The notes under the pieces: generated by a model
Database searches by the model: none
Told to the model about the DNA's origin: nothing
The model's input: the letters and a program-made list of their open reading frames with translations, nothing else
Position numbers and translations under genes: made by a program
Assembly (NCBI RefSeq): GCF_000017305.1
Contig: NC_009664.2
Coordinates: 1,830,001-1,862,000 of the forward strand
Direction: 5' to 3'
Length of the DNA stretch: 32,000 bases
Source: Kineococcus radiotolerans SRS30216 = ATCC BAA-149
GTDB lineage: Bacteria > Actinomycetota > Actinomycetes > Actinomycetales > Kineococcaceae
Shown: piece after piece, positions 1 through 32,000 of the stretch
Numbering within the stretch: the stretch's first letter is position 1
Layout: every line of letters begins with the position of its first letter

Positions 1-42
1 GAGGTCGTCGCGGACGCCGAGTTCGACGCCCTGCACCCCTGA
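1..42 (+). CDS. 3' end of an unidentified upstream CDS (partial, runs off the window start)
   Basis: All frame-1 codons (gag gtc gtc gcg gac gcc gag ttc gac gcc ctg cac ccc) end in G/C, matching host coding bias. The frame stops at TGA 40-42. It is too short to assign a family. Confidence 0.3.
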   Translation, partial: EVVADAEFDALHP

Positions 43-151
43 CCGCTCCCGGCACCGCCCGGCGGGGGCGGCGGGGCCGGGGGAACTGGACACCGTGCAC
101 AGCCCGCGGGCCGGCGGGTGAGCACGGCCGGGAGCACGGCCCCCCGTTCCG

Positions 152-157
152 TAGAAT
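152..157 (+). promoter_or_regulatory. Candidate -10 hexamer TAGAAT for ask. Its position implies a leaderless or near-leaderless GTG-initiated mRNA.
   Basis: TAGAAT at 152-157 matches the actinobacterial TANNNT -10 pattern. Its end lies 8 nt before the GTG at 166 that gives the conserved (M)[10 protein letters not shown]-terminus. There is no Shine-Dalgarno sequence between them. Confidence 0.4.
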
Positions 158-165
158 CGCTCGTC

Positions 166-1454
<1,289 letters not shown>

Positions 1455-1458
<4 letters not shown>

Positions 1459-2528
1459 GCGAGAACCGCAAGCCCACCCTGGCCGTCGTCGGCGCCACCG
1501 GCGCCGTCGGCACCGTGATGCTCGGGATCCTCACCGAGCGCCCCGACGTGTGGGGCGAGATCCGCCTCGTGGCCTCCGCGCGCTCGGCGGGCAAGGTCCT
1601 GCGCGTGCGCGGCGAGGACGTCGTGGTGCGCGAGCTGACGCCGGAGGTCTTCGACGGCGTCGACGTCGCGATGTTCGACGTGCCCGACGAGGTCTCCGCG
1701 GTGTGGGCGCCGATCGCCGTCGAGCGCGGGGCCGTGGCCGTGGACAACTCCGGCGCGTTCCGGATGGACGACGAGGTCCCCCTCGTGGTCCCCGAGGTCA
1801 ACGGGGCCGCGGCGCGCAACCGCCCCAAGGGCATCATCGCGAACCCGAACTGCACGACGCTGACGATGATGGACGCCCTCGGCGCCCTGCACGAGCGGTG
1901 GCAGCTCACCGAGCTCGTCGTCGCCAGCTACCAGGCCGCCTCGGGCGCGGGGCAGCCCGGCGTGGACCGGCTCTACGACGAGATCGAGGTCGTCGCCGGG
2001 AACCGCACCCTGGGTTCGCGGGCCGGGGACACCGCGCAGGCGATCTCGGAGAAGCTCGGCGACGACTCCCCGTTCCAGACCCACCTCGCCCTCAACGTCA
2101 TCCCCGTCGCGGGGTCCCTGAAGGACGACGGCTGGACGAGCGAGGAGCTGAAGGTCCGCAACGAGTCCCGCAAGATCCTGGGGATCCCGGACCTGAAGGT
2201 CTCCGCGACCTGCGTGCGGGTGCCGGTGCAGACCACGCACTCCCTGGCCGTGCACGCGACCTTCGCCCGTCCCCTGGACGTCGCCGAGGCCACCGCGGCG
2301 CTGGAGGCGGCGCCCAGCGTCGAGGTGCAGGACGACCTCGCGAACGGCGTCTTCCCCACCCCGGCGGCCACCGTCGGCGGGGACCCGACGGTCGTGGGCC
2401 GGATCCGGCAGGCGCTGGACTTCCCCAACACCCTCGACCTGTTCGTCTGCGGGGACAACCTCCGCAAGGGGGCCGCGCTCAACACCGCGCAGATCGCCGA
2501 GCTCGTCGCGGCGGAACTCACCGCCTGA
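1455..2528 (+). CDS. asd: Aspartate-semialdehyde dehydrogenase
   Basis: [19 protein letters not shown] is a Rossmann N-terminus. IIANPNCTT carries the active-site Cys motif and the C-terminus has [20 protein letters not shown] 1455 overlaps the ask stop (ATGA), the classic ask-asd operon arrangement. Confidence 0.95.
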
Positions 2529-2550
2529 GCGCTGCCGCCCCGCACGACGT

Positions 2551-2582
2551 GAGGGCCCGTCTGGAACTCCGGGCGGGCCCTC
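2551..2582. terminator. GC-rich hairpin between convergent asd and the permease gene (candidate bidirectional terminator)
   Basis: gagggcccg (2551-2559) is perfectly complementary to cgggccctc (2574-2582), with a 14-nt loop. It lies 23 nt after the asd stop and 16 nt after the permease stop. There is no U-tract. Confidence 0.45.
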
Positions 2583-2597
2583 CGCGCGTTCCCGGGG

Positions 2598-3875
2598 TCA
2601 GGCGGCGGGGGTGGCGGTGCCGCGCGCCCGGGCCACGGCCCGCATCAGGTGGTACAGCCCGATCGCGGCGACCGTGCCCAGCGCGATGCCCTCGAAGGAC
2701 AGTCCGCCGGAGGTGGTGAGGGTGTAGTTCGCGATCCCGACGACCAGCGCCACGGCGGCGGTCGTGAGGTTCACCGGGTCGGAGAAGTCGACCTTGTTCT
2801 GCACCCAGATCCGGGCGCCGAGGACGCCGATCATCCCGTAGAGCAGCGTCGCGGCCCCGCCCAGGACGCCCGGGGGGATCGAGCCCACGAGGGCCCCGAA
2901 CTTCGGGGAGAACGACAGGACCAGCGCGGCGGCCGCGGCCACCCAGTACGCGGCCGTGGAGTACACCTTCGTCGCGGCCATCACCCCGATGTTCTCGGCG
3001 TACGTCGTCGTCCCCGAACCGCCGCCGAGACCGGCCAGCGTCGTGGCCAGGCCGTCGGCGAGCAGCGCCCGCCCGGCGAGGGGGTCCAGGTCGCGCCCGG
3101 TCATGGCCGCCACCGACTTCACGTGCCCGACGTTCTCGGCGACGAGCACGAACACCACGGGCAGGAACAGCGCGAGGCTGGAGACGTCGACGCGCGGGGC
3201 GGTGAAGGTCGGCAGCCCGACCCAGTCGGCCGCGCCCACCGCCTCCCAGGAGACCAGGCCCCGCACCGCGGCGACGAGGTAGCCGACGACGACCCCGACG
3301 AGGATCGCGAGCCGGCCCAGCAGCCCGCGGAACAGCACGCTGGTCAGCGCGATGGCGAGCAGCGTGACGACGGCCGTCACCGGGTCGGCGCGGAACCCGG
3401 AGTCCTCCGTCGTCCCCCACGCCGCGGGGGCCAGGTTCAGCCCGATGAGCGCGACGATGGTGCCGGTCACCACCGGCGGCATCACCACGTCGATCCAGCG
3501 CGACCCCGCCACGTGGACGGCGAGCCCCACCACGGCCAGCAGCAGCCCGGTGACGAGGATCCCGCCGGTCGCCGAGCCCGCGGCGCTGCCCAGGACGGGG
3601 GCGATGAAGGCGAAGGAGGAACCGAGGTAGCTGGGCAGCCGGTTGCGGGTGATCAGCAGGAACAGCGCGGTGCCGATCGCGGAGAAGAAGAGCGTCGTGG
3701 CGACGGGGAACCCCGTGATGGCCGGCACCAGCACCGTCGAGCCGAACATCGCCACGACGTGCTGGAGGCCGATGCCGACCGTCCGCGGCCACGCGAGCCG
3801 CTCCTCGGGCGCCACGACCGCCCCCGGGGACGCCGCCCGCCCGTCGCCGTGCAACTGCCAACCGGTCCTCGCCAT
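2598..3875 (-). CDS. NCS2-family nucleobase:cation symporter (uracil/xanthine permease-like)
   Basis: This is a 425-aa polytopic membrane protein with GLQHVVAMFGSTVLVP and GGGSGTTTYAENIGVMAATKVYS motifs typical of uracil-xanthine permeases. GAGAGGAA sits 5 nt upstream of ATG 3875. Confidence 0.85.
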   Translation of the reverse strand: MARTGWQLHGDGRAASPGAVVAPEERLAWPRTVGIGLQHVVAMFGSTVLVPAITGFPVATTLFFSAIGTALFLLITRNRLPSYLGSSFAFIAPVLGSAAGSATGGILVTGLLLAVVGLAVHVAGSRWIDVVMPPVVTGTIVALIGLNLAPAAWGTTEDSGFRADPVTAVVTLLAIALTSVLFRGLLGRLAILVGVVVGYLVAAVRGLVSWEAVGAADWVGLPTFTAPRVDVSSLALFLPVVFVLVAENVGHVKSVAAMTGRDLDPLAGRALLADGLATTLAGLGGGSGTTTYAENIGVMAATKVYSTAAYWVAAAAALVLSFSPKFGALVGSIPPGVLGGAATLLYGMIGVLGARIWVQNKVDFSDPVNLTTAAVALVVGIANYTLTTSGGLSFEGIALGTVAAIGLYHLMRAVARARGTATPAA

Positions 3876-3930
3876 GCGCGTTCCTCTCGTTCCGGTCCGG
3901 CCCGTGCGGACCCCGCGGAAGACTAAGGGG

Positions 3931-4542
3931 ATGCGCCTGCCCCGGTGGACCGCCGCCGCTCTCGTCCTCGTCGCGACCGTCGCGCAGCTGCTGCTCGCGA
4001 CGTTCGCGCGCGACCTCCCGCAGTTCGCGGGGAAGGCGTTCGGGGCCCGGCTGGTGTCCTACCCGGTGCTGATGCTGCTCGTCCCGCTGCTGTGGCGGGT
4101 CCGGCACCGCCGCGGGGACCGCGCGCCGCGGCCGGTGCCCCGCCCGGTGCCGTGGGCGGGGTTCACCCTGGTGATGCTGCCGTTCCTCGTCGACGTCAGC
4201 GGCAACACCCTGAACCTCTACGACACCGTCGTCTGGTGGGACGACGCCCTGCACTTCCTGAACTGGTGCCTGCTCACCCTGGGCCTGGGCCTCGTCCTGG
4301 ACGTCGCCGCGGTGCGCCCGCGGTGGGCGCGGGCGGTCGCCGTCGTCGGCGGGGGCGCGCTGCTGGCGCTGCTGTGGGAGGTCGGGGAGTGGTGGACGTT
4401 CATCCGCCACGGCACCGAGATCGCCACCGCCTACGAGGACACCCTGGGCGACATGGCGCTGGGCACGACCGGGTCGGCGGTCGCGCTGGTCCTGCTCGTC
4501 CTCAGGGCCGGTCGGGGTCGTCCGGTCCGCGCCCGTCCTTGA
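3931..4542 (+). CDS. Hypothetical integral membrane protein
   Basis: ATG 3931 follows aaGGGG. The product (MRLPRWTAAALVLVATVAQLL...) has several hydrophobic helices and Trp-rich loops (WWDDALHFLNW, WEVGEWWTF). I do not recognise a family. The upstream part of ORF 3643-4542 is antisense to the permease. Confidence 0.6.
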   Translation: MRLPRWTAAALVLVATVAQLLLATFARDLPQFAGKAFGARLVSYPVLMLLVPLLWRVRHRRGDRAPRPVPRPVPWAGFTLVMLPFLVDVSGNTLNLYDTVVWWDDALHFLNWCLLTLGLGLVLDVAAVRPRWARAVAVVGGGALLALLWEVGEWWTFIRHGTEIATAYEDTLGDMALGTTGSAVALVLLVLRAGRGRPVRARP

Positions 4543-4660
4543 ACTCGTCGCGCAGGCGCCGCGGGTCGGCCGGGGGCAGGTTCGAGCCCGAGCCCCGCAG
4601 CCGCCGGTAGGCGAGGAAGGCGACCACGGCCAGGACGAGGACGACCAGGAGGTACTTCAC
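4502..4660 (-). CDS. Small single-pass membrane protein (52 aa), absent from the ORF track
   Basis: GTG 4660 to TGA 4502 encodes VKYLLVVLVLAVVAFLAYRRLRGSGSNLPPADPRRLRDEFKDGRGPDDPDRP. All but one of its third codon positions are G/C, and it has an N-terminal TM helix followed by a charged tail. It overlaps the 3' end of 3931-4542 convergently by 41 nt. Confidence 0.3.
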   Translation of the reverse strand: MKYLLVVLVLAVVAFLAYRRLRGSGSNLPPADPRRLRDEFKDGRGPDDPDRP

Positions 4661-4689
4661 GCCGCGAGCCTACGCGGCGCCCGCGCGGG

Positions 4690-5037
4690 TCAGTGCAGCT
4701 TCGTCGTCCAGTTCCACGGCACCCGCCCGCGCGGGCCGGGGGCCGGCTGGTCGTCGGGGTGGTTCAGCGGCGGGGCCAGGTCGGGACCGGAGGCGTAGGT
4801 CTCGTCGCTGCCGAAGTCGTAGAACCACTCCTCCCCCGGTTCGTAGCTGCGCACGACGGTGTGCCCGGACGCCGCGACGTGGGCGCGGGCGTGCTGGGCG
4901 GGCGAGGAGTCGCAGCAGCCGACGTGCCCGCACGCCGCGCAGCGGCGCAGGTGGAACCACCAGCCCCGCGGTTCGGCCGCCTCGCAGTCCGCGCAGCCGG
5001 GTCCGCTCGGTGCGGCGGTGGGGTCGATCAGGTCCAC
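4690..5037 (-). CDS. UBP-type (ZnF-UBP/BUZ-like) zinc-finger domain protein
   Basis: The Cys/His ligand pattern is CADCEAAEPRGWWFHLRRCAACGHVGCCDSSPAQHARAHVAASGH. I set the start at GTG 5037 because AGGAGGGA lies 5 nt upstream, inside the kinase 3' end. The ATG at 5070 is an alternative start. Confidence 0.8.
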   Translation of the reverse strand: MDLIDPTAAPSGPGCADCEAAEPRGWWFHLRRCAACGHVGCCDSSPAQHARAHVAASGHTVVRSYEPGEEWFYDFGSDETYASGPDLAPPLNHPDDQPAPGPRGRVPWNWTTKLH

Positions 5038-6413
5038 GGTCGTCCCTCCTGGGGGTTCGTCGGCAACCACACCCGGAACACGGTGTCCCCGGGTCCGCTC
5101 GTCACGCCGAGGCGCCCGTGGTGGCGGTGCACCACGACCCGCCAGGCGATGTCCAGGCCCAGCCCGGTCCCCTCCCCGACGTCCTTGGTGGTGACGAACG
5201 GCTCGAAGACGCGCGGCAGCACGTCCGCGGGGACACCCGGCCCGTCGTCGGCGACCTCGACGACGACCCCCGCCCCGTCGGGGTCGTCACGCACCCGCAC
5301 CGTCACGGTGCCCGCGCCCCCCGGCCCGCCCGCCACGGCGTCGAGGGCGTTGTCGAGCAGGTTCGTCCAGACCTGGGTGAGCTCCCCGGCGTGCCCGAGC
5401 ACCTGCGGGACCTCGGCGTAGTCCGTCACGACCCGGGCGCGGCCCACGGCCCGCCCGGCCCCCGCCCCGAGCATCGCGATCGCGGCGTCGAGCAGCTCGC
5501 GCACGTCGACCCAGCGGTTGTCGGTGCGGTCCAGCTGCGCGTAGCGGCCCGCGGAGGCCAGCAGGTCGCTGATGCGCGCCGACGCCGCCGACGCCTCCGC
5601 GAGGAGCGAGCGGACCGCGAGGCTGCGCGCGTACCGCTCGACGGTCGCCCGGTCCCCCAGCGCGGTCAGGTCGCCGGCGCCCACGCCGTGCTCGACGAGC
5701 ACCGGGGCGAGGTCGTCGGCGTCGTCCACCCCCAGCTCGTCGAGGACGTCGAGCAGGACGTCCTCGGCCTCGGCGCGGCGCAGCGGGTCCAGGGGGGCCG
5801 CGGCGCGGGGGGCGGGCAGGGCCGGCGCCCCGGGGACGGCGCGGTCCAGCGCGGCCAGCCCGCCCTGCAGCTGCTCCAGGGTGCGGGCCAGCGCGGCGGC
5901 CGGGTTGCCGAGCTCGTGGGTGAGCCCGGCGGTCAGCGACCCCAGCGCCAGCAGGCGCTCGCGGGCGGCGGTGAGCTCCTGGGCCTCGGCGAGACCGACG
6001 CGCAGGCCCTCCAGCAGGTGCACGGCCATGGGGAACCACTCCCGCACGACCCGGCCGAACTCCGCGGCCGGCAGGGCGAAGAGCCGGGCGGGTTCCAGGA
6101 CCCGGGCGGAGGAGCTGTACCCCTCCGGCGCGGCGTCGCCGAGGTAGGCCTCCCAGGCCCCGCAGTACACCCCGCGCTGGCGGGTGCGGCTGATCTCGAG
6201 GTCGTCGCCGCCGCTGCGGTGGGACAGCGCGAGCGTCCCGGAGAGCAGGACGTAGAAGCAGGTGGCCTCCTCGCCCTCCCGGTACAGCCAGCCGGGGGCG
6301 GCCTCGACGACGTCGCCCGCGGTGGAGAGCAGGTGCAACTGCTCCTCGGAGAGCCCCTCGAAGAGGAACAGCGTCCGCAGCTCCTCGACGGGCAGCTTCG
6401 CCGCGGTGCTCAC
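5028..6413 (-). CDS. Histidine kinase with an N-terminal cyclic-nucleotide-binding-like domain
   Basis: The N-terminus reads LFLFEGLSEEQLHLLS...CFYVLLSGTL...ARVLEPARLFALP (cNMP-binding fold). It is followed by the H-box LTAGLTHELGNPAAA and an HATPase (NLLDNALDAV, VADDGPGVP, GEGTGLGLDIA). GTG 6413 overlaps the upstream stop (GTGA). Confidence 0.85.
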   Translation of the reverse strand: MSTAAKLPVEELRTLFLFEGLSEEQLHLLSTAGDVVEAAPGWLYREGEEATCFYVLLSGTLALSHRSGGDDLEISRTRQRGVYCGAWEAYLGDAAPEGYSSSARVLEPARLFALPAAEFGRVVREWFPMAVHLLEGLRVGLAEAQELTAARERLLALGSLTAGLTHELGNPAAALARTLEQLQGGLAALDRAVPGAPALPAPRAAAPLDPLRRAEAEDVLLDVLDELGVDDADDLAPVLVEHGVGAGDLTALGDRATVERYARSLAVRSLLAEASAASARISDLLASAGRYAQLDRTDNRWVDVRELLDAAIAMLGAGAGRAVGRARVVTDYAEVPQVLGHAGELTQVWTNLLDNALDAVAGGPGGAGTVTVRVRDDPDGAGVVVEVADDGPGVPADVLPRVFEPFVTTKDVGEGTGLGLDIAWRVVVHRHHGRLGVTSGPGDTVFRVWLPTNPQEGRPWT

Positions 6414-8146
6414 GACTGCGCCAGGTAGCGGTGCACGAGCATGACGGCCATCGCGCCCTCGCCGACGGCGGAGGCGACGCGCTTCACCGAGTCCGCGCGC
6501 GCGTCCCCGGCGACGAACACCCCGGGGACGGAGGTCTCCAGGTGGTAGGGGGCCCGTTCCAGCGCCCAGCCGGGCGGGCGGCCGTCCTCCAGGTGCAGGT
6601 CGGGGCCGGCGACGACGAAGCCGTGCGCGTCGCGCTGCAGCGTCCCCTCCAGCCAGGCGGTGCGGGGCGCGGCCCCGATGAACACGAACACGTGGGTCGC
6701 GGGGACCTCGTGCTCCTGCCCGGACTGCCTGTCGCGCAGCACGATCGAGCGCAGGTGGCCCTCGCCGTCCTCGTCGCCGCGGGCGGAGACGACCTCGGTG
6801 CAGGTGCGCACCGCGACGTTGCCGAGGGCGCGAATCTGCTCGACGAGGTAGGCCGACATCGACGCCTCGATGCTCGGTCCCCGCACGAGCAGGGTGACGC
6901 TGCGGGCGGAACGGGCCAGGTTCACCGCGGACTGCCCGGCGGAGTTCGCCGCGCCCACGACGAAGACGTCCTCGTCGGCACAGGCCCCGACCTCGCTGAG
7001 CGCGGCGCCGTAGTAGATCCCGCGGCCGGTGAACTCCTCCAGCCCCGGGCCCTCCAGCGTGCGGTAGGAGACGCCGGTGGCGAGCAGGACGGTGTGCGCG
7101 GCGACGCTGCTGCCGTCGGCGAAGCGGACGACGTGCGCGCCGCCGGCGCTCTCCAGCCCGGTGACGCTGCGCGCGGCGAGGGTCTCGGCGCCGAACTTCG
7201 CGACCTGCCGGCGCGCCCGGTCGGCCAGCTGCGCCCCGGACAGCCCGTCGGGGAAGCCGAGGTAGTTCTCGATCCGGGAGCTCTGCCCGGCCTGCCCGCC
7301 GGTGGCGTGCTCCTCGACGAGGACCGTCCGCAGCCCCTCCGAGGCGCCGTAGACGGCGGCCCCCAGCCCGGCGGGGCCCCCGCCGACGATCGCGAGGTCG
7401 TAGAACTCCCGCTGCGGGCGGGTGGAGAGGCCCACGTGGTCGGCCAGCGCGGTGTCGTCGGGGTCGACGAGCACCTGCGGTCCCCCCGGGCCGGGACCGG
7501 GGGCCAGCACGACGGGCAGCCGCGTCGTGGCGGCGTCGTGGCCGGAGGCGCTGAGCAACCGGTCCGCCTCGGGCTGCCCGGCCAGCAGCCACCGGTAGGG
7601 GACCTCGTTGCGGGCGAGGAAGTCGCGCACCGCGAAGGAGCGCGCGGACCAGCGGTCGCCGATGACGGCGACCTCGTCGGCGGGGCGGGCGGGGATCGCG
7701 CGCCAGGACTCCAGCAGGGCGTCCAGCACCGGGTAGAGCTTCTCCTCCGGCGGGTTCCACGGCTTGAGGAGGTAGTGGTCGAGGTCGACGTCGTTGATGG
7801 CGCGGATGGCCGCGGAGGTGTCGGCGTAGGCGGTCAGCAGGACCCGGCGCGCGGTGGGGAAGAGGTCCATCGCCTGCTCGAGCAGTTCGACGCCGTCCAT
7901 CTGCGGCATCCGGTAGTCGGCGAGGACGGCCGCGACGGGTTCCCCGCGCAGCGCCAGCTCGCGCAGCGCGGTGAGGGCGTCCGCGCCGGACTCCGCGCGC
8001 AGGACGCGGTACTCCTGGCCGTAACGGCGGCGCAGGTCGCGGGCCACCGCGCGCGACACCGCGGGGTCGTCGTCCACCGTCAGCAGCACCGGCCGACCGC
8101 TCGCGCGCCGCTCGTCCACCACGGGCTCCACCTCAGGGTCCACCAC
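6410..8146 (-). CDS. Fused response-regulator receiver / thioredoxin-reductase-like FAD-dependent oxidoreductase
   Basis: The REC domain reads VLLTVDDDPAV...VLADYRMPQMDG...LLKPW. The flavoprotein part reads YDLAIVGGGPAGLGAAVYGASEG...VFVVGAANSAGQSA...GVFVAGDA. I set the start at GTG 8146, with GGGAG 9 nt upstream. The longest ORF reaches 8293, but that extension is Arg/Pro-rich with poor codon bias. Confidence 0.85.
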   Translation of the reverse strand: MVDPEVEPVVDERRASGRPVLLTVDDDPAVSRAVARDLRRRYGQEYRVLRAESGADALTALRELALRGEPVAAVLADYRMPQMDGVELLEQAMDLFPTARRVLLTAYADTSAAIRAINDVDLDHYLLKPWNPPEEKLYPVLDALLESWRAIPARPADEVAVIGDRWSARSFAVRDFLARNEVPYRWLLAGQPEADRLLSASGHDAATTRLPVVLAPGPGPGGPQVLVDPDDTALADHVGLSTRPQREFYDLAIVGGGPAGLGAAVYGASEGLRTVLVEEHATGGQAGQSSRIENYLGFPDGLSGAQLADRARRQVAKFGAETLAARSVTGLESAGGAHVVRFADGSSVAAHTVLLATGVSYRTLEGPGLEEFTGRGIYYGAALSEVGACADEDVFVVGAANSAGQSAVNLARSARSVTLLVRGPSIEASMSAYLVEQIRALGNVAVRTCTEVVSARGDEDGEGHLRSIVLRDRQSGQEHEVPATHVFVFIGAAPRTAWLEGTLQRDAHGFVVAGPDLHLEDGRPPGWALERAPYHLETSVPGVFVAGDARADSVKRVASAVGEGAMAVMLVHRYLAQS

Positions 8147-8720
8147 AGCCGGAAGCTCCCACCCGTCCCCGCCCGTGGTCAAGCCTCGGGGCCACCGCGG
8201 CCGGCGATGCAGTCGTCGTGCGGATGCCCGGGCCGGTGCCCGGGGCGGGGATCGGGCCGTCTCGGCCACTGCGGTGGCGGTGACGTCCGCCACGTCCTAC
8301 CTGCGGCGCTCGCCGGCTCGCCGAACGCGACGTGGACGAGGACGACGGTGGGGCGGGTGGGGGTTCCGGTCACGCTGCACCTCCGGTTCGGGGCCGTGGT
8401 CGGGTTCGAGGTCAGGCGGCCTCGGGGCGGCCGCGCACGACGGCCGGGACCCCGTCCACCGAGGCCGGCGGGTGGCGCCGGTGGGCGGTCCCCGCTCTCG
8501 TCCCCGGCGTCGTGCACGACGAGGACGTTAGGCGGGCGGGCGGGCACGAGCCAGGCCCTGAGAGGGTCAGGTCCACCGCCGCGAGCGGGGTCCGGGATCG
8601 GGGAGGATCACCCCGACCGCGATCGGGAGGAGTCCCCTCGTGCCCGGGAACCCGGAGGACACCTCCCTCTGAACCCGCCCAGGCGTTCGTCGACGCCACC
8701 GAGAACGGTCAGCCGGGTAC

Positions 8721-8865
8721 CGGTGAACGTGGTCTCAACCGTGTTCACACCACCGTGCGTTCCCGCGCTGAGCAGGGCGACGCCTGCTCGAAGAACCACC
8801 CCGACCACTCCTCGACGAGGAGAGGCAGCACTCAGCGCGTCGGTTCGAGCAGGGCTCGAGCCGAC
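8721..8865 (+). promoter_or_regulatory. Structured 5' leader candidate upstream of the hydrolase gene (four stem-loops)
   Basis: The four stems are: 8723-8732/8739-8748 (10 bp, 2 G-U pairs); 8770-8776/8783-8789 (7 bp); the palindrome ctcctcgacgaggag at 8808-8822; and 8839-8849/8855-8865 (11 bp, 1 G-U pair). The G-U pairs are valid only in a plus-strand RNA. SD GGAGG at 8874-8878 and ATG 8885 follow. Confidence 0.3.
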
Positions 8866-8884
8866 TTCAACCTGGAGGTCGACC

Positions 8885-9721
8885 ATGCCGTTCGTGACCA
8901 CGAGCGATGACGTAGAGATCTACTTCAAGGACTGGGGCAACGCTGATGCCCAGCCCATCTTCTTCCACCACGGATGGCCCCTGTCCTCGGACGACTGGGA
9001 CGCGCAGATGCTGTTCTTCCACGCCCACGGCTACCGGGTCATCGCGAGCGATCGTCGCGGTCACGGCAGATCAGCCCAGGTGAGCACCGGCCACGACATG
9101 GACCACTACGCCAGCGACGTCGACGCGGTGGTGGAGCACCTCGACCTCCGCGACGTCATCCACATCGGCCACTCCACCGGCGGTGGTCAGGTCGCACGCT
9201 ACGTCGCGAAGTACGGCGAGCCGCAGGGCCGCGTGGCGAAGGCCGTCCTGGTGGCAGCCGTTCCCCCGCTGATGCTGCAGACCGAGGCCAACCCGCAAGG
9301 AACGCCCCTATCGGTGTTCGACGGGTTCCGCAGCAGCCTCGCGGCCAACCGTGCCGAGTTCTACGACGCCGTGGCCTCGGGCCCGTTCTACGGCTTCAAC
9401 CGACCTGACGTGGAGGCCTCGCAGCCGGTCATCGACAACTGGCGCCGCCAGGGCATGACGGGTAGCGCGTTGGCGCACTACGAGGGCATCAAGGCGTTCT
9501 CGGAGACCGACCAGACGGACGACCTCAAGGCGATCTCCGTCCCGGTCCTCGTGATCCAGGGTGACGACGATCAGGTGGTGCCCTACCAGGACGCAGCTCT
9601 GAAGCAGCACGAGCTCCTCCGCGACTCCACCCTCAAGATCTACGAGGGCTACCCGCACGGCATGCTCACCACCCACGCCGAGGTGATCAACCCCGACCTC
9701 CTGGCGTTCATCCAGCAGTAG
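8885..9721 (+). CDS. Alpha/beta hydrolase of the cofactor-free (non-haem) chloroperoxidase/perhydrolase family
   Basis: The 278-aa product begins MPFVTTSDDVEIYFKDWG...PIFFHHGWPLSSDDWD and has the nucleophile elbow GHSTGGG and the C-terminus YEGYPHGMLTTHAEVINPDLLAFI. GGAGG lies 6 nt before ATG 8885. Only the 3' third of ORF 6431-9721 is real. Confidence 0.9.
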   Translation: MPFVTTSDDVEIYFKDWGNADAQPIFFHHGWPLSSDDWDAQMLFFHAHGYRVIASDRRGHGRSAQVSTGHDMDHYASDVDAVVEHLDLRDVIHIGHSTGGGQVARYVAKYGEPQGRVAKAVLVAAVPPLMLQTEANPQGTPLSVFDGFRSSLAANRAEFYDAVASGPFYGFNRPDVEASQPVIDNWRRQGMTGSALAHYEGIKAFSETDQTDDLKAISVPVLVIQGDDDQVVPYQDAALKQHELLRDSTLKIYEGYPHGMLTTHAEVINPDLLAFIQQ

Positions 9722-9737
9722 GACCTGGCGCTGTCGC

Positions 9738-9780
9738 GGCGGACGGCGCACCCAGCTGCACCTCGGGTGCGCCGTCCGCC
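9738..9780. terminator. Perfect 16-bp stem hairpin between convergent genes (bidirectional terminator candidate)
   Basis: ggcggacggcgcaccc (9738-9753) is the exact reverse complement of gggtgcgccgtccgcc (9765-9780), with an 11-nt loop. It lies 17 nt after the hydrolase stop and 12 nt after the methyltransferase stop. Confidence 0.6.
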
Positions 9781-9791
9781 CGGGCGCGACG

Positions 9792-10523
9792 TCAGCCGCG
9801 GGTGAACCGGGTGCAGTGCGTCAGGTACGGCACCGCGACCGGGTCCCCCGGGCCGAACACGCCGTCGAGGACCTCGCCCACCCGGGCCAGCAGCTCCACG
9901 CGCTCGGCCTCGGGCCGCACGATGACGTAGCTGCGGGAGGCGACGAGGTCGAGGACCCCGGCGCGGTCGAGGACGTGCTCGTGCCGGGTGGTGAACCGCT
10001 CCGGGGGGCCGAAGGGCGCGCCGAGGCGCGTGTCGTCGGCGCCCATCTCCTGCTCGGTGCCGCGCTGGGCGATCGACCACACCCGCCGCACCCAGTCGAC
10101 GGTGTCGTCGCGCAGGTTCCACACCAGCCCCAGGGTGCCGCCGGGGCGCAGCACCCGCGCGACCTCGGGCACCGCGCGGGCCGGGTCCACCCAGTGCCAG
10201 GCCTGGGCGACGACGACGGCGTCCACCGACGCGTCCGGCAGCCCCGTGGCCTCCGCGGAGCCCTCGTGCGCCTCGACGCCGGGCAGCGCCGTCCGCAGCT
10301 GCGCCAGCATCCTCGTGGAGGGTTCGACGGCGACGACCTCGTGGCCAGCGGCGAGCAGGGCCGCGGTGGCCTTGCCCGTCCCGGCGCCGAGGTCGAGGAC
10401 GCGCCGGGCGGAGCCGGCGAGGAAGGCGACCGCGTCGGCGGGGTAACCCGGACGGGCGCGGGCGTAGGCGCCGGCGGCTGCTCCGAACGAGCGGGCGTGC
10501 GGGGTGAGGTCCACGGGAGCCAT
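9792..10523 (-). CDS. Class I SAM-dependent methyltransferase
   Basis: The 243-aa product has motif I VLDLGAGTGKAT and the downstream motifs VVAVEPS and DAVVVAQAWHW, typical of Methyltransf_11-type enzymes. Confidence 0.85.
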   Translation of the reverse strand: MAPVDLTPHARSFGAAAGAYARARPGYPADAVAFLAGSARRVLDLGAGTGKATAALLAAGHEVVAVEPSTRMLAQLRTALPGVEAHEGSAEATGLPDASVDAVVVAQAWHWVDPARAVPEVARVLRPGGTLGLVWNLRDDTVDWVRRVWSIAQRGTEQEMGADDTRLGAPFGPPERFTTRHEHVLDRAGVLDLVASRSYVIVRPEAERVELLARVGEVLDGVFGPGDPVAVPYLTHCTRFTRG

Positions 10524-10546
10524 CCTGCGCCCCGCAGGCTGGGGGG

Positions 10547-10969
10547 GTGTCGAAACCCCCGCCCCGCCACCAGTGGCGCTCGTGGGCGGCGATCACCTTC
10601 GTCCTGTCCCTCGTGACGGCGGTCGGCGCCGGCCTCTTGCTGGTCCCCAAGATGCACACCGCCCACCTGCTCGCGCAGCGGGGGGTGGTCACCGACGCCG
10701 AGGTCGTCGGCTTCCGCGCCGCGGCGGAGAGTCACGACGACACCTGGACGCTGGAGTTCACCACCGCGACGGGCGAGCGGGTCCGGGCCCGGACGAAGGC
10801 GGTCACCCGGGACGAGGCGGTGCGCCACCCGGTCGGGACCCGGTTGCCGGTGCGCTACGACCCCCGGCACCCGACGCGGGTGTGGTCGGTGGCGACACCG
10901 CTGGAGCCGTCGTTCTGGTGGGGGTCTACGGCGGGCTCGTCGGCGCCGCCACCGTCCTCGCCGCCCTGA
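10547..10969 (+). CDS. DUF3592-like membrane protein, apparently frameshifted near 10880
   Basis: An N-terminal TM helix (WAAITFVLSLVTAVGAGLLLV) is followed by a beta-rich domain ending VRYDPRHPTRV. After about 10880 this frame gives a low-complexity tail (STAGSSAPPPSSPP) rather than the C-terminal TM helix usual for the family. Confidence 0.6.
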   Translation: MSKPPPRHQWRSWAAITFVLSLVTAVGAGLLLVPKMHTAHLLAQRGVVTDAEVVGFRAAAESHDDTWTLEFTTATGERVRARTKAVTRDEAVRHPVGTRLPVRYDPRHPTRVWSVATPLEPSFWWGSTAGSSAPPPSSPP

Positions 10970-11100
10970 TGGGGCTGGGGCTGAAACCGTGGCGGGCCCC
11001 CTCTCCCCCCGACCCGCCCGTCGTGACGGTGCCGGTGCCGGTCGCGCCACCCCGGGCGGGGCGGGGACGCGTCGCGCGGCGGGGGAGGATGGGCCCGTGA
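10882..11100 (+). pseudogene. -1 frame continuation of the DUF3592 gene (C-terminal TM segment), or a separate small membrane ORF
   Basis: The frame of ORF 10504-11100 reads from GTG 10882: VVGGDTAGAVVLVGVYGGLVGAATVLAALMGLGLKPWR... This is a clear TM helix with high GC3. Its TGA (11098-11100) overlaps the ABC-F GTG 11097 (GTGA coupling). Confidence 0.4.
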
Positions 11101-12731
11101 GCGCAACCCTCGTCGCCAAGGACCTCAGCGCCGCCCACGGGACGCGGGCGCTGTTCTCCGGTCTGGACCTCGTGATCGCCCCCGGTGACGTGGTGGGGCT
11201 GGTCGGGGCCAACGGCGCGGGCAAGTCCACGCTGCTGCGCCTGCTCGCGGGCGGGGAGACCCCCGAGACGGGCACCGTCTCGCTCTCGCCGCCGACCGCG
11301 ACGGTCGGGTACCTGCCCCAGGAGCCCGAGCGCCGTCCCGGGGAGACCGTCGCGGGCTTCCTGGGCCGGCGCACCGGGGTCGCGCAGGCGCAGCGGGAGA
11401 TGGACGAGGCCGCGGAGGGCCTGGCCACGGGGGCGCCGGGCGCCGACGACCGCTACGCCGACGCCCTGGACCGCTGGCTGGCGCTGGGCGGGGCCGACCT
11501 GGACGAGCGCCGCGAGGAGGTCCTCGCCGACCTGGGGCTGAGCGTCTCCGGGGACGCGCTGATGACGTCGCTGTCGGGCGGGCAGGCCGCCCGCGCGGGG
11601 CTGGCCGCGCTGCTGGTGTCGCGCTACGACGTGTTCCTGCTCGACGAGCCCACCAACGACCTCGACCTGGACGGCCTGGCCCGGCTGGAGCGGTTCGTGA
11701 CCGAGCTGCGCTCCCCCGCCGTCGTCGTCAGCCACGACCGGGAGTTCCTGGCCCGCACCGTGGACCGCGTCGTGGAGCTGGACCTGGCCCAGCAGCTCGT
11801 GCGGGTCGTCGGCGGCGGGTACGAGGCGTTCCTCGCCGAGCGGGAGGTGCAGCGCCGCCACGCCCGGGAGGCCTACGACGAGTTCGCCGACACGAAGGCC
11901 GGGCTGGAGGCGCGCGCCCGGATGCAGCGCGGCTGGATGGCCCAGGGCGTGCGCAACGCCGTCCGCAAGGGCGACCCGGACAAGAACATCCGCGCCAAGA
12001 TGCGCGAGGGCAGCGAGAAGCAGGCCGCGAAGGCGAAGCAGACCGAGCGGATGATCGAGCGGCTCGACGTCGTCGAGGAGCCCCGCAAGGAGTGGCAGCT
12101 GCAGATGGAGATCGCGGCCGCCCCCCGCTCGGGGACGGTCGTGGCGACGGCGCGCGAGGCCGTCGTCCGCCGCGGCGGGTTCACGCTCGGACCGGTGACG
12201 CTGCAGCTGGACTTCGGCGACCGGGTCGCCGTCACCGGCCCCAACGGGGCGGGGAAGTCGACGCTGCTGCACCTGCTGCTGGGCCGGGTCGCCCCCGACT
12301 CCGGCTCCACCGCGCTGGGGTCCGGTGTCCAGGTCGGGGAGGTCGACCAGGCCCGCGGGCTGTTCGTCGGCGAGCAGACCCTGGCCCGCGCCTTCTCCGA
12401 CGCCGTCCCGGAGTGGCCCGACGCCGAGGTGCGGACCCTGCTGGCGAAGTTCGGGCTCGGCGCCCACCACGTCGCGCGGACGGCCGCCAGCCTCTCGCCG
12501 GGGGAACGCACCCGCGCCGCGCTGGCGCTGCTGCAGGCGCGCGGGGTGAACCTGCTGGTCCTCGACGAGCCCACCAACCACCTCGACCTGCCGGCCATCG
12601 AGCAGCTGGAGCAGGCCCTGGCGAGCTACGGCGGCACGCTGCTGCTGGTCAGCCACGACCGGCGGCTGCTGGAGGCGGTGCACGTGACGCGCCGCTTCGC
12701 CGTGGAGGACGGGCGCGTCCGCGAGCTCTGA
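11097..12731 (+). CDS. ABC-F family ATPase (two ABC domains, no membrane domain)
   Basis: There are two Walker A sites (GANGAGKST, GPNGAGKST), two signature motifs (LSGGQAARA, LSPGERTRA) and a basic interdomain linker (RKGDPDKNIRAKMREGSEKQAAKAKQTERMIERL). I set the start at GTG 11097 (VSATLVAKDLS). The ATG at 10989 would add a Gly/Arg/Ala-rich extension unlikely to be real. Confidence 0.9.
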   Translation: MSATLVAKDLSAAHGTRALFSGLDLVIAPGDVVGLVGANGAGKSTLLRLLAGGETPETGTVSLSPPTATVGYLPQEPERRPGETVAGFLGRRTGVAQAQREMDEAAEGLATGAPGADDRYADALDRWLALGGADLDERREEVLADLGLSVSGDALMTSLSGGQAARAGLAALLVSRYDVFLLDEPTNDLDLDGLARLERFVTELRSPAVVVSHDREFLARTVDRVVELDLAQQLVRVVGGGYEAFLAEREVQRRHAREAYDEFADTKAGLEARARMQRGWMAQGVRNAVRKGDPDKNIRAKMREGSEKQAAKAKQTERMIERLDVVEEPRKEWQLQMEIAAAPRSGTVVATAREAVVRRGGFTLGPVTLQLDFGDRVAVTGPNGAGKSTLLHLLLGRVAPDSGSTALGSGVQVGEVDQARGLFVGEQTLARAFSDAVPEWPDAEVRTLLAKFGLGAHHVARTAASLSPGERTRAALALLQARGVNLLVLDEPTNHLDLPAIEQLEQALASYGGTLLLVSHDRRLLEAVHVTRRFAVEDGRVREL

Positions 12732-12891
12732 GCCCGCCCCTCCGGGGCCGTCGCCCGCGGTAGGGCCCGGTTGAGGGGTCCGTGAGGTGTTTCCGGCGCG
12801 CCCGGGAGGTCCTGCCCCGCAACGATTCCGGGACGAGGTGCCGATCGGGTGGAACGGAGCGGGCCGGGACCGCGATGATCGGTGCGTCGGC

Positions 12892-12907
12892 GGCGTGCGC
12901 GCACGCC
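12892..12907. promoter_or_regulatory. Perfect 16-bp palindrome upstream of the MFS gene (operator candidate)
   Basis: GGCGTGCGCGCACGCC is its own reverse complement. It ends 42 nt upstream of the MFS start, GTG 12950. Confidence 0.3.
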
Positions 12908-12949
12908 CCGCCGGCGCACCCGCCACCCCGCTCCAGAGGATGAACACCC

Positions 12950-14167
12950 GTGCCCCTCGCCATCCTGGCCCTCGCCGTCGGCGCCTTCGCGATCGGGACG
13001 ACCGAGTTCGTCGCCATGGGGCTGCTGCCCCAGATGGCCGACACCTTCGGCGTCTCCATCGCGACGGCCGGCTGGCTCATCACCGCCTACGCCCTCGGCG
13101 TCGTCGTGGGCGCGCCGACGCTGACGGCGCTCACGCACTCCTGGCCCCGCAAGCGGGTCCTCACGGGCCTGATGGCGCTGTTCGTCGTCGGGCACGCGGC
13201 GACGGCGCTGGCGCCCACGTTCGGCGCCCTCGTCGGCGCGCGGTTCCTCTCCGGCCTCGGGCACGGCGCGTTCTTCGGCGCGAGCGCGCTCGTGGCCCGC
13301 AAGATCGCCCCGCCCGGGCGCCAGGGGCAGGCCATGGCCCTGGTCTTCACCGGCCTCACGGTCGCCAACGTCGTCGGGGTCCCGGCGGGGACCTACGTCG
13401 GGCAGCAGCTGGGGTGGCGCCTGACCTTCGCCCTCGTGGGGCTCATCGGGGTCGCCACGATCGCCGCGATCCTGGCGATCGTCCCCGAGGTCGAGACCCG
13501 CGCCGGCTCGCTGCGCTCGGAGTTCGCCGCGTTCCGCCGCAGCCAGGTCTGGTGGACGTTGCTCATCGTGACCGTCGGCTTCGCCAGCATGTTCACCGTC
13601 CTCAGCTACGTCTCGCCGCTGCTGACCGAGGTGGCCGGGTTCTCCGAGGGCGCGGTGAGCTGGGTCCTGGTCCTCTTCGGCGTCGGGGCGACGCTGGGCA
13701 ACGTCCTCGGCGGGCGGCTGGCGGACTGGCGGCCGTACCGGACCCTGGCCGTCGGCTTCGCCGCCCAGGCGGTCGTCTTCACCGGCCTGTTCCTCTTCGC
13801 CGGGAACCGGGTCGCGGCGGCGGTCGGGGTCTTCCTCTTCGCCTTCGTCGCCTTCACGATGTCCGCGCCGATCCAGACCCGCGGCATCACCGCCGCCGGG
13901 GGCGGGGCGTCGATGGCGTCGGCGGCCATGCAGGCCGCGTTCAACATCGGCAACGCGATGGGCGCCTTCCTCGGCGGGATCGTCATCGACGGCGGGTTCG
14001 GCTACGCCGCGACGGCCGTGGTGGCGCTGGTCCTGGCGCTGCTGGGGCTGGCGATCCTCGCCGAGGCGACGCGCGTGGACAAGAACGGCCGCGCCCCGCT
14101 GGACCCGCGGGTGGCGGCGGTCCCGGCGCAGCGCCGTCGCCGGGTGCGTGGCACCGTGGGGGCGTGA
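12950..14167 (+). CDS. MFS transporter (DHA1-like, 12 TM)
   Basis: The 405-aa product begins LAVGAFAIGTTEFVAMGLLPQMADTFGVSIATAGWLITAYALGVVVGAP, typical of the YdhP/AraJ-type MFS group. GAGGA lies about 10 nt upstream of GTG 12950. Confidence 0.9.
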   Translation: MPLAILALAVGAFAIGTTEFVAMGLLPQMADTFGVSIATAGWLITAYALGVVVGAPTLTALTHSWPRKRVLTGLMALFVVGHAATALAPTFGALVGARFLSGLGHGAFFGASALVARKIAPPGRQGQAMALVFTGLTVANVVGVPAGTYVGQQLGWRLTFALVGLIGVATIAAILAIVPEVETRAGSLRSEFAAFRRSQVWWTLLIVTVGFASMFTVLSYVSPLLTEVAGFSEGAVSWVLVLFGVGATLGNVLGGRLADWRPYRTLAVGFAAQAVVFTGLFLFAGNRVAAAVGVFLFAFVAFTMSAPIQTRGITAAGGGASMASAAMQAAFNIGNAMGAFLGGIVIDGGFGYAATAVVALVLALLGLAILAEATRVDKNGRAPLDPRVAAVPAQRRRRVRGTVGA

Positions 14168-14640
14168 CCGGCGGCGTGAACCTCTCGATCCACGAGCGGA
14201 AGCTCGGCGACCCCGACCTGGACCAGCTCGTCGCGGCGGCCGTCGCGGAGCTCAACCGCCGCTACCGCCAGCCGGGGGAGCCCGACGACGAGTACGACCT
14301 GGCCGAGGACGCGGTCTGCCTGGTCGCCCACGTCGACGGCGAGCCGGCGGGCTGCATCGCGCGCGAGCCAGTGACCGAACCCGGCTGGTCCGGCTGCGCG
14401 GAGATGAAGCGGGTGTTCGTCCACGAGCGCTTCCGGGGGCTGGGGGTGGCCAGCGCCCTGGTCGCGGCCTTCGAGGACGCCGCGCGGGCGGACGGCTTCA
14501 CCCGGGTCCGCCTGGAGACGGGCACCAAGCAGCCCGAGGCGGTGGCGCTGTACGAGAAGCTCGGCTACGAGCGGTCCGCGACGCCGTTCGGCCCGTGGGC
14601 GGACAGTCCGCTGAGCATCTGCTGCACCAAGTCGCTCTGA
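14164..14640 (+). CDS. GNAT-family N-acetyltransferase
   Basis: The acetyl-CoA binding core reads RVFVHERFRGLGVASALVAAFEDAARADGFTRVRLETG...ALYEKLGY. GTG 14164 overlaps the MFS stop (GTGA). This is the only plausible coding part of ORF 12787-14640. Confidence 0.85.
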   Translation: MTGGVNLSIHERKLGDPDLDQLVAAAVAELNRRYRQPGEPDDEYDLAEDAVCLVAHVDGEPAGCIAREPVTEPGWSGCAEMKRVFVHERFRGLGVASALVAAFEDAARADGFTRVRLETGTKQPEAVALYEKLGYERSATPFGPWADSPLSICCTKSL

Positions 14641-14651
14641 GGACGAAGTCC

Positions 14652-14673
14652 AGAGTTCGGTAGACCGAACTCT
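14652..14673. promoter_or_regulatory. 10-2-10 perfect inverted repeat immediately upstream of mntH (metalloregulator operator candidate, or GNAT terminator)
   Basis: AGAGTTCGGT-ag-ACCGAACTCT has perfectly complementary arms. It ends 5 nt before the first ATG of the Nramp gene (14679) and begins 11 nt after the GNAT stop. Confidence 0.45.
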
Positions 14674-14678
14674 CGGGC

Positions 14679-15935
14679 ATGATGTCCGCCATGACGACGG
14701 ACGAACGCGCCGACGCGCCCGCCCGCCCCGCCGGCCGGCGCTCGCTGCTGCGGATGCTGGGACCCGCCTTCGTGGCGGCCATCGCCTACGTCGACCCCGG
14801 CAACGTCGCGGCGAACCTCACCGCCGGCGCCGGGTACGGCTACCTGCTGCTGTGGGTGCTGGTGCTGGCCAACGCGATGGCCGTCCTCGTGCAGTACCTC
14901 TCGGCGAAGCTCTCCGTCGTCACCGACCGCACCCTGCCGGAGGTGCTGCGCGACCGGCTCAGCCGTCCCGCGCGGCTGGCCTACTGGGCCCAGGCCGAGC
15001 TCGTCGCCGTGGCCACCGACCTCGCCGAGGTCATCGGCGGCGCCGTCGCCCTGCACCTGCTCTTCGGGACCCCGCTCCTGCTCGGCGGGATCGTCGTCGG
15101 CGCGGTGTCGCTGGGCCTGCTCGCCCTGCACGGGCGCAACGGCGTGCGCCGCTTCGAGGCCGTCATCGTCGGGCTGCTGCTGGTCATCGTCGTCGGCTTC
15201 GTCTCCGGGGTCGTCTTCTCCCCCCCGGACGCCGGGGAGGCGGTGAAGGGGCTCGTCCCCCGCTTCGAGGGCTCCGAGACGGTGCTGCTGGCCGCGAGCA
15301 TGCTCGGCGCCACGGTCATGCCGCACGCGGTGTACCTGCACTCCGCGATGGCCCGCGACCACCACGGCACCGTCACCCCCGCGCTGACCCGCCGCGTCCT
15401 GGGCGCCACCCGCGTCGACGTCGTGGCTGCGCTCGTGGTGGCCGGGCTGGTCAACATCTCGATGCTGCTGCTCGCCGCGAGCGCCCTGCGCGGGGTCGAG
15501 GGCACCGACACCCTGGAGGGCGCGCACGCCGCCGTCGAGGCCAACCTGGGGACGGGGGCGGCGCTGCTGCTGGCCATCGGCCTGCTGGCCTCCGGGCTCG
15601 CCTCGACCTCGGTGGGCGCCTACGCCGGGGCGGTGATCATGCAGGGGCTGCTGCGGATCGACGTCCCGCTGCTGGTGCGCCGGGTGGTGACGCTCATCCC
15701 GGCCCTGGTGTGCCTGGGGATCGGCGTGGACCCCACCCGGGCGCTGGTCGTGTCGCAGGTCGTCCTCAGCTTCGGCATCCCGTTCGCGCTGGTGCCCCTG
15801 GTGCGGCTGACCAGCTCGCGCGCCCTCATGGGCGAGCACGTGAACCGCCGGGGGACGCAGGTCGCGGCCACGATCGCGGTCGGGCTCGTCGTGGCCCTGA
15901 ACCTCGCCCTGCTCTGGCTGACGTTCACCGGCTGA
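14679..15935 (+). CDS. mntH: Nramp-family divalent metal (Mn2+/Fe2+) transporter
   Basis: The 418-aa product has GPAFVAAIAYVDPGNVAANL (the DPGN motif) and ATVMPHAVYLHSA, with about 11 TM helices. Three in-frame ATGs (14679, 14682, 14691) leave the start ambiguous. Confidence 0.9.
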   Translation: MMSAMTTDERADAPARPAGRRSLLRMLGPAFVAAIAYVDPGNVAANLTAGAGYGYLLLWVLVLANAMAVLVQYLSAKLSVVTDRTLPEVLRDRLSRPARLAYWAQAELVAVATDLAEVIGGAVALHLLFGTPLLLGGIVVGAVSLGLLALHGRNGVRRFEAVIVGLLLVIVVGFVSGVVFSPPDAGEAVKGLVPRFEGSETVLLAASMLGATVMPHAVYLHSAMARDHHGTVTPALTRRVLGATRVDVVAALVVAGLVNISMLLLAASALRGVEGTDTLEGAHAAVEANLGTGAALLLAIGLLASGLASTSVGAYAGAVIMQGLLRIDVPLLVRRVVTLIPALVCLGIGVDPTRALVVSQVVLSFGIPFALVPLVRLTSSRALMGEHVNRRGTQVAATIAVGLVVALNLALLWLTFTG

Positions 15936-16001
15936 CCCGACCGCCGGGCGCCGGCCCTCCCCACCTCCGGCCGCCCCTCGCCGCGCCGCGGACGGCGACG
16001 C

Positions 16002-16475
16002 CTAGAGACACTCCAACCGCAGCTGCTGCACGAGCACGCCCCCCGGGCCCTGGGCCAGCCGGGCCAGCACCCGGTACCCGTCCCGGGTGGAGGTCGTCTC
16101 GGTGGGGGTGGAGGCGGGGTCGGGGGCCTCGGTCAGGGCAGCGGCCAGCACCGACACGGCGTGCTCGTCCATGCCCGGGAGCACCGCGCCCGGCACCTGG
16201 GCGTCGATGGCCTCGGGGGCCGTGGCGTGGCCGCCGGTGGCCGGCAGGTCGACCTGGCCGGGCGTGCAGGCGATGCCCAGCGCGTAGGCGCTCTCCCCCC
16301 CGGAGAGCGGGTTGCCCTGGCCGCTGCCCGCCCGCCCCTCGGCGTCGTCGGGCCGCTGCGGCGTGCTGCCGGCACTCGGGGCACCGGCGTCGACCAGGGT
16401 CGGGTCCTCCTGGCCGCACCCCACCAGGGCGAGCCCCAGCACGGCGAGGCAGCCGGCGGTCATCGCGGTGCGCAC
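16002..16475 (-). CDS. Putative secreted lipoprotein (no recognised family)
   Basis: The signal peptide with lipobox is MTAGCLAVLGLALVGC-GQ. The mature part is low-complexity and Pro/Ala/Gly-rich, with two further Cys residues. The start is either GTG 16475 or ATG 16463. Confidence 0.6.
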   Translation of the reverse strand: MRTAMTAGCLAVLGLALVGCGQEDPTLVDAGAPSAGSTPQRPDDAEGRAGSGQGNPLSGGESAYALGIACTPGQVDLPATGGHATAPEAIDAQVPGAVLPGMDEHAVSVLAAALTEAPDPASTPTETTSTRDGYRVLARLAQGPGGVLVQQLRLECL

Positions 16476-16526
16476 CGGACCAGTGCACCGCTCGCGCGCC
16501 GAGCCCGCCAGTCGATGGGGGGCGGG

Positions 16527-18326
16527 TCAGGGCAGGTGGCGGCGGACGAAGTCCAGCTCCACGCGCATCTGCCGGACCCGCTCGTCGTCCAGCAGCGACC
16601 CGTGGCCCGCGTCGTAGCGGTACACCTCGTGCACCGCCCCGCGGGCGTCGAGCCGGCCGAGGTAGTTGTCGATCTGGCGGATCGGGCACCGCGGGTCGTT
16701 GCGCCCGGCGAGGACGAGGACGGGCGCGCGCACCGCGTCGACGTAGGTGATCGGCGAGGAGTCGGCGTACTTCTCCGGCACCTGCTCCGGGGAGCCGCCG
16801 AAGAGCGAGCGGTCGAACGCCTTCAGCCCCTCCATCTCGTCCTCGTAGGCGGCGACGTAGTCGGCGACGGGGACCCCGGCCAGGCCGAGCGCCCACCGCT
16901 CCGGCTGGGTGCCCAGCCCCAGGAGGGTGAGGAACCCGCCCCAGGACGCCCCGGCCAGGACCAGCCGCGCCGGGTCGGCCACGCCGATCGCGACGAGGTG
17001 GTCGGCGACCGCGGCGACGTCGGCGAGCTCGACGTGCCCGACGCGGGCCTCGATCGCGTCCCGCCACGCCGACCCGTACCCGGTGGAACCGCGGTAGTTC
17101 ACCTGCACGACGGCGAACCCCTCGTCGACCCACGTCGCGCAGTAGGGCCGGAAGGAGTCCGCGTCGTGGGCGGTGGGGCCGCCGTGGACCTCCACGACCA
17201 GCGGCAGCGGCCCGCCCGTCGACGTCGTGTCCGCGGGCAGGCGCAGCAGGGCGTGGACGCGCCCGCCCTCGCCCTCGACCCACACGTCGCGGACCTCGAC
17301 GGAGGGCGGGGCGGGTTCGCCGGGAGCGCGCAGCAGCACCTCCCCCGCCAGGTTCCCCACCACCCACGGCCGCGCCGAGGACGACCAGCTCAGCCAGACG
17401 TCGCCGTCGGGGCGGGTGGTGGCGCCGCCGACGGTGCCGGTGGCGGGACCGATCCGCTGCACCCCGCCGGTGGCGAAGTCCACCCGGTGGGCCAGGGTGC
17501 GGGCCTCGTGGTCGACGAGGACGACCAGGCCGGTCGCGTCGCGCAGCCACTCCGCGCCGGCGACCTCCCCGGGCACCCCCAGGGCGATCGGCACCTCGCG
17601 CCCGGTCAGCAGGTCCAGGACGAGCAGCTCGGGGCGCCCGGCCCGCTCGTGCTCCACGAGCAGGCGGGCGTCGCCGCGGACCGGGGAGAAGCCCAGCGGG
17701 GAGACGCCCTTGCCGGGGCCGTCGGACAGCTCCGCGACGACGGAGCCGTCGGTGAGGTCCAGCACCCGCAGGTCGGGGTGGCGGGAGTCGCCGTGCTCGG
17801 AGTGGGCGATCGCGAGGAACCGCTCGTCGGGGGAGAGGTCCCCGGCCCAGGCGTCCTCGCGGTGCTCGTAGACCCGGCGGGTCGCGCCGTCGGCGACCAC
17901 GTCGATCCGGGTGCCGTACTCGTCGTCCTGGCTGCCCACGACGACCAGGCCGCTGCGCCCCAGCGCCAGCCCGGCCGGGTAGGCGGGCGGCAGGCCCAGC
18001 GGGTCCTCCACCCCCTCCCCCGGTGCGGAGCCGAAGGGCTGGCGCCGCCACACGCCGTACTCGTCGCCGGCGGTGTCGTCGAACCACCAGACGAACTCCC
18101 CCGCGGGGTCGATCGTCGCGCTGGAGGTGCCCTCGGGCCGGTCGGTCAGCCGGTGCAGGGCCCCGGTGGCGGCGTCGAAGGAGTGCACCTCCAGCACGCC
18201 GCCGACGGTGGCCTCCACGACGCACCGCTGCGGGGCCTCCTCGGCCCACTCCGGCAGGCCGACCCGGCCCGCGCGGAACCGCTTCTCCCAGACCGGCGTC
18301 GCGGTCGCACCCTCGGTTTCGCTCAC
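16527..18326 (-). CDS. S9-family serine peptidase (prolyl oligopeptidase / acylaminoacyl peptidase-like)
   Basis: The 599-aa product has an N-terminal beta-propeller-like region and a C-terminal alpha/beta hydrolase domain. That domain carries the nucleophile motif GASWGGFLT plus the downstream D and H (RNDPRCP, YDAGHGS). Confidence 0.9.
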   Translation of the reverse strand: MSETEGATATPVWEKRFRAGRVGLPEWAEEAPQRCVVEATVGGVLEVHSFDAATGALHRLTDRPEGTSSATIDPAGEFVWWFDDTAGDEYGVWRRQPFGSAPGEGVEDPLGLPPAYPAGLALGRSGLVVVGSQDDEYGTRIDVVADGATRRVYEHREDAWAGDLSPDERFLAIAHSEHGDSRHPDLRVLDLTDGSVVAELSDGPGKGVSPLGFSPVRGDARLLVEHERAGRPELLVLDLLTGREVPIALGVPGEVAGAEWLRDATGLVVLVDHEARTLAHRVDFATGGVQRIGPATGTVGGATTRPDGDVWLSWSSSARPWVVGNLAGEVLLRAPGEPAPPSVEVRDVWVEGEGGRVHALLRLPADTTSTGGPLPLVVEVHGGPTAHDADSFRPYCATWVDEGFAVVQVNYRGSTGYGSAWRDAIEARVGHVELADVAAVADHLVAIGVADPARLVLAGASWGGFLTLLGLGTQPERWALGLAGVPVADYVAAYEDEMEGLKAFDRSLFGGSPEQVPEKYADSSPITYVDAVRAPVLVLAGRNDPRCPIRQIDNYLGRLDARGAVHEVYRYDAGHGSLLDDERVRQMRVELDFVRRHLP

Positions 18327-18348
18327 GCGACCGATCGTGCCACCCCGC

Positions 18349-19359
18349 TCACGCCGCCGCGGGCCGGGGGAAGAGCCGGCGCAGGACGTCGGCCATCGTG
18401 ACGACCCCCTCGACGCGCCCGTCGTCGAGGACGACGGCGAGGTGGTTGCGGGTCTCGCGCATCCGGGTCAGCGCCTCGTGCACCGTCGTGCCCGCCTCCA
18501 GGGTGAACACCGGCCGCGCGAACGGGTCCGTCGGGGTGTCCGCGGGCTCGGTGAGGGTGTCGCGCACGTGCACCACGCCGGTGATCTCCTGCGGGGTCCC
18601 GAGCAGGACCCGCAGGTGCCCGGTGCGGCGGGTCACCTCCTGCACGTCCCCCACGGTGGCGTCGGCGGGCACGCAGGCCGGGACGCCCCCGGGGCGCAGC
18701 AGGTCGCGGACCGTCATCCGTTGCAGGTCCAGCGCCCCGGAGAGCTGGGCGGAGAACCGCGCGTCGAGGGCCCCGACGTTCGTGGAGTGCTCCAGCAGGT
18801 GGCGCAGGGTCTCCGGCGTGTGCGCGGCCGCCATCTCGTCGGCCGGTTCCACCCCGACCCGGCGGACCAGCGCGTTCGCCGAGGCGTTCAGCAGCTTCAG
18901 CACCGGGCGGAACACCCACATGAACCCGCGCATCGGCACCGCCAGCAGCAGCGCCGACCGCTCGGGGTGGGCGATCGCCCACGACTTCGGGGCCATCTCC
19001 CCCACGACGAGGTGCACGAACGTCACGACGAACAGCGCCAGCACGAAACCGGCGACGTCGGCGGCCGCGGCGGGGACGCCGAGACCCTCGAACGCGGGCG
19101 TGAGCCAGTGGTGCACGGCCGGTTTGCTGATCGCGCCCAGGGCCAGGACGCAGGCGGTGATGCCCAGCTGGGAACCGGCCAGCAGCACCGTCAGCTCGTG
19201 CGAGCTGCGCAGCGCGGCCCGCCCGGCCGCGGTGCCCGCGGCGTCCTCCAGCCGGTGCCGCTTGGCCCCCAGCAGGGCGAACTCCACGGCGACGAAGAAC
19301 GCGCTCAGCCCGACGATGAGCAGGGTCACCGGGACGACGACGAAGGGGTTGTCACCCAC
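18349..19359 (-). CDS. CNNM/DUF21 membrane domain plus CBS-pair protein (hemolysin-family, short form without CorC_HlyC)
   Basis: The 336-aa product has the DUF21 N-terminus (LSAFFVAVEFALLGAKRHRLE) followed by a CBS pair (VRDLLRP...VVHVRDTL...AVVLDDGRVEGVVTMADVLRRL). GTG 19359 overlaps the upstream gene by 8 nt (GTGGGTGA). Confidence 0.85.
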   Translation of the reverse strand: MGDNPFVVVPVTLLIVGLSAFFVAVEFALLGAKRHRLEDAAGTAAGRAALRSSHELTVLLAGSQLGITACVLALGAISKPAVHHWLTPAFEGLGVPAAAADVAGFVLALFVVTFVHLVVGEMAPKSWAIAHPERSALLLAVPMRGFMWVFRPVLKLLNASANALVRRVGVEPADEMAAAHTPETLRHLLEHSTNVGALDARFSAQLSGALDLQRMTVRDLLRPGGVPACVPADATVGDVQEVTRRTGHLRVLLGTPQEITGVVHVRDTLTEPADTPTDPFARPVFTLEAGTTVHEALTRMRETRNHLAVVLDDGRVEGVVTMADVLRRLFPRPAAA

Positions 19360-20707
19360 CGTGCTCCACCTCCTCGGGCAGTTCCAGCCGCACCCGGGCG
19401 GGCACGTGCCGTTCGACGCTCAGCACCCGCACGGTCAGCGAGCGCGGGACGGGGTTCACCTCGCCGGGGTCGGCGGGCAGTTCCACCCGCAGCTCGGTAC
19501 CCGCCTCCGGCAGGCCGCCGTGGGTGGCCATCACCAGGCCGGCGATCGTCTCGTAGTCGCCCGCGGGCAGGTCGACGCCGAGGGCGCGCTCGACCTCGTC
19601 GACGTGCACCTCCCCGGACATCTCCCAGACCCCGTCGCCCTGGACGGGCACGTAGCCGGGGTTCTCCTCGTCGTGCTCGTCGGTGATCTCGCCGACGAGT
19701 TCCTCGGCGAGGTCCTCGACCGTGACGACGCCGGCGAAACCGCCGTACTCGTCGACGACGCAGGCGAGCTGGTTCCTCGTCTCCCCCAGCTGCCGCAGCA
19801 CGTCCGGCAGCGTCGTGAACGTCGACACGACCAGCGGGACCCGCATGACCCGGGTGACGCGGGCGGAGTCCGGCAGGTCGGTGGCAAGCAGGTCGGACAG
19901 GTGCACGACCCCGACGACGTCGGAGGTCCCCACGGCCAGCACCGGGTAGCGGGAGTGCCCCACGGCCATCAGCGCCCGGACCAGGCCGAGGTCGTCGGTG
20001 TCGGCGACGGTGTCCACCCGCGAGCGCGGGATCATCGCGTGCTCGACGTCCTGCTGGGGGAAGTCGAGCATCCGGTCCAGCAGGACGGCGAGGTCCTCGG
20101 GCAGGTCCCCGCTCTCGCGGGACTCCTCGACGATGGCCTCGAGGTCGCGGGCGGTGGCGGCGTGCTCGACGTCGTGGACGGGCTCGATCCGCAGGGCGCG
20201 CAGCAGCGCGTTGGAGGACTGGTCGAAGAACCAGATGAGCCAGCCGAACACCTTCAGGTACGCCAGCGTCGAGGCGGCCAGCCAGGTCGCGACGGGTTCG
20301 GGCCGCGAGATCGCCAGGTTCTTCGGGAACAGCTCGCCGAAGAGCATCTGGACGAACGTCGAGAACACCAGCGCGACGACCGCGCCGAGTGCGACGCCGA
20401 CCCCGGTGGGGATGCCGACCCCGCCGAGCAGGCCGCCCAGGGACTCGCCGATGAGGGGTTCGGCGACGTAGCCGACGAGCAGCCCCGTGACGGTGATGCC
20501 GAGCTGGGCGCCGGAGAGCATGAACGAGGTGCGGCGGGTGACCTCCAGGGCCCGCGCCGCCCCGGTGTGGCCGGCGTCCGCGCGGGCCCCCAGGCCCGAG
20601 CGGTCCACCGACATGTAGGCGAACTCCTGGGCCACGAAGTAGCCCGTGGCGGCGGTGATGAGGGCGACCACCGCGATGCCGGCGAGGAGGGTGAGCACGT
20701 CCGTCAC
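19352..20707 (-). CDS. CNNM/CorC-type protein: DUF21 + CBS pair + CorC_HlyC domain (hemolysin-family; putative Mg2+/Co2+ efflux or regulation)
   Basis: The 451-aa product has DUF21 ([17 protein letters not shown]), a CBS pair ([10 protein letters not shown]...GHSRYPVL...[28 protein letters not shown]) and a C-terminal transporter-associated domain. Confidence 0.9.
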
Positions 20708-20788
20708 GGCGCGCCCCCCTCGTGGCCGGCCGGGAGGGCGTCCGGGTCAGTACTTGAAGGGTCGTCGGCGGTGTCGTCGTCGCACATC

Positions 20789-20854
20789 GGCGGCGGCGGT
20801 CCTCTCCTGTGCTCGGGGACGGGTGCTCCCGGCTGAACGGACGCCGCCGCCGCC
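20789..20854 (-). terminator. Long GC hairpin after DUF2071 and before the CNNM genes (terminator or leader structure)
   Basis: On the minus-strand RNA, ggcggcggcgg(cg)tcc pairs with ggaccgccgccgcc. This makes about 14 bp with a 2-nt bulge around a roughly 34-nt loop. It begins 9 nt after the DUF2071 stop. Confidence 0.4.
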
Positions 20855-20863
20855 GGGTTCCCA

Positions 20864-21601
20864 TCAGAGCCGGACGGGCAGCGCGAAGCGCGTCGTGACC
20901 CGCCGGGCGAAGGCCACGTGGTCGGGGGGGCCGGGGAGGTCGAACCCGGCCGCGGCCCGCAGCCCGTCGTCGAGGACCAGGACCTCCGCGCGGCGCAGCG
21001 GCCACGGCTCGTGCTCGTTGGCGACCCACCAGGTGCGGCCCAGGTGGGCGACGTGCAGCCCGAACCGGGCCGTCAGGAAGGTCGGGAGGTCGCCCTCGAG
21101 CCGCTCGGTGCCGGTCCGCACCGCGATCCGCGACCGCACCCCCGACGGCGTCCGGCACGTCCACGCCAGCTCCCGCGCCCCGTCGCGCACCCGCACCGCG
21201 CGCCGCATCGACGACCACCGGTACGGCAGCCCGAACGCCACCTGCGCCCCCAGCACCACGGCCAGGCGGGAGGTGTCCAGGCTCGCGAACACGACCCCGC
21301 GCCGGCCCGCCTCGTCGACGGAGTACAGCCGGACGTTGGTCTCCAGGAACGTCCCGAAGTACGGCACGGCGGGGCCGGTGCCCGGGCCCGCGCCGGCCAG
21401 GGTGAAGGGGATGAGGCCCACGTACGTCACCCCGTCGAGGACGTCGGGACGCACCCCGGGCGGCAGGTGCGGGGCGACGAGCGCGGGGTCGACGGCCCAG
21501 TGCAGGAAGGCGACGTCGTCCCAGTGCTGGTGCATCATCACCGGCCCCCGCAGGGCGGTGGCCGTGGCCGGGGGGAGGCGGTCGGGCGCGGCGGGGGGCA
21601 C
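20864..21601 (-). CDS. DUF2071 (YqjF-like) family protein
   Basis: The product reads HQHWDDVAFLHWAVDPALVAPHLPPGVRPDVLDGVTYVGLIPF...FLETNVRLY, the characteristic DUF2071 N-terminal block. The start is uncertain, either GTG 21601 or ATG 21538. The upstream part of ORF 20864-22030 overlaps the ABC ATPase out of frame. Confidence 0.72.
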   Translation of the reverse strand: MPPAAPDRLPPATATALRGPVMMHQHWDDVAFLHWAVDPALVAPHLPPGVRPDVLDGVTYVGLIPFTLAGAGPGTGPAVPYFGTFLETNVRLYSVDEAGRRGVVFASLDTSRLAVVLGAQVAFGLPYRWSSMRRAVRVRDGARELAWTCRTPSGVRSRIAVRTGTERLEGDLPTFLTARFGLHVAHLGRTWWVANEHEPWPLRRAEVLVLDDGLRAAAGFDLPGPPDHVAFARRVTTRFALPVRL

Positions 21602-21660
21602 CCCCGGATCCTGTCCGGGCGGACGCGCCCGCGCTCGTCGAAGCGCGGGCCCGCGGGGTC

Positions 21661-22434
21661 TCAGACCGGGACGCCGGGCAGGAACCGGATCGCGGGCCGC
21701 CCGTCGCGCGGGTCCAGGCTCACCTCGGCCCGCACCCCGTACACCTCGGCGATCAGCTCGGGGGTGAGGACGTCGGCGGGGGTCCCCCCGGCCACCACCC
21801 GGCCCTCGCGCAGCACGAGGACCGCGTCGCAGAACATCGCGGCGAGGTTGAGGTCGTGCAGCGCGACGACCGTCGTCACCGGCAGCCGGGTCACCAGGGC
21901 CAGCACGTCGAGCTGGTGGCGGATGTCGAGGTGGTTGGTGGGTTCGTCCAGCAGCAGTTCCCGGGGTTCCTGGGCCAGCGCCCGCGCGATGTGGGCGCGC
22001 TGCTGCTCCCCGCCGGACAGCTTCCGCCACAGGCGGTCGGCCTTGTCGGTCAACCCGGTGCAGCGCAGCGCCTCCGCCACGGCCCGGGCGTCGGCGGCGC
22101 GGTCGCCGCCGAAGGTCGTGCGGTGCGGCAGCCGGCCCAGTTCCACGACGTCGCGGACGGTCAGGTCGACCTCGGTGCTGCTCTGCTGCCCGACGACGGC
22201 GACGGCGCGCGCGGCCTCCCGGCGGGGGACGCGGGCGAGGTCCTCCCCGTCGAGGGTGACGACCCCCGACGTCGGGCGCACCACGCCGTCGAGCAGGCGC
22301 AGCAGGGAGGACTTGCCGGACCCGTTGGGCCCCAGCAGGGCCACCGTCTGCCCGGGGGCGGGGGCCAGGCTCACCCCGTCCACCACGAGGTTGCCCCCGC
22401 GGTCCCAGCTCACCGCCTCGGCGCGCAGCGTCAC
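21661..22434 (-). CDS. Iron-siderophore-type ABC transporter ATP-binding protein (FecE/FepC-like)
   Basis: It has Walker A GPNGSGKSS, signature LSGGEQQRAHIARAL, Walker B LLLDEPTNHLD and the HDLNLAAMFCD H-loop region. Confidence 0.9.
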   Translation of the reverse strand: MTLRAEAVSWDRGGNLVVDGVSLAPAPGQTVALLGPNGSGKSSLLRLLDGVVRPTSGVVTLDGEDLARVPRREAARAVAVVGQQSSTEVDLTVRDVVELGRLPHRTTFGGDRAADARAVAEALRCTGLTDKADRLWRKLSGGEQQRAHIARALAQEPRELLLDEPTNHLDIRHQLDVLALVTRLPVTTVVALHDLNLAAMFCDAVLVLREGRVVAGGTPADVLTPELIAEVYGVRAEVSLDPRDGRPAIRFLPGVPV

Positions 22435-22444
22435 GCCCGCCCCC

Positions 22445-23515
22445 TCACCGGGTCCGCCGGCCGCGGAACAGCAGGGCGATGAAGGCGGGGACCCCGACCA
22501 GCGCCGTGCCCACGCCGACGGGCAGCGGGGTGGGGGCGAAGGCGACGCGGGAACCGGCGTCGACCCACACCATGAACACCGCCCCGAGCAGGGCCGTCGC
22601 GGGCAGCAGCCGCCCGTGCAGGGGCCCGACGAGGAAGCGCGCGGCGTGCGGCAGCACGAGGCCGACGAAACCCACCGCGCCGGAGACGCTGACGAGGACG
22701 GCGGTCACGAGCGCGGTCACCACGAGCAGCAGCGCGCGCACCCGCGCCACCGGGATGCCGAGGGTCGCGGCGACGTCGTCGCCGAAGGCGAACGCGTCGA
22801 GGTCGCGCGAGCGCAGCAGGCAGGCGGCGAGGCCGAGGACGACGGCCACCGCGCAGACCGCCACGTCGTCCCAGCGGACCCCCTCCAGGGAACCCAGCAG
22901 CCAGAACATCACCCCGCGGGTCTCGTCGGAGTCGGCGAACGCGAAGATCGCCAGCGAGGTGAGGGCGGAGAACAACTGGGTGCTCGCCACCCCGGCGAGG
23001 ATCACCCGGTCGCCGTGACCGCCCACGAGCCGGTCCAGCAGCAGCACCAGCCCGAACGCCACCAGCGCCCCGACGAACGCGCCGCCGGACAGGCCCAGCG
23101 CGCCGGCCCCCAGGCCGAGGAACCCCACGAGGACGGCGCCGGTGGAGGCGCCGGAGGAGATCCCCAGCACGAACGGGTCGGCGAGGGGGTTGCGCAGCAA
23201 CGACTGCAGGATCGCGCCGCTGACGCCCAGACCCGCGCCGACGCAGGCCGCGACCAGGGCCCGGGGCAGCCGCTCGCTCCAGACGATGGCGTCCTCGGAG
23301 ACCCGGACGGGGATCGCGGTGAGGCCGAGGTGGTTGGTGAGGACGTCGCGGACGTTGACGGCCGAGACGTCGGCCGGGCCGAGGGTGGTGGCCGCGACGA
23401 CCGAGACCGCGAGCACGACGAGGGCCACCGCGGGCACGACCCTCCCCGCCGCGCCCCGGCGCCGGAGCGCGGGCGAGGCGGTGGCCGCCGCCGGCCCGGC
23501 GTGGCCGGTGCTCAC
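22445..23515 (-). CDS. FecCD-family iron-siderophore ABC transporter permease
   Basis: The 356-aa product has RLPRALVAACVGAGLGVSGAILQSLLRNPLADPFVLGISSGAS and LVLPHAARFLVG. GTG 23515 overlaps the SBP stop (GTGA). The upstream part of ORF 22445-24805 is a shadow over the SBP gene. Confidence 0.9.
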   Translation of the reverse strand: MSTGHAGPAAATASPALRRRGAAGRVVPAVALVVLAVSVVAATTLGPADVSAVNVRDVLTNHLGLTAIPVRVSEDAIVWSERLPRALVAACVGAGLGVSGAILQSLLRNPLADPFVLGISSGASTGAVLVGFLGLGAGALGLSGGAFVGALVAFGLVLLLDRLVGGHGDRVILAGVASTQLFSALTSLAIFAFADSDETRGVMFWLLGSLEGVRWDDVAVCAVAVVLGLAACLLRSRDLDAFAFGDDVAATLGIPVARVRALLLVVTALVTAVLVSVSGAVGFVGLVLPHAARFLVGPLHGRLLPATALLGAVFMVWVDAGSRVAFAPTPLPVGVGTALVGVPAFIALLFRGRRTR

Positions 23516-24561
23516 GCGCCGGAACCCTCCCGCAGCGCGGCGGCGATCTTCTCCAGACCGTCGACGGCGCGGATCGAGGGGTTCATCTCCGCCCCGTGCA
23601 GGACGACGTAGTTCCGCTCGCGCACCGCGGTCATCGTGGAGGTCAGCGGGTCGGCGGCGAGGAACGCCTCCTTGTCGGCCAGCCGGTCCCCGGGGAAGCG
23701 GTCGCGGGCGAGGTCGCCCAGGACGAGGTACTGCGGGTCGCGCTCGACGACGGTCTCCCAGCCGACGGCCGGCCAGTCCTGGTCGGTGAGGTCGGCGAAG
23801 ACGTTGCGGGCGCCGACGCCCTCGGTCAGCAGGTTCGCCGAGCCGAGACCGCCCGCCACGTAGGGGGCCTTGGTGTCGGCGAACCAGAAGGCGACGGTGG
23901 TCCCGCTGTCCCCGGCGCCCTCCAGCGCCGCGGCGCGGCGCGCCTGGAGGTCCTCGACGAGCTGCTCCCCGCGCGCGGCGACGTCGAAGACCTCGGCCAG
24001 TTCCCGGATCTCGGCGTACACGGCGTCCATCGTCACCGGCTCCGTGCGCTTCCCGCCGCCGTTGACGCTGACCCCGTGGTCGCAGTCGGTGGGCGAGAGG
24101 TAGGACTCGATCCCGGTCTCGGCGAAGCGGGCGCGCTCGGCGACCCCGCCCACCTTGTAATGCCGCCCGAAGGAGGCGGTGACGAAGTCGGGGTCGGTGC
24201 CCAGGACGACCTCGTAGGTGGGGGCGTTGTCGGCCAGCCGCGGCACCGAGGCGTTGGCCGCGGCCAGCGGCTCCAGCACCGGGTCCGTCCACGACGCCGT
24301 GCCGACCAGCCGGTCGCCGAGGCCGAGCGACAGCAGGATCTCGGTGGAGCCCTGGTCCAGCGACACGACCCGCTGCGGGGCCGCGTCGACGGTGAGGCGC
24401 TGCCCGCAGTTGTCGATGGTCAGCGGGTACCGCGTCGCCCCGTCCCCGGCCGCGGCGGTCGACGCCGCGGCCTCGACCGGTTCGGAGGCCCCGCACCCGG
24501 CGAGCCCCACCACGGCGGCGAGGGCGAGCAGGACGGAGGAGCGCGGGACGGCTCTGGGCAC
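23512..24561 (-). CDS. Iron-siderophore ABC transporter substrate-binding lipoprotein
   Basis: The 349-aa product has a signal peptide with lipobox LAAVVGLAGC-G. Its periplasmic-binding-protein class III fold is suggested by PQRVVSLDQGSTEILLSLGLGDRLVG and DPQYLVLGD. Confidence 0.9.
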   Translation of the reverse strand: MPRAVPRSSVLLALAAVVGLAGCGASEPVEAAASTAAAGDGATRYPLTIDNCGQRLTVDAAPQRVVSLDQGSTEILLSLGLGDRLVGTASWTDPVLEPLAAANASVPRLADNAPTYEVVLGTDPDFVTASFGRHYKVGGVAERARFAETGIESYLSPTDCDHGVSVNGGGKRTEPVTMDAVYAEIRELAEVFDVAARGEQLVEDLQARRAAALEGAGDSGTTVAFWFADTKAPYVAGGLGSANLLTEGVGARNVFADLTDQDWPAVGWETVVERDPQYLVLGDLARDRFPGDRLADKEAFLAADPLTSTMTAVRERNYVVLHGAEMNPSIRAVDGLEKIAAALREGSGA

Positions 24562-24607
24562 GGGGAGGTTCTCCTGGGGTGGGGGTGGTGCGAGCCGGGT
24601 CGGCCAG

Positions 24608-24626
24608 CAAGCTGAGGCTACCCTGA
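24608..24626. promoter_or_regulatory. Weak IdeR/DmdR-type iron-box-like site upstream of the iron ABC operon
   Basis: caagctgaggctaccctga matches the TTAGGTTAGGCTAACCTAA consensus at 13 of 19 positions by manual alignment, with an intact central GAGGCTACC core. It lies 47 nt upstream of the SBP start. Confidence 0.3.
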
Positions 24627-24792
24627 CTCGAAGCTCGCGGAGGCCGGGTTCGGCGACCGGGCTGGTTGCGCCTGCAACTTGCCCTACGCTGGACCCACCA
24701 TCCAGAGCGGCCGAGAGACCTGGCTCGTCGACGCCGCAGCAACCGCCCCCTCGGGGGTGTGGTGCTCACGCCAGGACCGATGGAGGACGACC

Positions 24793-25605
24793 GTGACGAC
24801 CGCACCCGCCACCCTGCCCGACGCCCGCGTCACCCGCGTGGACGCCGCCGACGTGCGGCTGCGCGGCGTGGGGCGGTCCTTCGGCTCCCACGAGGTGCTG
24901 GCCCCCCTCGACGTCTCGATCACCGCCGGCAGCACCGTCGCCCTGCTCGGGGCCTCCGGCAGCGGGAAGTCCACCCTGCTGCGCCTGGTCGCCGGGCTGG
25001 ACACCCCCACCTCCGGCACCGTCGAGGTCGGCGGCGAACGCGTCGCCGGGGTCCACCCCCGCACCGCCGTCGTCTTCCAGGAACCGCGGCTGCTGCCGTG
25101 GCGCGACCTCGCCGGCAACGTCGCCTTCGGCCTGCCCCGCGGCACCGACCGGGCCGCCGGCCGCGCCGAGGTCCTGCGCTGGCTGGACGTCGTCGGGCTC
25201 GCCGACTTCGCCGGGCACCGCCCGCGCCGGGTCTCCGGCGGGATGGCCCAGCGCGCCGCGCTGGCCCGCGCCCTGGTGCGCCGCCCCGGGGTGCTGCTGC
25301 TCGACGAGCCGTTCGCGGCCCTGGACGCCCTCACCCGCCTGCGGATGCAGGACCTCCTCGACGAGGTGCAGCGCGAGACCGGCGCCACCGTCCTCCTCGT
25401 GACCCACGACGTCGACGAGGCCCTGCACCTGGCCGACCGGGTGCTGGTCCTCGGCACCGGCGAACGGGCCGTCGACCGCGCCGGCGCGACCGTCGTGCGC
25501 GACCTGGCCGTGCCGGCCCCGCGCCCCCGCGACCGCGGCGACGCCGCCACGGCGGAGCTGCGCGTCGAGCTGCTCGATCTGCTCGGCGTCCCCCGCGCCG
25601 CCTGA
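24793..25605 (+). CDS. ssuB: Aliphatic sulfonate/nitrate/taurine-type ABC transporter ATP-binding protein
   Basis: It has Walker A GASGSGKST, VFQEPRLLPW, signature VSGGMAQRAALARAL and LLLDEPFAALD. I set the start at GTG 24793, with GGAGGA 5 nt upstream, rather than ATG 24679. Confidence 0.82.
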   Translation: MTTAPATLPDARVTRVDAADVRLRGVGRSFGSHEVLAPLDVSITAGSTVALLGASGSGKSTLLRLVAGLDTPTSGTVEVGGERVAGVHPRTAVVFQEPRLLPWRDLAGNVAFGLPRGTDRAAGRAEVLRWLDVVGLADFAGHRPRRVSGGMAQRAALARALVRRPGVLLLDEPFAALDALTRLRMQDLLDEVQRETGATVLLVTHDVDEALHLADRVLVLGTGERAVDRAGATVVRDLAVPAPRPRDRGDAATAELRVELLDLLGVPRAA

Positions 25606-25650
25606 CCTCCCCCCTCACCACCCCCCGGAACCCCCCACCCCAGGAGAACC

Positions 25651-26691
25651 GTGTCCACGCTGCCCTCGTACTCCCGTCGCCTCGCCCTCGGCCTCGCCCT
25701 CGGCGGCCTCGGCCTGACCGCCGCCGGCTGCGTGAAGGGCGAGTCCTCCGGCGCCGCCGCCGGCAGCTCCGCCGGCGCCAGCGCCTCCGGGAGCGCCGGC
25801 GGTGCCGGTGGCACCGTCCGCCTGGACTACGCGCTGTACAACCCCCTGAGCCTCGTCGTGCGCGAGCAGAAGATCCTGGAGAACGCCGGGCTCACCGTGC
25901 AGTGGGAGCAGTCCCTCGGCAGCAACAAGGCCAACGAGTTCCTGCGCAACGACAACCTCGACCTCGCCTCCACCGCCGGGTCGGCCGTCCTGCAGGCCCG
26001 GACCAACGGCTCCCCCGTCAAGACCGTCGACGTGTACTCCCAGCCGGAGTGGACCGCGCTCGTCGTGGCGAAGGACTCCACCGTCACCGACGTCGCCGGG
26101 TTGCGCGGCAAGAGGATCGCCGCCACCACCGGCACCGACCCCTACTTCTTCCTCCAGCAGGCGCTGGCCGAGGCCGGGTTGTCCGCCACCGACGTCGAGA
26201 TCACCAACCTGCAGCACGCCGACGGGCGCGCCGCCCTCGAGCGCGGCGACGTCGACGCGTGGGCCGGGCTGGACCCGAACATGGCCGCCACCGAGCTGCA
26301 GAGCGGCTCGAAGCTGCTGTACCGCAACGTGGACTTCTGCACCTACGGGCTGCTCAACGCCCGCGAGTCCTTCATCGAGAGCTCCCCCGAGCTCGTCCAG
26401 CAGGTCGTCGACGCCTACGCGACCGCCCGCGCCTGGGCGCTGGCGAACCCCGCCGAACTCGCCACCCTCTACGCGGCGCAGGCGCAGCTGACCCCCGAGG
26501 TCGCCGCCCGCGTGCTGGAGCGCACCACCCTCGACGTCGACTCCGTGCCCGGTGAGGCCCAGCGCAGCGTGCTGGAGGGGATCGTCCCGCTGATGGCCTC
26601 CACCGGCGACATCCCCTCCGCGGAGGCCGCGACCGAGGCGCTGGACGGGCTGCTGGTGGCGGACTTCGCCGAGAAGGCCACCCCGGCGTGA
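25651..26691 (+). CDS. ssuA: Sulfonate-type ABC transporter substrate-binding lipoprotein (NMT1/SsuA-like)
   Basis: It has the lipobox LTAAGC-V followed by a Gly/Ala/Ser linker. The domain then reads VRLDYALYNPLSLVVREQKILE...GKRIAATTGTDPYFFLQQAL...DAWAGLDPN. AGGAGAA lies upstream of GTG 25651. Confidence 0.82.
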   Translation: MSTLPSYSRRLALGLALGGLGLTAAGCVKGESSGAAAGSSAGASASGSAGGAGGTVRLDYALYNPLSLVVREQKILENAGLTVQWEQSLGSNKANEFLRNDNLDLASTAGSAVLQARTNGSPVKTVDVYSQPEWTALVVAKDSTVTDVAGLRGKRIAATTGTDPYFFLQQALAEAGLSATDVEITNLQHADGRAALERGDVDAWAGLDPNMAATELQSGSKLLYRNVDFCTYGLLNARESFIESSPELVQQVVDAYATARAWALANPAELATLYAAQAQLTPEVAARVLERTTLDVDSVPGEAQRSVLEGIVPLMASTGDIPSAEAATEALDGLLVADFAEKATPA

Positions 26692-27503
26692 GCGTGCTGG
26701 ACACCGGCGCCGCGCCGGCGACGGCGGACGGCCCGAGCCGCCCGCGGCCGCCGCGGGCAGGATCGCGCTGGTGGGTGAAGGCGGTGGTCCCCGTGCTGCT
26801 GCTGGTGGCGTGGTGGTGGAGCACGGCGGCCGGGGTGTTCGACCGGAGCCAGCTCCCGCCGCCGGCCGACGTGTGGCACGCCGCCCAGCAGCTGTGGAGC
26901 AACGGCCAGCTGCAGACGAACATCGCCATCAGCGTCCAGCGCGTGCTCATCGGTTTCGCCTGCGGGGCCGTCGCCGGTCTCGTGCTGGGCGGGCTGACCG
27001 GCGCCTCCCGGCTCCTGCACGACCTGCTCGCCCCCACCCTGGGCGCGTTCCGGGCCGTCCCGTCGCTGGCGTGGGTCCCGCTGCTGGGGCTGTGGATCGG
27101 CATCGGGGAGCCCCCGAAGATCGTGCTCGTGGCCATCGGGGCGTTCTTCCCCGTCTACACCACGGTCGCCTCCGCGCTGTCCCACCTCGACCCCGCCCTG
27201 GTCGAGGTGGGCCGCGCCTACGGCCGCCGCGGGATCGGGCTGTTCACCGAGGTCCTGCTGCCCGCCACCGCCCCCGCGCTGCTGTCGGGGTTGCGCCTGG
27301 GCCTGGCCCAGAGCTGGTTGTTCCTGGTCGCGGCGGAACTGCTGTCCTCCTCCATCGGCCTGGGCTACCAGATGATCAACGGGCAGAACACCTCGCGCAC
27401 CGACCAGGTGCTCCTCGCCATCCTGCTGCTCGCGCTGCTGGGCAAGGGGTCCGACGTGGTCCTGGGGCTGGCGGAGGGCCGGGTGAAGCGGGCCCGCGGC
27501 TGA
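26688..27503 (+). CDS. ssuC: Sulfonate-type ABC transporter permease (BPD_transp_1)
   Basis: The 271-aa product has about 6 TM helices and an EAA-like loop (LVEVGRAYGRRGIGLFTEVLLPATAP). GTG 26688 overlaps the ssuA stop (GTGA). Confidence 0.85.
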   Translation: MSVLDTGAAPATADGPSRPRPPRAGSRWWVKAVVPVLLLVAWWWSTAAGVFDRSQLPPPADVWHAAQQLWSNGQLQTNIAISVQRVLIGFACGAVAGLVLGGLTGASRLLHDLLAPTLGAFRAVPSLAWVPLLGLWIGIGEPPKIVLVAIGAFFPVYTTVASALSHLDPALVEVGRAYGRRGIGLFTEVLLPATAPALLSGLRLGLAQSWLFLVAAELLSSSIGLGYQMINGQNTSRTDQVLLAILLLALLGKGSDVVLGLAEGRVKRARG

Positions 27504-27560
27504 GAGCGCGCTCACACCCGGACGGGCGATCCTGCGGGCGGGCCCCGGCACCGATGAACG

Positions 27561-29120
27561 GTGCGGGGACGTTCACCGGCGCGGCCGGTGCCCCGGACAG
27601 CGACGGAACTGCCCGCCGCGGGAGTGGTGGGATCGGTGGCGGTGACGGAGGACGGCCCCCGGGCGCGGCGCTGGTGGGCGCGCCCGGCGGGGCTCGTGGA
27701 GCAGACGCGGTGGCTGTTCTGGCTGCTGACCCTGCTGTCGGCGCTGCTGCTGGTGCCCGCCATCGTCCACAGCGCCGCCGGCGCCACCCCGCTGCTGTTC
27801 ACGGCGGTGGTGCTGGCGCTGGGGTGCGTGTGGACCCACCGCTACGTCACCCGCCGGGCCACCCTCACCGCCGACACGACCGAGGCGCTGCTCCTCGCGG
27901 CGGCCGTCGCCCTCAGCGCCCCGCCCACCCTCGCCCTCGGCTTCGTCTTCCCCGGGCTGTGGTTCCGCTCCGTCTACGGCACCGGCCGCCAGGTGCTGCG
28001 GCACTGCACCCTCGTCGCCCTCGGGCTGGCCGGGGGCCTGCCGTTCTGGGGGCTGGCGCCGGGCCACCCCGGGCCGGTGGCCGCCGCCTCCATCCTCGGG
28101 TGCCTGCCCCTGGCGTACCTGACGTCCATCGGCGCCCGCCACCTCGCCGACGGCCTCTTCGCCCGCGAGCAGGGCCAGCGGCGCGACGCCGTCCTCAGCG
28201 ACCTGGGTCGCGCCCTGCTCGCCGTCACCGACCGGCAGGAGATCATGGACCTGGGTGAGCGCGCCGCCCGCGACCTCACCCGGATCACCCCGGGCCTGGC
28301 CAGCGCCCTCGTCGTCACCACCCCCGACGGCGTCGCCGTGCGGCTCGCCCTCGGCGCCTGGGACCAGCCGCCGCCGCCGGTGCTCACCGACCTCGTCCTC
28401 CCCGCCCAGTCCCCCACCGGCGGGAACCCGCAGCCGGTGCGGTCCGCCTCGCTGGACCTCGCCGCGGGCCGGCCCGGGCGCTGGGTCGCCGTCCCGGACC
28501 AGACCCGCGAGGGCAGCTGGCTGATCACCGGGGCCCTGGAGCGGTCCGCTGCCGAGGCCGTGCCCGCGATGCACACCGCGTTCACCCAGGTGGCGATGGC
28601 CCTGGTCACCAGCGACGCCCACCTCGCCCTGCGCCGGCAGGCCCGCACCGACGCCCTCACCGGCCTCGCCAACCGCACCGCCTTCGGGGAGGCGCTGGAC
28701 CGGGCCGCCGGGGACCCGACCGCGCGCTTCAGCGTCGCCTTCGTCGACCTCGACGACTTCAAGGCCGTCAACGACGGGCGCGGCCACGCCGCCGGCGACG
28801 AGGTGCTGCGCGCCGTCGCCGCGCGCCTGCGCGCCGCCGTGCGCGAGGAGGACCTGTGCGCGCGCCTGGGCGGGGACGAGTTCGCCGTCCTGCTGCGCGA
28901 CCTGCGCGGGGAGTGCGTCGACGCCCTCACCGCCCGGCTGGCCGGGGCCGTCGTCGAGCCGATCCCGGTGGCGGGCGGGCCGGTGCGGGTGGGCGCCAGC
29001 GTCGGGGTGGCGCACCGCGGTCCCGGCGAGGACGCCGAGCAGGTCCTCCAGCACGCCGACGTCGCGATGTACGCGGCGAAGGCGGCGGGCCGCAACCGGG
29101 TGCGGGTGTTCGGCGCCTGA
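27561..29120 (+). CDS. Membrane-anchored diguanylate cyclase (GGDEF domain) with an uncharacterised N-terminal sensor region
   Basis: The C-terminus reads [12 protein letters not shown]...[17 protein letters not shown], then the I-site/active-site block [14 protein letters not shown] (28842-28883). The N-terminal half has about 5-6 TM helices, followed by a roughly 150-aa GAF-like linker. The exact start is uncertain; alternative GTGs lie at 27624-27642. Confidence 0.85.
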
Positions 29121-29136
29121 GCGGGGGCCGCGGCGC

Positions 29137-30381
29137 TCAGGGGCCGCCGGTGACGGAGGCCCCCGCCTCGGCCCGCCGGTCGTCGCCGGGACCCGCCCAG
29201 TCCAGGCAGAGGGCGGTGGCGTCGTCGGCCAGCGGTTCCCCGCCCGCGGCCTCCTGCACGGCCGCGGTGAGGACCCGCATCAGCTGGCGCGGGTGGGTGT
29301 CGCGGTGGCGCACGAGCAGGCCCGGGAGGTCGACCCGGCGGGCGCTGCGCTCCACCATCCCGTCGGTCAGCAGCACCAGGCGGTCCCCCGGCCGCAGCCG
29401 GAACCGCTGCACGCGGTAGCCGGTGCCGGCCAGCACCCCCATGGGCAGGTCGGGTTCGAGCGGCACCGCGCGCACCTCCCCGTCGCGCACCAGCAGGGGC
29501 GGCGGGTGGCCCGCGTCGACGGCGTCCACCCCGCCGGTGACCAGGTCCACGCTCAGCAGCAGACCCGTGACGAACCCGAGGCCGTCGTGGTGCTCGACGA
29601 GCGCCCGGTTCGCCGCGCCCGCCATCCGTCCCAGGTCGTGGCCGGCGCGGCGGCCGTTGCGGAGGCTGCCCACGGCCAGGGTGGCCAGCAGCGCGGCGGC
29701 GGTGTCGTGGCCCATCGCGTCGGTCATCGACACGTACAGCCGGTCGGCGTCCAGGGCGTAGTCGAAGGTGTCCCCGCCCACGGTGCTGGCCGGTTCCAGC
29801 CAGGCCGCGAGGGTGAACTGCCCGGCCTCGCAGGTGAAGGCGTTCGGCAGCAGCTGCCGCTGGATCTCCCCGGCCAGGGAGACGGGGTCGCCGCGGCGGC
29901 TCCACTCGTAGAGGTCGGTGTGCCGGCGCTCGGTGGTGACGACGTAGGCCAGGGCGTGCGCGGCCGCGGCCACCAGGGCCAGGGCGTCCTCGCCGGGGGG
30001 CTGCGGCAGGAGCAGCTCCAGCAGGCCGATCGCGTCCCCGCGGGCGGTGACCGGGGCCAGCACCCGCACGGCCCCGGCGGGACGGCCGTCCCCGGGGGCG
30101 GGCAGGACCCGCAGCCGCTGCTCGATGACGGTGCGCCCGTAGGGGAGGGTCTCGTCGTCCAGGGACACCTGCTCGGCCCGTTCCGTCCCCGGGCCCCCGG
30201 CTCCGGGGTGGGTCAGCCGCACCAGCGCCTGCCCGGCGAAGTCGGTGAGGAGGAAGCTGACCCGCTCGGCCCCGACCTGCTCGCCCAGCCGCCGCTCGAA
30301 CACGTCGACCGCGGCCACCGGGGGCGCGGCCTCCACGGCGTCGAGCAGTCCGGCCAGTCCGTCGTCGGAACGTTTCGGCAA
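29137..30381 (-). CDS. GAF domain-containing PP2C/SpoIIE-family serine phosphatase
   Basis: The PPM core reads LLPNAF...VGGDTFDY...[11 protein letters not shown]...GLLLSVD...[10 protein letters not shown]...[10 protein letters not shown]. The N-terminal region is GAF-like. I set the start at TTG 30381, with GAGGTGGG upstream. The longest ORF reaches 30540, but that extension is Pro/Arg-rich. Confidence 0.78.
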
Positions 30382-30515
30382 GGACCCACCTCGGTGCTGC
30401 GCAGACCGGACGAGCGGACCAGGAGGCCAGCATGCCGGAACCGGGCCGCCCTGTCGCGGCACCGGGCCGGGGTGCGCGGGCGAGCGACGCGGCGCCGGTC
30501 CGGCAGACTGCCGGG

Positions 30516-30929
30516 GTGGACGAGCAGCAGGTGGGGGCACGACCGGCGACGGGGGTCGGCATCGCCGACGTGGCGCACCGGCTGGGGATCAGCGCGCACA
30601 CCCTGCGCTACTACGAGACCGCCGGGCTGCTGGTGGACCCGCCCGCGCGCGACGACGCGGGCCGCCGCTGCTACACCGACGCCCACCTGCGCTGGATCAC
30701 GATGGTGCAGCGGCTGCGGGCCACCGGCATGCCGGTGCGGGTGGTGCGCGCCTACGCGGAGCTGTGCCGGGCGGGGGCGGGCAACGAGGACGCCCGCCTC
30801 ACCCTGCTGCACGCCCACCGCGACCAGGTGCGCGCCCAGCTCGCCGAGGTCGCCGCCCACCTGGACGCCATCGAGGGGAAGATCGCGCTCTACGAGGGCT
30901 CGACGGCGGGGGCCTCCGTCCCCGCTTGA
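30516..30929 (+). CDS. MerR-family transcriptional regulator
   Basis: The HTH reads [24 protein letters not shown], followed by a coiled-coil dimerisation helix ([27 protein letters not shown]). The start is GTG 30516 or GTG 30531. ATG 30432 is unlikely because the HTH would then sit too far from the N-terminus. Confidence 0.85.
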
Positions 30930-30956
30930 CTTCGAGCGCGCTCGAAGGCGCAGGCT
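30926..30956 (+). promoter_or_regulatory. MerR-type promoter candidate: -35 TTGACT, 19-bp spacer containing an 18-bp perfect palindrome, -10 CAGGCT
   Basis: TTGACT lies at 30926-30931 and overlaps the merR stop. The palindrome CTTCGAGCGCGCTCGAAG lies at 30930-30947. CAGGCT lies at 30951-30956, 7 nt before ATG 30964 of the reductase. Confidence 0.5.
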
Positions 30957-30963
30957 CGGCGCC

Positions 30964-31966
<1,003 letters not shown>

Positions 31967-31968
<2 letters not shown>

Positions 31969-31998
31969 CGGTCGGTCGCCGACGGTCGGTCGCCGACG
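31967..31998. repeat. Tandem 14-nt direct repeat (2.3 copies), truncated by the window end
   Basis: gacggtcggtcgcc occurs at 31967-31980 and again at 31981-31994. A partial third copy, gacg, follows at 31995-31998. The repeat begins within the AKR stop codon. Confidence 0.5.
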
Positions 31999-32000
31999 AG

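Follow-up and report, generated by a model that had tools for sequence, protein, structure and literature searches.

A REC domain fused to an enzyme, with a kinase gene adjacent, is the layout of CheB, PleD/WspR, RpfG and RssB, and it is shared by the regulator described here. The combination of REC with thioredoxin reductase ('TrxB') is included in the response-regulator census of Galperin et al. 2018 (PMC5847659), and S. coelicolor SCO7298/SCO7297 are assigned to this REC-TrxB regulator/kinase type (PMC9739842). No activity, ligand or phenotype has been described for any catalogued TrxB-type member and, in agreement with the original prediction, which knew of no functional characterisation, our literature search turned up no functional study. 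The TrxB-type regulator literature, as far as it was accessible, makes no mention of the missing CxxC motif or of the zinc-finger link reported below. The architecture had also been predicted to be unusual. This did not hold up, since it is carried by at least 597 species-level genomes and already appears in response-regulator censuses.

We analysed a window of 32,000 nucleotides of Kineococcus radiotolerans DNA, in which three minus-strand genes are joined by overlaps. The response-regulator gene (6410..8146) starts with an in-frame GTG at 8146 and encodes 578 aa; the public protein P0001, with 99% identity, is equally long. Its reading frame, the Pfam and NCBIfam matches and an AF2 model resolve it into a REC domain, a Cys-less glutaredoxin-like domain and a TrxR-like flavoprotein. 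The second gene (5028..6413; ORF and Pfam) encodes a soluble histidine kinase of 461 aa with a CNB-like sensor, a DHp and a HATPase_c domain, and the third (4690..5037; Pfam) a zf-UBP protein of 115 aa. Regulator and kinase share the minus-strand stop-start overlap GTGA (6410..6413), in which the regulator ends with TGA (6412-6410) and the kinase begins with GTG (6413-6411). At the kinase/zinc-finger junction (5028..5050, minus strand), the kinase stop TGA lies at 5030-5028 and the zinc finger starts at an in-frame GTG (5037-5035), giving a 10-nt overlap (5037-5028) with the Shine-Dalgarno-like motif AGGAGGGA at 5050-5043. All sequence-level statements of the original prediction, including both overlaps, were confirmed from the letters, and the Pfam families it expected (Response_reg, Pyr_redox_2, cNMP_binding, HATPase_c and zf-UBP) were all found, each above its gathering cut-off. 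The overlaps suggest that the three genes are co-transcribed.

The REC domain of the regulator (aa 22-133; 7748..8083, minus strand; Response_reg E 2.3e-14) has the acidic pocket (D25/D26), predicted phospho-acceptor Asp77 (7916-7918), T105 and K128 that characterise the receiver of a two-component system. These residues are invariant in a set of 10 sequences and at least 95% conserved in 83 orthologues, and the domain is nearest to RpfG/HD-GYP-type receivers (2RJN; NosR-family match). In the wider clade many N-terminal REC-like domains seem to lack the acceptor Asp, a weak signal as the alignment mixes REC and CNB domains. Next comes a glutaredoxin/mycoredoxin-like domain (aa 159-237; 7436..7672, minus strand), recognised by the beta-alpha-beta-alpha-beta-beta-alpha topology of the AF2 model and by a profile match of the linker segment to M. 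tuberculosis mycoredoxin-1 (2LQO, E 1e-8), in which WCGYC is aligned to WSaaa. The active-site CGYC is replaced by S167-A-R-S170 (W-S-A-R-S in the regulator); neither the CxxC nor the CxxS active site of a Trx fold is found after beta-1 of this domain, and Cys occupies the active-site positions in only 8 of 150 clade representatives.

The C-terminal FAD/NAD(P)H module (aa 249-578; 6413..7402, minus strand; Pyr_redox_2, aa 249-564, E 8e-29) keeps the GGGPAG (FAD), GAANSAGQ (NAD(P)H) and GD motifs, and its PDB matches are AhpF and TrxR. The AF2 model of the regulator (pLDDT 94, pTM 0.90) was matched by Foldseek to TrxR in the flavin-reducing (FR) conformation with TM 0.92-0.94, compared with 0.64 for FO. 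Pfam, PDB and Foldseek matches thus bear out the claim that the output of the regulator is a TrxR-fold flavoprotein, not a DNA-binding domain. However, the redox-active CxxC is absent: where AhpF has C345-P-H-C348, the module reads G380-A-A-L383 (6998..7009, minus strand), and Cys is found at either position in none of the 150 clade representatives. Following GAAL, E385 and C389 are invariant in the 10-sequence set and at least 95% conserved in 83 orthologues. The replacement of CxxC by GAAL and of CGYC by SARS rules out reduction of thioredoxin-type disulfides by the classical route and, judged by these motifs, the flavoprotein has lost disulfide chemistry and does not qualify as a thioredoxin reductase. 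Nucleotide use by the flavoprotein is uncertain, as its NAD(P)H motif departs slightly from the consensus (GAANSA here, GGANSA in orthologues); HRR reads V-R-G, which keeps one of the three 2'-phosphate arginines. The term 'redox enzyme' in the original prediction therefore stands for the fold and the cofactor motifs, but with both dithiol centres gone the redox chemistry is presumptive.

To describe the conservation of the locus, we counted neighbourhoods in 80 actinobacterial genome loci, the best of at least 597 at species level; in 79 of the 80 the sequence extends beyond the regulator gene. The kinase lies directly downstream of the regulator in 78 of the 79, and the zinc finger comes next after the kinase in 57 of 77 informative loci (~74%), with two divergent-adjacent arrangements in addition. 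Co-occurrence of the three genes is therefore not rare, and recurrence of the order in genomes with different flanks places the arrangement far beyond chance. The junctions recur as well: regulator and kinase overlap by 4 nt in 56 of 83 related loci, kinase and zinc finger in 43 of 61 orthologous junctions. A REC-TrxR-like protein that is 52% identical is likewise paired with a CNB-kinase. Overall, the three minus-strand genes are a real operon that is widespread in actinobacteria, and the overlaps and recurring gene order are consistent with one conserved, translationally coupled unit. As a conserved triad the prediction held in part: the regulator-kinase pair is essentially invariant, whereas the zinc finger is frequent, not obligatory. 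Each of the other neighbours was conserved in at most 20 of 82 loci, indicating that there is no cis target gene.

Further information on the zinc finger is provided by a sister architecture. In Mesorhizobium the zinc finger is found beside a CNB-TrxR-like fusion, and of 64 informative proteobacterial-type metagenome loci, 47 have it adjoining a CNB-fused flavoprotein, in both cases without REC or kinase. This places the zinc finger with the flavoprotein, which by gene order is its conserved partner across phyla, rather than with the two-component pair. When 87 clade representatives were scanned with a family HMM made for this analysis, an N-terminal REC-like domain was detected in ~58 and a CNB-like domain in ~20 (by Pfam, REC in 17, CNB in 27 and an EF-hand in 1). 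It appears that in Actinobacteria sensor and enzyme have become connected through a phosphorelay, the sensor having moved to the kinase with a receiver in its place. We favor, with a probability of roughly 0.55, a self-contained two-component module whose output would be enzymatic, not transcriptional, and whose zinc finger would work with the flavoprotein. Alternatively, the flavoprotein may be the sensor, not the output, its flavin reading NAD(P)H/NAD(P)+ or the cellular redox state. Onward signalling would then be through protein contacts of the phosphorylated receiver, perhaps together with the zinc finger, or the regulator would serve the kinase as a phosphate sink. Loss of the dithiol centres with retention of the cofactor sites suits sensing as well as catalysis, neither a conserved target gene nor a DNA-binding domain was found, and the zinc finger could plausibly mediate protein interactions. 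We nevertheless consider a sensory flavoprotein unlikely, since the sister architecture fuses a CNB-like sensor upstream of it without a kinase, which puts the flavoprotein downstream of the sensor, and the kinase already has a sensor domain of its own.

Pfam (aa 15-79; 4801-4995, minus strand; E 1.2e-11; 45.1 bits against a cut-off of 22.7) and the conserved metal ligands agree with the prediction that the third gene product is a ZnF-UBP domain, here followed by a conserved Pro-rich tail. In actinobacterial and proteobacterial homologues the ligands C15, C18, C33, C36, C41, C42, H29, H49, H53 and H59 are invariant, and H38 is at least 90% conserved. In the PDB it matches the bacterial orphan structure 2IDA, a 'hypothetical protein' (E 1.8e-17), and USP16 (E 2e-3). 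The ubiquitin-tail pocket keeps its aromatic W75/W77-type positions, and the carboxylate-binding Arg position is His. The Arg of 'CGR[RY]' in USP5/HDAC6 holds the ubiquitin C-terminal carboxylate; the zinc finger here has 'CGHV'. The zinc finger is absent beside ~25% of regulator-kinase pairs and is also found alone in unrelated contexts (Micromonospora, Mumia, Caldimonas), indicating that its function is not exclusive to the three-gene module. These loci, and the ~65-70% identity of the stand-alone orthologues, would suit a functional unit consisting of the regulator-kinase pair alone, with the zinc-finger gene a frequent passenger that has an unrelated housekeeping role. We regard such a passenger as improbable, given the overlap with the kinase gene, adjacency that survives rearrangement to the divergent orientation, and the independent association with a CNB-fused flavoprotein in a different phylum.

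Consistent with the prediction of a cytoplasmic kinase without TM segments, a hydropathy scan of the kinase found none (maximum Kyte-Doolittle 19-residue mean, 1.04). Its HATPase_c domain (aa 343-452; 5058..5387, minus strand; E 1.4e-24) matches CckA, ZraS, FixL and NtrB in the PDB. Pfam HisKA gave no match in the kinase; DHp His166 (5916-5918, minus strand) lies within the H-box 'THELGNP', separated from the ATPase domain by ~100 aa without an assigned domain. Across 80 orthologues the H-box is conserved together with the N, G1, F and G2 boxes, so that the protein has both the H-box His and the Bergerat-fold ATPase of a histidine kinase. The CNB/CRP-FNR-type sensor (aa 8-140; 5994..6392, minus strand; E 1.8e-8) matches cNMP_binding (PF00027) at the level of the fold over aa 43-124 (34.7 bits against a cut-off of 27.5) and ends with an invariant 'WFPMAVHLLEG' helix that runs into the DHp. 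Alignment to CRP by hhalign located a degenerate phosphate-binding cassette at aa 81-105 (6099..6173, minus strand), including 'GYSSSARV' (aa 98-105; nt 6099-6122). In this profile alignment, Tyr99 falls on the phosphate-binding Arg82 and Ala86 on the ribose-binding Glu72. The predicted replacement of the cAMP-contacting Arg in a CNB-like sensor is thus upheld, and extends to the Glu. Gly81, Tyr83, Gly85 and Tyr99 of the cassette are at least 95% conserved, and a canonical cassette is found in 0 of 80 kinase orthologues. A kinase regulated by cAMP or cGMP would need other residues to offset the degenerate cassette, for example Glu73 and Arg76, which are charged and invariant in the sensor barrel, and the Pfam match above its gathering score would fit such a domain. 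This is very doubtful: alignments to true cNMP binders do not extend into the cassette, and among solved structures the haem/NO sensor DNR (2Z69, E 4e-8) is nearest. With both contacts replaced, the sensor, as read from its residues, cannot be a canonical cAMP/cGMP binder.

That the locus encodes a genuine thioredoxin reductase ('trxB3') under two-component control in a thiol/oxidative-stress response, as might be taken from the name thioredoxin reductase in databases and papers (PMC9952706, PMC2631018) and from the increase in SCO7298 mRNA after sulfane-sulfur and acid shock, is scarcely credible. Against this identity stand GAAL in place of the defining CxxC, which all 150 clade representatives lack, and a TIGR01292 (TrxB) score of 201.7 bits, below the cut-off of 343.45. 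Upstream regions also show no enrichment of SigR/SigH-type promoter motifs (1 of 83 loci versus 0.44 in shuffles).

In the favored enzymatic module, the soluble sensor kinase probably switches the TrxR-like flavoprotein; substrate, flavin binding, ligand, phosphotransfer and zinc-finger role are all predictions from sequence. The CRP/FNR-type sensor would bind a ligand or cofactor other than cAMP or cGMP, and the 'WFPMAVHLLEG' C-helix would relay the signal to the DHp helix and set autophosphorylation of His166. The phosphoryl group would then pass to Asp77 of the receiver, as suggested by the intact motifs and the strict adjacency of the genes; adjacency and translational coupling are the grounds for regarding kinase and receiver as a cognate pair. 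Phosphorylation of the receiver may alter how active the attached flavoprotein is or how it assembles. TrxR-type ferredoxin-NADP+ reductases hand electrons straight from the flavin to a small metalloprotein, and by analogy the reduced flavin would most likely pass them directly to an acceptor. The associated zf-UBP protein, proposed to work with the flavoprotein, may accept these electrons or be a substrate, or it may bind the inactive Grx-like domain.

Compared with TrxB (TIGR01292), the regulator has the same two-domain FAD/NAD(P)H fold and GxGxxG and GD motifs at 25-32% identity, but it lacks the CxxC, has VRG for HRR and carries the extra N-terminal REC and Grx-like domains. AhpF, which matches best both by sequence and in Foldseek (1HYU, E 5.9e-41; 4O5Q, E 1.9e-34), and NTRC-type fusions share its layout, with a Trx-fold domain N-terminal to the reductase. 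However, AhpF depends on two CxxC centres, both lost here, and no peroxiredoxin partner gene is present at this locus. B. subtilis YumC-type ferredoxin-NADP+ reductases and YpdA/Bdr are TrxR-fold flavoproteins that likewise work without a CxxC. They are more distant in sequence than TrxR/AhpF (weak matches to 5XHU, E 4.8e-19, and TIGR04018, 55.8 bits) and have no regulatory N-terminal domains, and the partner here is zf-UBP, not ferredoxin. DNR of P. aeruginosa has the same beta-barrel and C-helix fold as the sensor, also without cAMP contacts. Here, in contrast, the sensor precedes a DHp rather than a helix-turn-helix, has a different conserved set (E73, R76, Y83, Y99) and gives no evidence of haem. 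The zinc finger shares Pfam zf-UBP with USP16, USP5, HDAC6 and 2IDA, and its Cys/His pattern resembles the three-zinc type; unlike the eukaryotic domains it is a stand-alone protein of ~100-115 aa, with CGHV for CGR[RY] and no ubiquitin-like gene nearby. Set against an architecture that was already catalogued, what is new here is the lost CxxC, the Cys-less Grx-like linker, the non-cAMP-type sensor and the link between zinc finger and flavoprotein.

Pfam searches gave the expected families above curated cut-offs for all three proteins of the operon: Response_reg (aa 22-133) and Pyr_redox_2 (aa 249-564) for the regulator gene (8146-6410, minus strand), cNMP_binding (aa 43-124) and HATPase_c (aa 343-452) for the kinase gene (6413-5028, minus strand), and zf-UBP (aa 15-79) for the zinc-finger gene (5037-4690, minus strand). 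The predicted overlaps were both found. The GTGA at 6413-6410 joins the regulator TGA to the kinase GTG, and the second overlap spans the 10 nt from the in-frame GTG at 5037, which opens the zinc-finger gene, to the kinase TGA (5030-5028); the Shine-Dalgarno sequence claimed for the kinase 3' end, AGGAGGGA, lies at 5050-5043. Hydrophobicity analysis of the kinase, described as having no TM segments, revealed no stretch fit for a membrane helix. Overall, the sequence-level observation behind the original prediction was confirmed in every detail.

The closest public match to the regulator protein is 99% identical (P0001); P0001 and a second protein (P0015) are both labelled Kineococcus radiotolerans and have 99% versus 80% identity to window 6410-8146. 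Window G+C is ~75%, and the flanking genes (xanthine/uracil permease, membrane protein, alpha/beta hydrolase and methyltransferase) are unrelated to the operon. Between the regulator start and the divergent alpha/beta-hydrolase gene lies an unusually long gap of ~750 nt (8147-8899), and the regulator ORF stays open further 5', up to a GTG at 8293. This gap lacks a SigR/SigH motif and its repeats are unremarkable; a search of 4300-9000 found neither an intrinsic terminator consensus nor a sigma-70-like promoter. An Rfam scan identified no family in or near the operon; a SAM riboswitch (RF00162, 61.2 bits; gathering score 44.4) at 24695-24786 on the plus strand is unrelated to it. An ORF of 52 aa (4502-4660, minus strand), whose N-terminus is a hydrophobic helix, begins 29 nt past the zinc-finger stop. 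Its 76%-identical copy in another Kineococcus locus (L006) is 1.6 kb from the zinc finger and no copy was found in other genera; the ORF was rejected as a conserved member of the module.

The original prediction proposed a gene-neighbourhood comparison across Actinomycetota, and this comparison revealed a conserved regulator-kinase pair, joined in most loci by the zinc finger. A pattern scan with one genome per species yielded at least 597 confirmed loci, the best 80 of which (63-84% identical) were analyzed; these span Kineococcus, Streptomyces, Pseudonocardia, Nocardia, Rhodococcus, Tsukamurella, Williamsia, Frankia, Kribbella, Micromonospora, Cellulomonas, Catenulispora and Mycobacterium. 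Among these best 80, the kinase gene lies directly 3' of the regulator gene in 78 of 79 informative loci (the contig of L081, left out of this count, stops 107 nt past the regulator gene), and in 57 of 77 informative loci the kinase gene is in turn followed by that of the zinc finger. The sole split pair, in a Pseudonocardia MAG, carries a 3.9-kb insertion (L010 8653-12531), where genes for a CstA-like (587 aa) and an ArsA-like (306 aa) protein lie between regulator and kinase. With start codons picked heuristically, the commonest junction is a 4-nt stop/start overlap (56/83 regulator/kinase and 43/61 kinase/zinc-finger junctions). In L073 and one Geodermatophilus contig the zinc-finger gene instead lies upstream of the operon in divergent orientation, and a less similar REC-flavoprotein (52% identity) is likewise followed by a CNB-kinase. 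All-against-all clustering of six-frame ORFs from 82 loci detected no other gene common to more than 20 loci, and the genes that do recur beyond the triad reflect Streptomyces synteny. Given the near-invariant adjacency of the kinase, the less regular zinc finger and the lack of another common neighbour, the conserved unit is regulator plus kinase, which the zinc finger often joins as third member, and there is no target gene in cis. Conserved target genes were rejected on the same clustering result. A replacement third gene was also rejected, as the gene after the kinase is not consistent in loci lacking the zinc finger, as was a thiol-stress regulon, the SigR/SigH motif GGAAT-N17-19-GTT occurring upstream of the regulator in 1/83 loci versus 0.44 in shuffles.

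A whole-library search with the Grx-like and reductase part of the regulator returned 2,526 clusters at E<=1e-30. Among the N-termini of 87 full-length representatives of this clade, Pfam assigned 27 to cNMP_binding, 17 to Response_reg and one to EF-hands, and a family-specific HMM detected REC-like N-termini in ~58 of the 87, so fusion to signal-input domains is habitual in this reductase clade. The flavoprotein-fused CNB domains contain no canonical cassette, either by regular expression (0/87) or by eye in 17 aligned fusions, and also lack the canonical Arg; true cAMP control of the fused form was dropped because of the missing cassette. A metagenomic protein of 714 aa (P0123) is a triple fusion of REC, TrxR-like and C-terminal CNB domains, the last of which has, unlike all other CNB domains here, a canonical cassette, 'GEMAVLQQAPRTA'. 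On one metagenomic contig (L090 1487-5724), two CNB-TrxR-like fusions flank an AraC-type regulator, with an isochorismatase adjoining; the second fusion seems to be broken into two ORFs.

The zinc finger leads to the same clade. Its closest solved relative is 2IDA (E 1.8e-17), a bacterial 'hypothetical protein' whose homologues are 85-93% identical across proteobacterial lineages. In Mesorhizobium sp. AR07 the zinc finger begins exactly at the end of a 568-aa CNB-TrxR-like fusion, which has retained the 'EAxxC' motif and likewise has no CxxC. When metagenomes were scanned with the proteobacterial zinc finger as seed, 64 loci had sufficient flanking sequence; a CNB-fused flavoprotein adjoins the zinc finger in 47, in 35 of these no more than 60 nt upstream and in the same orientation, and no REC or kinase was found in any of the 64. 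That the zinc finger stays with the flavoprotein in two phyla and in both regulatory layouts argues that its partner is the flavoprotein and not the kinase, and suggests that the actinobacterial operon is a 'split' version, with a phosphorelay inserted between sensor and enzyme.

From the observed anatomy, conservation and catalytic cysteine losses we infer the following chemistry. The kinase sensor would take a non-cNMP ligand, phosphotransfer would run from His166 to Asp77, phosphorylation would change how active the thiol-less NAD(P)H flavoenzyme is, and electrons would pass to the zf-UBP protein or regulation would run through it. Tentatively, with about one chance in four, zf-UBP and the TrxR-like flavoprotein, sensor-gated and thiol-less, make up a hitherto unrecognised two-protein redox system across phyla. 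The Cys/His metal finger, perhaps as a rubredoxin-like iron site or as a zinc-thiolate that is redox-labile, would then accept electrons directly from the flavoprotein or be its substrate, and the N-terminal domain (CNB-like, REC or EF-hand) would switch the flow on or off. If so, actinobacteria would hold the first His-Asp phosphorelay that gates electron flow between a flavoenzyme and a metalloprotein, and the role of bacterial ZnF-UBP would have nothing to do with ubiquitin. A possible, if doubtful, alternative is that the flavoprotein serves as a redox sensor. It is unlikely that the zinc finger is a passenger, though it is not exclusive to the module and stands alone in Micromonospora, Mumia and Caldimonas. 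A PhzF-family gene follows within ~1.2 kb of the stand-alone zinc-finger genes of Micromonospora (L085 5001-7404) and Mumia (L087 5001-6810), the latter also followed by a DinB-like protein, and such surroundings may be a second conserved zinc-finger context.

The kinase retains its H-box (His166) and ATP-binding boxes across orthologues, and the ~100 residues from H-box to ATPase domain matched no family. The original prediction read GYSSSARV where CAP has ERSAWVRA; profile-to-sequence alignment with the E. coli CRP sequence likewise places Tyr99 on Arg82, and also Ala86 on Glu72; the ribose-binding Glu is missing too. Across 80 orthologues Tyr99, Tyr83, Glu73 and Arg76 are at least 95% conserved, and a canonical cassette occurs in none of them. 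The closest solved relative of the sensor is DNR (E 4e-8), a CRP/FNR-family haem/NO sensor, and alignments to true cNMP binders stop before the cassette. Regulation of the kinase by cNMP, to which the Pfam hit points, is thus quite improbable. Fe-S sensing was rejected for want of an FNR-like Cys cluster, and haem sensing was rejected as similarity to DNR alone is not evidence. The sensor domain is closed by an invariant 'WFPMAVHLLEG' helix ~30 residues ahead of the H-box, suggesting that sensor-DHp coupling may be direct, helix to helix.

The architecture is already known. A 2022 review tabulates S. coelicolor SCO7298, alike by its described type (TrxB-type regulator), with kinase SCO7297, giving no name or function (PMC9739842); SCO7298 has also been handled as 'trxB3', and both sulfane sulfur (PMC9952706) and acid shock (PMC2631018) induce it. 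As the original prediction held, our literature searches, covering papers readable without subscription, gave no functional, biochemical or genetic study, and likewise nothing on bacterial zf-UBP function. The observations that appear to be new are that CxxC is missing, that the glutaredoxin domain is dead, that the sensor is of a non-cNMP type and that flavoprotein and zinc finger pair up across phyla. With at least 597 species-level genomes matching the search patterns, the family is a large one, and its members occur in Streptomyces, Nocardia, Rhodococcus, Frankia and Mycobacterium. The module is real, abundant and functionally unstudied, and is best seen as a two-component system with enzymatic output. 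To our knowledge, nearly all studied response regulators act on transcription, motility or second messengers, and a phosphorelay switching a flavoenzyme would take two-component signalling into direct control of electron flow. The 2IDA structure of a bacterial ZnF-UBP has been in deposit for years with its function unassigned, and the link to the flavoprotein across phyla provides the first concrete, testable lead to what bacterial ZnF-UBP domains do.

The flavoprotein is routinely mis-annotated as thioredoxin reductase, and papers listing it as a thioredoxin-system gene (e.g. 'trxB3') probably misassign it. Its closest solved relatives are indeed AhpF and TrxR (E 1e-41 to 1e-28). At the redox CxxC position, AhpF C345-P-H-C348 is aligned to G380-A-A-L383, orthologues read 'YGSALTEAxxC' with E385 and C389 at least 95% conserved, no Cys was found at either CxxC position in 150 clade representatives (50%-identity clusters), and the TrxR equivalog model scored 201.7 bits (cut-off 343.45). 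Judged by its sequence, then, the regulator is not a thioredoxin reductase, and that it could be a real one is highly improbable. The FAD motifs are intact and the NAD(P)H motif reads G-A-A-N-S-A-G. In place of the HRR that binds the 2'-phosphate of NADPH there is V-R-G, and NADH may therefore be the cofactor. An initial AF2 model, built on a 10-sequence alignment, was poor (pLDDT 65.5) and was superseded by a 150-sequence run (pLDDT 94, pTM 0.90). The modelled reductase part fits the flavin-reducing (FR) conformation of TrxR (TM 0.92-0.94, rmsd 2.1-2.4 A) and much more poorly the FO conformation (TM about 0.64), as expected for an enzyme without a disulfide to offer the flavin. Residues 159-237 are modelled as a beta-alpha-beta-alpha-beta-beta-alpha unit. 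A profile of this linker from 27 diverse clade members matches M. tuberculosis mycoredoxin-1 (2LQO, E 1e-8) and, more weakly, other glutaredoxins and NrdH; the mycoredoxin-1 active site W-C-G-Y-C is aligned to W166-S-A-R-S170, and the linker is a dead glutaredoxin. With this linker and the lost CxxC, the regulator shares the layout of AhpF-type Trx-fold/TrxR fusions and differs from them in having both dithiol centres erased.
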